Of a DNA stretch of 64,000 bases, positions 1-64,000 are shown one piece after another (the first letter of the stretch is position 1; each line of letters opens with the position of its first letter). The translations under genes were made by a program, and so were the position numbers. The stretch covers positions 44,028 to 108,027 of the forward strand of contig NZ_LOQG01000011.1 of the NCBI RefSeq assembly GCF_001517835.1, in the 5' to 3' direction. This DNA comes from Caviibacter abscessus. Its GTDB lineage: Bacteria; Fusobacteriota; Fusobacteriia; Fusobacteriales; Leptotrichiaceae. The notes under the pieces are model-generated. The model was not told where the DNA came from, did not search any database, and saw only the letters and a program-made list of their open reading frames with translations.

Positions 1-2
1 TT

Positions 3-488
3 TCAGCAGACCTTGATGAATTAGGTAGAACAAGTGTTGCTGTTGTTTGTGCAGGTGCTAAATCTATACTTGATTTAGGTTTAACACTTGAATATTTAGA
101 AACTAAAGGTGTTCCCGTTTTAGGATATAAAACAAAAGAATTACCTGCATTTTATACAAGCAAATCAGGATTTAATTTAGATTATAAAATGAAAAGTTCA
201 AAAGAAATTGCAGATTTATTAAAAACAAAATGGGCAATAGGTCTTGAAGGAGGAGTTGTAATTGCAAATCCTATTCCAAAAGAATATGAAATGGACGCAA
301 AATTAATTGAAGAAGTTATATCTAAAGCTGTTGAAAAAGCTGACAAACTTGGAATAAAAGGAAAAGATACTACACCGTTTTTACTTGACGAAATTCAAAA
401 AGTAACAAAAGGAGATTCTTTAAATTCTAATATACAACTTGTATTTAACAATGTTAAATTAGCTTGTAAGATTGCAAAGAATATGTAA
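3..488 (+). CDS. psuG: pseudouridine-5'-phosphate glycosidase, C-terminal part (the 5' end lies outside the window)
   Basis: The frame-3 translation from position 3 aligns with the YeiN/PsuG C-terminus (VCAGAKSILDLGLT...GGVVIANPIPKE...TPFLL...GDSLNSNIQLVFNNVKLA). The stop TAA overlaps the next start as TAATG. Confidence 0.85.
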   Translation, partial: SADLDELGRTSVAVVCAGAKSILDLGLTLEYLETKGVPVLGYKTKELPAFYTSKSGFNLDYKMKSSKEIADLLKTKWAIGLEGGVVIANPIPKEYEMDAKLIEEVISKAVEKADKLGIKGKDTTPFLLDEIQKVTKGDSLNSNIQLVFNNVKLACKIAKNM

Positions 489-1353
489 TGAAAGTATATA
501 TATCACCAATGTCAGGATATACTGACTATTCATATAGACAAATATTAAATAAATTTAATCCTGATTTAATGTTTTGTGAAATGATAAATGTTAATTTAGA
601 TATAAATGATAGTGCCTTAATTAAAATGTCTGACAAAGAACATACAGGGGTACAACTTTTCGGATCAGATATACAAAAACTTTATTTTGGTTTCATAACT
701 TTAAATGATATGGGTATAAAAGATTTGTGTCTTAATATGGGTTGCCCTCAACCTAAAATATATAAACGTGGTGCAGGTGCAAATATGTTAAATAGATACG
801 ATGAAATAAATGAACTTTTAGAAAGTTTATACAAGAAAAATATACGTATAAGTTTAAAAATAAGACTATCTGAAAATACTTTGAAATATTTTGAATTAGC
901 AAATAAATATAGTAGTCCTTTTTTTGCTTACATCCAAGAACAAAAGAACAATTATTTAAAGAAGTTGCTAATTGGTCTGAAATCGAAAATTTATCAAAAT
1001 TAGATAGAAATTTTCTTTTTATAGGTAATGGCGATATATCCTCTCTTGAAAATTTTAATAAAATTAAAAACATTAATATTGATGGTATAATGCTTGCAAG
1101 AGGAATTATTGGAAATCCATTTTTAATTAAGGAAATAAAGGAAAATAAAAAATATTTTGCTACACTTGATGAAGTAAAAAGTCTAGTTTTAGAACATCTT
1201 GAATTACTTTCTAATGATAAAGGTCAAACTATAGCTTGCATGCAAATAAATAAATTCTTAAAATTTTATTTTTCAAAATTTAATGTAGATATTAAAAACA
1301 TTATGCTTTGTAAAGATATAAGTGAAAAGAAAAAATTAATTTTAAATATATAA
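488..1353 (+). pseudogene. dus: tRNA-dihydrouridine synthase (Dus family) split by a frameshift in a T7 tract, either a sequencing indel or a genuine pseudogene
   Basis: ORF 488-1003 carries the Dus N-terminal motifs (SPMSGYTD, FCEMI, LNMGCPQPKI with the catalytic Cys). The Dus C-terminal half (HPRTKEQLF...IGNGDI...DGIMLARG) continues in frame +1 from about 925 to 1353. The switch coincides with a T7 run at 919-925, and one extra T would restore a single ORF. Confidence 0.75.
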
Positions 1354-1361
1354 AATAAAAA

Positions 1362-1391
1362 CTTGGAACTAGAAAATTCCAAGTTTTTTTT
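1362..1391. terminator. bidirectional rho-independent terminator between dus (+) and fruA (-)
   Basis: A 7-bp stem (CTTGGAA / TTCCAAG) with an 8-nt loop sits between an A-run upstream and a T8 run downstream, so it can terminate transcripts from either strand. Confidence 0.65.
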
Positions 1392-1397
1392 GTAATC

Positions 1398-3251
1398 TTA
1401 TTTATTTTTCAAAAGTCCTAAACATATTGCTCCTACAAATGAACCTATTAATATACTTAATAAGTATAATAAGAAATTATTACTTAAAAACATTACTAAT
1501 ATTCCTCCATGTGGTGCAGGTATTGTTATTTTGAAAAACATTGTTAAAGCTCCAGCAATTGCTGCTCCTATTGTTGTTGCAGGTATAACTTTTCCTGGAT
1601 TTGAAGCTGCAAATGGAATAGCTCCTTCTGTAATAAATGAAAGCCCCATTATATAGTTTGAAACTCCAGCTTCTCTTTCTTCTTTACTATATTTATTTCT
1701 AAATAAAAGCGTTGTTGCAAGTGCTATTGCTAAAGGTGGAACCATTCCTCCAGCCATAACAGCAGCCATTGCACTTGAACCTGTACCTGCTGCAAGTGTC
1801 CCTGTTCCAAATACATATGCAGCTTTATTTACCGGTCCTCCCATATCTAATGCCATCATGGCTCCTAATACTATTCCTAATATTATTCTACTTGAAGAAG
1901 ATAAGTTTAATAAGAAGTTATTAAGTGATGCATTTATTTGACTAACTACAGGATTTAACAATATAATCATAAGAACTCCTGTAATTAATACAGATAATAC
2001 AGGATATATCAATATTAGTTTCATTCCATTTAATGATTTAGGTAAATCTTTAAATATTTTTTCTAAAAGTTTTATTACATAAGCTGCAAGTATACCTCCA
2101 ATTATAGCCCCTAAAAATCCTGAACCTCCTGAACTTGCAATAGAACCTGCTACAAGACCTGCTGCAAGAGCAGCTTTATCAGATATACTATAAGCAATAA
2201 ATCCTGCCAATACAGGAACAAATAAACCAAATGCTGCCTTACCAATATTCATAAATATTTTAGCTAACTGACTCTTAGATCCAAATTCATAACCTACATT
2301 TGAATATCCTGATAAACTATCAAATAAGAAAGCTAAAGCTATAAGTATACCTCCGCTTATTACAAGAGGAAGCATATATGAAACACCATTTAAAAGATGC
2401 TTGTATATACCTTGTCCTTGTACTTCTTGTTTTTTATCATCTACTACACTACTTATAGTTCCTTTGCCATCTAAAATATCTAAAATTAATTGTTTTGCAT
2501 GATTTATCGCATCCTTTGCTCCAACTTTTATGATTTTTTTACCATAAAATCTGCCTTCATCTACAGCCTTATTTACTGCAAGTATAACACCATAAGCTTT
2601 TTCTATTTCACTTTTGCTAAGCTCATTTTCTCTACCTGCTGTTCCATTTTTTTCAACTTTAATTGTAACACCTAATTCTTTTGCTGCTTTTTCTAATGCT
2701 TCTGCTGCCATATATGTATGAGCTATTCCTGTAGGGCATGCTGTAACCGCCACTATATATTTATCAGACATATTATCATTTTCTGTTTTTTCTTCTTTAT
2801 TTTCTACAGATTCAATAAATTTAAGTAATTGTTCTTCATTATGTATTGATAATATTTTTTCTATATTTCCTTCTTCTAAAACTATTTGCGATAATGATTG
2901 TAGTGCATCTATATGTTCATTTGCTGAATTTTTAGGAGCCGCTATCAAAAAGAAAATTTTTCCTAATTTACCATCATCTGCTTGTACATCTATTCCTTTT
3001 CTTGAAATTCCCATAACAATTGCAAAACTATTTACATATTCACTTTTAGCATGTGGTGTGACTATTCCATCATCAAGTGCTGTTGAAGCTTGTTCTTCTC
3101 TTTTTAAGACATCTTCAACAAATAATGCATAATCATTTAAAATGCCCTCTTCTTGTAATACAAATGCCATTTCATTGATTGCTTCTTCTTTTGTATTGGC
3201 TTCAAGTGATGTTATTATTCTATTTTTAGATAAAATTTCACTTATTTTCAT
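1398..3251 (-). CDS. fruA: PTS fructose-family transporter EIIA-EIIB-EIIC fusion
   Basis: The N-terminus is an EIIA(Fru/Mtl) domain with a His site (TPHAKS). The centre is an EIIB domain (VTACPTGIAHTYMAAE). The C-terminus is a polytopic EIIC. An AGGAGG RBS precedes the start, and the gene forms an operon with the fruK and DeoR genes upstream. Confidence 0.85.
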   Translation of the reverse strand: MKISEILSKNRIITSLEANTKEEAINEMAFVLQEEGILNDYALFVEDVLKREEQASTALDDGIVTPHAKSEYVNSFAIVMGISRKGIDVQADDGKLGKIFFLIAAPKNSANEHIDALQSLSQIVLEEGNIEKILSIHNEEQLLKFIESVENKEEKTENDNMSDKYIVAVTACPTGIAHTYMAAEALEKAAKELGVTIKVEKNGTAGRENELSKSEIEKAYGVILAVNKAVDEGRFYGKKIIKVGAKDAINHAKQLILDILDGKGTISSVVDDKKQEVQGQGIYKHLLNGVSYMLPLVISGGILIALAFLFDSLSGYSNVGYEFGSKSQLAKIFMNIGKAAFGLFVPVLAGFIAYSISDKAALAAGLVAGSIASSGGSGFLGAIIGGILAAYVIKLLEKIFKDLPKSLNGMKLILIYPVLSVLITGVLMIILLNPVVSQINASLNNFLLNLSSSSRIILGIVLGAMMALDMGGPVNKAAYVFGTGTLAAGTGSSAMAAVMAGGMVPPLAIALATTLLFRNKYSKEEREAGVSNYIMGLSFITEGAIPFAASNPGKVIPATTIGAAIAGALTMFFKITIPAPHGGILVMFLSNNFLLYLLSILIGSFVGAICLGLLKNK

Positions 3252-4128
3252 TTTTTACCTCCTGATATAATTCCATTATTTTTTCTTTACTTGCTAAATC
3301 ATATGAATATGCACTTGCACTTCCACAAGCTACTGCAAATTCTAAACTTTCGCTTACAATAAATCCTGCTACAACCGAATCTCCTGATCCTATTGAGTTT
3401 ATATATTCCCCTTTAGGAATATTTACATATTTGTATCCTTTTTTATTTATATGTAAAGCTCCTTTACTTCCCATTGATACTATTATGTTCTCCACTCCTT
3501 TATCTAGAAAATATTTACACGCCTTACTTATTTGTTCATAATTTTCAAACTTTTTATTAAAAGTTTTTTCAAGTTCAAGTATGTTAGGCTTTATTAAATA
3601 ATTACCATATATATTCATATCAAGTATTTCTCCTCTTGTATCAAGAACGATTTTAACCCCTTTAGGAACATTTTTTGATATTTGATAATATATGTCTTTA
3701 TCTAAATTTTCAGGTATACTTCCAGCTAAAACTAAAATATCTTCTTTAGTTAATTTTTTTATTTTTTCTATTAATTCATTAATATCATCTTTACTTATAT
3801 AAGGAGAATTTCCATTAATTGAAGTTTCTTTACTCCCATCATTTATATTTGTATTAATTCTAGTGATTCCTTTTTTTAGTTTTATAAAATCAGTTTGTAT
3901 TCCTTGTTTTTTTAAATTATCTTCTATGAAATCTCCTGTAAATCCAGAAATAAACCCAAGAGCAACAGATTTAACACCTAAATTATTTAATAAACGTGAA
4001 ACATTTATTCCTTTTCCACCTGCTCTTATATTAGTTTCTACTGCTGTATTTATATCCCCAACATTTAATTTTTTATCTACATATATGTCATAATCAATAG
4101 CAGGGCTAATAGTTAATGTATATATCAT
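3238..4128 (-). CDS. fruK: 1-phosphofructokinase (PfkB/ribokinase family)
   Basis: Shows PfkB-family similarity (NxxxAGGKGINVS) and the C-terminal GSGDSVVAGF motif. It overlaps fruA by 14 nt. Confidence 0.85.
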   Translation of the reverse strand: MIYTLTISPAIDYDIYVDKKLNVGDINTAVETNIRAGGKGINVSRLLNNLGVKSVALGFISGFTGDFIEDNLKKQGIQTDFIKLKKGITRINTNINDGSKETSINGNSPYISKDDINELIEKIKKLTKEDILVLAGSIPENLDKDIYYQISKNVPKGVKIVLDTRGEILDMNIYGNYLIKPNILELEKTFNKKFENYEQISKACKYFLDKGVENIIVSMGSKGALHINKKGYKYVNIPKGEYINSIGSGDSVVAGFIVSESLEFAVACGSASAYSYDLASKEKIMELYQEVKNENK

Positions 4129-4829
4129 TTTATTTCTCCATTTTCCGTTATAATCAGTACATCATCATAATTTCCAAATTTAATATTTGACACTTTATTT
4201 AATTTGCTACTGTCTGCTAAAACTATCGTTTTTTTAGATTGTGTTATCACTTTTTCTTTTATAAGTCCTTCTTGTATATCCGGTGTAGTAAGTCCATATG
4301 TTTCAGATATTCCATTTACTCCTAAAAATGCAACGTCAAATATATACCTATCAAGAAATGATAAACATTCGTTACCTACAATTGCCTTTGTACTCATTTT
4401 GATTTTCCCACAAATTATAACTGTATTTATATTATAACTAAGTAATTTTTCAATATGCATAAGTCCATTAGTTACTACACAAATGTCCTTATCCCTTAAA
4501 TATTCTATTAATTCATATGTTGTTGAACCTGCATCAAGATATATTAAATCTCCATTTTTAATATATTTTTTCGCATTTTCGCATATTTTTTTCTTCTCTT
4601 TATTATGCTCACTAATTCTTTGATTAAAACTAATGTCATATTTTAATTTTTCAATGTTCTCAATTCCGCCTTTTATTTTATTAATAATTCCAAGCTTATT
4701 CATTTTATCAACATCACGCCTAATTGTTGATTCAGATAAATTTATTTTTTGAAATAATTCTGCATATGTTATATATTCTCTATTTTTAAGTAGAGATAAT
4801 ATAATATCATGTCTTTCTTTTTCAATCAT
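4125..4829 (-). CDS. fruR: DeoR-family transcriptional repressor of the fructose operon
   Basis: Has an N-terminal DeoR HTH (ELFQKINLSESTIRRDVDKM) and a C-terminal sugar-phosphate-binding DeoR_C domain. It overlaps fruK by 4 nt. Confidence 0.85.
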   Translation of the reverse strand: MIEKERHDIILSLLKNREYITYAELFQKINLSESTIRRDVDKMNKLGIINKIKGGIENIEKLKYDISFNQRISEHNKEKKKICENAKKYIKNGDLIYLDAGSTTYELIEYLRDKDICVVTNGLMHIEKLLSYNINTVIICGKIKMSTKAIVGNECLSFLDRYIFDVAFLGVNGISETYGLTTPDIQEGLIKEKVITQSKKTIVLADSSKLNKVSNIKFGNYDDVLIITENGEIK

Positions 4830-5012
4830 AAATCTTTCACCTCTATACTAAAATACCACGATTTTAAATTAAGTCAAGATTTTTTTTGAAAAAAAATGAA
4901 AAAAAATGAAAAATTAAAATTTTGCATATCCTAAAAGCAATAATTTGATATAAGTAAGAATTTTCTGGCATTATTGTAAAAAAAATTCATTGTAAATATA
5001 ATCACTTTTATA

Positions 5013-5041
5013 TAGTTTTTTACCTGTAAAAATGGTATAAT
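5013..5041 (+). promoter_or_regulatory. putative glmU promoter with an extended -10 (TGgTATAAT) and a weak -35
   Basis: TGGTATAAT lies at 5033-5041, about 27 nt upstream of the RBS GGAGG and the ATG at 5068. The -35 is poor (TAGTTT). Confidence 0.3.
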
Positions 5042-5067
5042 TTATAAAAATGGTTTTTGGAGGAATA

Positions 5068-6396
5068 ATGTTATCTTTAATTTTAGCTGCCGGTAAAGGT
5101 ACTAGAATGAAATCAAATATACCTAAAGTAATGCACAAAGTAAACGGAAAACCTATGTTAAAAAAAGTTACACAAGTTTGTGAACCCTTTGGTAAAATAT
5201 TACTTGTACTAGGTGATAAAAAAGATTTAATACTGGAAAGTTTTTCAAATTTTGAATATGTATTTCAAGAAGAGCAATTAGGTACTGCTCATGCAGTAAT
5301 GATTGCAAAAGAATATATAGAAAAAATAAATGAACCTGTATTAATTACATACGGAGATGGTCCTTTACTATCTTCAAAAACGATATCAAAAATGAAAGAA
5401 AAATTTGAACATGATAAACTTGATTGTTTAGTTTTATCTTGCATATTGGACAATCCCACAGGATATGGTAGAATTATAAAACAAGAAAATAAAGTAATTG
5501 ATATAGTAGAAGAAAAAGAAGCAAATAATGAACAAAAAAAGATAAATGAAATAAATATAGGAGTATATATTTTTAATAATAACGCTCTTTTAAATATAAT
5601 TGACAAAATTGACAATAACAATTTAAAAAATGAATATTATTTAACGGATGCGATAAAATTATTACATAATAATGGATATAAAGTAGATAGTATGCTACTT
5701 GATGATGTTAATGAAATGCTTGGAGTAAATTCAAAACAAGATTTAGCTATTGCATCAAATATTCTGCGTCATAGAAAATTAAATTCTTTAATGGAAGATG
5801 GGGTTATAATAATAGACCCAAACACTACTTATATTGAAGATGATGTTATAATAGGAAAAGATAGTGTCATTTATCCTAATACAATAATTACAGGTAATAC
5901 AAATATAGGTGAAAATTGTATAATATATTCTTCAAGAATTGAGGAAAGTATTATAAAGGACAATGTAAAAATAGATAATAGCGTAGTTGAATACGCTACA
6001 ATAGAAGATAAGGTAACTATTGGACCATTTGCACATCTTAGAAAAGGGGCAAACCTTAAAGAAAGTGTTCATGTTGGAAATTTTGTTGAAATAAAAAATT
6101 CAACACTAAATGATGGTGTAAAAGCTGGACATCTTACATATATAGGTGACAGTGAAATAGGAAAAAATACTAATATTGGTGCAGGAACTATAACTTGTAA
6201 TTATGATGGAATAAACAAGCATAAAACAAATATAGGTGAAAATTCATTTATTGGAAGCAATACCATATTAGTTGCTCCTGTTAATGTAGGTAATAATGTA
6301 CTTACAGCCGCAGGAAGTGTAATAACAAAAGATGTAGATGACAATAAACTTGCTTTTGGTAGAGCAAGACAAGTTACAATAGATAAAATTAAATAG
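5068..6396 (+). CDS. glmU: bifunctional UDP-GlcNAc pyrophosphorylase / glucosamine-1-phosphate N-acetyltransferase
   Basis: The N-terminus has the nucleotidyltransferase motif LAAGKGTRMKS and the C-terminus has left-handed beta-helix hexapeptide repeats. The start was moved to ATG 5068, which lies 5 nt after GGAGG. Confidence 0.9.
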   Translation: MLSLILAAGKGTRMKSNIPKVMHKVNGKPMLKKVTQVCEPFGKILLVLGDKKDLILESFSNFEYVFQEEQLGTAHAVMIAKEYIEKINEPVLITYGDGPLLSSKTISKMKEKFEHDKLDCLVLSCILDNPTGYGRIIKQENKVIDIVEEKEANNEQKKINEINIGVYIFNNNALLNIIDKIDNNNLKNEYYLTDAIKLLHNNGYKVDSMLLDDVNEMLGVNSKQDLAIASNILRHRKLNSLMEDGVIIIDPNTTYIEDDVIIGKDSVIYPNTIITGNTNIGENCIIYSSRIEESIIKDNVKIDNSVVEYATIEDKVTIGPFAHLRKGANLKESVHVGNFVEIKNSTLNDGVKAGHLTYIGDSEIGKNTNIGAGTITCNYDGINKHKTNIGENSFIGSNTILVAPVNVGNNVLTAAGSVITKDVDDNKLAFGRARQVTIDKIK

Positions 6397-6413
6397 GAAA
6401 GAGAGTGTAAAAA

Positions 6414-7388
6414 ATGGTTAATCACGAAATTAGAATTTTTGCCGGATCTTCTAGTATGAAACTGGCGGAAAAAATTGCAAAAAAATTAAACATCAATCTT
6501 GGAGACAGAGATATTATTCATTTTGCGGATGGAGAAACTTTTGCAAGAGCTAATGTTACAGTTAGAGGTTGTAAAGTTTTCATAATCCAATCTACTTCTA
6601 AACCTGTTAATGAAAGTTTAATGGAATTATTAGTTTTTATTGATTCGCTAAAAAGAGCTTCTGCAAGCGAAATTGTTGCAGTTATACCATACTATGGATA
6701 TGCAAGACAAGATAGAAAAGCAAATCCTAGAGAGCCAATTACAGCTAAATTAGTTGCTGACCTATTAACAACTGCCGGAGCAACAAGAGTTGTTACAATG
6801 GATTTACACGCTAGACAAATACAAGGATTTTTCAATATTCCTGTTGATCATATGGAAGCATTACCAATATTTGCAAAATATTTCTTACAAAATGGATTTA
6901 CTTCAGAAGATACTGTTGTAGTTTCTCCTGATATAGGTGGAGTTAAAAGAGCTAGAGGACTTGCTAATTGGTTACATACACCACTTGCAATCATAGATAA
7001 AAGAAGACCAAAAGCAAACGTTTCTGAAGTTATGAATTTAATTGGAAATGTTGAAGGAAAAAAAGCAATTTTAATTGATGATATAATCGACACTGCCGGT
7101 ACTATTTGTAATGCGGCTGAAGCATTAATTAAATTTGGTGCTAAAGAAGTTTACGCTTGTGCCACTCATCCTGTATTTTCAGAACCTGCTATTGAAAGAT
7201 TAAAAAACTCTGCTTTCAATAAAGTTGTGGTTACCGATTGTATTGAACTTGAAGATGAACAACAATTTGATAAACTGGTTACAGTGTCAAGTAGTAGTAT
7301 GTTTGCAGAAACAATAAATAGAATATTTAATGAAGAGCCTATAAGTGACCTTTTTGCATTACCACATGAAATAGATGAAATTAAGTAA
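6414..7388 (+). CDS. prs: ribose-phosphate pyrophosphokinase
   Basis: Carries the Prs signature IFAGSS...PYYGYARQDRK and the PRPP-binding loop. glmU-prs is a conserved gene pair. Confidence 0.9.
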   Translation: MVNHEIRIFAGSSSMKLAEKIAKKLNINLGDRDIIHFADGETFARANVTVRGCKVFIIQSTSKPVNESLMELLVFIDSLKRASASEIVAVIPYYGYARQDRKANPREPITAKLVADLLTTAGATRVVTMDLHARQIQGFFNIPVDHMEALPIFAKYFLQNGFTSEDTVVVSPDIGGVKRARGLANWLHTPLAIIDKRRPKANVSEVMNLIGNVEGKKAILIDDIIDTAGTICNAAEALIKFGAKEVYACATHPVFSEPAIERLKNSAFNKVVVTDCIELEDEQQFDKLVTVSSSSMFAETINRIFNEEPISDLFALPHEIDEIK

Positions 7389-7980
7389 TAGTACCACCAA
7401 TTTTGAAAAAGCATACCAAATATTAAAGGACGGTCACCCTATAATATTTCCTACAGATACAGTCTATGGATTAGGAGCTTTACCAAATGAAAAATCTATA
7501 AAAAAAATTTATGAACTAAAACAAAGAGATGCTGAAAAAAAGATTATAGCTTTAGTTTCAGGAATTGATATGATACACCAAATAGCTGATGATGTTGATG
7601 ATGTTGTTGTAAAAAAATTTATGCCTGGACCTTTAACTATAGTATTTAAAGCAAAAAATAGTATGCGTGATATTGTTGGAGATACAATAGGAGTTCGGAT
7701 TCCAAATAATGAATTAGCTTTAGAATTACTAAAATATGTTGGTGGCATATTAATGACCACTAGTGCCAATATTTCAGGTGAACCTCCGGCTACTAAACTT
7801 GAAAATATCTCTAAAAATTTATTATCAAATATTAAATACACTATAGTTGCAGATAGTCCACTATCAGGTGTACCCTCAACAATAGTATCGTATATAGACA
7901 AAAAATATACCCTTTTAAGAAAGGGTGAAATTCCATTTAACGAAATTATTAATTTAGGAGGTCCTATTCTTGAAAGGTAA
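7375..7980 (+). CDS. tsaC: L-threonylcarbamoyladenylate synthase (YrdC/Sua5/TsaC family)
   Basis: Has a YrdC fold with the PTDTVYGLGA motif. It is about 200 aa, so it lacks the Sua5 C-terminal domain. Confidence 0.8.
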   Translation: MKLSNSTTNFEKAYQILKDGHPIIFPTDTVYGLGALPNEKSIKKIYELKQRDAEKKIIALVSGIDMIHQIADDVDDVVVKKFMPGPLTIVFKAKNSMRDIVGDTIGVRIPNNELALELLKYVGGILMTTSANISGEPPATKLENISKNLLSNIKYTIVADSPLSGVPSTIVSYIDKKYTLLRKGEIPFNEIINLGGPILER

Positions 7981-7981
7981 A

Positions 7982-8434
7982 ATGATAAATGCAAATAAAA
8001 TAAACGATATGGAAATGTTTAATATTAAAAACCAAGCTAAAGTAGCTATGTTACTTCAAAAAATTGGTAAAGGAAAAAGAAAAGTTGAAATAAGTCTTTC
8101 AAAAAATTCACAAAAATATTTAGATCAAATGATAGATGAACTAAAAAAACAAATGAATCAATACAAAGCTCAAATGGGAAATATTTTTGAATTTCTTGAC
8201 TACTTAAAAAAACAAGTCCATGTTGAAAAAGGTCAAAAAAGAGAAAAACAAAAAAAAGTTTTACTTTCTTATGAAGAACAAGATTATCTTGTTATGCAAG
8301 CAAAATCTACTATAAAAGAAATAGATAAAATTAAAGCTGAATTAAAATGGTATAATCTTATAAAAAAAGTACTTTATTCTTCTGTAAAAACTCAAAATGA
8401 GGTTTTACTTGATGAATTGCTTAATCGTAAATAA
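7982..8434 (+). CDS. hypothetical Lys/Glu-rich coiled-coil protein
   Basis: Codon usage is consistent with coding and the ORF is coupled to the downstream ATPase. No recognisable domain was found. Confidence 0.45.
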   Translation: MINANKINDMEMFNIKNQAKVAMLLQKIGKGKRKVEISLSKNSQKYLDQMIDELKKQMNQYKAQMGNIFEFLDYLKKQVHVEKGQKREKQKKVLLSYEEQDYLVMQAKSTIKEIDKIKAELKWYNLIKKVLYSSVKTQNEVLLDELLNRK

Positions 8435-8442
8435 GGTATAAA

Positions 8443-9483
8443 ATGATAAACAATATATTAAATAAAGACATTGCTAATAGCAATGTCTTTATCAATAAAA
8501 ATACAATTAAAATTGTAAATGATATTATAGATAATGCAATTTTACAAAAAGCAAGTGATATTCACATTTTAGATTACTACGGAAAATGTATTGTTGAATA
8601 TAGGGTAGATGGTATTTTAAAAAGATTAGAAGATAATTCATATATTTCAAGCGAAATTATAGCTAGAATTAAAATTATGGCTAAAATGAATGTTGCTGAA
8701 AAAAGACTTACTCAAGATGGAAGTATAAGTTACAATAACTTTGATCTAAGGGTTTGTGTAATACCTACCATAAGTGGTGAAAGTGCTGTAATTCGTATAT
8801 TAAACAGTAGACTTGATGATATATCACTAAAAAGTTTAGGTTTTAATGAAAAAAATATTGATTTAATTTTAAATGGCATAAACAAACCATATGGCTTAGT
8901 ATTAATTACTGGTCCTACCGGTAGTGGTAAATCTACAACACTATTATCACTTACTAAAATGTTAAATAATGGAAAAAGAAAAATAATATCAATAGAAGAT
9001 CCTGTTGAAAATAAGGTACAAGGTATAATTCAAGTTCAAATTAATGAAAATATAGGTCTTGATTTTCCTACTGTTCTTAGAAGTTCATTAAGAGCAGATC
9101 CTGATATAATAATTGTTGGAGAAATAAGAGATGAAATAACTGCTGAAATAGCTATAAGAGCCTCACTTACAGGTCATTTAGTTCTTGCAACTTTACATAC
9201 AAATGACAGTATTTCAACTTTTGTAAGACTTATTGATATGAAAATTCCTAAATATTTACTTCTTGATTCTATAAACCTTATAATCTCACAAAGATTATTA
9301 ACTAAAAATGATAATAAAAATATAGTTAATCGGCTTGCAATAAATGAAGCTTTACTTATGACAAGTAAAGTAAAAGACATTTTTAATAAATATAATTTAA
9401 AATCAGAAATTTTAAGTGAATTAAAAAAAATAGAATTTAAAACGATGGAGGAAGACTTAAATGAAAAAGGCTATAATTTATGA
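8443..9483 (+). CDS. type II/IV secretion-system ATPase of the GspE/PilB/ComGA family, short form with no N-terminal domain
   Basis: Has Walker A (GPTGSGKST), an Asp box (EDPVE), Walker B (DIIIVGEIRD), a His box (LATLHTND), and the GspE-type N2 motif RLTQDGSI. No tetracysteine motif and no GspF/pilin partner occur nearby. Confidence 0.8.
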   Translation: MINNILNKDIANSNVFINKNTIKIVNDIIDNAILQKASDIHILDYYGKCIVEYRVDGILKRLEDNSYISSEIIARIKIMAKMNVAEKRLTQDGSISYNNFDLRVCVIPTISGESAVIRILNSRLDDISLKSLGFNEKNIDLILNGINKPYGLVLITGPTGSGKSTTLLSLTKMLNNGKRKIISIEDPVENKVQGIIQVQINENIGLDFPTVLRSSLRADPDIIIVGEIRDEITAEIAIRASLTGHLVLATLHTNDSISTFVRLIDMKIPKYLLLDSINLIISQRLLTKNDNKNIVNRLAINEALLMTSKVKDIFNKYNLKSEILSELKKIEFKTMEEDLNEKGYNL

Positions 9484-10060
9484 TTTTGATAAAACTATAT
9501 ATAATGGCGAAACTTCCATTGATTTTATGATATTCTTTTTAAAAAAGAAGCCAATTCTTATTTTCAAATTTTTATTCTTTTCTTTCCTTATTTTATTTAA
9601 TTTAAATTCATTAACAAAAACTAAAAATCTTTTTTTTAAAGTTTTAAAAAATTATAATTTAAAAGAAGACATAAAAGAATTTTGGGAGAAAAATAAAAAT
9701 AAATTTTTTTCATATTTTAAAGACGAAATAGAAAAAAATAAAAAAGAAGCTGATATACTAATATTAATTTCAGCATCACCTGACTTTTTATTACAAGACA
9801 TATACAAAGATTTAGGATTTGATATATTAATTGCTACAAAATATGAAAAATATACTATGATATCTAAAAATTGTAAAAATCAAGAAAAATTAAATAGACT
9901 AAAACTTTTAGGCGATTTTGATGTAATTGCTTTCTATTCAGATAGTATTTCAGATAAACCTTTATACGATATAGCCAAAAGAAAATATACAATTAATAAA
10001 AAAGGAGAAGTTTTAGAAGGCTTACCTAATAAAACTAAATGGATAGATAAATGGATATAA
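9461..10060 (+). CDS. HAD-IB family hydrolase
   Basis: Has HAD motif I (YDFDKT), motif II (ISASP) and motif IV (YSDSISD). Confidence 0.65.
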   Translation: MKKAIIYDFDKTIYNGETSIDFMIFFLKKKPILIFKFLFFSFLILFNLNSLTKTKNLFFKVLKNYNLKEDIKEFWEKNKNKFFSYFKDEIEKNKKEADILILISASPDFLLQDIYKDLGFDILIATKYEKYTMISKNCKNQEKLNRLKLLGDFDVIAFYSDSISDKPLYDIAKRKYTINKKGEVLEGLPNKTKWIDKWI

Positions 10061-10767
10061 AAATAAAATATAGTTATGACGGCTCTAAATTTTACGGACT
10101 ACAAAGACAAAAAGATAAAATAACTGTACAAGGTGAAATAGAACGTATTCTTTTAACTGTTTTTAATGAAAAAATTAATTTAATTTCATCAGGGCGAACA
10201 GATACTAATGTTCATGCAATAGAACAAGTATCTAATTTTTCTATATCTAAAAATATACCCTTATCTGCAATAAAAACACAACTTAACAAATCGCTTTATG
10301 GAAAAATTAAAATAAACGAGATTGAGTATTGTAATAATTTCAATTCAAGATTTGATGCAAAGTCAAGAACATATGTATATTATTTAAAATATGAGGAAAA
10401 TATAAGTCCATTTGAAGCTAATTATATTACATCAATAAAAACTAATATAGATATAGAAAAAGTAAATGAAAAATTGTCTCTTTTTATTGGGGAACATGAT
10501 TTTTTAATGTTTTCAAAAAAGGATAAAGAAAGTAAAAACACTGTTAGAACAATATATGGTGCTTATATTAAACAAGTTAATGACAATTTTGTTATTAACA
10601 TAAAAGGGAACAGTTTTTTAAGATCAATGGTAAGAATGATAACAGCTTCTTGTTTATATGAAACTAAACAAGAAATCATTGATAAACTAAATCTTAAATC
10701 AAATAAAAAGTTTAAGAAAATATTACAACCTAATGGTTTGTATTTAAAAGAGGTTTCTTATGATTAA
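10051..10767 (+). CDS. truA: tRNA pseudouridine(38-40) synthase
   Basis: Shows the TruA motifs YDGSKFYG.QRQ and SGRTDTNVHA with the catalytic Asp. Confidence 0.85.
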   Translation: MDIKIKYSYDGSKFYGLQRQKDKITVQGEIERILLTVFNEKINLISSGRTDTNVHAIEQVSNFSISKNIPLSAIKTQLNKSLYGKIKINEIEYCNNFNSRFDAKSRTYVYYLKYEENISPFEANYITSIKTNIDIEKVNEKLSLFIGEHDFLMFSKKDKESKNTVRTIYGAYIKQVNDNFVINIKGNSFLRSMVRMITASCLYETKQEIIDKLNLKSNKKFKKILQPNGLYLKEVSYD

Positions 10768-11203
10768 ATTATTAGATGCAAAAAAAGACCGTGATGTTCT
10801 TTATAGGATATATAAATATGAAAATGAAGTTTTTGGAGAATCTGGTGTTGGCAGATATAATATAAGCCCTTTTACTAAATATGGGAAAACTTTTGCAATT
10901 TATAACGATGTAGATATTATTAGTGTGGTAGAAATAATATTTTCAAAAAATCATGACATGGCATATATATATGGTGTATCAACAAATGAAAAGTATAGAT
11001 TTAAAGGATATGCTACAAAACTTCTTAATTTTGCTATTAATAATTTAAAAAATGATAATATAAAATACGTTGAACTTACAGTTGAAACAAAAAATGAAAT
11101 TGCTAATAAATTATATGCAAAAATGGGATTTAAAAATATTGAATGTCTTGAAAATGAATATTTTGATGATAATCCAAGATATTTACTTAGAAAGGAGCTT
11201 TAA
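10760..11203 (+). CDS. GNAT family N-acetyltransferase
   Basis: Contains the acetyl-CoA binding motif (YRFKGYATKLL). Confidence 0.65.
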   Translation: MIKLLDAKKDRDVLYRIYKYENEVFGESGVGRYNISPFTKYGKTFAIYNDVDIISVVEIIFSKNHDMAYIYGVSTNEKYRFKGYATKLLNFAINNLKNDNIKYVELTVETKNEIANKLYAKMGFKNIECLENEYFDDNPRYLLRKEL

Positions 11204-11802
11204 TGGAACACTATTTTTCAGAAAATCCTAATATTAAATCAAAAAGAAAAAATATTTTATTTACCTTTAATGACAAAAACTGCGAATTTATTACAGATAA
11301 TGGTGTTTTTTCAAAAGATCACGTTGATGAGGGAACACAAATATTAATAAAAAATACACTTAAAAACATTGATATTGATAATTTAAATGTATTAGATCTA
11401 GGTTGTGGATATGGTGTAGTGGGTATAATACTTAAAACAATCAAAAAAAATATTAATATATCTTTTTCAGATATTAATAATCGGTCATTAGAATTAACTG
11501 TAGAAAATTTAAATTTAAATAATATAACTGATTATAAAATATATAAGTCTGATTTATTTGAAAATATAAAAGAAAATTTTGATATAATCATATCAAATCC
11601 TCCCATTAGAACAGGAAAAGAAAATATTTTTAAATTATATGAACAAAGTTTTGAGCATTTAAATGATAATGGTATATTTTTATGTGTTATTATGACTAAA
11701 CATGGTGCAAAATCAACTCAAAAGAAATTAGAACAAATATACTCTCATGTTATTTGTCTCTCAATAGAAAATGGCTTTAGAGTTTATATGGCAAAAAAAT
11801 AA
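11203..11802 (+). CDS. class I SAM-dependent methyltransferase (small MTS domain, RsmC/RsmD-like, NPPI motif)
   Basis: Has SAM-binding motif I (VLDLGCGYG) and motif IV (NPPI). Confidence 0.7.
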   Translation: MEHYFSENPNIKSKRKNILFTFNDKNCEFITDNGVFSKDHVDEGTQILIKNTLKNIDIDNLNVLDLGCGYGVVGIILKTIKKNINISFSDINNRSLELTVENLNLNNITDYKIYKSDLFENIKENFDIIISNPPIRTGKENIFKLYEQSFEHLNDNGIFLCVIMTKHGAKSTQKKLEQIYSHVICLSIENGFRVYMAKK

Positions 11803-11845
11803 TAGAATATGTATTCGATTTATACATATTCTATTTTTATTTTAA
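11790..11845. terminator. bidirectional intrinsic terminator ending the glmU...methyltransferase gene string (+) and pgk (-)
   Basis: A perfect 13-bp stem (AATAGAATATGTA / TACATATTCTATT) with a 9-nt loop, flanked by an A7 run on one side and T-rich sequence on the other. Confidence 0.7.
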
Positions 11846-13051
11846 CTATTTATTATCTATTGCATCTACTCCTGGTAATACTTTTCCTTCTAAAAATTCA
11901 AGTGATGCTCCTCCACCTGTTGAAATATGAGAGAATTTTTCACTGTATCCTAATTCTATTGCTGCTGCTGCTGAATCTCCTCCACCAATTACAGTAATAG
12001 CATCTTTTAAGTTAGCTATTGCTTCACATACACCAATAGTACCTTTAGCATAGTTACTCATTTCAAATACTCCCATTGGTCCATTCCATACAACAGTTTT
12101 AGCTCCTTCTAATTCTTTAGAAAATAGTTCTATTGTTTTTTCAGCTATATCAAGACCCATGTATCCTTCTTCAATATTTTCAACTGATACTGATTTATGT
12201 TCTGCATCGTTATTAAATTCTTTTGCAACAACAGTATCAACAGGTAATACTAATTTAACACCTTTAGATTCTGCTTTTTCCATTAATTCTTTTGCAAGTT
12301 CAATTTTATCTTCTTCAAGAAGTGAATTTCCAACAGATAATCCTTTAGCTTTTAGGAATGTAAACATCATTCCTCCACCTATTAAAATTTTATCTGCTTT
12401 TTCAATTAAGTTTTCTATAACTGCAATTTTATCTGAAACTTTAGCTCCACCTAATATTGCAACATATGGTTTTTTAGGATTTTCTACTGCTCCTCCTAAA
12501 AATTCTATTTCTTTTTCCATTAAGAATCCTACAGCTGTATTTCCTTTTAAGTTTTGAGAAATTCCTACATTTGATGCGTGTGCTCTATGAGCTGTACCAA
12601 ATGCATCATTTACAAATACTTCTCCAAGACTAGCCCAGTATTTACCTAACTCAGGATCATTTTTAGATTCTTTTTTACCTTCTACATCTTCATATCTTGT
12701 ATTTTCAAACATAAGGATTTCACCATTAGAAAGTTCATTTACAGCTTTTTCTAATTCTTCTCCTCTTGTAGCAGGTACAAATTTAACTGACTTACCAAGT
12801 AATTCTTCTAATCTTTTTGCAACTGGTGCTAATGTTTTGCTTGCTTTGTCTTCTTCAACTTTAACTCTTCCTAAATGAGAAAATGCAATAACTTTTGCAC
12901 CTTTTTCAAGTAAATATTTAAGAGTTGGAAGTGCAGCTTTTATTCTGTTATCATCTTTTATTACGCCTTCTTTAATAGGTACATTAAAATCAACTCTTAC
13001 TAAAACTTTTTTCCCAGATACTTCTATATCTTTGATAGTTTTCTTATTCAT
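11846..13051 (-). CDS. pgk: phosphoglycerate kinase
   Basis: Aligns with PGK over its full length. The start was reset to MNKKT, which follows AGGAGG plus a 5-nt spacer. Confidence 0.9.
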
Positions 13052-13068
13052 TGTTCCTCCTGAAAATA

Positions 13069-13099
13069 AGGCTTCCGGCAAATATTTGCAAGGAAGCCT
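13069..13099 (-). other. compound intercistronic hairpin between gap and pgk, either a partial terminator or an mRNA processing/stability element
   Basis: An 8-bp outer stem (AGGCTTCC / GGAAGCCT) encloses a palindromic inner GCAAATATTTGC. It is followed by only a weak U-tract, and the pgk RBS lies immediately downstream. Confidence 0.45.
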
Positions 13100-13114
13100 C
13101 TAAATTATTTTTGA

Positions 13115-14122
13115 TTATTTTGATAATTCTACAAAATATTTTAATGTTCTTATTAATTGAGCTGTGTATGACATTTCATTGTCGTACCAAGCAACAGTTT
13201 TAACTACTTGTTTATCTCCTGCTTCAATAACTTTTGTTTGAGTTGCATCAAATAATGATCCATAGTGTATTCCAACTATATCTGAAGATACTAATGGTTC
13301 TTCAGTATATCCAAATGATTCATTAGAAGCTGCTTTCATTGCTGAGTTAATTTCTTCAACAGTAACTTTTTTCTTTAATACTGTTACTAATTCTGTTAAT
13401 GAACCAGTAGGTACAGGAACTCTTTGAGCTGCTCCATCTAATTTACCTTTTAATGTAGGTATAACTAAACCAATTGCTTTAGCTGCTCCTGTTGTGTTAG
13501 GAACGATATTTACAGCTGCTGCTCTAGCTCTTCTGAAATCTCCCTTTCTATGTGGTGCATCTAAAGTGTTTTGATCTCCAGTATAAGCGTGGATTGTTGT
13601 CATTGAACCTACTTCAATACCAAATGAATCTTCTAATACTTTAGCCATTGGTGCTAAACAGTTAGTTGTACAAGAAGCTCCTGATAAAATAGTTTCTGAA
13701 CCATCTAATATTTCATGGTTTACATTGAATACAACTGTTTTTAAATCTCCTGTTGCAGGTGCTGAAATAACAACTTTTTTAGCTCCAGCTTTAATGTGTG
13801 ATTCTGCTTTTTCTTTCTTAGTGAAGAATCCTGTACATTCTAATACTACATCTACACCTAATTCTCCCCAAGGTAATTCTTCTGGGTTTGCATTGCTAAA
13901 TGATTTTATTTCTTTACCATTTACAACAAATGCTCCTTCTTTAACAGAAATTTCTCCGTCAAATCTTCCTTGAGCTGAGTCATATTTGAATAAATGTGCT
14001 AACATTGCTGGATCTGTTAAATCATTAACAGCAACAACATCAAATTCAGGATCATTTATCATTAATCTTAATGCAAGACGTCCTATTCTTCCAAATCCAT
14101 TAATTGCCACTTTTACTGACAT
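13115..14122 (-). CDS. gap: type I glyceraldehyde-3-phosphate dehydrogenase
   Basis: Has the NAD-binding motif INGFGRIGR and the active site SCTTNCL. The start was reset to MSVKV after AGGAGG. Confidence 0.9.
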
Positions 14123-14206
14123 TATTATACCTCCTAATATTTTTACTTGTGTTTTTATTAACAATCTTATTATACCACTTTTATTTTGGTTTTTAAATAC
14201 CTTTTT

Positions 14207-15049
14207 TTATTTTTTATCGTTTGTAAACGCTATCATATCTTCGTATGCTTCTATTTCTATATTAACTGTTTCCAATTTTCTTGGATGCATAAATGATAGT
14301 TTATATGCATGTAACATTTGTCTTAGTGCTTTTATACCATTTTGATTATACAAAGTGTCTCCAATTATAGGGTACCCTATATGCTTTAAATGTACCCGTA
14401 TTTGATGTGTTCTTCCTGTAAAAAGTTCACATTCAACAAGACTTACATTTTTATCAGAAAAGTATTTTACAGGTTTTACAACTGTTTTAGCCTCCTGACC
14501 CCTATCATCTATAATACGTTCAAGATTATCTCCATCTTTATATATTTTAGCTTCTATAATATATTCTTTATTACATTCATTTTCTACTAATGCCAAATAT
14601 TTTTTCTTAACTTGTCCTTTATTTTGTAAAAAAGCCTGTGCATAACTATTTTTAGCTATAATTATTAAACCAGTTGTATTCATATCAAGTCTGTTATAAA
14701 ATCTGGGAACTGTTTTCAAATAATATACAATTGCATTTGCAAGTGTCATATCAACTTTTTTTAAAGTAGGATGAGTTACTAAATTATATGGTTTATTAAC
14801 GATTAATAAATCTTCATCTTCATATACTATATCAAGTTTCATATATATCGGTTCAATATTAGTTGATTTTTCTTTTTCAAGAACTTTTAGTACTCCACTA
14901 CTTGGTAATTTTTTTGTTGTTTTTACTCTTTTACCATTTAAATATATTTCAAGCATTCTAAGACTTCTACCTGAGTATGACTGATGTTCTCTTAAATACT
15001 GTGATATTTTCATTCTACTTGTTGTTTTATCAAGTTTATATATCTTCAT
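14207..15049 (-). CDS. RluA-family pseudouridine synthase (RluD/RluC-like, N-terminal S4 domain)
   Basis: Carries the catalytic motif GRTHQIRVH and an S4 RNA-binding N-terminus. Confidence 0.8.
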   Translation of the reverse strand: MKIYKLDKTTSRMKISQYLREHQSYSGRSLRMLEIYLNGKRVKTTKKLPSSGVLKVLEKEKSTNIEPIYMKLDIVYEDEDLLIVNKPYNLVTHPTLKKVDMTLANAIVYYLKTVPRFYNRLDMNTTGLIIIAKNSYAQAFLQNKGQVKKKYLALVENECNKEYIIEAKIYKDGDNLERIIDDRGQEAKTVVKPVKYFSDKNVSLVECELFTGRTHQIRVHLKHIGYPIIGDTLYNQNGIKALRQMLHAYKLSFMHPRKLETVNIEIEAYEDMIAFTNDKK

Positions 15050-15055
15050 AATTAC

Positions 15056-17572
15056 CTACAATAATCTTGGAACAAGTAAAACTCCAAGTACAGGTCCCGC
15101 ATGAGTACCTACAGTTGGTCCAATTTCCTTATTTGACCAAAATACATTAACTTTTCTATTAGATTTAGCATATTTTAAAACTTTATTTGCTTGTTCTTCT
15201 TGTCTAGATGTACCTCCAAATGCTGTTATTAAATATATACTTTGTTGTTTTGTTTTTTCTGCTATAACTTTTTCAAAGTAATTTAATACTCCTGTGTCTC
15301 CACCAAATACTTTTTTTTCTGATATCAATGCCCCATTTACCATAGTAATTACAGGTTTCATATTTAAAAAGTCTCCGATAGTTTGAGCAGTTTTACTAAT
15401 TCTTCCACCTTGTTGTAAATATTTTAAAGTTTCAACAGATATTAAAAGCTTACTTTTTTCGCATATATTTGTAAGAACTCTTTTTATATTTTCTATGCTC
15501 TCACCCTTAGTGGCACGATTTGCGGCTTCAATAACCATATATCCAAGTAATACTGATACAGCTTTAGAATCATATACTTCGATATCTTCTTCTCTTTTTG
15601 TCATTCCTTTTGCAAGTTTAGCAACTTGTACCGTTCCTGATAGTTTACTTGAAATTCCTATAAATAATATCTTTTCATAACCTTTTCTAAATAACTCTTC
15701 ATATAAATTAAGCATTTCTTTAGGAGATGGTTGAGCTGTTTTAAATGTTGCATTCTCATTTACCAACATGTTCCAAAATTGTTGTTTACTAAGATTAATC
15801 CCTGCTTTATAATGGACACCGTTTGATTCCATTCTAACTGGCAATACACTTATATGCTTATTTTCAATATCTTTTTCATCAAGATCTGATGAAGAGTCAG
15901 TTATAATTGCTATTTTTTGCATATTAGGGTCTTTATTTTCTATGAATAAATAAAAATCATAATCTTCTTGATTACCATCAATAACTTTTGTTTTTGATTT
16001 AAAGTTATATTTCAAGTCTAAAATTCTGTCAACTATATGTTGATGCTTATTAATTCCTGAAACTAAAGTAAGTGACAATGTATTTGTACTTATTAATTCA
16101 GATATAATTTTATCAAATATTTGATTTATATCTTTTGAGACATATTTAATTTTAGCATTAACAAGAGCCATATAATCTCCTATTTCAATACTTATATTAT
16201 CTATAACTGCCTCTCTTACTGCTTTTGTTATTTCAATTGAATAATTAAATTCATTTAATAATTTTCTTCTGTTTATGCTGTCATTTGGATATTGTAAATA
16301 AAACATTCCATCAAGCATTGTTTTTGTAGGTAATACTACTATTGTTTTATCAGATTTTTCCGCTGCAAGATTTGCAGTTGATATAACATTTTTATTATTA
16401 GGTAACACATAAATGGTTTTTCCATCTTCAATTTTATCTGTTACAGATAAAATATCATTTACACTTGGATTTTTACCTTGTCCTCCTAAAATAACAAAAT
16501 CTGCACCCATTCTAATAAATTCATCTTTTAATTCTAATGTATCTGAAAGTACTACATACACTACATTCTTATCATTTTCTCTATTTTTGTTTTCAAATAT
16601 TTTTGCCCTATCTTTTTCGTTTTCAAGCACACCTTCATTTTGAAGTTTCATATTTTCTATTTTTATTTTTTCTAAATCACCTCTACTACCTGCTTTTTCA
16701 ATAACAAGTCCAGGATTATTAGTATGTATATGCGTTTTAAATCTTTTACTTGTTTGTGCAAAAACCGCAGAATCTCCCATTTCAAGAAGTTCTTTTTTAA
16801 ACTCTTCTATATCAAAAGAAGAATTTAGGATTATAAACTCAGTACAATACTTATACTTTATATCTCCTAAATTATGATCTATATTAAGAACAGTTTTATC
16901 AAATTCATTTTCTATAAGTTTTGTTTGTGTAAGAAGTTCTATTTCTGTTAAAATTTTTCCCATTCCAACAAAAAAATAGTATAACCCTTTACCACCAGAA
17001 TCCACAACTCCTGCTTCTTTTAATTTTGGAAGTAAACTTGGAGTAAGTTCAACAGCTTCATCTGCAACTTCTATTATTTTTTCTATAAAATCATTGAAAA
17101 GCTCAATATTTTCTTGTTCACAAATTTGAGTTGCTCTTTCTGCTATCATTCTTATAACAGTAAGCATTGTTCCTTCAACAGGTGTATCTACTGCCTTATA
17201 CGCTAACTCTTTTGCACTGTTTAAAGCTTTTGCCACATCTTTTGGATATAGCTTTTTCTTATCGTCATCTATTCCATTTAAAAATCCTGTTATTATTTGT
17301 GATAATATTGTTCCTGAATTTCCACGTGCTCCAAGTAAAACAGCATCTTCTACTATTTCTTTTATATCACTCATACTTGATTTATCAGTTGTTTTTTCTT
17401 CTATTTCAGTTATCATAGTTTTTGATGTAAGAGACATGTTAGTTCCAGTGTCTCCATCAGGAACCGGATACACATTCAATTCATTCAAATAATTTTCATG
17501 CTTTTGTATCCATTTTCCACCACCGATTAAGACTCTACGTAGCCTTTTCGCATCTATGTACTTTATTCCCAT
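15056..17572 (-). CDS. fused fatty-acid kinase: DhaL/Dak2-domain FakA(YloV)-like N-terminus plus a complete DegV (FakB-like) fatty-acid-binding domain
   Basis: The N-terminus has the Dak2 motif PVPDGDTGTNM. The C-terminal ~285 aa are a canonical DegV domain (IAIITDSSSDL...TAQPSPKEM...GISSKLSGT...GGRIS). Confidence 0.75.
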   Translation of the reverse strand: MGIKYIDAKRLRRVLIGGGKWIQKHENYLNELNVYPVPDGDTGTNMSLTSKTMITEIEEKTTDKSSMSDIKEIVEDAVLLGARGNSGTILSQIITGFLNGIDDDKKKLYPKDVAKALNSAKELAYKAVDTPVEGTMLTVIRMIAERATQICEQENIELFNDFIEKIIEVADEAVELTPSLLPKLKEAGVVDSGGKGLYYFFVGMGKILTEIELLTQTKLIENEFDKTVLNIDHNLGDIKYKYCTEFIILNSSFDIEEFKKELLEMGDSAVFAQTSKRFKTHIHTNNPGLVIEKAGSRGDLEKIKIENMKLQNEGVLENEKDRAKIFENKNRENDKNVVYVVLSDTLELKDEFIRMGADFVILGGQGKNPSVNDILSVTDKIEDGKTIYVLPNNKNVISTANLAAEKSDKTIVVLPTKTMLDGMFYLQYPNDSINRRKLLNEFNYSIEITKAVREAVIDNISIEIGDYMALVNAKIKYVSKDINQIFDKIISELISTNTLSLTLVSGINKHQHIVDRILDLKYNFKSKTKVIDGNQEDYDFYLFIENKDPNMQKIAIITDSSSDLDEKDIENKHISVLPVRMESNGVHYKAGINLSKQQFWNMLVNENATFKTAQPSPKEMLNLYEELFRKGYEKILFIGISSKLSGTVQVAKLAKGMTKREEDIEVYDSKAVSVLLGYMVIEAANRATKGESIENIKRVLTNICEKSKLLISVETLKYLQQGGRISKTAQTIGDFLNMKPVITMVNGALISEKKVFGGDTGVLNYFEKVIAEKTKQQSIYLITAFGGTSRQEEQANKVLKYAKSNRKVNVFWSNKEIGPTVGTHAGPVLGVLLVPRLL

Positions 17573-17674
17573 TTTTCCTCCTATATTTGAAAATGGTTAA
17601 TTTGTTAATTTATATGATTATACCATATTTATTAAATAATACAAAATCACTAAAAATACTTGTCTATCGTATTT

Positions 17675-19819
17675 TTAAAATTCTCTGTTATATTCCAATC
17701 CAACCCTTAATACATCTTGAGTTGAATACCCTGCTTTAATATTTATACTTGACTTGTCATCTATTATATATCCGATTTTTCCAATTGCACTTACACCAAA
17801 ATTATATTCTTTTTGCTTTTGTGTAAGAGTAACTGTGTTATATCCATAAACTTTTGCACCAATACTTAATTTTTTATACACATACCCTAACTCTAACCCA
17901 AGAGATATTCTGTGATTATATATAAATTTATTGGCTGATGCTATGCCTTCTTCATCTACTAATTTTAATTTATATGTTCCTAATTCTAAATTTACATTTA
18001 TATCAGGACTTATACTAAAACCATATCCTGACCAACCATTAAATTTAAAATTATTATCTACTCTTAAAGCTACATAGTCTGTTTTTACTTTAATGTCTTC
18101 TAAATTACTGTTTGTTAATGAATAAACAACACCTAATCCACTTATATTCTTACCTATTTTTGCATATAAGTTATAATAAGTTTCGAATAATAAATTTACG
18201 TCTTTTGTAGTAAAAGCAATATTTCCACGTAAACCAAAATTTTTATAGACTAAACTTCCTGCGTTTATATTATGAAAAAATTTATTTCCTTGCTTTATAA
18301 GGGTATAGCCTATATTTATTTTATCAGTTAATTCATTATGATGAGTAAATTTTATTGCACTTAAGGCACCATCTTTTATTAAATCTGTTTCTATTTTATT
18401 AAAAATTGAATAAGAAATGCCATTTATTCCATCTTCAATTTGCTTTTTATCATATCGCTTTCCTCCCAATATCGTTGAAAGATTTTCATATGATTGTTTT
18501 AATTCCCCATATTTATTATTTTTAAACTTGTCCAATAAATACATTGCCTTACTTATGTCTATATTCATTAATTTTTTCTCTAAAGTTGGATCATAGTCTT
18601 CATTTACAGATTTTTCCATTTGAGTACCATCTGTAAAAAATCCTAATATATACTTATTAATATCAAATAAATTAGTAGCTGCGTCTAATTTTTGCTCAAT
18701 TTCTTTTATTTTTTCTTCGGTTAATTGTGATGATCTACTATACTTAATTCTTTTTAAATTATGTTTAGCTACTTCTCTTGATTTTTCTAAAGACCAACCA
18801 TTTGCTTCTTGTATTGCAGTTTTAGTCCATATAAAGTTTGAACGTACCAATGTTTTTAAATCAGCAGAAGTATAAGTTCTAGAATCTCTATCTAATGCAT
18901 AGATAAACATACCACCTAAATCATTTTTATTTACATAATCTGCTAATTTGTAAAAATTAGATCGTTTATAATCATTTATATGAAAATCCGTAAATTGATT
19001 GTTTTTTCCTGCATTTTCTTCAGGAAATGTAAGTCCTGGCATAAAATTTTCCTTTGAAAATATATCTTTAAAATTTTCTAATGCTTTCTTAGTTATATGC
19101 CTTTCACCTTCAGTATATTGAGATTTTGTTTTACCATATTGTTGATAAGCTATTTTATCAAAATACCCATTTAAATCTTTAACTGCTTCTTTTCCTAAAT
19201 TATTCGTATCATAAATTAATAAAGTTCCATTTTTAGCTTTAGGGCCTAAATATTCTGATAAAGCTTTTATCATTTTATTACCTATCTCAACCTTTTTTTT
19301 GGTGAGTTGGTCAGGATTAGAAGGATTAGTTGGATTTTCCTTATATGTCATTTCCATATCAATATCTAAGCCATCTAAACCATATTTTTTTACATGTTCC
19401 TCAACTATTTTTTTTGCATATTCTTTTATTTCTTCATCAGTTGGATCTACATCTTTATTTTTTCTTGGTACATCTATTATCTTTTTGTAATTTATTCCAA
19501 ATACAACTTTAACTCCATTTTTATGAAGATGAGGTACATATTCTTTTTTCAACGTTTCCAGATATTCTTCATATTTCTTATTTGCATCAGCTGATAAATC
19601 AGGGTTATAACCAAAAACATTTACAATATTAACACCACTTGGTATATCTTTCATACTCATCCAGTTTTCACCGGTTAAGTTTGTGTTATCTTGTTTAACC
19701 TTTTTATCTCTCCATATTCTATAATATGCTAAAAAATTTCTTTCCTTTATATCTTGTGCATATATTTTAAAATTTATAATATAAATTAAAATTAACATAT
19801 ATTTTAAATATTTTTTCAA
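17675..19819 (-). CDS. secreted GH18 endo-beta-N-acetylglucosaminidase-like domain fused to a C-terminal outer-membrane beta-barrel (autotransporter-like)
   Basis: Has a signal peptide and the GH18 catalytic motif DGLDIDME (DxxDxDxE). The C-terminal ~250 aa have alternating amphipathic beta-strands and end ...EYNREF with a terminal Phe. Confidence 0.6.
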   Translation of the reverse strand: MKKYLKYMLILIYIINFKIYAQDIKERNFLAYYRIWRDKKVKQDNTNLTGENWMSMKDIPSGVNIVNVFGYNPDLSADANKKYEEYLETLKKEYVPHLHKNGVKVVFGINYKKIIDVPRKNKDVDPTDEEIKEYAKKIVEEHVKKYGLDGLDIDMEMTYKENPTNPSNPDQLTKKKVEIGNKMIKALSEYLGPKAKNGTLLIYDTNNLGKEAVKDLNGYFDKIAYQQYGKTKSQYTEGERHITKKALENFKDIFSKENFMPGLTFPEENAGKNNQFTDFHINDYKRSNFYKLADYVNKNDLGGMFIYALDRDSRTYTSADLKTLVRSNFIWTKTAIQEANGWSLEKSREVAKHNLKRIKYSRSSQLTEEKIKEIEQKLDAATNLFDINKYILGFFTDGTQMEKSVNEDYDPTLEKKLMNIDISKAMYLLDKFKNNKYGELKQSYENLSTILGGKRYDKKQIEDGINGISYSIFNKIETDLIKDGALSAIKFTHHNELTDKINIGYTLIKQGNKFFHNINAGSLVYKNFGLRGNIAFTTKDVNLLFETYYNLYAKIGKNISGLGVVYSLTNSNLEDIKVKTDYVALRVDNNFKFNGWSGYGFSISPDINVNLELGTYKLKLVDEEGIASANKFIYNHRISLGLELGYVYKKLSIGAKVYGYNTVTLTQKQKEYNFGVSAIGKIGYIIDDKSSINIKAGYSTQDVLRVGLEYNREF

Positions 19820-19957
19820 CTTTTTAACCTCTACTTTTTTATATTATCACATTAGTATAATATATTTTTAATTTTGTTTCAATTCTTATTTTTAATACTA
19901 TTTTCCTAGGTTTTCATATATAAATTACAACTAAAATTTTAAAAATTAAGATAAATT

Positions 19958-19993
19958 TAAAAGTCCCAAAAACATGAAGTTTCCGAGACTTTA
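19958..19993 (-). terminator. putative intrinsic terminator after the ATP-grasp gene
   Basis: On the minus strand the sequence AAAGUCUC...GGGACUUU forms an 8-bp stem, including one G-U pair, followed by a U-rich tract. Confidence 0.4.
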
Positions 19994-19996
19994 ATT

Positions 19997-21229
19997 TTAT
20001 TTTTCATAAATAATTGTTTCCATTAATTTTCTTAATTTTTTTATTTGATTTTCATAATCACTTTCTGTTTCTGCTATTATTTCTGATAAACTAATTACAT
20101 CTGATGTACTATGACTATTTACTACTTCTTGATTTTCTTTTATAAATATCCATGTGTTTTTAGTCCAATCAAAATCATCTCTATTTAAACCTTTTATAAT
20201 TTTTTTATTTCCTTTTAGTCCTTGCGTATAGCAAGCTGCTATTCTTTTTGGAAAAATTAATTCATTTTTATTTTCTTTATTTCCCTTATCGTTTCCATTT
20301 TTAATAAATGATTCCCAAAAATTTCCAATTAAATTTATGGCAAAAGCATAATTTACTAAAAATGGCAAACTTGCTCCGCCAAATCTTTTAGCAACTTCAC
20401 ATAAATAATATTTTTGAGTTTCAAAATCATAAAACCATTCAAAATGAAATGCATTAACAGAATTATCATTAATAAATCTTTCTAAAACTTTTTTAGATGC
20501 TATTAATACCCCTTTTATTACATCTGAGTTTTTATTATAATTTGGATTTGTTCTAACAATATATTCTTTAGAATTTCCATTTAAAACTGTTAATAAAGGT
20601 TTTTCGTATTCATGAGATGAAAATAAAATAGTGTCATTACCTATACTATAACCATCTCCTGTTAGCATATATGTAATATCCAAGTATTCCTCTATCAAGA
20701 ATTTCATATTGTATTTATAAAATTCTTCTTTTACTTTATTATCATCTCTATTTATTATAAACATTTTTTCACTTGACATACCAACTACTGGTTTGATAAT
20801 AGCTTTATCCTTTTTTGTATTTTCCCAGAAAATATCTATGTCTTCAACTTTTTTTAATAATCTAAAATATGGTTGATTTACAACACCTGCTAAAAAAGAT
20901 CTCATATAGTATTTATTTGTAAATAATAAACTTTTCACTAATTCTGATTCTTTATTATTAAAATATTCTGATATTAATGCTGCCCATTCTATAATATCCT
21001 CATTTAAAGTATAAACTTTTTCAATTACATTTTCTTTTGAAATTTTAGTTATTTCATTTAAAATTTTTTCAAATGTAAAATCTTCTAAAAATATAACTTT
21101 GGGTAGTTTTTTACCATAATTGTCATATTTATTTTTTTGATATATCGGAGCTATGACAATTATATTTTCATTATTTACATGTTCTAGACCTATTGAATAT
21201 GGAGAAAATTGATGAAGTAAAATTATCAT
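19997..21229 (-). CDS. ATP-grasp fold ligase of the carboxylate-amine / L-amino-acid ligase type, function unknown
   Basis: Has ATP-grasp-like segments (IIKPVVGMSSEKMFII; FHFEWFYDFETQKYYLCEVAKRFGG). It sits in a very AT-rich segment, and an AAGGA RBS precedes the start. Confidence 0.55.
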   Translation of the reverse strand: MIILLHQFSPYSIGLEHVNNENIIVIAPIYQKNKYDNYGKKLPKVIFLEDFTFEKILNEITKISKENVIEKVYTLNEDIIEWAALISEYFNNKESELVKSLLFTNKYYMRSFLAGVVNQPYFRLLKKVEDIDIFWENTKKDKAIIKPVVGMSSEKMFIINRDDNKVKEEFYKYNMKFLIEEYLDITYMLTGDGYSIGNDTILFSSHEYEKPLLTVLNGNSKEYIVRTNPNYNKNSDVIKGVLIASKKVLERFINDNSVNAFHFEWFYDFETQKYYLCEVAKRFGGASLPFLVNYAFAINLIGNFWESFIKNGNDKGNKENKNELIFPKRIAACYTQGLKGNKKIIKGLNRDDFDWTKNTWIFIKENQEVVNSHSTSDVISLSEIIAETESDYENQIKKLRKLMETIIYEK

Positions 21230-21320
21230 TTATTTTTCCTTTCTATTATTTCACATATGCATTTCTTAAAATCATTTACATCAATATTTTCTTTCAAAAA
21301 AGCAAAATCTGTAAAATAAT

Positions 21321-22220
21321 TTATATTATTTTTTGTATATTTAAAATACTTTTTTTATAATTACCTTTTTTTAATAAGATAATATTTTGGTTAAATCCAT
21401 ATGTTTCTTTTAAAGTTTTAAAATCGTATTTATCAATATATTTAAATAAATTGTTTTCTATGTTATCAATTTCATTAAAAATATAACTTTTATAATTTTC
21501 AGGTAACAAGTTTAAAAATAGATTTATATCTTTTCCACTTATATAAGAATATATAAGTAATTGCTTTAAAATAATCTTTAATGTATGTCCTTTATAACTT
21601 GACGATATTTTTATATTATATTTTTTTAAAAAATTAATAGTATCCATAAATGATATATATCTATATAAATCTAAATCGTTTAAATTTTCATATTTTATTT
21701 CATCATTATAAATTGTTTCATAAAATCTAATTTTCTTAGGTTTTATATTACTACTAATGTAGTCAAACATTTCTAAATAATAGTTGTTTATTGAAATTTC
21801 ATTATAATTATTTTCATCAATATTAAAATGTGCAAAATCTAATAACAAAATATATTTCCCATTTTTGCAATAGTATAATTTACTGTATGTTCCTACAACT
21901 ACATCATTAAACTTAAAATTTATAATTTCATTAATGTTTTTAACTTCATATTCCTCTAAAATTTTTATAAATACATTATCAGAAGATATAAAAATAAAAT
22001 CATTTTTATTTAACTCTAATTTTTTTAGTAAAAAATCAAAAAAATTAAAATACATTTCTTTTAAATTTTCATATTCTAAATTTTTAAATAAATAACTATC
22101 TATATTATTATAAATTTCCCAATAAGGATTTATTGGTTCAATATTTATTACTTTTGACCAAATTGTTGATTGATTATAATAATATTTGCCATCTTTTAAA
22201 TTTTTAAAATCATGAGCCAT
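21321..22220 (-). CDS. hypothetical protein with no recognisable domain; the 5' end is uncertain and may extend to about 22353 through a frameshift
   Basis: A long ORF with codon usage like the neighbouring ATP-grasp gene. The reading frame stays open for 33 sense codons upstream of the annotated ATG without an in-frame start. Confidence 0.5.
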   Translation of the reverse strand: MAHDFKNLKDGKYYYNQSTIWSKVINIEPINPYWEIYNNIDSYLFKNLEYENLKEMYFNFFDFLLKKLELNKNDFIFISSDNVFIKILEEYEVKNINEIINFKFNDVVVGTYSKLYYCKNGKYILLLDFAHFNIDENNYNEISINNYYLEMFDYISSNIKPKKIRFYETIYNDEIKYENLNDLDLYRYISFMDTINFLKKYNIKISSSYKGHTLKIILKQLLIYSYISGKDINLFLNLLPENYKSYIFNEIDNIENNLFKYIDKYDFKTLKETYGFNQNIILLKKGNYKKSILNIQKII

Positions 22221-22583
22221 AATAGCAGAACCTATAAACCATTTTCCTTTTTCTATACCTTCAAATTCTATTGTATGTATATTATTATTTTTATTAAATT
22301 CTTCAAACTTTATTATAGTTCACCCCTTTACATATACCATTATTATTATACATCTTTACTTTATCAAAGGAATAATAAAGTTTAACAAAAAAAAATTCCT
22401 CTTTGATATACAATTATATATACTATAAAAGGAATTTTATATATTGGTATTTTTAATTTTTCATTCTAGTTCTAATATATTATCAAATCTATTTATATAT
22501 TATTTCTATCTAACAATTCTTCTGGATTCTTATAAATTTCATATGTATTATAAATTTTTCTGCTCAATTTAAATATTTTCATT

Positions 22584-22617
22584 TTAAAAAAAATGGAAGC
22601 CATTTCTGACTTCCATA
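22584..22617 (-). terminator. intrinsic terminator of the rplM-rpsI operon
   Basis: On the minus strand a 7-bp stem (ATGGAAG / CTTCCAT) is followed by a U8 run, immediately after the rpsI stop codon. Confidence 0.65.
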
Positions 22618-22631
22618 TGTTCTTGCAAATT

Positions 22632-23027
22632 TTATCTCTTTGAGAATTGAGGGCTTCTTCTTGCTTTTTTCTTACCATATTTCTTTCTTTCAACCATTCT
22701 TGAATCTCTTGTTAAGAATCCAGCTTCTTTTAAAGCTTCTCTATATTCTCCATCTGTTTCTAGTAATGCTCTTGAAACACCATGTCTTATAGCTCCAGCT
22801 TGACCTGAGTTTCCCCCACCGTATACATTAACTACAACTTTATATTTTCCTAAAGTTTCAGTTAATTCTAATGGTTGTTCTACTATTTTAGCTAAGATTT
22901 CTCTTCCTTCAAAGTATTCTCTCATGTCTTTTCCATTTATTACTACACCAGTTTCTCCAGCAATTAATCTAACTCTAGCTACAGAAGTTTTTCTTCTACC
23001 TGTTCCTAAATATTGTACTTTACTCAT
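22632..23027 (-). CDS. rpsI: 30S ribosomal protein S9
   Basis: Aligns with S9 over its full length ([13 protein letters not shown]...[17 protein letters not shown]). Confidence 0.95.
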
Positions 23028-23043
23028 TTATTCTTTCCTCCTA

Positions 23044-23478
23044 CTATTTACCCAACTTTTCTGGTTTTTGTGCTGCATTATTATGTTCAGCTGTAACATA
23101 TAATTTAAGTCTGTTTATTTGTTGTCTTCCTAATTTATTTTTAGGTAACATTCTTTCAACAGCCTTTCTTATTACGTCAGTAGGTTTCTTGTCTAACATT
23201 TCTTGTAAAGTTCTAACTTTTAGTCCCCCTGGATATCCGCTGTGTCTGTAATATTTTTTATCAGTTAATTTTTTACCTGTAACAACAATCTTATCAGCAT
23301 TTGTAACTATTACATAATCTCCACTGTCTACATGTGGTGTGTATGTAGGCTTATCTTTACCCATAAGTTTTACTGCTATTTCAGTAGCTAATTTTCCTAA
23401 CACTTTACCTTCAGCGTCAACTTCATACCATTTTCTTTCAACTAATTCTTTTTTTTGCATTACTGTGTACTTATTCAC
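23044..23478 (-). CDS. rplM: 50S ribosomal protein L13, GTG start
   Basis: Aligns with L13 (WYEVDAEGKVLGKLA...TPHVDSGDYV). The start is GTG, 6 nt after AGGAGG. Confidence 0.9.
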   Translation of the reverse strand: MNKYTVMQKKELVERKWYEVDAEGKVLGKLATEIAVKLMGKDKPTYTPHVDSGDYVIVTNADKIVVTGKKLTDKKYYRHSGYPGGLKVRTLQEMLDKKPTDVIRKAVERMLPKNKLGRQQINRLKLYVTAEHNNAAQKPEKLGK

Positions 23479-23583
23479 TTTTTTCCTCCTAATAATTTAA
23501 ACGTGAATAACGGTTCCTTTGTGGGAAAGGAATTTTTATAGATAGAGTATATAATATTTTATAATTATTGTCAAATTAAAACA

Positions 23584-23611
23584 TAAAAAAAGTGCACAGA
23601 AAGTACACTTT
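23584..23611 (-). terminator. intrinsic terminator of rpsT
   Basis: On the minus strand a 9-bp stem (AAAGUGUAC / GUGCACUUU, one G-U pair) with a 5-nt loop is followed by a U7 run. Confidence 0.7.
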
Positions 23612-23636
23612 AATAAATTTTTATAAAAATTTACTA

Positions 23637-23900
23637 CTATCCTAATTTTTTAACTTTTAGAGACAATCTTGACTTTGTTCTAGATGCTGTATTTTTCTTT
23701 AACACACCTTTTGTTACCGCTTTATCAAGTTCTTTAAATGATACAGATAATGCTGCCTTAGCTTCGTCGACATTGTTGCTTTCAACAGCTGCGATAACTT
23801 TTTTAACGAAAGTTTTAACTCTACTCTTTATTGCTTGATTTCTAAGTCTGTTTCTTTCTCCTAAAACAATTCTTTTCTTAGATGATTTAGTATGTGCCAT
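23637..23900 (-). CDS. rpsT: 30S ribosomal protein S20
   Basis: Carries the S20 N-terminus MAHTKSSKKR and is alpha-helical and basic. The start was reset to the ATG 4 nt after AGGAGG. Confidence 0.9.
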   Translation of the reverse strand: MAHTKSSKKRIVLGERNRLRNQAIKSRVKTFVKKVIAAVESNNVDEAKAALSVSFKELDKAVTKGVLKKNTASRTKSRLSLKVKKLG

Positions 23901-24014
23901 TCTTCCTCCTTTTACCATTCATCTTTAGTTACCTACGTATAGTAACATTTTTAAATAAAAAAATCAATATTCTTTTAAAGACATTTTATATTTTATGTTT
24001 TATAGCTTATTTTA

Positions 24015-25607
24015 CTACTTTTTTCTTAATTCATCAATTTCTGATTTTATAACTGTAACTTTTGGTCCAAACACAACTTGAACTCCGCTTGTTCCTACTT
24101 TCATAACAGCTTTAGCTCCGTTTTCTTTTAAAGTTGCTTCATCTATTATATTTGAATTTACAACTTCAAGTCTTAATCTTGTTATACAAGCTTCAACATT
24201 TAATAAGTTTTCTTTTCCACCTAAAGCTTCTAATATTATTTTTGATTGCTCAGTTATATTTGTTTTATTTTCATTTGATGATATTTTTTCGTCATCGTCA
24301 TCTTCTCTTCCAGGTGTTTTCAAATCAAATTTTAAAATTACTGCTCTAAATAAGAAATAATAAACAGTAAAGTATATTATACCTAAAGGTAATATACGAA
24401 GCCAATGAGATTTTAAGTTTCCTTGTAATATTCCAAATAAGAAAAAGTCAATTAATCCACCTGAAAACGTTAATCCAATAGGAATATTAAATATGTGCAT
24501 TAACGTGAAAGCAATACCAGCAAATATACAATGTATGAAGTATAAAAAGGGTGCAACAAATAAGAAAGTAAATTCTATAGGCTCTGTAATTCCTGTTAAT
24601 ACTGCTGTAAAGGCAGCAGAAAATAGTAAACTCTTAACTTTTGATCTTTTATTTTTCTTTGAAACTGTATACATTGCAAGTGCTGCTGCTGGTAAACCAA
24701 ACATCATAAGTAAGAATTTACCTGACATAAATCTTGCATACTCTATTGAATACGGACCTACAAAATTTGGGTCTCCTAATTCAGCAAATAATATGTTTTG
24801 TGCTCCCTCTACTAATCTACCAGCTATTTCTTTACTTCCACCAACTGCTGTTTGCCAAAATGGTAAATAAAATACATGGTGAAGCCCAAATGGTATTAAT
24901 GCTCTTTCTGTGAACCCGAATATAAAAGTACCTGCATACCCTAATAAATTTATTAAACTACCTATACTTAAAATTCCAATTTGAATATAAGGCCAAACAA
25001 AATATGAGATAATTCCAGTTAAAATTGCAGTAATTGCAGATATTATAGGAACGAACTTTGTACCTGAAAAAAATGCTAACATTTCAGTCAACTGTATTTT
25101 ATAATACTTATTATGTAAATACGCCACAATTAAACCAGCTATTATTCCACCAAAAACTCCCATTTGAAGTGATTCAATTCCTAAAACCATAGTCTTTGAA
25201 CCCGCAGGTAAAACTGGGTTAAATGCTTCTAATAATGACGATATTGTTCTGTGCATTACTAAAAAGAAAATTGCTGATGAAAAAGCAGATATTTCTTTTT
25301 CTGAAAATGCAAAGGCTATTGCAACCGCTATTGCAAAAATAAGTGGAAGATTTGAAAATATTATATCACCCGCTTTACTGATAGTACTAAATATATGATA
25401 TAGTGGTAATTTAGTTGTCATTGAATAAACACCATTTTCATATAAAACTGTTCCTAAAACACTTTCCATTTTATATAACTTAATATTAACTGGATTAGTA
25501 AATACAGCTCCTATTGCTAAAAATAAACCTGCTATTGGAAGTACAGCTATTGGCAACATAAATGCCTTACCTAATGCTTGTATTTTGCTTAATACTTTAT
25601 CTTTCAT
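24015..25607 (-). CDS. PTS glucose/GlcNAc-family transporter EIIC-EIIB
   Basis: A polytopic EIIC(Glc) domain is followed by a C-terminal EIIB domain with the phospho-Cys motif NVEACITRLR. Confidence 0.85.
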   Translation of the reverse strand: MKDKVLSKIQALGKAFMLPIAVLPIAGLFLAIGAVFTNPVNIKLYKMESVLGTVLYENGVYSMTTKLPLYHIFSTISKAGDIIFSNLPLIFAIAVAIAFAFSEKEISAFSSAIFFLVMHRTISSLLEAFNPVLPAGSKTMVLGIESLQMGVFGGIIAGLIVAYLHNKYYKIQLTEMLAFFSGTKFVPIISAITAILTGIISYFVWPYIQIGILSIGSLINLLGYAGTFIFGFTERALIPFGLHHVFYLPFWQTAVGGSKEIAGRLVEGAQNILFAELGDPNFVGPYSIEYARFMSGKFLLMMFGLPAAALAMYTVSKKNKRSKVKSLLFSAAFTAVLTGITEPIEFTFLFVAPFLYFIHCIFAGIAFTLMHIFNIPIGLTFSGGLIDFFLFGILQGNLKSHWLRILPLGIIYFTVYYFLFRAVILKFDLKTPGREDDDDEKISSNENKTNITEQSKIILEALGGKENLLNVEACITRLRLEVVNSNIIDEATLKENGAKAVMKVGTSGVQVVFGPKVTVIKSEIDELRKK

Positions 25608-25694
25608 TTATCCTCCTATATATTTTTTGCATATAACGCAAACGATTACAATTTTATTAGAGTATACCACAAATATTTAAAATGTAAAGATGTA

Positions 25695-25724
25695 AAACAA
25701 AAAAAGCAGGCATTTTCCCTGCTT
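25695..25724 (-). terminator. intrinsic terminator after the EIIB-like gene
   Basis: On the minus strand the hairpin GCAGGGAAAATGCCTGC is followed by UUUUUUUGUUUU. Confidence 0.65.
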
Positions 25725-25752
25725 CATATATATTTTTTTCAATTCATAAGCA

Positions 25753-26106
25753 TTACATTAATTTATCAAGTTCTTCTTTTATAACACTCACTTTTGGTCC
25801 AAATACAACTTGTATTATCCCGTCTTTTTTCAATACTCCTATTGCCTTATTATCTTTAAGTGCTTGTTCATCAACTACATTTTCATCTTTTGTTTTAACA
25901 AATAGTCTTGTTGAACACGCTTCAAGGCTCGTTATATTTTCTCTTCCCCCAAATGCGTTTACAATATTATTTGCTTGTTCTCCAAGAGTTATTTTTTTAG
26001 TACTATCTTCTGTATTTGATTTTTGATTTTCTTCTCCACTTCCAGTATTAAAATTTGACTTAGGTAGCATGAATACAAGTATTTTTTTAATAAACTTTTC
26101 TTTCAT
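25753..26106 (-). CDS. stand-alone PTS EIIB(Glc)-like domain protein with an approximately 45-aa N-terminal extension
   Basis: The EIIB motif NITSLEACSTRL is a paralogue of the EIIB domain of the adjacent EIICB. The gene has its own terminator. Confidence 0.6.
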   Translation of the reverse strand: MKEKFIKKILVFMLPKSNFNTGSGEENQKSNTEDSTKKITLGEQANNIVNAFGGRENITSLEACSTRLFVKTKDENVVDEQALKDNKAIGVLKKDGIIQVVFGPKVSVIKEELDKLM

Positions 26107-26281
26107 TTTTATCCTCCTAATTTGTAATCTGAATCTATGTAATCGTTTACATAATTCTTAACATATTATATCACTTTTTTTATAAATGTAAAGCAAAATA
26201 ATAAAACTTTTTACAAAGCTGTTATAAAAAATACACCTTTAATTTCGTTATCCGAAATTAAGGGTGCATAATTTTTATATA

Positions 26282-28003
26282 TTATTTCACTGAAATTTGA
26301 ATAAATACAGGGTCATGATCTGAGAATCTACCTTGTTTTTCTGTAAATTCAGAATTTAAGTGTATATATTGAACTTTTGAATTTTTCGCATATTTTTTAT
26401 TTAAAACAATATGATCAAGAATTTGAGTTACTCCTTGGAAAACATATGAATATCTTTCATTAAGCGGAACTAAGTATGCAGAAGATATAAAGTTTTTTCC
26501 AACCATTTTCTTCATTGTTGGTGAAAATTCATAATCATTCATATCTCCCATAGATAATATTATTGCATTTTTATCATAGCTTAATATCTTATCCATAAAT
26601 TTACCTATAACTTCTCCCTCAGGTATTCTAACTATTTCAGATCTTCTAACTTTAGCTTTATCATTTATCCATAATTTATCATCGCTTCTCTTTGATTTTA
26701 AGTGATTTGCAATTACAAATACATTTTTACCTTTGAAAGTTAAATGTGCAACTATAGGTTTTCTTACTTCCTTAAAGTTTTCATCATTATTTCCAAGTCT
26801 TCCAGGGTTATATGTTAATCTAACTTTTGAACCTTTTTTAATAACATCTGTATCTACTTTTGTTGTCCCTTGATTTACTGAAACAGCTTTTAATCTATCT
26901 TTTCTGTATAAAATTACGTTTCTTATATTTGCATTAGGCCAACCACCATCTTGTAAATGCTCAGGATTTACAGTCATATACTCATATTTTGGTCCTCCTG
27001 CTTTTACAATTGCAGTTATTATTGCATTTATATTTTCAACTGCTGTTGTCTCTTTTGATTCACTTTCAGGTCCATTATCATCCATTACTTCTATTAAAGT
27101 TAAAATGTCAGGTTTTTTTAATGTTTCAACAACTTCTTTAGCTAATTGTTCAACTCTTCCAGGTATCATATCTCTATGAAAGTTTTCAATATTGTATGAA
27201 ACTACATTTAATTTTGATTTATCGTAATTATATTTTAAAGTTTCAGGTTTATGATTTGTTAATATAAACATATCTTTATTTAATTTTTGACCTCTTAAAG
27301 CCCACACATCATAATCAAAACTTACATTTCCTGTTAAATAATCTTTTACTTTATCATAAGTATGTACCATTAACTCATCTTCAGAAAATTTTTCTGATAA
27401 TCCTTGCATATACTTAATTCTATTTGGTTGTTCGTTATCATATGAATAAACTCCACCACCATATATATTGCTATTTTCAATTTTACCATATGTTAAATAC
27501 ACATTTGAGTACTTATAATCAATAGCTGTAACTAATGGTTTTTCAACTTTAACAAGCATTCCTTCTAAACTTTCAAAATAATTTACTATATCAGGTATAT
27601 TTGAAAACTCTTTTAAAGTTACTGCTTCAACTTTATTATCACTTGAAATAACTGTAACACTTGTTGCTTGTATGCTTGTTTCTGTAGGATTACTTTTATT
27701 AAATTTACTAAATTGTATTTCTTTAACAAGCCCATCTACACTTACTTTATCTCCAACTTTTACATTTTCTTTTGTTTCTACCCAAATAGCATCAGAAGTT
27801 TTATCGTTACCATCACCTTTATCTTGCATATAAAATCCTTGATTATATTTGCTTTTAAATGTATTTGTTACCACACCTTCAACTTTATCTACTTCTTTAC
27901 CTGCATAAGCTGATACCATACCTTCACCTTGTATTTGAGGTATAGTTATAGCAGTAGAAATTATTGAAAATACTGCTGATAATATTACAAATGTCTTTTT
28001 CAT
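26282..28003 (-). CDS. secreted nuclease of the endonuclease/exonuclease/phosphatase (EEP) family with an N-terminal OB/lamin-tail-like domain (ExeM/NucH-like)
   Basis: Has a signal peptide, an N-terminal beta-rich domain and a C-terminal EEP domain (VVSYNIENF...LTLIEV...SDHDPV). Confidence 0.7.
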   Translation of the reverse strand: MKKTFVILSAVFSIISTAITIPQIQGEGMVSAYAGKEVDKVEGVVTNTFKSKYNQGFYMQDKGDGNDKTSDAIWVETKENVKVGDKVSVDGLVKEIQFSKFNKSNPTETSIQATSVTVISSDNKVEAVTLKEFSNIPDIVNYFESLEGMLVKVEKPLVTAIDYKYSNVYLTYGKIENSNIYGGGVYSYDNEQPNRIKYMQGLSEKFSEDELMVHTYDKVKDYLTGNVSFDYDVWALRGQKLNKDMFILTNHKPETLKYNYDKSKLNVVSYNIENFHRDMIPGRVEQLAKEVVETLKKPDILTLIEVMDDNGPESESKETTAVENINAIITAIVKAGGPKYEYMTVNPEHLQDGGWPNANIRNVILYRKDRLKAVSVNQGTTKVDTDVIKKGSKVRLTYNPGRLGNNDENFKEVRKPIVAHLTFKGKNVFVIANHLKSKRSDDKLWINDKAKVRRSEIVRIPEGEVIGKFMDKILSYDKNAIILSMGDMNDYEFSPTMKKMVGKNFISSAYLVPLNERYSYVFQGVTQILDHIVLNKKYAKNSKVQYIHLNSEFTEKQGRFSDHDPVFIQISVK

Positions 28004-28127
28004 TAATTTTCCCCTTTCATTTATTCCCTGTATTACATTATATCCATATTTTAAAAAAATACAATATATTGATAAATTAAAATTTAAGTGTTATAATTAT
28101 TTAATAACTAAAAGGAGATTTTTGAGT

Positions 28128-28487
28128 ATGAAAAGTGAAGACAAAAGTTTTAAATTTGTACTTTTGCTTTGTTGGGTTATACCGATATTCGCACCAGTCG
28201 TCATATATGCGTTTCAGCCAAAATTTTTATCTAAAAGAAGTAGATTTGTTGTTTGGCAATTACTTAACAAGCAAGTAAGTATGTCCCTACTATATTATGC
28301 CGTTTTTGTTGGACTTTTAAGAGTTGTTTCAACAGGGAATAATCAAAGTGTCGTCTTTAGATCAATAGCTTTTTTAGTCATTACTTTTGTATGCTCTATG
28401 ATCTGGCAACTTAGATATACTTTAAAATGGATTAAAGGCGAATATGTAGAATACAAGTACATACTAAAATTATTTAGTAAATGGTAG
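28128..28487 (+). CDS. small integral membrane protein (about 3 TM), unknown function
   Basis: Has hydrophobic segments and is locally richer in GC than its neighbours. AGGAG lies 10 nt upstream of ATG 28128. Confidence 0.45.
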   Translation: MKSEDKSFKFVLLLCWVIPIFAPVVIYAFQPKFLSKRSRFVVWQLLNKQVSMSLLYYAVFVGLLRVVSTGNNQSVVFRSIAFLVITFVCSMIWQLRYTLKWIKGEYVEYKYILKLFSKW

Positions 28488-28505
28488 AAAGGATACAACA
28501 CAAAA

Positions 28506-31139
28506 ATGAAAGAATTAAACGGAAACTATAATCCCGCCGAATTTGAAACCAAATTATATAAAACATGGGAAAATAATAAATATTTTAATGCAGATACAAA
28601 TAGTGAAAAACCTGCATTTTCAATGATACTACCCCCACCTAATGTTACAGGTATACTTCACATAGGGCACGTTATGAACATGTCCGTTCAAGATGCCGTT
28701 ATAAGATATAAAAGAATGAGTGGATATAATGCTTTATGGTTACCAGGAACAGATCATGCAGGTATTGCAACACAAAATAAAGTTGAGAGAATGCTACATG
28801 ATATGGGTACATCAAAAGAACAAATAGGTAAAGAAGAATTTATCAAAAAAACTTGGGAATGGAAACATAAATACGGAAATATAATAACTGAACAATTTAG
28901 AAAAGTTGGATCATCATTTGATTGGACTAGAGAAAAATTTACTATGGACGAAGATGTTTCAAAGGCAGTTAAAGAAGCTTTTGTTAAATTATATAATGAT
29001 GATTTAATCTATCAAGGCGAATACATAGTAAACTGGTGTCCAAAAGATAAAACTGCACTTGCAGATGATGAAATTAATCATGAAGAAAAAGATAGTTTTA
29101 TTTGGCACATTACTTATAATATAAAAGATAGCGATGAAAAATTAATTGTTGCAACTACAAGACCTGAAACAATATTAGGTGATACCGGTGTTGCTGTAAA
29201 TCCAAATGATGACAGATACAAACATCTTATAGGTAAATTTGCGATTTTACCATTAATTAATCGTGAAATACCTATAGTTGCTGATGAATATGTCGAAATG
29301 GAATTTGGAACAGGTTGCGTTAAAATGACTCCATCTCACGATCCTAATGACTTTGAAGTTGCTAAAAGATGTAATCTTGAATATATAAATATATTAACTC
29401 CTGATGCTCACATAAATGAAAATGGTGGAAAGTATTGTGGATTAGATAGATTTGAAGCAAGAAAAGTTATATTAAAAGATCTTGAAGAATTAGGTTTACT
29501 TGTTAAAACTGAAAACCACAAAAATTCAGTAGGTCATTGCTATAGATGTAATACCATTATTGAACCTCGTATATCTAAACAATGGTTTGTTAGAATGAAA
29601 CCCCTTGCAACTAGAGCTTTAGAAGTTGTAAAAAATGGAGAAATAACATTTACTCCTAAAAGAATGGAAAAAATTTACTATAATTGGTTAGAAAATATTA
29701 GAGATTGGTGTATCTCAAGACAAATATGGTGGGGACATCAAATACCTGCATACTATGATCAAAATGGTAAACTTTATGTTGCAAAATCACTTGAAGAAGC
29801 ACAACAAAAAGCAGGAGAAGATAAAATACTTACACAAGAAACTGATGTACTTGATACTTGGTTTTCTTCAGCTCTTTGGCCTTTTACAACTTTAGGTTGG
29901 CCTAGTAAAACAGCTGATATGAGTACATTCTTTCCTACAAATACACTTGTTACAGCAGCAGATATAATATTTTTCTGGGTTGCTCGTATGATAATGATGA
30001 GCTTATACATAACAGATAAAGTACCATTTAATTATGTATATTTCACAGGTATTATTCGTGATGAAATGGGAAGAAAAATGAGTAAATCTCTTGGAAATTC
30101 TGTTGATCCTTTAGAAATTATAAAAAATAAAGGTGCAGATGCTCTAAGATTTAGTTTATTATTTAACATTACTCAAGGTCAAGATCTTAAATTTAATGAT
30201 TCATTAGTTGAAATGGGCTCAAACTTTGCTAATAAAGTATGGAATGCCTCAAAATTTGTAATATCAAATTTAAAAGATTTTGATAATAATATAAGTATAA
30301 TAGATTTAGATTTTAAACTTGAAGATTCTTGGATAATATCAAGACTTAATAATACTTCTGCTTTAATTAATAAAAATATGGAAGAATATAACATAGACCA
30401 AAGTTGTAAACTTGCATTTGAATTTTTCAAAGGAGATTTTTGCGATTGGTATGTTGAAATAGCTAAAACAAGAATATACAACGCAACAGATGAAACAGAT
30501 AAAAAAACAGCCCAATGGGTTTTAAGATATGTTTTAGATAACGCATTAAAACTTCTTCATCCATTTATGCCATTTATAACAGAAGAAATTTGGCAAATTA
30601 TAAAAATAAATGGTGAAACAATAATGCTTGAAAATTATCCTACTCTTGATAAAACATTAGTTGACACAAATATCGAAAAACAATTTTCGTTCTTACAAAA
30701 TGTAATATCTAATGTTCGTAATATCAGAGCAGAAGCCGGTGTATCACCAGCTAAAAAAATTGAAATAATTTATAAAACACAAAATGAGGAAGAAAAACAA
30801 ATATTAATAAATAATCCTAAAATTTTAAACAAATTAGCTAATATTGAAAAAGTTTCAGATACTGATGTACCAAGTCTGGTTGGTTCAAGAGTTTGTGGTG
30901 AAACTCAAATATTTGTTCCTTTAGCAGATTTAATTGATAAAGATAAAGAAATCGAAAAAATTAATAAAGAAATTGAAAAGGTTCAAAAAGAACTTGATAG
31001 AGTTATGGCAAAATTAAATAATGAGGCGTTCATCTCAAAAGCACCTAAAGCTGTTATTGATAAAGAAAACATGATTAAAGATGAACTTAGTTCAAAAATT
31101 AGTAAACTAAAAAATAATTTGGATTTATATATTAATTAG
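28506..31139 (+). CDS. valS: valine--tRNA ligase
   Basis: A class I aaRS with the HIGH motif (PNVTGILHIGH) and KMSKS, plus the C-terminal coiled-coil typical of ValRS. Confidence 0.95.
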   Translation: MKELNGNYNPAEFETKLYKTWENNKYFNADTNSEKPAFSMILPPPNVTGILHIGHVMNMSVQDAVIRYKRMSGYNALWLPGTDHAGIATQNKVERMLHDMGTSKEQIGKEEFIKKTWEWKHKYGNIITEQFRKVGSSFDWTREKFTMDEDVSKAVKEAFVKLYNDDLIYQGEYIVNWCPKDKTALADDEINHEEKDSFIWHITYNIKDSDEKLIVATTRPETILGDTGVAVNPNDDRYKHLIGKFAILPLINREIPIVADEYVEMEFGTGCVKMTPSHDPNDFEVAKRCNLEYINILTPDAHINENGGKYCGLDRFEARKVILKDLEELGLLVKTENHKNSVGHCYRCNTIIEPRISKQWFVRMKPLATRALEVVKNGEITFTPKRMEKIYYNWLENIRDWCISRQIWWGHQIPAYYDQNGKLYVAKSLEEAQQKAGEDKILTQETDVLDTWFSSALWPFTTLGWPSKTADMSTFFPTNTLVTAADIIFFWVARMIMMSLYITDKVPFNYVYFTGIIRDEMGRKMSKSLGNSVDPLEIIKNKGADALRFSLLFNITQGQDLKFNDSLVEMGSNFANKVWNASKFVISNLKDFDNNISIIDLDFKLEDSWIISRLNNTSALINKNMEEYNIDQSCKLAFEFFKGDFCDWYVEIAKTRIYNATDETDKKTAQWVLRYVLDNALKLLHPFMPFITEEIWQIIKINGETIMLENYPTLDKTLVDTNIEKQFSFLQNVISNVRNIRAEAGVSPAKKIEIIYKTQNEEEKQILINNPKILNKLANIEKVSDTDVPSLVGSRVCGETQIFVPLADLIDKDKEIEKINKEIEKVQKELDRVMAKLNNEAFISKAPKAVIDKENMIKDELSSKISKLKNNLDLYIN

Positions 31140-31147
31140 GAGGAAAA

Positions 31148-31558
31148 ATGAATGCACTATTTTGGGGATTAGCTGCTGGAATCTTTTTGATTATTGAAGT
31201 TATAATCCCAGGGCTTATTTCAATTTGGATGGCTTTAGCATCTTTCATTTTATTATTTATCTCATTCATACTAAAAGATACTAATATCCAGATTTTAATA
31301 TTCTTAACACTTACTTGTATCTTTATTTTTATAACTAGACCGCTAGTTATGAAAAAAATAAAAAGTAGTGTTGAAGAAAATATAAATATTAAAATAATTG
31401 CTGTTGTTAATACTGAAACTGAAATAAAAGAATACAATATAAGGTATAAAGGTACTATATGGACAGCAATATCAAATGATGTTTTTGAGGTAGGAGATAT
31501 TATAAAAATAAAAAGCTTTACAGGAAATAAAGTGAATATAGAAAGGATAAGTGAATAG
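31148..31558 (+). CDS. NfeD-like membrane protein (short form with a C-terminal OB-fold)
   Basis: Has three N-terminal TM helices and a C-terminal beta-rich domain. It is translationally coupled to the downstream SPFH gene, the classic NfeD-stomatin pair. Confidence 0.7.
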   Translation: MNALFWGLAAGIFLIIEVIIPGLISIWMALASFILLFISFILKDTNIQILIFLTLTCIFIFITRPLVMKKIKSSVEENINIKIIAVVNTETEIKEYNIRYKGTIWTAISNDVFEVGDIIKIKSFTGNKVNIERISE

Positions 31559-31559
31559 T

Positions 31560-32441
31560 ATGTTTTTACCATCATTAATCATTATAGTTTTTGGAATTTT
31601 AATTTCATTAATTATTAATGGTATTAAAATTGTACCGGAATCAAAAGTTTTTATTGTGCAAAGATTAGGAAAATATCATGTTCAATTAAATGCAGGATTT
31701 CATATTATAAATCCATTTTTAGACAATGTTATAAAAAAAGTAAGCCTTAAAGAAACAGTTAAAGATTTTGATCCTCAACCTGTTATAACAAAAGATAATG
31801 CCACTATGTTAATAGATACTGTAGTTTATTTTCAAATAACTGCTCCAAAATTATACACTTATGGCGTTGAAAATCCAATACTTGCTATTGAAAATTTAAC
31901 AGCAACTACTTTAAGAAATATTATTGGGGATTTAACAGTAGACCAAACATTAACTTCAAGAGACACAATAAACTCAAAAATGAGAATGGAACTTGATGAA
32001 GCTACTGACCCTTGGGGAATTAAAGTAAATCGTGTTGAATTAAAAAGTATTTTACCTCCTGAAGAAATAAGGGAAGCAATGGAAAAAGAAATGAAAGCTG
32101 AAAGAGTTAAAAGAGCAACAGTGTTAGAAGCTCAAGCCACTAAAGAAGCTGCTATACTTATTGCAGAGGGTGAAAAAACTGCTGCTATATTAAAAGCTGA
32201 AGCTGAGAAAGAAGTTAGAATTAAAGAAGCTGAAGGACAAGCAAGAGCAATATTAGAACTTAAAAAAGCTGAAGCTGACGGTATTAAATTACTAAATGAA
32301 AATGTTCCTGAAGACAAAATTTTAAGATTACAAGCTTTAAAAACATTAACTGAAGTAGCAGACGGTAAAGCTACAAAAATTATTATTCCTAGTGAAATAC
32401 AATCATTAGCTGGTCTTGTAACAAGCTTTAAAGAACTATAA
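31560..32441 (+). CDS. SPFH/band-7 (stomatin-like) protein
   Basis: An SPFH domain is followed by an Ala/Glu-rich coiled-coil. The ATG at 31560 was chosen, and a GTG at 31551 is an alternative start. Confidence 0.85.
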   Translation: MFLPSLIIIVFGILISLIINGIKIVPESKVFIVQRLGKYHVQLNAGFHIINPFLDNVIKKVSLKETVKDFDPQPVITKDNATMLIDTVVYFQITAPKLYTYGVENPILAIENLTATTLRNIIGDLTVDQTLTSRDTINSKMRMELDEATDPWGIKVNRVELKSILPPEEIREAMEKEMKAERVKRATVLEAQATKEAAILIAEGEKTAAILKAEAEKEVRIKEAEGQARAILELKKAEADGIKLLNENVPEDKILRLQALKTLTEVADGKATKIIIPSEIQSLAGLVTSFKEL

Positions 32442-32450
32442 CTAATAAAA

Positions 32451-32484
32451 ATAAGCTGTTGAAATATATTTAATTTTTCACAGC
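32451..32484. terminator. hairpin between convergent genes, possibly a bidirectional terminator
   Basis: A 7-bp stem (AAGCTGT / ACAGCTT) with a 20-nt loop is followed by T-rich sequence. Confidence 0.35.
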
Positions 32485-32495
32485 TTATTATTTTT

Positions 32496-32801
32496 TTACT
32501 TTTTTAATTCAATTATCATAAGAAATTCATCATTTTCATAATAAATCCTTATGTCATCAGCAAGGATAAAAAGAAGTTCTAATTCATCTTCATCACTATT
32601 TTCACCCATTAATTCCCAATAAAAATCGTATTCTAAATCTTTATGTCTTGCAAAATTAGAAGTTATATATTCCATTTCTTTTTCACTAATATTTATCTTT
32701 GACTTTGCTGATATTTCAAATACTTTTTCTTTTTCAGATATATTTATATTAATCTCTTTTCCCTTTTTTTCTAGTAAAAACTTTAAAACTTCGTCTGCCA
32801 T
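32496..32801 (-). CDS. small acidic hypothetical protein; the start is uncertain, and all candidate starts overlap the 3' end of the upstream gene
   Basis: An ORF with coding-like composition and no recognisable domain. Confidence 0.4.
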   Translation of the reverse strand: MADEVLKFLLEKKGKEININISEKEKVFEISAKSKINISEKEMEYITSNFARHKDLEYDFYWELMGENSDEDELELLFILADDIRIYYENDEFLMIIELKK

Positions 32802-34032
32802 TTTGACTAATTTCATCTTCTGCTCTTGCACCTAAAATTCCTCCTTTTATTTCTTCAATTACAGGAACATATACAGAGGCTAAAATGCCTGCTGCCAGTC
32901 CATTATTATACAAGTTTATTCCCCCGTGTATAACGCCTATTCTAACTGCTAAAGCGTAATGTAATATTCCAGCTATTATACCGGCTGTTATTCCAAATTT
33001 TCCAGAAATTGGAGCTAATGTTGTAGAAAAAAACATTGTCATAAGTAATATTGTAGGTTCTATTTGTATTTTAAATAAATATGGAGCTAAAGATACACCA
33101 ATTATCAAGGGCAATACATTTTTAATATGTTTTCCAAATCCTCCAAATGCTACAATTGTAAGCATTGAACAAATTACAGGTCCATTTAAAACTCCATATA
33201 ATTTTGAAATTAAAACTGATATTAAACCTAAAGTTCCCATATTTAATATAACGGCATAAAAGCCTTCTTTTTGTACAAAATCCGTAACTAATCTTCCAGT
33301 ATGCCCATATATTGAAATCATATTCGTTTTTATTTTTTTATCGTAAAATAATCCTATAAAAATCAGTATTAAAAAGTATACTATAAAAAAATAAAAAACT
33401 CTATTATCAAACTTCATATAATAAACAGTATTTATATCAAAATTTATTCCATAAGCACTTATTATTGAATATATTACAATTCCTAAAAGTCCTCCAGAAA
33501 GCCCACTATTATACAAACTGTATCCATTATGAAAATGCAAAGCTTGTTTAGATATAACTGGCATTATAAATCCAACTATTATTCCTATAAATATACCATA
33601 AATTCCTAATGAACTTACTACTGGAGCAAGTGTTGTAGAAAGCATTGAAATTGCAACTACAGTTTTATATCTTTTATTAAACAAAACAGCGTATAAATAT
33701 GTTCCTATATAAAAAGGTATAATGTTTACTCCATTTTTACCCATAAATCCAAATGAAAGTATAATAAATAATGACATTATTAGCAGTCCATTTAGTCTTA
33801 ACCTCAATTTATATATCAAAAATATATTTGCAAGAGTTATTAAAGCTGAATTTAAAAATGCTGCTCCTATATTTCCTATAATAAAATAATCGGATATCAA
33901 AATATCATTAGATCTAAAGATATTTATCATACCAATAAAAATCTTTTGAGGACTTTCTAAATAAAATGCAAAAATAACCATCATTATAGGTAATATTGAT
34001 ATAATTAAATACTCTTTTTTTTGTTCATTCAT
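32749..34032 (-). CDS. polytopic membrane protein with an internal two-fold repeat, unknown function
   Basis: Has about 12 TM segments. The motif H(F/G)xNG(Y/I)(S/N)LYN(S/N)GL(S/A)(G/A)G(L/I)L occurs twice (HFHNGYSLYNSGLSGGLLG and HGGINLYNNGLAAGILA). Confidence 0.6.
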   Translation of the reverse strand: MNEQKKEYLIISILPIMMVIFAFYLESPQKIFIGMINIFRSNDILISDYFIIGNIGAAFLNSALITLANIFLIYKLRLRLNGLLIMSLFIILSFGFMGKNGVNIIPFYIGTYLYAVLFNKRYKTVVAISMLSTTLAPVVSSLGIYGIFIGIIVGFIMPVISKQALHFHNGYSLYNSGLSGGLLGIVIYSIISAYGINFDINTVYYMKFDNRVFYFFIVYFLILIFIGLFYDKKIKTNMISIYGHTGRLVTDFVQKEGFYAVILNMGTLGLISVLISKLYGVLNGPVICSMLTIVAFGGFGKHIKNVLPLIIGVSLAPYLFKIQIEPTILLMTMFFSTTLAPISGKFGITAGIIAGILHYALAVRIGVIHGGINLYNNGLAAGILASVYVPVIEEIKGGILGARAEDEISQNGRRSFKVFTRKKGKRD

Positions 34033-34070
34033 TTAATCGCCCCCTTATATAAAAAATGTAGTATAAAATA

Positions 34071-35555
34071 CTACATTTTGTCAATAAATTCTTTTATTTT
34101 TTCATATGGTAACACCATACAGTCTTCAAGAACTTTTTCAAAAGTATTACCTATACATGAATATAAATCAACATTTTTAATATTTTCATCATTTACATAT
34201 CTTTTTATCCATTCAATATGTTTAATTAAACTTTCGTTATTTTTCATTTCATTTTCTAATTCATTTACATTATTTACTTTATTTAAAATAATGCTTAAAT
34301 CACTCATTTCAGTTTTAAGTCTACTTGGTAGTACTGCAAGTCCCATAACTTCAATAAGTCCTATATTTTCTTTTTTTATATTGTGATACTCACTATGTGG
34401 GTGATAAATTCCAAGAGGATACTCATCTGTTGTTAAATTATTTCTTAAAACCAAATCAAGTTCATACTCGTTATTTTTAAATCTTGCTATCGGAGTTATA
34501 GTATTATGTCTTAGCTCCTTTGTATGACTTACAATAGGTTCTTCATTATATTTTATCCATCTTGCCAATATTTCATCTGCAGTTTTTACTATTTCTTTTT
34601 CATCAGCACTGTTTAATCTTATCACTGACATAGGCCAATTAACTATACTTATATCCACATTTCCTATAGTTTTTATTTTAGTTTTACTAGCAACTTCCAT
34701 TGCAAAAGTATATTTTCCTGTTTGAAAATGATCATGACTTAAAATAGATCCTCCAACTATTGGTAAATCAGCATTAGAACCAATAAAATAATGTGGAAAT
34801 TTTTTTACAAATTCTATAAGTCTTTCAAAAGTATTTTTATCTATTTTCATAGGTCTAATTTCAGATGAAAATACAATTGAATGTTCGTTATAATATGTAT
34901 ATGGTGAATATTGAAAATACCAATCTTCATTACTCAAATTAAGTTTTATAATTCTATGATTTTGTCTTCCAGGATAATTAATACGTCCACTGTATCCTTC
35001 ATTTTCTTTACAAAGCATTGATTTTGGGTATGAAGCCATAGGTGCATTTCTTTCTAATGCTATTTGTTTAGGATCTTTTTCAGGTTTAGATAAATTTATA
35101 GTAATGTCTAATTGACCATACTTACTTTCATACTTATAACATACATTTTTTTCTATTCTGTCAGTTCTAATATAATTAGATTTTCTTGACAAATCATAAA
35201 AATACTCTGTTGCAAACTCAGGATTTTTACCATATTCTAACCAAAACTTCTTATTAATCTCACTTGGCATTTTTATTATTTGTCCCATTATTTTAGAATT
35301 AAGTAAATCTTCATATGCTAGTATATTTTCTTTAAGTTTTCTATTCATTTTTGCCCAATTTACAATACTATCTAAAATTTCAACAGGATAAATCATATTT
35401 TTTATTGCATTTTCATCAATTTCAGTTTCTTCAAAATCTTCTATATTAAGTAAATCAAGTATTCTATTTCTAACTAAAATTTTGTCTTCATTATCAATAA
35501 GACCATTTATATTTGAGTATAAAATTAATTTCTCTATTTCTTCGTATATGTTCAT
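34071..35555 (-). CDS. galT: galactose-1-phosphate uridylyltransferase (type 2, long form)
   Basis: Aligns with type-2 GalT over its full length and includes the HDHFQ active-site region. Confidence 0.9.
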   Translation of the reverse strand: MNIYEEIEKLILYSNINGLIDNEDKILVRNRILDLLNIEDFEETEIDENAIKNMIYPVEILDSIVNWAKMNRKLKENILAYEDLLNSKIMGQIIKMPSEINKKFWLEYGKNPEFATEYFYDLSRKSNYIRTDRIEKNVCYKYESKYGQLDITINLSKPEKDPKQIALERNAPMASYPKSMLCKENEGYSGRINYPGRQNHRIIKLNLSNEDWYFQYSPYTYYNEHSIVFSSEIRPMKIDKNTFERLIEFVKKFPHYFIGSNADLPIVGGSILSHDHFQTGKYTFAMEVASKTKIKTIGNVDISIVNWPMSVIRLNSADEKEIVKTADEILARWIKYNEEPIVSHTKELRHNTITPIARFKNNEYELDLVLRNNLTTDEYPLGIYHPHSEYHNIKKENIGLIEVMGLAVLPSRLKTEMSDLSIILNKVNNVNELENEMKNNESLIKHIEWIKRYVNDENIKNVDLYSCIGNTFEKVLEDCMVLPYEKIKEFIDKM

Positions 35556-35564
35556 TCTATATCC

Positions 35565-36545
35565 TTAATATTTTTTATTTTTCTCCCATTTCCAAGCTGA
35601 TGATATTATATCTTCTAAGTTATACTTAGGCTTAAATCCTAATTCTTTTATTATTTTTTCAGGATCTGCAATAAGTATTGCAGGATCTCCAGCTCTTCTA
35701 TCAGTTTCCTCAACTTTAAAGTCTACTTTTGTAATATCTTTTACTGTATTTATTATTTCTCTAACTGAATATCCAGTTCCATTACCTAAGTTATAATCAA
35801 GAGAAACATTTTCGTTTAGCATTTTCTCCATACTTACTATATGTGCCACTGCTAAATCATAAACGTGTATATAATCTCTTATGCAAGTTTTATCAAAAGT
35901 ATGATAATCTGTTCCATATATTTTTATACTATCTCTAACACCATTTGCAGTTTTTACAACAAGTGGTATTAAATGCGTTTCTGGATTATGACTTTCTCCA
36001 ATAAGACCATCTTCATCAGAACCGGCAGCATTAAAGTATCTTAAAACTACACTTTTTAATCCATATGCTCTTTCAAAATCTTTTAACATATGTTCTACCA
36101 TTAATTTTGACATCCCATATGGATTTATAGGATTTTGTGGATGAGTTTCTTTAATTTTTGATTCTATAGGCTCACCAAAAGTTGCAGCTGTTGAGCTGAA
36201 TACAAAATATTTTACGTTACTTTCAACCATTTGATTAAGTAAATTTATTACTTTTCCTACATTATTTTCATAATATTTACCAGGTTCTATAACTGATTCT
36301 CCAACTTCAATAAATGCAGCAAAATGCATTACAGCATCAATATTTTCATTTTCAAATACTTCTTTTAAGTGATTTCTATCTCCTAAATCTCCAATTATAA
36401 GTTTTACATCTAATATATCAGCAACTTCTTTATGTCCTTTTGATAAATTATCATATATTATTGGATTATAGCCTTGTTTTTTCAAAAGATTAACAGTATG
36501 TGATCCTATGTATCCTGCTCCACCAATAACTAAAATATTTTTCAT
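35565..36545 (-). CDS. galE: UDP-glucose 4-epimerase
   Basis: Has the GGAGYIGSH Rossmann motif and the YxxxK catalytic dyad (YGMSK). Confidence 0.9.
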   Translation of the reverse strand: MKNILVIGGAGYIGSHTVNLLKKQGYNPIIYDNLSKGHKEVADILDVKLIIGDLGDRNHLKEVFENENIDAVMHFAAFIEVGESVIEPGKYYENNVGKVINLLNQMVESNVKYFVFSSTAATFGEPIESKIKETHPQNPINPYGMSKLMVEHMLKDFERAYGLKSVVLRYFNAAGSDEDGLIGESHNPETHLIPLVVKTANGVRDSIKIYGTDYHTFDKTCIRDYIHVYDLAVAHIVSMEKMLNENVSLDYNLGNGTGYSVREIINTVKDITKVDFKVEETDRRAGDPAILIADPEKIIKELGFKPKYNLEDIISSAWKWEKNKKY

Positions 36546-37555
36546 TTTTCTTCCCCTTTTTCAAATATTAATTCAGTAAAAGAATAATATGGTTTATCTT
36601 TTGTTGTTAAATTATGAAAATCTTTTCCTAAATTTATTCCGTTTGTATAATCTTGCGTTTCAAGTGCTACACCTAAATGCTTAGGATTTTTTTCTATATT
36701 ATCTACCGGTTCAACTTCATCTAAAAAATTACCTACATACATAACAACTGCTCTTTGATTTGTTTTAATTTTCATAGTAATTCCATTTACATTAGATTTC
36801 AATAAAATATCATATTCATTATTTTTCTTATTTAATGAAAAACAGTGATCAAAATAATAACTAATTTTAAATTGTTTTTCATTTGAATTAATATCTTCAT
36901 TAAGATATTTACCAGCTCTAAAATCAAAAACTGTATTATCAACACTTTTTATATTTTCTGAAATCATATCATTTGCAAGCTCTAAATATTTGTCAGAATT
37001 AATTTTTATATAATGATTAAGTGCTGTTTCTTTTAATCCAGATAAATTAAAATATGAATGACTTGTTAAATTTATATATGTAGTTTCATTAGTTGTTGCA
37101 AAATATTCCATTTTTATTTTATCACTTTTTTCATCAACTGTATATATCACTGTAAACATAACTTTTCCAGGATATTTACTATTATTTTCATCAAAATATT
37201 CTAATTTAATTCCATTTTTTAAAATGGTTCCTTTAAATATTTTATTATGTAAGCCGTCTATACCACCATGATTATTGTTGTTTCCATCATTTTTATCAAG
37301 TTTGTATGTAGTATCTCCAATATTAAAACTTGCATCTTTAATTCTACCTGCTGTTCTTCCTACTAAAGCTCCCATATATGATGGATTATTTATGTAGCAA
37401 GAATAGTCAGAATACGATAAAACCATATTCTGACTATTATAAATTATTTTTTCTATTATACAACCTAAATTTAATATACTCACTTCAAAGCCATTATCTT
37501 TTTTTATATTGTATCTTACAATATTGTCCGATATATTAAAGCTAGTTATTTTCAT
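36542..37555 (-). CDS. galM: aldose 1-epimerase (galactose mutarotase)
   Basis: Has the mutarotase fold and catalytic-His region (HGG...), and sits in a gal context. Confidence 0.85.
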   Translation of the reverse strand: MKITSFNISDNIVRYNIKKDNGFEVSILNLGCIIEKIIYNSQNMVLSYSDYSCYINNPSYMGALVGRTAGRIKDASFNIGDTTYKLDKNDGNNNNHGGIDGLHNKIFKGTILKNGIKLEYFDENNSKYPGKVMFTVIYTVDEKSDKIKMEYFATTNETTYINLTSHSYFNLSGLKETALNHYIKINSDKYLELANDMISENIKSVDNTVFDFRAGKYLNEDINSNEKQFKISYYFDHCFSLNKKNNEYDILLKSNVNGITMKIKTNQRAVVMYVGNFLDEVEPVDNIEKNPKHLGVALETQDYTNGINLGKDFHNLTTKDKPYYSFTELIFEKGEEK

Positions 37556-37556
37556 A

Positions 37557-38555
37557 TTATCTACCTTTTTTATATTTCAACATATCTATTGCTACTGCAA
37601 AAATTATTATTAAACCTTTAATAATATATTGCCAGTAAGGATTTACACCTATATATGAAAGACCATAGTTTATAACAGTGAAAATTATAACCCCAAGAAC
37701 TACACCTGAAATTTTACCAACACCGCCTGAAAATGATACTCCACCTATAACGCAAGCTCCAATAGCATCCATTTCATACATGAATCCCATGTTATTTGTA
37801 ACTGAACCTACACGTGCAGCCTCTAAAAATCCACCTGTAGCATACATTATTCCTGATAAAACATATACAAGTATTAGTGTTTTAACTACATTAACTCCTG
37901 ATACTACAGCAGCTTCTGGATTTCCACCAACAGCAAATAAGTTTTTACCAAATACTGTTTTATTCCATAGTATCCACATAAATATTACTGCAATTATTGC
38001 ATATATTACTAATTTTGGTATTTGCATACCGCCAATTTCAATAAATTGTGATATTGAACTATATTTCATATCAAAACTTGCAACTGGCTTATTTCCAATA
38101 TATTCATAATATAGTGAATTTATTCCGTAAACAATAGTCATAGTTCCCATAGTTGTAACAAATGGAACAACATTTAATTTTGCAACTATAATACCATTAA
38201 ATAATCCAATTACAGCTCCAATAGCCATTACTAATAAAAGAACCAATAAAGGATTAGGAGTTGATAAACTAGGATATACCTTTGTTGAAACTCCAAATCT
38301 TTGAAGTAATGAACCTGCTACAACTGCTGCAAGTCCAACTTGTCTACCTGCTGATAAATCTGTTCCCTGTGTAACAATTATACCCGCAACACCAAGTGCT
38401 AATATCATTCTTACTGATGATTGAACTAATATATTTTTAAAGTTTATTATACCTAAAAATGTAGGATCTTTTGCTATTATTCCAAATATTAATACTATCA
38501 ATACCAGATATATTCCTCTATCAAGTAGAAGATTTTTTAATTTTTGATTTTTCAT
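37557..38555 (-). CDS. mglC: galactose/methyl-galactoside ABC transporter permease
   Basis: A ten-TM permease of the RbsC/MglC family. Confidence 0.85.
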   Translation of the reverse strand: MKNQKLKNLLLDRGIYLVLIVLIFGIIAKDPTFLGIINFKNILVQSSVRMILALGVAGIIVTQGTDLSAGRQVGLAAVVAGSLLQRFGVSTKVYPSLSTPNPLLVLLLVMAIGAVIGLFNGIIVAKLNVVPFVTTMGTMTIVYGINSLYYEYIGNKPVASFDMKYSSISQFIEIGGMQIPKLVIYAIIAVIFMWILWNKTVFGKNLFAVGGNPEAAVVSGVNVVKTLILVYVLSGIMYATGGFLEAARVGSVTNNMGFMYEMDAIGACVIGGVSFSGGVGKISGVVLGVIIFTVINYGLSYIGVNPYWQYIIKGLIIIFAVAIDMLKYKKGR

Positions 38556-38566
38556 TTTTCCTCCCG

Positions 38567-40054
38567 TTATAGATACATTGCTGTTAATCTTAATATTTCT
38601 TCTTGTGATGTTGTTTTTGTATCAACAATTCCGGCAACTCTACCGTTACTCATTACTAAAATTCTATCTGTAACTCCTAATAATTCAGGCATTTCTGATG
38701 ATATCATTATTACACCCTTATCATTTTTTGCAAGATTTATCATAAGTTGATATATTTCATATTTTGCTCCAACATCTATACCTCTTGTAGGTTCGTCCAT
38801 AAGAAGAACCTCAGGTTGAGTTAAAAGCCATCTTCCAATAATTACTTTTTGCTGATTCCCACCAGATAAGTTACCTATATTTGTTTTTTGAGATGGCGTT
38901 TTAACTTTCATACTATCTATAACCCATTTAGTTTCATCTGTTATTAAAGCATCATTTAAAAGTCCATATTTTGTTTTATATGCTCTTACATTAGATATTA
39001 TTGAATTAAATTTAATATCCAACATTGAAAATAAACCTGTTCTTCTTCTGTCTTCCGTTATTAGTGCTATTCCATTTTTTATAGCATCTTTAGGCTCTTC
39101 TATATTTATTTCATTACCATGTAATATTATTTGTCCTTCATCTTTAGGTAAAACTCCAAATATAGTTTCAACTATTTCAGTTCTTTTTGAACCTACCAAT
39201 CCTGCTATACCAAGTATTTCACCTTTTTTCAAATCAAAATTAATATCTTTTAATACTTTTGAATTTAGATTTTTTATTTCCATGATAACATCTTTTGGCA
39301 CATTATCTTTTGCTGGAAATCTATTAGTAAGTTCTCTACCTACCATTAAATTTATTATTTCATCTGTTGATAAGTCTGCCACTGTTCTTGTTGTTATCCA
39401 TTGACCATCTCTTAAAATAGTTATTTCATCACAAATCGCTTTTATTTCTTCCATTTTATGTGAAATATATACAATTCCTACTCCATTTCCTTGCAGCTGT
39501 TTTATTATTCTAAATAAATGCCCTACTTCATTTTCAGTTAAAGAAGATGTTGGTTCATCAAGAATTAAAACTTTAGAATTATATGACACAGCTTTTGCTA
39601 TTTCTAGCATTTGCATTTGAGATACACTTAAATTTTCAACTTTTTCTCTAGGATCTATTTTTATATCCAACTTTTTGAAAATCTCTAAAGTATCTTTATA
39701 CATTTTATCTTCATCAACTAATCCATATTTTTTAGGATATCTACCAAGCCAGATATTATCCATAACATTTCTTTGAACAACTTGATTTAGTTCTTGATGA
39801 ACCATAGAAACTCCGTGTTCTAAAGCATCTTTTGAATTTATAAAAGCTATTTCTTGCCCTTCTAATTTAATTGTTCCCGTATCTTTTATATATATTCCGA
39901 ATAAGCATTTCATAAGAGTTGATTTACCAGCACCATTTTCACCCATAAGTGCATGAACACTGTTTGGCTTTATTTTAAGTTGAACATTTTGTAATGCCTT
40001 AACTCCGGGAAATTCTTTTGATATATTTTCCATTTCCAGCACATATTTTGTCAT
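38567..40054 (-). CDS. mglA: galactose/methyl-galactoside ABC transporter ATP-binding protein (tandem ABC domains)
   Basis: Has two ABC cassettes (GENGAGKST and LSGGNQQK). Confidence 0.9.
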
Positions 40055-40120
40055 TATTTTTCTCCCTTGCTAAGAAAAAGATACCCATTTAAGGTATCTT
40101 TTTCTAAATGGTTATAAAAC

Positions 40121-41128
40121 TTATTTTTTATATTCTTTATAATTATCAATATCTACACCAACATAAGGTACTCTTACAGATTTATCTACTAATTTCCATT
40201 CAGTTCCTTCTACTGCATCTTTACCATTTGCAAGATTTATTGCTAAATCAAGAGTTGCTTTAGCTTGATTTTTACCATCATTTAATACTGTTCCTAAAAT
40301 TTCTTGAGTTTCAATTAATAATAAAACTTCTTGAAGAGCGTCAACACCATATATAGGTAATTTTTTATTGTGTGCTTTTGTTGCTTCTAATGCACCTAAT
40401 GCCATACCATCATTATTAGAAAGTATAACTTCTACTGCATTTCCTTTAGGAGAAGATAACCAAGCATCAACTTTATCTTTAGCTTGAGCTGCATCCCATA
40501 AAGCTGTATCTTCAAATACTTTTTCAGTCTTATATCCTAATTCATTTAATTTTTTAATAACATATTCTGTTCTTGCTTCTGCATCTGGATGTCCAGGTTC
40601 TCCCTTAAGCATTGCATATTGAATTATTCCGTCTCCATTTAAATCTAATTTAGGATTTGCTTTCCAGTGTTTAGCTACTAATTCACCTTGAAATTCTCCA
40701 GATTGTTCAGGATTATTTCCTACATAATATGCTTTATCATATAATTTTAAAGCTTCTATACCTGGATCTTTGTTAAATAATACGATAGGTATGTTGGCTG
40801 CTTTTGCTTTTTCAATTATAGTAGGACCTGCTGATGGATCAACTAAATTTATTGCTAAAACATCTACACCTTTTGATATTAGCGTATCAATTTGATCATT
40901 TTGAATTGATTGTTGATTTTGTGAGTCATTTAATGCTAATTCAACATTTGGATGTTCTGCTGCAAATTTTACTAAATCATCTCTAAATGTTGCCATGAAG
41001 TTATCATCATATTTGTAAATAGTTACACCTATTTTGATTTTTTTACCTTCAGCGGCTGTAGTATCAGCTTTTTTTCCACAAGCAAATACAAATAGTAATG
41101 ATACTAAGAAAACTAAAATTTTTTTCAT
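40121..41128 (-). CDS. mglB: galactose/glucose-binding periplasmic lipoprotein
   Basis: Has type I periplasmic binding-protein fold similarity and a lipobox (LLFVFAC). The start was reset to MKKIL, which follows GGAGG. Confidence 0.85.
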
Positions 41129-41152
41129 AATTCCTCCCAATTATATTTTTTA

Positions 41153-42331
41153 TTATTTTATTAACTTTAAATTTGAAAATAAATTAGACATTATTAGTGA
41201 TAATGCTCCGTACTTTTCTACATTATCTCCTAATTTTGTTATATGTACTCTTATTTTACTGCCAAAATCATATGTCAATGACGAGTTTATACCTTTTTGA
41301 AAATTTTCTAAAAATACATTTCCCGAATAAATTATATCTCCTGAAACAATTACATCCCCAATATCTAATACATTCATTAAATTACCTATTGCTTCTCCAA
41401 TTTTATATGAAACCACAGATACAGTCTGCATAATAAAAGGATCATCTTTTGCTTTTTCATATATTTGTTTTATCGTATAATTGTTATCAAATGATGTTAA
41501 TGTAGATTTTTCATATTCTGATATAATCATTAGTTTTATTGATTTTTCAGAAAATTCTGCTTCAAGACATCCTGTCTTACCACATTTACAGACAAAATTT
41601 GAATGTTTATTGATAATAAAATGTCCTACCTCTCCTGCTTGACTATTAGAACCATAATACATATTACCATTTATTATCATTGCTCCACCAATGCCGTTTT
41701 TCATATAAATATAAAATACATTTGACTTATTTTTGGCGTTTCCTATCATTCTTTCTGCATTTAACATTGCTCTAACATCATTATCTATTACAACAGGTAA
41801 ATTATACCTATCTTCTAAAAGCTCTCCTATTTTTAAATTTTTCCATTTAAAATATGGTGAAAATTTAGCAATTCTTTTTTTTACATCAGATACTCCATTT
41901 AATGCTAAACCTATTCCTATTATACTTTCTTTTTTATACTTATTTATATATTCATCAAGTTCAGATATTAATAAATTAACCAAACTTTCTTGTGTTTTTA
42001 AAAAAAATTTTTTTCTTCTTGATTCTATTATTTCTCCATTTAATGTACCTATGCAAATATCTATGAAATCTGCTCCAAAATTAACTCCAATTATATTTTT
42101 AAAATCACCATTTATTTTAATAACATTTCTTGGTCTTCCTCTTCCTGTACCTTTTTTTGGTTCATCTTCTATAATATAATTTCTTTGTTTTAATTTTTTT
42201 AATGTTTTAGATATAGCCGCAGGTGTTAAATCAAGTTTTTTTGCAAGTTCTAATGCTGTCATATCTCCATTTTCAAACACAGCATTTAATAGTATGTAGT
42301 CATTTGTTCTCAACTTATTATTTTCTTTCAT
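41153..42331 (-). CDS. ROK-family transcriptional regulator (NagC/Mlc-like)
   Basis: Has an N-terminal wHTH (MTALELAKKLDLTPAAISKTLKKL) and a ROK sugar-kinase-like domain with a zinc-site Cys cluster (CKCGKTGC). Confidence 0.8.
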   Translation of the reverse strand: MKENNKLRTNDYILLNAVFENGDMTALELAKKLDLTPAAISKTLKKLKQRNYIIEDEPKKGTGRGRPRNVIKINGDFKNIIGVNFGADFIDICIGTLNGEIIESRRKKFFLKTQESLVNLLISELDEYINKYKKESIIGIGLALNGVSDVKKRIAKFSPYFKWKNLKIGELLEDRYNLPVVIDNDVRAMLNAERMIGNAKNKSNVFYIYMKNGIGGAMIINGNMYYGSNSQAGEVGHFIINKHSNFVCKCGKTGCLEAEFSEKSIKLMIISEYEKSTLTSFDNNYTIKQIYEKAKDDPFIMQTVSVVSYKIGEAIGNLMNVLDIGDVIVSGDIIYSGNVFLENFQKGINSSLTYDFGSKIRVHITKLGDNVEKYGALSLIMSNLFSNLKLIK

Positions 42332-42400
42332 AGTAAATATATACCCTTTTATTTTTAAAAAAACAAATTTTAGTATTAAAATATACCTTTTTTTATTAAC

Positions 42401-42443
42401 AAATAAAAAAACTAGGTTAAAATATCCTATTTTACCTAGTTTA
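42401..42443 (-). terminator. strong intrinsic terminator between the GNAT/lepB unit and the ROK regulator
   Basis: A near-perfect 15-bp stem (AAACTAGGTTAAAATA tcc TATTTTACCTAGTTT, one bulge) is followed on the minus strand by a U-run (plus-strand A-run at 42401-42410). Confidence 0.65.
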
Positions 42444-42449
42444 AATTTA

Positions 42450-42821
42450 TTAATTTTTATTTCTTTTCATGATTATAGCACTATTTTTTCCATAATAATT
42501 TTTACGTTTTGATATAATTTTAAAGCCATTTTTCAAATAAAAACTTATTGCAGCACTATTTGTTTCGTTTACTTCTAAAAAAATATCTTTATCATTAGGA
42601 ATTTGGTTAATCAATTCACTGGCATACCCTTTTCTCCTAAATAACGGGTGTACAGCTATCTCAAATATTTCATAAACATCTATACTGTCTATTAAAACTA
42701 AATATGCCTCGTCATTTATAGAGTAAATATTATATATATTTTGTAAATCATCAAAATATTTATTTGTAACTTTATTATTAAATACCATATTATGTATATC
42801 AGTAATAAAATTATTTTTCAT
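42450..42821 (-). CDS. GNAT family N-acetyltransferase
   Basis: Has the acetyl-CoA motif (HPLFRRKGYASELI). Confidence 0.65.
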   Translation of the reverse strand: MKNNFITDIHNMVFNNKVTNKYFDDLQNIYNIYSINDEAYLVLIDSIDVYEIFEIAVHPLFRRKGYASELINQIPNDKDIFLEVNETNSAAISFYLKNGFKIISKRKNYYGKNSAIIMKRNKN

Positions 42822-44061
42822 CTTTTACTAATCCAGCTCTATTTATAGGAAACCATCTGAAAAATAGTTTTCCTTTTATTCTTGATTTTTTTACATAACC
42901 AAAATATCTTGAATCTTGACTATTGTCTGTATTATCTCCCATAGCCATATAATAATCGTCTGTTAATGTAACTGAACCTCCATTTAATAATTTATCAAAT
43001 AAATCTTTATCATATTTAAAATCCATTATGGGAAGCATCATTTCATTATGCCCTTTGGCTTGTAGTAAGAATGTATATCTATATTTACTTTCATAATTGT
43101 TTGAATTATAAAGACCTATCAATCTTTTATAATCAAGCCCTTTTGCAATTTCAATAAATTCTTTAGGTTCTATTAATTGTAGTGTCCCATCTGATATATT
43201 TACTGAAACTATTTTACTTATACTTACTTCATCACCTTTTTTAGGTATGTATATACTTTGATTTAACATACTATAAACAGAACTTGTTCCAAGAGAATAA
43301 TATCTGTCATTTATAAGTTTATTATCACTGTATACTCTGTCATTTTCAATTTTAAATACAGTTCCTGCTACACCTGTTATTCTTTTTGTATACATTACTT
43401 TATTATCAAGTGGTTCACTAAATGAGATTATATCATTTAGCATAGGACTTTTAAATTTATATAAAATATTATTAGAAAATATTCTATCTTGCACTTGTAT
43501 AGTAGGTTCCATTGATTGAGTAGGTATAATATAATTTCCTAAATAATGAAGTTGTATTATTGAAGCAAGTAAAATAAGGAATAATCCATTTAATAATTTT
43601 CTTAAACTTTCCTTAAACTTATCTTTTTCAAGAAATAACGAAATTACTATCACAAATAATGTCGCAAGCATAGTATATTTGAAATATATATCATCTATAC
43701 CAACTAATCCTACTGCTGCTATAAACATAACAAAATTTAATAAAAATAAATATTCTTTATATTTATTAAATAAAAATCCTAATATATTAACAATAACAAT
43801 AAAATGCAATGCGTAAAACTTTATAGGTATAACTTCACTTTTAGTTTTATCCATAAAAAATAAGTATACGGCAAGTATAGAAAGTGCTGACAGTATATTT
43901 ATTCCTTTAATAATATTATCATTAATTGATTTTTCCATATTAACTTTTTCATATATAAAATCAGATACTTTATTTATATTGTTTGTAACAAATTTTTCAT
44001 TAACAAAGAATAATATTATAGCAATCGCTGTAATTATATAAAATAATATCCATAAAAACAT
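42811..44061 (-). CDS. lepB: signal peptidase I (S26) with an approximately 170-aa multi-TM N-terminal extension
   Basis: Has the catalytic Ser motif (PTQSMEPT) and the Lys-box region (GDNTDNSQDSRYFG). About six N-terminal TM helices precede the protease domain. Confidence 0.8.
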   Translation of the reverse strand: MFLWILFYIITAIAIILFFVNEKFVTNNINKVSDFIYEKVNMEKSINDNIIKGINILSALSILAVYLFFMDKTKSEVIPIKFYALHFIVIVNILGFLFNKYKEYLFLLNFVMFIAAVGLVGIDDIYFKYTMLATLFVIVISLFLEKDKFKESLRKLLNGLFLILLASIIQLHYLGNYIIPTQSMEPTIQVQDRIFSNNILYKFKSPMLNDIISFSEPLDNKVMYTKRITGVAGTVFKIENDRVYSDNKLINDRYYSLGTSSVYSMLNQSIYIPKKGDEVSISKIVSVNISDGTLQLIEPKEFIEIAKGLDYKRLIGLYNSNNYESKYRYTFLLQAKGHNEMMLPIMDFKYDKDLFDKLLNGGSVTLTDDYYMAMGDNTDNSQDSRYFGYVKKSRIKGKLFFRWFPINRAGLVKDEK

Positions 44062-44133
44062 TTTAGTTAATCTCCTTATTGTATATTTTAAACAATTATA
44101 TCACATTGTAATAAATATACCAAATATATTATC

Positions 44134-44433
44134 TTATCTTCTATAAACACTTTTATTTGTATACTCAATGACTTTTTTGGCTTTAATAATTTCTCCATCT
44201 TCTGATATATCAAGCAAATAAAGTCCTTCTTCTCCATATAAATTGACATACCAAGGTCTTTTTGGACCTCTTCTATAAAACCCTATTTTATCTAAAGGCA
44301 CATATTCTCCGTATGTTTTTTCTACATATTCTTGACTTAGTTTATAAATTGTTTCTCTTTTTAATTTTGGTGCAACTGTTACCGCACTACATGATACCAT
44401 AAAAAATAATAATAAAATTAATGATTTTTTCAT
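44134..44433 (-). CDS. small lipoprotein, unknown function
   Basis: Has a signal peptide with a lipobox (FMVSC). Confidence 0.5.
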   Translation of the reverse strand: MKKSLILLLFFMVSCSAVTVAPKLKRETIYKLSQEYVEKTYGEYVPLDKIGFYRRGPKRPWYVNLYGEEGLYLLDISEDGEIIKAKKVIEYTNKSVYRR

Positions 44434-45368
44434 TTCAATAATTCCCTTACCTTTCCAATTATATCGTCTACTGCCATATTTGTTTTGAAACCTGCCGCTT
44501 TTATATGCCCTCCACCACCAAAAAATGATGCTATATAATTTACATTAACAAATTTAGATCTAAAACTTCCTTTAATACTATGATCTGCTTCTTCTCTTAA
44601 AAATAAAGTAATATCATTTTCTTTTATTGTTAGTAAATATTCAGCTATTCCATCTGTGTCATCTTTTGTAATTCCTAATTTTAACATATCTTCGTATTTT
44701 AAATAGTAATAGGCAAATTTAATGTCCTCAAAATAAATTTTATCTATTATAGCCTTTGAAAAAATTTCAGCTTTTTTATTTGATTTTGAAAATAGAACTT
44801 GTGTAATATAACTTGCATTTATACCCTCATCAAGTAAATTTGCACAAATCCTAAATGTATTGCTTGTTACATTTGAATGTCTAAAATTGCCTGTGTCGTT
44901 TATTATGCCAAGATACATAAATTCAGCAATTTCTTTACTTAATTTTATATTTAACACATCTAAAAAATCATAAATTAATTCACTTGCTGAAGAAATATCT
45001 TTAATATAGTTAATGTCAAAATAACCAGTATTACTTATATGATGATCTATACACACTGTTTTTTTAGCCTTTTCTATCATTTCTTTTGTTACAGCAAGCC
45101 TTTCAAGATTTGCTGTATCAACAGATATTAATAAATCAATGTCATCTGTAACTTCTTTATAAATATTAATATCTTTTAATAATTCTTTTGTATATTCAGG
45201 TAATTCATCATTAAAGCAAACCTTAACATTTTTACTACTACCATATTGTTTTATCATTTTACTAAGTGCTATAGCACTTCCAATTGCATCTCCATCAGGA
45301 TTTACATGTCCTGCTATTACAATATTTTTTGCATTATCAATTTGTTCTTTTATTTTTTTTAACATCAC
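44430..45368 (-). CDS. nrnA: DHH-DHHA1 phosphoesterase (NrnA-like nanoRNase/pAp phosphatase)
   Basis: Has the DHH motif (HVNPDGDAIGS) and a DHHA1 C-terminus with a GGGH motif. Confidence 0.8.
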   Translation of the reverse strand: MMLKKIKEQIDNAKNIVIAGHVNPDGDAIGSAIALSKMIKQYGSSKNVKVCFNDELPEYTKELLKDINIYKEVTDDIDLLISVDTANLERLAVTKEMIEKAKKTVCIDHHISNTGYFDINYIKDISSASELIYDFLDVLNIKLSKEIAEFMYLGIINDTGNFRHSNVTSNTFRICANLLDEGINASYITQVLFSKSNKKAEIFSKAIIDKIYFEDIKFAYYYLKYEDMLKLGITKDDTDGIAEYLLTIKENDITLFLREEADHSIKGSFRSKFVNVNYIASFFGGGGHIKAAGFKTNMAVDDIIGKVRELLK

Positions 45369-46051
45369 ATACCACCTGACACATATTTGAATATATCATT
45401 ATAAATCAAAGCAATCATAAATATTAATAATATAATCATTCCTATCAAATGAACAATTTGCTCAACATTTTTACTTATTTTTAATCCCAACATATTTAAT
45501 AAGGTAAAAAGTATTCTACCTCCGTCAAGTGCCGGTATAGGAAGTAAATTCATTATTGCTAAATTAAGTGATATTATTGCTGTAAAAACTATTATTCCTT
45601 TATAATAACCTGCATTATTTACAATATTACCAACTAAAATAGGAAGCCCTACAGGACCTACAAAATCAGACATTGATGCACCTTTTGAAAATATTAATAT
45701 TAATCCTTTAAAAGTTAAATAAATTAAGTTATAAAAATTAACAAATACTTTTGATATATTTAAAAGACCCATACATATAAAACAAGTAAGAATATTCATA
45801 AATATACCCGCTTTTAATATTATTAACTTTTTTAAATTTGTAATTTTATCAAATTCTTCATCTTCAATACTAACATAACCACCCAAAGGCAATAATCTCA
45901 ATTTATATATACCATAAGACCAAATTTTAGGCCCCATTCCAATTGAAAATTCTCTAATATTTAAACCAAAATATTTTGCTGTCAAAAAATGCCCTAATTC
46001 ATGTAATAAAATTACTATTCCAAGTATTATAACTGTTATTATAATTTTCAT
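45365..46051 (-). CDS. M50-family site-2 protease, short form with no PDZ domain
   Basis: Has a HELGH zinc motif in TM1 and a polytopic architecture. Confidence 0.7.
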   Translation of the reverse strand: MKIIITVIILGIVILLHELGHFLTAKYFGLNIREFSIGMGPKIWSYGIYKLRLLPLGGYVSIEDEEFDKITNLKKLIILKAGIFMNILTCFICMGLLNISKVFVNFYNLIYLTFKGLILIFSKGASMSDFVGPVGLPILVGNIVNNAGYYKGIIVFTAIISLNLAIMNLLPIPALDGGRILFTLLNMLGLKISKNVEQIVHLIGMIILLIFMIALIYNDIFKYVSGGM

Positions 46052-46650
46052 TTATCATTCCTTCTTCTTAAATATTGTGATACTACATACATATTTTTAG
46101 TATATATTCCATTTGCGTAATTATCATTTATATTTCCAATTAAAATTTCACTATCATCTACCAAAACGATAAATTCGTTATCACTATCTTCAATCTGCAT
46201 ATTTATTTGAGTTTTTGGCAATAAATCAAGTTCTGTAAGCCCAACAACAACTATGTTTGACTTTGCACCACTTATCATATCCTGCATTTTATATATTAAA
46301 TTAAGTCTTCCGTTTATATTATACACTTCAAAGAAATTACTTGGTTTATATATCATTTCAAGTTCTAAACCAATATTTGCAAGTATATTTTCATATTCTT
46401 TTTTTATATCATTAATTATATCTTTAGGATTTACAGGTATATAATTTCTTTTATCCGTTTGTGTTGGAATAAGATTTATTATTCCTTTGCTACTTAAACT
46501 ATCTAGTGCCTGATAAGCGGTGGTTCTTGGCAATTGTGTAACTTTAGATATTTGAGTACCATTTAAACCTGGATTTTTAAGCAATTCCATATATATTTGT
46601 GCTTCTGCTAAACTAAATCCTATTTTTTTTAATTTTTCAATTACATCCAT
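46048..46650 (-). CDS. TrmB-family transcriptional regulator
   Basis: Has an N-terminal TrmB-type wHTH (LAEAQIYMELL). Confidence 0.65.
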   Translation of the reverse strand: MDVIEKLKKIGFSLAEAQIYMELLKNPGLNGTQISKVTQLPRTTAYQALDSLSSKGIINLIPTQTDKRNYIPVNPKDIINDIKKEYENILANIGLELEMIYKPSNFFEVYNINGRLNLIYKMQDMISGAKSNIVVVGLTELDLLPKTQINMQIEDSDNEFIVLVDDSEILIGNINDNYANGIYTKNMYVVSQYLRRRNDK

Positions 46651-46662
46651 TATAATCTCCGT

Positions 46663-48117
46663 TTATTTTATAGATTTTAATTCCTGATATAAAGTTTTAC
46701 TATAATTATCAGTCATTCCAGATATAAAATCAGTTACTAAAAGAAGTCTTAAATATAGCTTATAATTATATATATTTTCTTCTTCAACTCTATTTTTATT
46801 TTCATTTTCATATTTTTTTGCATATATTTTATAAATATACTGATGACTATCAGATAGTATTATTCTGTATCTTTTAAATAAAGAATCATTTGTATCATAT
46901 AAAGTATCATAATTTACGATAGCTGGTATAAAACTATCAAGCAAAGAATGTATAATTGTATTTGCCGATATTTCAGTTTTACTTATTATCTTTGAGTCAA
47001 ACACATATACTTTAGCCATATTTTTTAACATTTTAACTAAATTATTACAAGGTGCATAATAAAATAAATCTTGTTCCAATTCCCCATTCATTATTTTTTC
47101 ATAATTATCAATAAAAGTATTTACAACATCATTAATAATTAGACCTTGTATAGATATTATCCATCTTTGAACAGCATATTCTTTTTTATCGTAAACATCC
47201 TTTTTATTAGCATCTTCATAGTATTTATAAAATCTGTCATAGTACACATTTCCTTTTTTAAAACCAAATTCTGCTAATTTTTCTTCAAAATTCTGAAAAC
47301 TTATATGTTTTTTCTTAAATCCATCTTCAATATCAGCAGTTGCATAAGCAATGTCATCTGCTGCTTCAAGTAAATATGTAAGAGGATTTTTTTTATTATA
47401 ACACTTAGTACTTGAAACTATTTTACCGAATAATTCTTTTTCAGCAAAATAATAACCCATTTTTTTGTATCTACTATCATTTTTACTTTTATCAATTTCA
47501 AGTGATGAAATAGGATACTTTATTATTGTATTAAGAAGCCCATATGTTAAATTCATTCCATATTCATCAACTATAAAATGAAGTTTTGAAACTATTCTTA
47601 AAGTTTGTGCATTACCTTCAAAGTTATAAAAATCTTGTAACATTTGCTCATTTAATAATTTATTTAGTTTCACTTTATTTCCATAAAAATCTATAACTTC
47701 TATTTTACTAACATTATTTTTAAACCAACTTCTAATACTATCTTCTCCAAAATGTCCAAAAGGAGGATTTCCCATGTCATGCATTAATGCAGCAGAAGAA
47801 AGTATTGATACAATAAAATTAAGTTCATTATAACCAAAATCTTCATCTAATTTTTCACCTATTATTCTATTTCCAATCGAAGTTGCTAATGCCTTGGCAA
47901 AAGATGAAACCTCTATTGAATGCGTTAATCTTGTTCTTACAAAATCATTTTCTTCCAGTGGAAAAGCTTGAGTTTTATCTTGTAGTCTTCTAAAAGATGG
48001 ACTACTTACTATTCTATGAAAATCTTTTTCAAAATCATCTCTAATATCTGATGCTTTTACGCTACTTCTAGTTCTTTGACTTTCTGTTGAAAGTAAGTCT
48101 TTCCAATTCATTCTCAT
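46663..48117 (-). CDS. dgt: dGTP triphosphohydrolase-like HD-domain protein
   Basis: Has the HD motif (HSIEVS...MHDMGNPPFGH). Confidence 0.85.
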   Translation of the reverse strand: MRMNWKDLLSTESQRTRSSVKASDIRDDFEKDFHRIVSSPSFRRLQDKTQAFPLEENDFVRTRLTHSIEVSSFAKALATSIGNRIIGEKLDEDFGYNELNFIVSILSSAALMHDMGNPPFGHFGEDSIRSWFKNNVSKIEVIDFYGNKVKLNKLLNEQMLQDFYNFEGNAQTLRIVSKLHFIVDEYGMNLTYGLLNTIIKYPISSLEIDKSKNDSRYKKMGYYFAEKELFGKIVSSTKCYNKKNPLTYLLEAADDIAYATADIEDGFKKKHISFQNFEEKLAEFGFKKGNVYYDRFYKYYEDANKKDVYDKKEYAVQRWIISIQGLIINDVVNTFIDNYEKIMNGELEQDLFYYAPCNNLVKMLKNMAKVYVFDSKIISKTEISANTIIHSLLDSFIPAIVNYDTLYDTNDSLFKRYRIILSDSHQYIYKIYAKKYENENKNRVEEENIYNYKLYLRLLLVTDFISGMTDNYSKTLYQELKSIK

Positions 48118-49466
48118 TGTTTCACTTCCTTTGTCAAATTAGTTATCCATTTTTTACTTAAATATCTTTTTACACATGGATATAGTTTAAATAAATCGTC
48201 AAGCCAAGACAACAAATAAACAATTGCTATAGGTAGTTTATACAGCAATGCAAAATATGTAATAGGTATTCCTATAATCCACATAAATCCTAATTCTATT
48301 ATTAATGGATAAAATATATCTCCTCCAGCTCTTAATATACCAATTAAAAATATAACTGAATATCCCTTAAATAAATTTACAAACGATTCTGAGCGAATTA
48401 CACTTAAAGTAGTAGTATATAATTCACTATTAACTTTCATAAATCTTAAAAATATTGGAGCAAATACATTTATTGATATAAATATTAAAACAGATAGTAT
48501 AGAAAATAATTTTAAACATTCCTTTGAATATTTATATGCTTTATCTTTATTATTTTTACCAATCTCATTTCCTATAATAACTGCTGTTCCACTTGAAATA
48601 CCAATAAATAATGTAAATATTAAACCACTTATATTTGTTGCTATTTGTACACTTGAGAAAGCAATTGTACCAAGTTTACCATATAACATAACTTTAATCG
48701 AAAATGCTAAAGACCAAAATACTTCATGTACAAATGTTAAAGATGAAATACTTACTAATTTTGAAATAAAATTGAAACTAATCTCTTTTATTTCATTTTT
48801 ATATGGAATAATCGGTATTTTTTTGTATAAAATAATAATAATTACATATATTACTGTTATTATTCTTGAAATAAGGGTTGCTGTTGCTGCACCTAATACT
48901 CCAAAATTAGGTATTAAAATTAAATTTAAACTTATATTTATAACTAAACCTGTAATAGAAGCATATAACGAATACTTTGGCATATTTGTAGCTCTAAACA
49001 TCATTGCAATTGAAAATCCTATTGCATGTAAAGGAAAAGTATAAATTATAAGTCTAAAATATGTTTTTGCAAGTTTTATTACAGTTACATCTTGTGTATA
49101 AAAACCAATTATTTTTTCAGGCATTATAATTCCTAGTACTATAAAAGGAAGAGAAAACATAAGACCTACAATTAAAGTAATTGCCATAATTTTTCTAAGA
49201 CTCTTGTAATCTTTTGAACCAAAATATTGTGCTGCTAAAATATTAGAACCACTTAAAATTCCATATAAACTTCCGGTAAATAAGAAAAAAATCTGATTTG
49301 ATACTCCTAATGCACTTATTGCAGATGCACCAAGACCAAGTGCAGGATTTTCTTTACCTACCATAAAAATATCTATAAAATTTATTAAACTATATACCAA
49401 ATTTTCTAAAGCAACCGGTATAGAAAGATACATAATCTTTCTATATAACCAAGTATTATTTTTCAT
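48114..49466 (-). CDS. MATE-family efflux transporter
   Basis: A twelve-TM protein of the MATE family. The start was reset to MKNNTW, which follows GAGGA. Confidence 0.8.
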   Translation of the reverse strand: MKNNTWLYRKIMYLSIPVALENLVYSLINFIDIFMVGKENPALGLGASAISALGVSNQIFFLFTGSLYGILSGSNILAAQYFGSKDYKSLRKIMAITLIVGLMFSLPFIVLGIIMPEKIIGFYTQDVTVIKLAKTYFRLIIYTFPLHAIGFSIAMMFRATNMPKYSLYASITGLVINISLNLILIPNFGVLGAATATLISRIITVIYVIIIILYKKIPIIPYKNEIKEISFNFISKLVSISSLTFVHEVFWSLAFSIKVMLYGKLGTIAFSSVQIATNISGLIFTLFIGISSGTAVIIGNEIGKNNKDKAYKYSKECLKLFSILSVLIFISINVFAPIFLRFMKVNSELYTTTLSVIRSESFVNLFKGYSVIFLIGILRAGGDIFYPLIIELGFMWIIGIPITYFALLYKLPIAIVYLLSWLDDLFKLYPCVKRYLSKKWITNLTKEVKQ

Positions 49467-50256
49467 CAATATCCTCACTATTTTCAAAAATACCAAAAAT
49501 TAAAAGATGATCTGAAACATATTTTCTAATATCTTCATAATTATTTTTAGTAAAATCATATACTCCAAAAGTATTTGTAAACTCTTTGGTTTTTTCTAAA
49601 TTTAAAAACATATTATCATATGAATTTGCTAAACCTTTTTTAGATAAAGTAGTTTTATTTTTTTCAGGATTTATTATATTTACCATATTTTTCTTTTTTA
49701 AATTCAAAAAAGCCTTATCATTTGCAGGTAAATTAAAGTCACCCAAAATTATGATATCTTCCTCATTTGTTTTATCTAAAAAATAATCATATACTTCTAC
49801 ATACTTAGAAGCTTCTATCATTCTTTTTTTCGGGTCATCTCCAAATATTGAATGAACCGGAATTAAAACAAAATCAAATTTATTTGATTTAATATAAAAA
49901 GCTGATGGTTCCCTTATAAAATCATCTTTTTTATCATTGTAAACTCCAATATTTTTTATTTCATTTACTTTTGATTTTTTATAAATTATAGCATAATGCT
50001 CTTTATATTTCTTGCTTCCTACTGCTTTTGAAAGTATGTAATCGTATTCTTTTCCTAATTTCTCATTTAAAGTAATTATACCATCTTCATTCATGACTTC
50101 TTCTAATGCTATTATATCAAATTTTTTTATTATTTTAACTAAGGCTTTATAATCTTTTTTTGATTCTCCAAGTCTTGCAATATTAAAACTTGCTATACTT
50201 ATTTTTTCTGAAAATGTAATAAATGAAAATAGTAGTATTATAAAAATTTTTTTCAC
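49456..50256 (-). CDS. secreted EEP-family (endonuclease/exonuclease/phosphatase) protein
   Basis: Has an EEP N-terminal motif (SFNIARLG...IIALEEV). A GTG start at 50256 gives the signal peptide MKKIFIILLFSFITF. Confidence 0.65.
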   Translation of the reverse strand: MKKIFIILLFSFITFSEKISIASFNIARLGESKKDYKALVKIIKKFDIIALEEVMNEDGIITLNEKLGKEYDYILSKAVGSKKYKEHYAIIYKKSKVNEIKNIGVYNDKKDDFIREPSAFYIKSNKFDFVLIPVHSIFGDDPKKRMIEASKYVEVYDYFLDKTNEEDIIILGDFNLPANDKAFLNLKKKNMVNIINPEKNKTTLSKKGLANSYDNMFLNLEKTKEFTNTFGVYDFTKNNYEDIRKYVSDHLLIFGIFENSEDIDEK

Positions 50257-50299
50257 TGTCAAAACTCCATTGTAAAAAATGGCACTTAGTCGTGCCTTA

Positions 50300-50872
50300 T
50301 TAATTTGCTCTTTCCATATATTCGCCAGTTCTTGTATCAATTCTTATTTTATCTCCAATTTCTACAAATAATGGTACTTGTAATACATATCCTGTATTTA
50401 TAGTAGCTGGCTTAGTTGCTCTACCTATTGTATCCCCTTTTAATCCAGGTTCAGTGTATGTAACTTCTCTTACAACTGTATTAGGTAATTCAACACCTAC
50501 TGGAGTTTGCTCATACATTAATACTTGTATTACCATTTCTTCTACTAAGTAATTTACAGCATCTCCTAGTTCTTCTTCTCCAAGTGCTATTTGTTCAAAT
50601 GTTTCTTGGTTCATAAAATTATATTCTCCGTCCATTTGATATAAAAATTGCATTTGGAATCTATCTAGTATAATATCATCCATTATTTCTGTTGATAATA
50701 CTGTTATTTCTTGTACTTTATTACTAATTAAATCTCTTATTTTAAATTTCATTTCAGCTGCTCTTGCTTTTTTACCTGATGTAGATTGATGTCTCTCAGC
50801 TTTTAATATTATGTATGGTACTCCGTCCTTTCTGTATGTACTTCCTTGTCTTAGTTCCATTGCTGGCTTCAT
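50300..50872 (-). CDS. efp: elongation factor P
   Basis: Aligns with EF-P over its full length (PGLKGDT...ATLETG). Confidence 0.9.
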   Translation of the reverse strand: MKPAMELRQGSTYRKDGVPYIILKAERHQSTSGKKARAAEMKFKIRDLISNKVQEITVLSTEIMDDIILDRFQMQFLYQMDGEYNFMNQETFEQIALGEEELGDAVNYLVEEMVIQVLMYEQTPVGVELPNTVVREVTYTEPGLKGDTIGRATKPATINTGYVLQVPLFVEIGDKIRIDTRTGEYMERAN

Positions 50873-50884
50873 ATTTTATCCTCC

Positions 50885-51535
50885 TTAATTTATCTCATAT
50901 ACAACAGTTACTATAACTGATAATTTATTTTTTTCCTTAAAAAATCTACCTTGTAATATTTTTCTAACATCGCCTAAGTCATGATTATTAGCTTTAACTA
51001 AAGTATATGCCTTATTTTTAGCATCTTTCATTGCTTGTGATAATAATTCCTTTTTATCATCATCAGTTTCACTCTCATATGTATTTACTATATCCAAAAC
51101 TGTTATATCTTTTATTTGAAGTGCTAATAAATCCAAACTTTCTTTAATTTTATTTAATTTTTCAATACTTACATTATTAAATGTCAGTGTTTTATATATT
51201 TCATAGTCTTTTACACTACTACTTCCTTCTTTAAAGTTTGCTTTAGCTTTTACATTACTTTCAGTATATGTTTCACCATTTTCAAGAACATTTTTTATAT
51301 TTTGTTCCTTTTCAAATAATTCATCATAAGCTTTATTTATATCCTTTGAATTAACGTAAATACTTACATCAAAACTATATTCTTTAATTTTAAATTCTTT
51401 AACAGCATTTCCTCTTACTGTTATAGTTTTATTACTTGTATTGTTTCTTTCTATTGCATTTGCAATTATTGCCATAGATATTATGGCACCTAATGCTAAT
51501 ACTATTGCCACTATTATATTTGACATTTTATTCAT
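50885..51535 (-). CDS. SIMPL-domain (DUF541/YggE-like) protein
   Basis: Has an N-terminal TM anchor and the SIMPL-domain size and profile. The call is made from memory of the family. Confidence 0.5.
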   Translation of the reverse strand: MNKMSNIIVAIVLALGAIISMAIIANAIERNNTSNKTITVRGNAVKEFKIKEYSFDVSIYVNSKDINKAYDELFEKEQNIKNVLENGETYTESNVKAKANFKEGSSSVKDYEIYKTLTFNNVSIEKLNKIKESLDLLALQIKDITVLDIVNTYESETDDDKKELLSQAMKDAKNKAYTLVKANNHDLGDVRKILQGRFFKEKNKLSVIVTVVYEIN

Positions 51536-51546
51536 CTTCTAATCTC

Positions 51547-52164
51547 CTAATAACAACCGAAATAATTGATATACTCTTGATTAATTGTTGAATTTTCCCC
51601 GTGTCCCGGATATATCGTAATATCTTTTTCCATTGATAATATTTTATTTAAACTATCTCTTAATTGTCTTGCATCTCCTGTTGGAAAATCCGTTCTTCCA
51701 TAAGCCATATTAAATAAAGTATCTCCTGTAAACATAACTTTATTTTCCTTATCATAAAAACAAGTACTTCCTTTTGTATGTCCAGGTGTTGAAATACATT
51801 CAAATCCAAATATCATATCTTTATCATTAAATAAACTAAGTTCGTACTTATCATCAAGTTTAAATTGTTCATCTATCCAGTAAGATAATGACAGTATATG
51901 ATTATAGAAAAATTCCTTATCCTTTTCATTTACATAAACCGGAACCTTTTTATATTCTAAAACTTGTGGTGTTCCAATAATATGATCAAAATGACCGTGA
52001 GTTATTAATATGCATTTTAAATCAAGATTATTTGATTTAATATACTCTATTAATCTACTCATATCCTTTCCACCTGAATCAATAATAGCACATTCTTTAT
52101 TTTCACGTATAACCAAATAACTGTTACAATATGTTATTTCATCATAAAACAGTTTTACTTCCAT
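51547..52164 (-). CDS. MBL-fold metallo-hydrolase (glyoxalase II-like)
   Basis: Has the HxHxDH motif (ITHGHFDH). Confidence 0.8.
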   Translation of the reverse strand: MEVKLFYDEITYCNSYLVIRENKECAIIDSGGKDMSRLIEYIKSNNLDLKCILITHGHFDHIIGTPQVLEYKKVPVYVNEKDKEFFYNHILSLSYWIDEQFKLDDKYELSLFNDKDMIFGFECISTPGHTKGSTCFYDKENKVMFTGDTLFNMAYGRTDFPTGDARQLRDSLNKILSMEKDITIYPGHGENSTINQEYINYFGCY

Positions 52165-52972
52165 TATTATCTCCTCTCATGTGAAGATCTAACTGTGGAT
52201 ATGGTATTTCAATATTATTTTCATCAAATTTCATTTTTACTGTTTCAAGTAGATAAAATTTAGCATTTGCATAATTTTCACTTGATACATAAACATTAAA
52301 AGCAAAATCTATACTTGATGTGTTAAGTGCACTAATCCCTATAATAGCTTTTGTATCTTTTAATAATAAAGGGCAATCTTGTGCAATTTCATTTAGTATA
52401 TTTTTGACTTTTTCTATATTTGAATTATACCCTACTGATATTACTAAATCCAATCTTCTTTTAGGATCTCTTGTTATATTTTTTATCTCAGTATTAATAA
52501 CAAGTCCATTTGGCATTATTATCATATCACCTTGGAAATTTACTATAGTTGTGTAAAATAGTTCTATTTGTTTTACAACACCAGTTATTCCCTTATATTC
52601 AATTATATCATCAATTTTAAATGGTTTAAAAATTATAAGGATAAGTCCACCACCAAAATTTCCTATTATTTCTTTAAAGGCAAATCCTAAAAATATACTA
52701 AGTCCTGCAACTAAAGATGTTACTGCACTTAAATCAAAACCAAATTGCTTTACAATTATGATTACTAAAATTATATTAACACCTATGTTTATTATTGATT
52801 TAATAAAAACTTTTATGCTTTCTTCTAAATTAGATTTTAAAAATATTTTTCCACTTATCTTATCTAAAAATAGTCTTATTTTATTATAAAAAATTATTAA
52901 AAGTATTCCTATTGTTATAGAAAAAATATCAGCTCTTTGCAATGCTTTTGTAATTAAATTTATATAGTTCAT
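52142..52972 (-). CDS. small-conductance mechanosensitive channel (MscS family)
   Basis: Has three TM helices followed by the MscS beta-domain. Confidence 0.8.
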   Translation of the reverse strand: MNYINLITKALQRADIFSITIGILLIIFYNKIRLFLDKISGKIFLKSNLEESIKVFIKSIINIGVNIILVIIIVKQFGFDLSAVTSLVAGLSIFLGFAFKEIIGNFGGGLILIIFKPFKIDDIIEYKGITGVVKQIELFYTTIVNFQGDMIIMPNGLVINTEIKNITRDPKRRLDLVISVGYNSNIEKVKNILNEIAQDCPLLLKDTKAIIGISALNTSSIDFAFNVYVSSENYANAKFYLLETVKMKFDENNIEIPYPQLDLHMRGDNNGSKTVL

Positions 52973-52981
52973 AAAACTCCT

Positions 52982-54085
52982 TTACACGTTAAATCTAAAG
53001 AACATTAGATCTCCGTCATTTACTATATATTCTTTTCCTTCAAGTCTCATATCTCCTTTTTCTTTTGAGCCTTGCCAACCGTTATTTTGTATAAATTTAT
53101 CAAAATCTACAACTTCTGCTCTAATAAATCCTTTTTGTATGTCAGTATGTATCTCTCCAGCTGCATTTTGTGCATTAGTACCAGAAGCTATAGTCCATGC
53201 TCTTACTTCTTTTTCTCCTGCTGTAAAATATGTTATTAATCCTAATATCTTATAACCAACCGTAATAAGTCTATTTAAACTTGGCGTTGTTATTCCTAAG
53301 CTTTCAATAAATTCAGCACGTAAAGTTTCATCTTCTATTTCAACAAGTTCAGATTCAACTTTAGCTGAAAAGCTTACAACTTCACTATTTGATTTTTTTG
53401 CGTACTCTTTAACTTTTTTTACATATTCATTATCATTATGTGAACTTAAATCTTGTTCTGATATATTAACTGCATACATCATTGGTTTTATAGTCAAAAA
53501 TTGATAAACTTTGATTAATTCAAATTCATCATTTGTAAGTTCAAGACTATTTAATAAATTTTCATCTTCAAGATGTTTTTTACATTTTTCAAGTACTTCA
53601 ACTAAAGCCTTAGTTTCTTTATTTCCACCTCTTAAAAGTTTCATATTTTTAGACAATGCTCTATCTATAGTCTCTATATCTGAAAATATAAGCTCAAGGT
53701 TAATAGTTTCTATGTCTCTTATAGGGTCAACATTGCCTTCAACGTGTATAATATTTTCATCTTCAAAACATCTAACAACTTGACATATAGCTTGTGTGTT
53801 TCTTATATTACTTAAAAATTGATTCCCCAATCCTTCACCTTTTGATGCACCTTTAACAAGTCCAGCAATATCAACAAATTCAACTGTTGCATTTATAACT
53901 GCTTTAGGATTAATCAATTTTACTAATTTATCTATTCTTTCATCCGGTACAGCAACTAAACCAATATTAGGCTCTATTGTTGCAAAAGGGTAATTTGCAG
54001 AAAGTGCATTTTGTGTTTTTGTTAAAGCATTAAATAATGTTGATTTTCCAACATTTGGTAATCCAACTATACCTATTCCTATCAT
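52982..54085 (-). CDS. ychF: redox-regulated ribosome-binding ATPase YchF
   Basis: Has the Obg-family G1 motif (GLPNVGKST) and a TGS domain. Confidence 0.9.
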   Translation of the reverse strand: MIGIGIVGLPNVGKSTLFNALTKTQNALSANYPFATIEPNIGLVAVPDERIDKLVKLINPKAVINATVEFVDIAGLVKGASKGEGLGNQFLSNIRNTQAICQVVRCFEDENIIHVEGNVDPIRDIETINLELIFSDIETIDRALSKNMKLLRGGNKETKALVEVLEKCKKHLEDENLLNSLELTNDEFELIKVYQFLTIKPMMYAVNISEQDLSSHNDNEYVKKVKEYAKKSNSEVVSFSAKVESELVEIEDETLRAEFIESLGITTPSLNRLITVGYKILGLITYFTAGEKEVRAWTIASGTNAQNAAGEIHTDIQKGFIRAEVVDFDKFIQNNGWQGSKEKGDMRLEGKEYIVNDGDLMFFRFNV

Positions 54086-54636
54086 TTTTTAATCTCCTTT
54101 AAAACTTGTACTAATTTTCTTTTTTCTTCTAATTTTGCTTTTGAAATATAGCTCATATCATATATTGGTATAAGTGGTATGCCGTAAAAATCAAAAACAG
54201 TTCCTACATTTTTTACTATATCTACATATTTTTTATTTTTTTTCTTCTTCGTATAATACATGTACATAAAATTAAATATTTCTTCCCCTACTACTACTAT
54301 ATATTTAGGTTTTACCAAATATATTTCTTCAAGTAAAAACTTCATACATGTATTTCTTTCCTCATATTCTATTATATTCGGATTATAATACCTATTTAAA
54401 GTTGTAAAAAAACAATCATCAAAATTTATTTTTGAAAATTCAAATATTGTTTTTAACATTTTGCATTCATCACTTGGTATTATGCTTTTGCAAGCTGACA
54501 TACTTTTAGTAATACTGTCAAAAACTACAAATATATCAGCGTTTTTATTACCTTCACCTACAAACGGTTCCAATCTTGACTTTAACGGATTACATTTAAT
54601 GTCTATTTTTATTTTTAATTCTAATTCATTCCACAT
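54082..54636 (-). CDS. uracil-DNA glycosylase superfamily protein (family-4-like motif A)
   Basis: Has the motif A-like segment FVGEGNKNADIFVVFDS. The motif-B position reads PIYDMSYI rather than the usual His-containing sequence. Confidence 0.5.
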   Translation of the reverse strand: MWNELELKIKIDIKCNPLKSRLEPFVGEGNKNADIFVVFDSITKSMSACKSIIPSDECKMLKTIFEFSKINFDDCFFTTLNRYYNPNIIEYEERNTCMKFLLEEIYLVKPKYIVVVGEEIFNFMYMYYTKKKKNKKYVDIVKNVGTVFDFYGIPLIPIYDMSYISKAKLEEKRKLVQVLKEIKK

Positions 54637-54641
54637 TTTTC

Positions 54642-55409
54642 CTACTTTTTAAATTCAAATATTTTTGTTGGAGCCTGACTTGAAAGTTCTATACTAATTC
54701 TTTTATCAATTTTAGGTCTAAGTTCATTATATGCTAAATCAGGTGTATTATTCTCTCCACTTAAATGTAATAAAATTATTTTTTTCAATCTATTGTTAGC
54801 TATACTTGTTAAAAACTTTGTTGCTTCTTCGTTTGAAATATGTCCTACATTACTTTTAACTCTATTTTTCAAATTCCAATGATAAGAACCATTTAATAGC
54901 ATGTCCATATCATAATTACTTTCAAACGCTAAAAAGTCGCTATCTATACACGCTTTTTTTACAATATTTGTTATTTTACCTATATCTGTTACATAACTTA
55001 ACTTCTCATTTTTATAATAAAAACTATATCCTAAATTATGAGCGGAATCATGCATAACATCAAAATTTTCAACTAATATATTATCTAAAAAAACTTTTCT
55101 GTCATTAAGTAAATTCACATTATCCATATTTACTTTTCCCAGTTTTTTATATACTTTTTTTATTGAATCTTCATGTACATATAAAGGGATATCATATTTT
55201 CTTGAAATTGTACCGAATGCTTTTATATGGTCACTATGGTCATGTGTAACAAAAATCGCATCTATTTCTTCAATTTTTTGATTTATAACTTCTAATTTTT
55301 CTTCTATTTTTTTTAAACTATAACCGACATCAACTAATATTTTTTTGCCGCCCACTTCAATAAAACTGCAATTCCCAGCACTACCGCTACCTAATACTGA
55401 TATTTTCAA
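54642..55409 (-). CDS. MBL-fold metallo-hydrolase (YycJ/PhnP-like)
   Basis: Has the HxHxDH motif (THDHSDH). Confidence 0.75.
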   Translation of the reverse strand: MKISVLGSGSAGNCSFIEVGGKKILVDVGYSLKKIEEKLEVINQKIEEIDAIFVTHDHSDHIKAFGTISRKYDIPLYVHEDSIKKVYKKLGKVNMDNVNLLNDRKVFLDNILVENFDVMHDSAHNLGYSFYYKNEKLSYVTDIGKITNIVKKACIDSDFLAFESNYDMDMLLNGSYHWNLKNRVKSNVGHISNEEATKFLTSIANNRLKKIILLHLSGENNTPDLAYNELRPKIDKRISIELSSQAPTKIFEFKK

Positions 55410-55502
55410 TTTTAATTACCTCTTTTTCAGTCAAGTTTATTGTAATTATATATGTTGCAGTAAAAAATATTAATAAAAGAAGCAGTCTTTTCAAAATTTT
55501 TT

Positions 55503-56636
55503 TTACCATATTTCTTCTTCCTCATAAGTGACTTTTTTTATTTTAGAAATACTTTCTCTTATCTTAATTGTTACATATGTTGGTTTATACACTGTAATAT
55601 CAAGTGGTCCTTTTTTTATTTCTATAAATCCAAGACCTGATATACACAAATCATAACCGTAATCAACTATAATATTTTTAGTTTCAAATTCATTTTTAAG
55701 ATATTCGTTTTCTTGCTCAAGTGTCAATAATTTGAAATAACCATTTTCCATAAGTTCTTTGCATTTATTTTCATTTGTAACATGAAATTGTATATTTTTA
55801 GATGTAAATACTTGGATGGTACATTTTTTATTTACTTTAAAATACATAAGACTTGATAACATAAATACTTGTCCTTCTTGTAAAGTAAATGTTTTTCTAG
55901 GTATACTTGAGTTTGGAACAAGTTTTACTCCCGCTTTATCAGGTAATAAATCACTTATTCTTCCATCCGGTATAAGTCCGGGTGTATCAATAAATGTAAC
56001 TTTAGTATTTTTAAACATTACACTGTTTTTTATGCTTCCTTTTGTTGTTCCAGAATATTTAGATGTAGTAATTTTAGGTTTATCTAAAAGTAAATTTAAA
56101 ACCGATGATTTTCCTACATTTGATACACCTATTACAGCAACTTTAATATTTTTCTTATCTTCAGCCATATTTTTAATCTTTTTAAGTATACCTTTTATAC
56201 CAAACTTGCTTTTTGCTGATATAAAAGACATGTCTTGGGCAAAAATGTTTTCATCTACAAGTCTATTTTTAAACCATCTAGCAATTTCAGTTGCAGTAAA
56301 ATAATCAGGCAATAAATCCAGTTTATTTAAAATTATATATGATTTTTTATCTTCCAAAATATCTAAAATTTCAGTAGTAAATGAAGACTCAAGGTCTATA
56401 ACATCAAATATTGGCATAACTATGTCAGATTGTTTTACGGCTTCTTTAACAATTTTTATATATTCTGACTTATTCTCATTATCACTAGGTTTTTCACCAT
56501 AATTTTTAAGTCTAAAACATCTTTTACATATTAATTGTGAACCTGTAAGATATTTTTCAAGTGGTATATAGCCCAATTCATTTTCATTTTCTGTTTGCAA
56601 TAATAAAGCACATCCTGTGCAATATTTTTGAATCAT
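55503..56636 (-). CDS. yqeH: ribosome-biogenesis GTPase YqeH (circularly permuted GTPase with an N-terminal Zn ribbon)
   Basis: Has CxxC...CxxC at the N-terminus and a permuted G-motif order (G4-G1-G3). Confidence 0.8.
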   Translation of the reverse strand: MIQKYCTGCALLLQTENENELGYIPLEKYLTGSQLICKRCFRLKNYGEKPSDNENKSEYIKIVKEAVKQSDIVMPIFDVIDLESSFTTEILDILEDKKSYIILNKLDLLPDYFTATEIARWFKNRLVDENIFAQDMSFISAKSKFGIKGILKKIKNMAEDKKNIKVAVIGVSNVGKSSVLNLLLDKPKITTSKYSGTTKGSIKNSVMFKNTKVTFIDTPGLIPDGRISDLLPDKAGVKLVPNSSIPRKTFTLQEGQVFMLSSLMYFKVNKKCTIQVFTSKNIQFHVTNENKCKELMENGYFKLLTLEQENEYLKNEFETKNIIVDYGYDLCISGLGFIEIKKGPLDITVYKPTYVTIKIRESISKIKKVTYEEEEIW

Positions 56637-56641
56637 ACTTA

Positions 56642-57547
56642 TTATTCTCCCTCTTTTTCATTTGCAAAAGGATGTGTTTTTAAATACACTTCTCTTAACG
56701 CCTTTTTACTTACATGTGTATAAAATTGTGTTGTTGCTATACTTGTATGACCTAATAATTCTTGAACATATCTAATGTCAACCCCACTATTTAAAAGCTG
56801 TGTTGCAAAAGTATGTCTAAAAACATGTGGTGTAAGTTCTTTTTCAATACCGCTTTTTTTATTATACCCTTCTATTAATCTTCTTAAAGATCTTGTTGTT
56901 AATTTGCCACCTTTTGAATTTGCAAAAACTATATTTTTATCATAATATGTCTTACTTTTTTTTGCATCTATGTAATCATTTAAATATTTTTGTGCGGTTT
57001 TACTAAAAAAAGTTATACGCTCTTTATTACCTTTACCTATTACACGAAGCTCTCTATCACTCATATTAATCATATTTTCACTTAAATCAAGAAGTTCAGC
57101 AGATCTTATTCCACTTGAGTATAAAAGCTCAATTATAGCTCTATCTCTTAGTCCTAAGATATTACTTGTATCTATACATTCTCTTATTTTATTCATATCA
57201 TCTTTTAATAAAAAGTTAGGTAATTTATTTTCAAATTTAGGCATGTTTATATATATAGCTTTATTTTCTTCAAGTTTGTTATTTTTCACCAAGTATTCAA
57301 AAAAACTTCTAATTGCAGATAATTTTCTATTTATACTTCTTTTTGAAATCTTTTTTTGTGAATTTAAATAAGCAATAAAAGATCTAAATGTTATTAACTC
57401 AACATCTTTTAAATCTTTAATATTTTCATTTTCACTAAGGTAAGTTATAAACTGAACTAAATCATTTCTATATGATCTTATAGTATTATAGCTTTTACCT
57501 AATATTATTTCATTGTAATATAAATAATCATCTACACTTTTTCTCAT
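56642..57547 (-). CDS. xerD: tyrosine site-specific recombinase XerC/XerD
   Basis: Has the R..HxxR..Y catalytic set (HVFRHTFATQLL...GHTSIATTQFYTHV). Confidence 0.85.
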   Translation of the reverse strand: MRKSVDDYLYYNEIILGKSYNTIRSYRNDLVQFITYLSENENIKDLKDVELITFRSFIAYLNSQKKISKRSINRKLSAIRSFFEYLVKNNKLEENKAIYINMPKFENKLPNFLLKDDMNKIRECIDTSNILGLRDRAIIELLYSSGIRSAELLDLSENMINMSDRELRVIGKGNKERITFFSKTAQKYLNDYIDAKKSKTYYDKNIVFANSKGGKLTTRSLRRLIEGYNKKSGIEKELTPHVFRHTFATQLLNSGVDIRYVQELLGHTSIATTQFYTHVSKKALREVYLKTHPFANEKEGE

Positions 57548-57548
57548 A

Positions 57549-59780
57549 CTATTTACCTTTTACACTTTTTATATTTTTACATTCCGGATAATTTGAACAA
57601 GCTAAAAATTTACCAAATCTTCCTTTTTTTACAATAAACATAGAACCGCATTTTTCACATACGCCTGCTTTTTCAATAAGTTTTGAATTTTCATCTATTT
57701 CTTTGTTTATTAATTCCTTTATTTTTAATTCATTATTTTCAATTTTAATTTGATCTTTTTTTAGTTTTGTTTTAATTTCAGAACTAAGTGATAATCTTTT
57801 ATTATCATTTTCATAATCTTCGCTTTCAAGATAATCACCAAATCTACCTTTTTTTAGATAATATCTTTTATTATCTTTAGTATATAAATCTGTTGGTATA
57901 CCTCTTTTTTGCTCAAGAATTTTTTCAAGTTTTTCTTTAATCATTATTTTACTTGTTTTTACTTCTTCTTTTGATATTTGTATACCTTTTAAAGAAACTT
58001 TTTCAGCTTCATCTGTTTCAGAAACAAGATATTTACCAAATCTACCATTTTTTAATATCATAGGTTTTCCTTGTTTATCTAATACATCTGTTTCTATTCT
58101 AAGCTCTTCTATTTCTTTTATATCTTTTTCATATACATTTATTTCTTTTTCCAAAGCTACATAATATTTATCTAAAATATCTGTCCACTTTTCTGAACCT
58201 TCTGCTATTTTATCCAAATCAGTTTCCATATTTGCTGTAAATTTAATGTTCATTATATTTTCAAAATGATCTACAAGTTCATTTTTAACAGCATAACCCA
58301 AAACTGTTGGTTGTATTTTTTTATCAATAATAATTATGTACTCCCTTGTAGTTAGTGTATCTATTATTGAAGCATAAGTTGAAGGTCTTCCTATACCTTC
58401 AGCTTCTAATTTTTTTACAAGTGTTGCTTCTGTAAATCTATTAGGGGCTTTTGTCATACGTGATTTTATATCAAGTTTTTCTATTTGTAACTTGTCCCCT
58501 ACATTTAAATTAGGAAATTCTTGTGTTTTTATATCATCTTCAGATTTTTGATATTTGTAATACCCGTCAAAAGTTACTTTATTTAATGTTCCTGAAAATT
58601 CATAATCTTGATGTTTTCCTACTATTTGCATTTGGTCATACTTTACAGCTGCAAGTTGCGAAGTTATAAATCTTTTCCAAATTAAGTTATATAGCTTGTA
58701 TTGATCTCTTGACAAATAATCGGCAATTTTTTCAGGCTCCAAGTCTAAATAAGAGGGTCTTATTCCCTCATGTGCATCTTGTGCATTCTTATTTTTTGTA
58801 ACATAATATCCTACATATTCTTTTCCTAGTAATTTTGTAATATATTCTTTTGCTGCCATTTGAGCATCTTGTGCTACTCTTGTTGAATCTGTTCTCATGT
58901 ATGTTATTAAACCTTTAGTTTGACCAAATATTTCAAGTCCTTCATACAATTGTTGTGCTATTCTCATTGTTTTAGAAGCTGAAAAGCCTAAATATGATGA
59001 AGCACTTTGCTGTAATGTACTTGTTTTGAAAACTAAAGGTGGTTTTTGTGTTTTTTTCTTTATATTTAATTGTACAAGTTCTAATTTTTTATCTAATAAA
59101 TCTTTTTCTAATTTTTTTACAATTTTTTCGTCATATATTTTATCTATTTTTTCATTAGCTATCTTAGATAGAGAAAATTCTATATTGTTTTCCAATTTTG
59201 CATTTACTTCCCAATATTTTTTTGGAACAAATGCTTTTATTTCATCTTCTAAATCACATATCATACGAAGTGTAACAGATTGTACTCTACCTGCACTTGC
59301 ATTTTTATTAATAACTTTCCATAAAAGAGGACTTATTTTATACCCTACTATTCTATCTAAAAGTCTTCTTGCCTGTTGTGCATCAACCAGATTTGCATCT
59401 ATTTCTCTAGGATTTGCAACTGCATTTTTAACAGCTTTTTCTGTAATTTCATTAAATACTATTCTTTTTGATTTTTTGGGACAAGAAATATAGTTTGATA
59501 TATGCCAAGCAATAGCTTCACCTTCTCTATCTAAGTCCGACGCAAGATATACTAAATCACTACTTTTAGATTTTTTAGCTAGTTCTTTTAAAATTTGTGC
59601 TTTACCCTTTATGGTCTTATATTCAGGTTTATAGCCATTTTCTACATCAATACCTAATTTTGTTTTAGGTAAATCTATAACATGTCCATATGATGCACAT
59701 ACTTCATAATTTTTTCCTAATATCTTTTCTATTGTCTTTGCCTTTGAAGGCGACTCAACTATTACTAAATACTTCTTCAC
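57549..59780 (-). CDS. topA: DNA topoisomerase I with C-terminal Zn ribbons
   Basis: Has Toprim and topoisomerase IA domains and C-terminal C4 fingers. Confidence 0.9.
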   Translation of the reverse strand: MKKYLVIVESPSKAKTIEKILGKNYEVCASYGHVIDLPKTKLGIDVENGYKPEYKTIKGKAQILKELAKKSKSSDLVYLASDLDREGEAIAWHISNYISCPKKSKRIVFNEITEKAVKNAVANPREIDANLVDAQQARRLLDRIVGYKISPLLWKVINKNASAGRVQSVTLRMICDLEDEIKAFVPKKYWEVNAKLENNIEFSLSKIANEKIDKIYDEKIVKKLEKDLLDKKLELVQLNIKKKTQKPPLVFKTSTLQQSASSYLGFSASKTMRIAQQLYEGLEIFGQTKGLITYMRTDSTRVAQDAQMAAKEYITKLLGKEYVGYYVTKNKNAQDAHEGIRPSYLDLEPEKIADYLSRDQYKLYNLIWKRFITSQLAAVKYDQMQIVGKHQDYEFSGTLNKVTFDGYYKYQKSEDDIKTQEFPNLNVGDKLQIEKLDIKSRMTKAPNRFTEATLVKKLEAEGIGRPSTYASIIDTLTTREYIIIIDKKIQPTVLGYAVKNELVDHFENIMNIKFTANMETDLDKIAEGSEKWTDILDKYYVALEKEINVYEKDIKEIEELRIETDVLDKQGKPMILKNGRFGKYLVSETDEAEKVSLKGIQISKEEVKTSKIMIKEKLEKILEQKRGIPTDLYTKDNKRYYLKKGRFGDYLESEDYENDNKRLSLSSEIKTKLKKDQIKIENNELKIKELINKEIDENSKLIEKAGVCEKCGSMFIVKKGRFGKFLACSNYPECKNIKSVKGK

Positions 59781-59809
59781 TTTTTCTCCTAGAGTTCCAT
59801 TATTTTAAA

Positions 59810-60445
59810 TTAATATGTAACATTGTTGTATTGTTGCATGTAACTTTCTGCCTTTTCAAAATCTCCTTTACCTCTGTATGCCATAGCAAGTCCTAAATAT
59901 GACTTATAATGTGTCCCGCTTGATAACACTTGATTGTATAAATTAATTGCCATATCATATTTACCTATCATTCTTGCTGATGTTGCCGCTAAATAAAGAT
60001 TTTTAACAGATTTACTTTTATCTTTTAATGCTAATTTCATAGCACTTTCATAAAGCCCTTCTTTTACATATAACAAAGCTAATCTATGAATAGCATCTTC
60101 ATTATTTGTACTTAAAATTTGTTTTTCATATTGTCTATATTGTTCAAATTTTGATGCAGTTGATATTGTTTCTGTTGATGTAAATAAAGTTCCGTCTCCA
60201 AGTGCTGATAATGCTTCATCTATACTTGGAGTTTTTCTTTTTGCTTCTATATCTTGAATTAATGCTTCAAGTGTTGCCCTATCAGCTGCACTAAGATTTG
60301 TTTTCATTAATTCTTTACTTAATTTTAATGCATTTTCATAATTGTTATTTTGTATTTGTTCATCTATCTTTGCTATATCATCAATAAATTCAGCAAAAAC
60401 TGCTGTTGAAAATACTAAAGCTAATATTGTTAATATTTTTTTCAT
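59810..60445 (-). CDS. secreted TPR-like repeat protein
   Basis: Has a signal peptide and tetratricopeptide-like helical repeats. Confidence 0.55.
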   Translation of the reverse strand: MKKILTILALVFSTAVFAEFIDDIAKIDEQIQNNNYENALKLSKELMKTNLSAADRATLEALIQDIEAKRKTPSIDEALSALGDGTLFTSTETISTASKFEQYRQYEKQILSTNNEDAIHRLALLYVKEGLYESAMKLALKDKSKSVKNLYLAATSARMIGKYDMAINLYNQVLSSGTHYKSYLGLAMAYRGKGDFEKAESYMQQYNNVTY

Positions 60446-60454
60446 AAAGGCTCC

Positions 60455-61822
60455 TTAATATTCAAGTGAATTTGTTGTTCTAGGAAATGGAAGCACATCT
60501 CTAATGTTTGCCATTCCTGTTATATACATAAGCATTCTTTCAAAACCTAATCCATATCCTGAATGTGGCACTGAACCATATTTTCTTAAGTCTAAATACC
60601 AAGAATATTCATCAAATTTTAATCCTTTTTCGTTTATAACTTCCATAAGTTTATCATAATTTTCCTCACGTTGACTTCCACCGACTATTTCTCCAATACC
60701 AGGTGCTAATAAGTCAACTGCTCTAACTGTTTTGTTATCTTCATTAAGTTTCATATAAAATGCTTTTATGTCTTTTGGATAATCTGTAACAAATACAGGT
60801 CTTTTAAAAATTTGTTCTGCTAAATATCTTTCATGTTCTGTTTTTAAATCCATTCCCCATTCAACAGCTATTTCAAATTTGTTTTCAACTTTTTTAAGTA
60901 GTTCTATCGCCTCTGTATATGTTACTCTTGCAAATCCATTATCTAAAATATTATTTAATTTATCAAAAAGCCCTTTTTCAATAAAATTATTGAAAAATTC
61001 CATTTCAGCTGCTGCATTATCCATAACATATTTTATTATATACTTAATCATTTCTTCTATTATGTCCATATTAACATTTAAGTCTGCAAATGCTATTTCA
61101 GGTTCTACCATCCAAAATTCAGCTGCATGCTTTGTTGTATTTGATTGTTCAGCTCTAAATGTTGGACCAAATGTATATGTATTTCTAAAAGCTGAATTAA
61201 ATGCTTCAACATGTAATTGTCCTGTAACTGTTAAATAAGCAGGTTTTCCAAAAAAATCTTCTTTAAAATCTACTTTTTTACCACTATTCATATCTAACGT
61301 TGTTACTTGAAACATTTCTCCTGCACCCTCTGCATCTGTTCCTGTTAAAATTGGAGTTTGAACATACACAAATCCTTTTTCTTGGAAAAATTTATGTATA
61401 GCATAAGATAATAGCGATCTAACTCTAAATACTGCATTAAATGTATTTGTTCTAGGTCTTAAATGTGCTATTGTTCTTAAAAACTCAAAACTATGTCTTT
61501 TATTTTGTAATGGGTATTCCAAGTCACAGTTATTATATATCTCAATCTTTGTTGCTTTTATTTCATATTCTTGCCCTTTACCCTGTGATTTAACTACTTG
61601 CCCTTTTACTTTTATTGATGAATAAACATTAAGTTTAGCTATATCGGCAAAATTTTCTAATTCTTCTCCATATACTACTTGAATACTGTTAAAGTTTGTT
61701 CCATCGTTAAATTCTATAAATCCAAAATTCTTTTGATCTCTATTTTTCCTAACCCAACCATCAAGCTCTACTTCTTTGTTAAGGTATTTATCTATATTTT
61801 TCATAAATTCTCTTAATTCCAT
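60455..61822 (-). CDS. asnS: asparagine--tRNA ligase
   Basis: A class IIb aaRS with an N-terminal OB anticodon-binding domain and motifs 2 and 3 (FRAEQS..., GGSQRE, GFERM). Confidence 0.9.
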
Positions 61823-61918
61823 AATGAACTCCTTTTGTTACTATATTTAGTATTTAATTATATCACAATATTTATTGTTTCACAATTAAAAAACATCAAT
61901 AAAAATAAGAGATCTAAA

Positions 61919-61950
61919 AAATTTAAATCTCTTAATTAAATTTATTTTTG
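61919..61950 (-). terminator. intrinsic terminator of the OMP-paralogue operon
   Basis: On the minus strand the hairpin AAGAGAUUUAAAUUUUUUAGAUCUCUU is followed by a U-rich tract. Confidence 0.55.
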
Positions 61951-61984
61951 ATACTACTTCTTTTAATTTTTAAGGTTTTAATAT

Positions 61985-64000: not shown

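What the first reader, a model, noticed from the sequence alone, without database searches (positions are those of the whole stretch)
19820..22580. Extremely AT-rich two-gene island (unknown 299-aa protein + ATP-grasp ligase) with its own promoter and terminator, inserted between the ribosomal-protein operon and the GH18 autotransporter
Sampled stretches of these two genes are about 13-20% GC, compared with about 30% for the flanking housekeeping genes such as gap. The rplM-rpsI operon ends at a clean terminator at 22584-22617, and the island ends at another hairpin terminator at 19958-19993, so it is a separate transcription unit. The 410-aa protein has ATP-grasp segments and the size typical of L-amino-acid ligases or peptide-modifying carboxylate-amine ligases. 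The 299-aa partner has no recognisable domain. An ATP-grasp ligase together with an unknown partner in a compositionally foreign island could be a small peptide, cell-wall or metabolite-modification system that has not been described. I could find no precursor-peptide-like sORF by eye, so a RiPP role is not supported.
Basis: partly seen in the sequence, partly recalled or inferred. Interest (0 to 1): 0.6.

Follow-up and report, generated by a model that had tools for sequence, protein, structure and literature searches.

The report
Damaged AlaRS-like gene plus amino-acid ligase
The AT-rich "island" is a two-gene leftover of a mobile, uncharacterised eight-gene biosynthetic cluster: an intact ATP-grasp amino-acid ligase and a damaged gene whose product is a stripped-down alanyl-tRNA-synthetase look-alike, probably a tRNA-dependent amino-acid transferase.

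The parts
22593..22616 (-). Intrinsic-terminator hairpin of the rplM-rpsI operon (10-bp stem, then a T run to about 22583). It forms the upstream boundary of the unit.
   Evidence: Terminator scan. RNA fold dG -14.4 kcal/mol, z -3.3.
22339..22367 (-). Best sigma-70-like promoter candidate for the A-B unit (TTGATA, 17 nt, AATAAT; 10 of 12 matches).
   Evidence: Promoter-like sites are near chance density in this AT-rich DNA, so this is plausible only.
22323..22329 (-). Shine-Dalgarno AAAGGGG of gene A. It is followed by an in-frame TGA (22322-22320) at the position where S. felis has its ATG. A GTG at 22323-22321 is one nucleotide out of frame.
   Evidence: ungapped DNA alignment with S. felis.
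21329..22316 (-). Gene A, main frame: an AlaRS-like paralog, residues ~1-329 of a ~363-aa protein. There is no in-frame ATG/GTG/TTG before the conserved WFIGSA motif. The only candidate start near the SD is ATA at 22316-22314, 6 nt after it. The annotated 299-aa ORF (21321-22220) begins at an internal Met. The A6 tract at 21329-21334 marks the frameshift region.
21226..21330 (-). Gene A, displaced C-terminal segment (NNINYFTDFAFLKENIDVNDFKKCICEIIERKNK, then stop), in the -1 frame relative to the main frame. A 1-nt deletion relative to both orthologs lies just 5' of the conserved YFTDF codons. Its TGA stop overlaps B's ATG (ATGA).
   Evidence: (second HSP 21333-21229, 66% identity to S. felis residues 331-365). 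The same sequence occurs in an independent run.
19997..21229 (-). Gene B: an intact 410-aa ATP-grasp carboxylate-amine ligase of the L-amino-acid-ligase type. It keeps all 23 family-invariant residues, including K146, E180, E264, E278, R282 and G284-G285.
   Evidence: RizA 4wd3, E 3.8e-13, full length; pLDDT 92.4; top Foldseek hits RizA, BL00235, YwfE/BacD.
19960..19992 (-). Terminator-like hairpin after B (14-bp stem, 5-nt loop, then UUUUAAAUUU). It forms the downstream boundary of the unit.
   Evidence: RNA fold dG -16.2 kcal/mol, z -5.6. It was not reported by the consensus terminator scan.

Best explanation
The locus is a two-gene remnant of a horizontally mobile small-molecule biosynthetic cluster of about 8 genes. 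In complete form that cluster encodes a beta-hydroxyacid-dehydrogenase-like NAD enzyme, a ~235-aa nucleotidyltransferase-like protein, a ~180-aa protein of unknown type, A, one or two copies of B, a ~222-aa acetoacetate-decarboxylase-like protein, a GalE-type epimerase and an MFS exporter.

B is an L-amino-acid-ligase-type ATP-grasp enzyme. By inference from that family, it activates a carboxylate as an acyl-phosphate with ATP and joins it to an amine.

A is a truncated paralog of alanyl-tRNA synthetase. It keeps the aminoacylation-domain fold and the tRNA-recognition domain. It has replaced the residues that make aminoacyl-adenylate: the motif-2 Arg is Trp, the Asn of EIWN is Asp, the alpha-amino-binding Asp is Asn, and there is no motif-3 Arg. 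By inference from the one characterised protein with this architecture, AcmF, A most likely binds charged tRNA (probably Ala-tRNA-Ala) and transfers the aminoacyl group onto an amine of the pathway intermediate. On this reading the A+B module adds two amino-acid-type units, one ATP-dependent and one tRNA-dependent, to a scaffold made by the other genes.

In C. abscessus the scaffold and export genes are absent from the 64 kb. Gene A has lost its canonical start and carries a 1-nt deletion that removes the invariant C-terminal YFTDxPF segment. This copy is therefore most likely a recently inactivated relic. B alone may still be expressed.

Shown: gene structure, the two lesions, both folds, the residue substitutions, cluster membership and mobility. 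Inferred: both chemistries, tRNA dependence, and loss of function.
For: Cluster membership. A and B orthologs lie inside the same conserved gene set in S. felis, E. rotai, S. pneumoniae, Atopobacter and three metagenomic contigs (orthology by all-vs-all BLAST). tblastn of all cluster proteins against the window finds only A and B, plus a 40%-identical housekeeping GalE at 35580-36545.

Mobility. The cluster is flanked by 204-bp (100%) and 121-bp (97.5%) direct repeats of host-gene 3' ends. Integrase, resolvase and transposase genes lie nearby. The cluster is more AT-rich than its host everywhere, with GC3 of 0.22 against 0.37 in pneumococcus.

B. Profile against PDB: RizA, E 3.8e-13, full length. 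Model pLDDT 92.4. The top six Foldseek hits (three proteins) are L-amino-acid ligases. The catalytic E-x-x-x-R-x-G-G block aligns with that of RizA.

AcmF precedent: PMC12945691.

Lesions. They are reproduced in the independent run SRR29904084.

A sister lineage (L012) shows the same kind of reduction, with short remnants of the neighbouring genes still present.
Against: 1. tRNA-dependent transfer is inferred only from architecture. No sequence comparison with AcmF itself was possible, and the substitutions differ (AcmF has N219Q and D232E; here the changes are N to D and D to N).
2. A could be a non-catalytic partner of B instead.
3. The relic reading is weakened by several facts. A's 328-codon frame is fully open (chance 2e-18). 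Every family-invariant residue is still encoded in all three segments. A strong SD sits at ideal spacing from an ATA codon. The A-B pair was retained independently in two reduced loci (the window and L012). Some function may therefore persist.
4. Whether the missing genes lie elsewhere in the C. abscessus genome is unresolved. The one genome scan returned no C. abscessus locus but also failed to return S. felis, so the control failed.
Confidence: 0.6

Rival explanations
1. The A-B pair is a functional, self-sufficient two-enzyme module in C. abscessus. It would be translated from the ATA codon, with either a tolerated C-terminal truncation or occasional frame correction, and would act on a host metabolite or cell-wall precursor.
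For: - A-B was retained on its own in two independent reduced loci, the window and L012. In L012 the deletions stop exactly at the pair's borders.
- A's frame is open over 328 codons (P = 2e-18), and all invariant residues are kept.
- The SD lies 6 nt before an ATA codon.
- B is intact with its own SD.
- Hairpins bound the unit.
- The Clostridia loci show that the scaffold genes and A+B are separable modules.
Against: - Two independent lesions sit at the ends of A.
- The lost C-terminal segment carries the nearly invariant YFTDxPF motif.
- The A6 tract is out of phase for canonical X XXY YYZ slippage and is short for transcriptional slippage (my reading of the sequence).
- L012 keeps an MFS exporter and an ATG start; the window has neither.
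- No known substrate source is present in the window.
Confidence: 0.22
2. A is a non-catalytic pseudo-synthetase that serves as a regulatory or substrate-presenting subunit of the ATP-grasp ligase B, as HisZ (a HisRS paralog) does for HisG. It would not be a transferase.
For: - Both class II catalytic arginines and the alpha-amino-binding Asp are lost.
- The A stop overlaps the B start (ATGA) in the window and in S. felis, and the genes are adjacent in E. rotai, L004 and L012, which suggests stoichiometric co-production.
Against: - In S. pneumoniae, Atopobacter and L007, A and B are separated by other genes or lie on opposite strands.
- The degenerate pocket still holds invariant polar residues (Q51, T53, W55, N65, E69, N72, D162, N179, Y182, H246, K249, K253), which fits a ligand-binding or catalytic site better than a mere scaffold.
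- The only characterised protein with this architecture, AcmF, is catalytic.
Confidence: 0.13
3. The frameshift and the missing start are sequencing or assembly errors, so A is an ordinary intact gene.
For: The deletion lies next to a homopolymer (A6), which is a classic error site. The downstream frame is perfectly preserved.
Against: The NCBI assembly GCA_001517865.1 and an independent Logan assembly of run SRR29904084 are 100% identical over 4,378 bp, including both lesions. A 6-base homopolymer is short for systematic error. The 5' lesion is not in a homopolymer.
Confidence: 0.05

Closest known systems
AcmF, the alanyl-tRNA-synthetase-like aminoacyl transferase of ascamycin biosynthesis (Streptomyces sp. 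80H647; PMC12945691, ACS Catal 2024 14:3533)
   Same: Both are truncated AlaRS-like proteins made only of the aminoacylation and tRNA-recognition domains. Both have the residues for ATP binding and alanine activation replaced. Both are encoded in a small-molecule biosynthetic cluster.
   Different: - A is shorter (~363 aa) and so diverged that neither Pfam nor a PDB profile search detects AlaRS. The link needs structure or an intermediate sequence family.
- The substitutions differ: R to W, N to D, D to N and no motif-3 Arg, against N219Q and D232E in AcmF.
- No second AlaRS (the AcmD equivalent) is present in the cluster.
- The hosts are Firmicutes and Fusobacteriota rather than Actinobacteria.
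- The partner enzymes are different (an ATP-grasp ligase; no nucleoside-sulfamate genes).
- Activity is untested, and direct homology to AcmF was not tested.
L-amino-acid ligases RizA (rhizocticin), YwfE/BacD (bacilysin) and BL00235
   Same: B shares the full-length three-domain ATP-grasp fold and the catalytic E...R-x-G-G block. These are its best sequence-profile and structural matches. Like BacD, B sits in a cluster with an MFS exporter and redox enzymes.
   Different: Sequence identity is only 13-17%. Substrates are unknown. My guess that the ~180-aa companion is BacA/PDT-like was tested and not supported, so the cluster is not a bacilysin-type pathway.
Rgg3/SHP3-linked streptococcal biosynthetic operons (the GAS qim operon; pneumococcal Rgg939 operon)
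   Same: The pneumococcal copy of the parent cluster lies directly downstream of an Rgg gene and a 23-aa SHP ending in DIIIIVGG, the SHP3/SHP939 pheromone type.
   Different: Gene content differs from both the qim operon and the D39 Rgg939 operon as described. A 2022 preprint notes four alternative BGCs at this pneumococcal site, two of them unrelated to the GAS genes. Which of the four this cluster is was not established. No Rgg or SHP is present in the window.
HisZ and other catalytically inactive class II synthetase paralogs
   Same: Both have a class II aaRS core that has lost aminoacylation residues and is used in metabolism outside translation.

Membership tests
ATP-grasp L-amino-acid ligase (Lal) group: protein B | Three-domain ATP-grasp fold over the full length | tested here: met
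   AF2 model pLDDT 92.4, pTM 0.90. Foldseek top hits are RizA 4wd3 (4.6e-21), BL00235 3vot and YwfE/BacD 3wo1/3vmm. Pfam ATP-grasp_3 is only sub-threshold (E 0.06).
ATP-grasp L-amino-acid ligase (Lal) group: protein B | Conserved nucleotide/Mg2+ and catalytic residues (Lys in the B-domain, the Glu pair, the E-x-x-x-R-x-G-G block) | tested here: met
   Family invariants K146, E180, E264, E278, R282, G284 and G285 are all present in the window protein. CEVgkRFGG aligns with GEIAMRIGGG of RizA in the profile alignment.
ATP-grasp L-amino-acid ligase (Lal) group: protein B | ATP-dependent ligation of unprotected L-amino acids into a dipeptide | not testable with these tools
   This needs an enzyme assay. 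Substrate specificity cannot be read from 13-17% identity.
AcmF-type AlaRS-like aa-tRNA-dependent transferase: protein A | AlaRS aminoacylation plus tRNA-recognition domains only, with no editing or C-Ala domains | tested here: met
AcmF-type AlaRS-like aa-tRNA-dependent transferase: protein A | Loss of the residues needed for ATP binding and alanine activation | tested here: met
   MAFFT alignment with E. coli AlaRS 1-461: the motif-2 Arg (CVR) becomes an invariant Trp, the Asn of EIWN becomes Asp, the Asp of VDTGMG becomes an invariant Asn, and the motif-3 Arg has no counterpart.
AcmF-type AlaRS-like aa-tRNA-dependent transferase: protein A | Retained tRNA-recognition elements | tested here: inconclusive
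   KGHxxKKILK aligns with RGYVLRRIIRR, and LxE/D-T/R-YG aligns with LYDTYGFP. About 40 residues of the helical domain are deleted relative to AlaRS. tRNA binding itself was not tested.
AcmF-type AlaRS-like aa-tRNA-dependent transferase: protein A | Transfer of the aminoacyl group from Ala-tRNA-Ala to a small-molecule amine | not testable with these tools
   Biochemical assay required.
AcmF-type AlaRS-like aa-tRNA-dependent transferase: protein A | Detectable sequence homology to AcmF itself | not tested
Canonical alanyl-tRNA synthetase: protein A | Class II motif-2 and motif-3 arginines, Asp235, and editing and C-Ala domains | tested here: not met
   (substitutions). Length is ~363 aa against 876 aa. 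No Pfam tRNA-synt_2c hit. No full-length AlaRS appears among the profile hits.
Intact member of the ~8-gene parent cluster: the window locus | Presence of the NAD-dehydrogenase, ~235-aa, ~180-aa, ~222-aa, GalE-like and MFS genes next to A and B | tested here: not met
   tblastn of all cluster proteins from four loci against the 64-kb window finds only A and B. No remnants lie in the flanks, and there is no flanking direct repeat.
RiPP system | A precursor-peptide ORF next to the ATP-grasp enzyme | tested here: not met
   All ORFs of 20 aa or more in 19820-22631 were listed. None is peptide-like or conserved. The 23-aa ORF at 21226-21297 is the displaced C-terminus of A.
Anti-phage defence system | Match to known defence protein families | tested here: not met
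   PADLOC finds no hit for A, B or three companion proteins.

The most novel reading that the evidence does not exclude
Protein A would define a previously unrecognised, very small family of AlaRS-derived, non-adenylating, aminoacyl-tRNA-dependent transferases in host-associated Firmicutes and Fusobacteriota (38 clusters among 1.84 billion representatives). It would work together with an L-amino-acid ligase as a portable 'double amide-bond' module, combining one ATP-grasp step with one tRNA-dependent step. That module would peptidylate the product of a mobile cluster that in pneumococcus lies directly downstream of an Rgg/SHP3-type quorum-sensing pair. The product would be an unknown peptidyl metabolite (an antimetabolite or signal) made by pathogens and commensals. 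The repeated survival of A-B alone (the window and L012) would mean the module has a function of its own.
Probability: 0.35. Interest if true: 0.8.

Novelty: new variant of a known kind. Interest (0 to 1): 0.6.

Why it matters
Only one AlaRS-like tRNA-dependent transferase, AcmF, was found in the literature search, and it comes from a Streptomyces nucleoside-antibiotic pathway. A second, far more diverged family with the same stripped-down architecture would show that hijacking charged tRNA through synthetase paralogs is more widespread than thought. Here the family sits beside an ATP-grasp ligase in a mobile cluster carried by pneumococcus, S. suis, Enterococcus, Streptobacillus and relatives.

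It also gives a concrete and testable hypothesis for one of the uncharacterised biosynthetic clusters placed directly downstream of Rgg/SHP in S. pneumoniae.

For genome annotation, the case shows how a mis-called start and a frameshift in an extremely AT-rich gene can hide a recognisable fold behind a 'hypothetical protein' label.

For C. abscessus itself the consequence is modest, because the copy looks like a decaying remnant.

Tried and rejected
1. Bacilysin-like pathway. I suspected that the ~180-aa companion (LGPxxTDS...HPAT) was a BacA/prephenate-dehydratase-family enzyme. Pfam and a profile search of PDB sequences gave no support, so I dropped the idea.
2. The 877-aa ORF at 28506-31139 as the genome's AlaRS, for motif comparison. 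hhalign showed no relation to A, and tblastn with E. coli AlaRS found no alaS in the window. I used E. coli alaS instead.
3. Direct profile-to-sequence comparison of A with E. coli AlaRS. hhalign E = 0.19, not significant on its own. Homology rests on structure and on the bridge proteins.
4. Identity with the GAS qim operon or the D39 Rgg939 operon. The literature descriptions show different gene content.
5. att-like direct repeats of the rpsI 3' end around the window island, and remnants of neighbouring cluster genes in its flanks. None were found. A ~20-nt resemblance to the 3' end of the ~180-aa gene just upstream of A's SD is too short to claim.
6. T-box, riboswitch or other Rfam element in the 280-nt leader: none at E <= 1. 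Dedicated tRNA genes in the clusters: none.
7. Defence-system reading: no PADLOC hits.
8. Whole-genome test for the missing genes in C. abscessus.
9. The AFDB fold library was unavailable.
10. dN/dS between the window and S. felis was not attempted, because at 58-73% amino-acid identity and about 10% GC3 the synonymous sites are saturated.
Full report
**Identity of the window.** The 410-aa and 299-aa proteins are 100% identical to Caviibacter abscessus proteins. The window is identical to contig LOQH01000001.1 of GCA_001517865.1. The window averages 26.3% GC.

**Check of the observation.**
- Two same-strand ORFs lie at 19997-21229 (B, 410 aa) and 21321-22220 (the '299 aa' call).
- The hairpin after rpsI (22593-22616) is found by the terminator scan and folds at -14.4 kcal/mol (z -3.3).
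- The hairpin after B (19960-19992; 14-bp stem, 5-nt loop) folds at -16.2 kcal/mol (z -5.6, no shuffle as stable). It was not reported by the consensus terminator scan.
- The stretch 19820-22580 is 19.3% GC. That is the lowest 0.3% of same-size windows, and the global minimum starts at 19760.
- The anomaly is uneven. A is 15.7-16.3% GC (z -3.2, the lowest of 58 ORFs). B is 22.5% (z -1.1).
- GC3 of both genes (0.107 and 0.102) equals the background (0.127 +/- 0.028). Their synonymous codon usage is closer to the pooled usage than that of most genes (ranks 31 and 40 of 46).
- The low GC therefore lies in codon positions 1 and 2, that is, in an amino-acid composition rich in F, Y, I, N and K (57% and 44%). 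In a genome whose third positions are already saturated with A/T, composition cannot show foreignness.

**Gene A is mis-called and damaged.** Its homologs are 354-371 aa.

At the N-terminus, the conserved sequence (...WFIGSAIMAHD) is encoded upstream of the called ATG and in frame with it. The frame opens after a TGA at 22322-22320 and contains no ATG, GTG or TTG before the internal Met. In an ungapped DNA alignment the S. felis ATG lies exactly over the window's TGA. The nearby GTG is one nucleotide out of frame. The only candidate start at good spacing from the strong SD (AAAGGGG, 22329-22323) is ATA at 22316.

At the C-terminus, the conserved sequence (YFTDFxFLKE...IIERK) is encoded in the -1 frame at 21330-21226. 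tblastn splits the S. felis protein into two HSPs, 22313-21348 and 21333-21229. The DNA alignment shows exactly one missing nucleotide relative to both S. felis and L012, next to the A6 tract at 21329-21334. With the frame restored, A ends in a TGA that overlaps B's ATG (ATGA), as in S. felis.

An independent assembly (Logan, run SRR29904084) is 100% identical over 4,378 bp, including both lesions, so they are not one-off assembly errors. The damage must be recent or partly tolerated. The 328-codon main frame has no stop (chance 2e-18 at this composition). Every family-invariant residue is still encoded in all three segments.

**What B is.** Pfam gives only a sub-threshold ATP-grasp_3 match. 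A 46-sequence profile matches the PDB chain 4wd3, the L-amino-acid ligase RizA, over its full length (E 3.8e-13). The AlphaFold model is confident (pLDDT 92.4, pTM 0.90). Its best Foldseek matches are the L-amino-acid ligases RizA, BL00235 and YwfE/BacD, ahead of PurD, PurK and biotin carboxylases. The family-invariant residues include the ATP-grasp Lys, the Glu residues and the E-x-x-x-R-x-G-G block, and all are present in the window protein.

**What A is.** No Pfam, NCBIfam, PADLOC or PDB-sequence match exists. The family is very small: 19 clusters in the 5.8-billion-protein search, and 38 representative clusters among 1.84 billion proteins in an exhaustive HMMER scan.

A sequence bridge supports homology. 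The A profile reaches 416-421-aa proteins (P0091, P0092, P0096; E 5e-8 to 3e-5). These score 46-104 bits on Pfam tRNA-synt_2c against a gathering cutoff of 30.3.

I aligned the A family, the bridge proteins and E. coli AlaRS residues 1-461. The correspondences are:
- LFTNAGM aligns with WFIGSAxM.
- QRCVR, which holds the motif-2 arginine, aligns with QxTIW, where the Trp is invariant.
- The Asn of EIWN aligns with an Asp.
- The Asp of VDTGMGLER aligns with an invariant Asn. From my knowledge of AlaRS structures, that Asp binds the alpha-amino group of alanine.
- The motif-3 Arg has no counterpart in A.
- The tRNA-recognition-domain signatures persist: RGYVLRRIIRR aligns with KGHxxKKILK, and LYDTYGFP aligns with LxE/D-T/R-YG.

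A is therefore an AlaRS paralog reduced to the aminoacylation and tRNA-recognition domains, with its adenylation machinery dismantled.

**Closest precedent.** A 2026 review (PMC12945691) describes AcmF of ascamycin biosynthesis in the same terms. It is a truncated AlaRS-like protein with only these two domains. It lacks most ATP and alanine-activation residues (N219Q, D232E). It transfers alanine from Ala-tRNA-Ala, supplied by the cluster's own AlaRS AcmD, onto an amine. On that basis the most likely activity of A is aminoacyl transfer from charged tRNA. This is inference. The substitutions differ, there is no AcmD-like gene or tRNA gene in the clusters, and I could not compare A with AcmF directly.

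**Genomic context elsewhere.** Complete clusters contain these genes:
- a beta-hydroxyacid-dehydrogenase-type NAD enzyme (PDB 2uyy, 8.5e-13);
- a ~235-aa protein with weak nucleotidyltransferase matches;
- a ~180-aa protein of unknown type;
- A;
- one or two B paralogs;
- a ~222-aa protein with weak acetoacetate-decarboxylase similarity;
- a GalE equivalog (414 bits);
- an MFS transporter.

The clusters occur in these genomes and contigs:
- **S. felis**, with an additional PatB-like PLP enzyme.
- **E. rotai**.
- **Atopobacter**.
- **S. pneumoniae**.
- **Metagenomic contigs**, which carry resolvase, integrase and transposase genes.

In E. rotai the cluster lies between tuf and rpsJ and is bounded by 204-bp perfect direct repeats of the tuf 3' end. 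In S. felis it is bounded by 121-bp repeats of the purD 3' end. The cluster is more AT-rich than its host everywhere, for example 28% against 36-39% GC and GC3 of 0.22 against 0.37 in pneumococcus. That is real evidence of horizontal transfer.

In pneumococcus the cluster follows an Rgg regulator and a 23-aa peptide ending in DIIIIVGG, the SHP3/SHP939 pheromone type. The described qim and Rgg939 operons have other gene content. A preprint notes four alternative BGCs at this site, two of them unrelated to the GAS genes. This cluster appears to be uncharacterised.

Three Clostridia genomes carry the dehydrogenase, ~180-aa and ADC-like genes (two of them also the aminotransferase) without A or B. 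The system is therefore modular: a scaffold module plus an A+B module.

**The window copy.** tblastn with every cluster protein finds only A and B in the 64 kb. A 40%-identical GalE at 35580-36545 looks like the housekeeping enzyme, since cluster copies are 55-66% identical to each other. There are no flanking repeats of the rpsI 3' end and no remnants of neighbouring genes.

The next closest relative (contig L012; B 62% and A 53% identical) shows the same kind of reduction to MFS-A-B. It still carries a 15-aa remnant of the ~180-aa gene and a 30-aa remnant of the ~222-aa gene at the borders of the pair. Reduction from the full cluster is thus documented in a sister lineage. Both reductions kept A-B, which is either selection for the pair or a consequence of its central position in the cluster.

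**Verdict.** With scaffold and exporter genes missing and A carrying two lesions, the most likely status in C. abscessus is a recently inactivated relic with an intact ligase gene (confidence about 0.6). The rival readings are:
- a still-functional two-enzyme module (about 0.22);
- A as a non-catalytic partner of B (about 0.13);
- sequencing error (about 0.05).

No RiPP precursor, riboswitch or T-box, or defence-system signature was found.

**Novelty.** The ligase is a new member of a known kind. The AlaRS-like partner is a strongly diverged, unannotated variant of a kind known from a single characterised example. Its pairing with an L-amino-acid ligase in a mobile cluster was not found described in the literature searches I ran. 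This particular locus is ordinary in the sense that it is probably decaying; the family it reveals is not.

Noticed in passing
window 15056-17572 (-): A single 838-aa polypeptide combines Dak2, FakA middle and C-terminal domains with a full DegV domain. This appears to fuse the fatty-acid kinase A subunit with its FakB-type binding partner.
   Followed up: no
window 17675-19819 (-): A 714-aa protein has an EndoS-like GH18 TIM barrel (residues 31-306, 221 bits) and a ~400-residue C-terminal region with no Pfam match.
   Followed up: no
L013 7528-7731 and 16909-17112 (E. rotai); L002 5269-5389 and 14051-14171 (S. felis): The full cluster is bounded by long direct repeats of the 3' end of a housekeeping gene (tuf: 204 bp, 100%; purD: 121 bp, 97.5%), and no integrase lies inside the bounded segment. 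In S. felis an integrase-bearing element lies just beyond it. This looks like insertion at gene 3' ends with tandem accretion.
   Followed up: partly
L008 3961-4965 (S. pneumoniae): An Rgg regulator and a 23-aa peptide, MKKISKFFPILMLVMDIIIIVGG, lie directly upstream of the cluster. The C-terminal DIIIIVGG is the SHP3/SHP939 pheromone sequence listed in PMC13361665.
   Followed up: partly
L016, L017, L018 (Clostridia MAG, Eubacteriaceae, Roseburia): A related gene set (NAD dehydrogenase, ~180-aa protein, ADC-like protein, plus a PatB-like aminotransferase in L016 and L017) occurs without the AlaRS-like gene or the ATP-grasp gene. This suggests a separable scaffold module.
   Followed up: partly
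L002 6780-8385 versus L001 6790-8385 (two S. felis assemblies): The fused dehydrogenase/nucleotidyltransferase-like gene is intact (531 aa) in one assembly and split into 429 + 100 aa in the other. The cluster may be decaying in that species too, or this may be an assembly error.
   Followed up: no
P0061 (595 aa, metagenomic): An A-family protein appears fused to a MobA/MobL relaxase domain (PF03389). It may be a gene-calling artefact on a mobile element.
   Followed up: no
P0091, P0092, P0096 (416-421 aa) and P0094, P0095 (379-394 aa): A further set of truncated AlaRS-like proteins lies between the A family and canonical AlaRS. They also have Trp in place of the motif-2 Arg, but three of them keep the D...LER motif-3 block. 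Their genomic context could not be looked up.
   Followed up: partly
window 35580-36545 (-): A GalE equivalog (438 bits) is about 40% identical to the cluster's GalE-like genes. I took it to be the housekeeping enzyme and not part of the system.
   Followed up: partly
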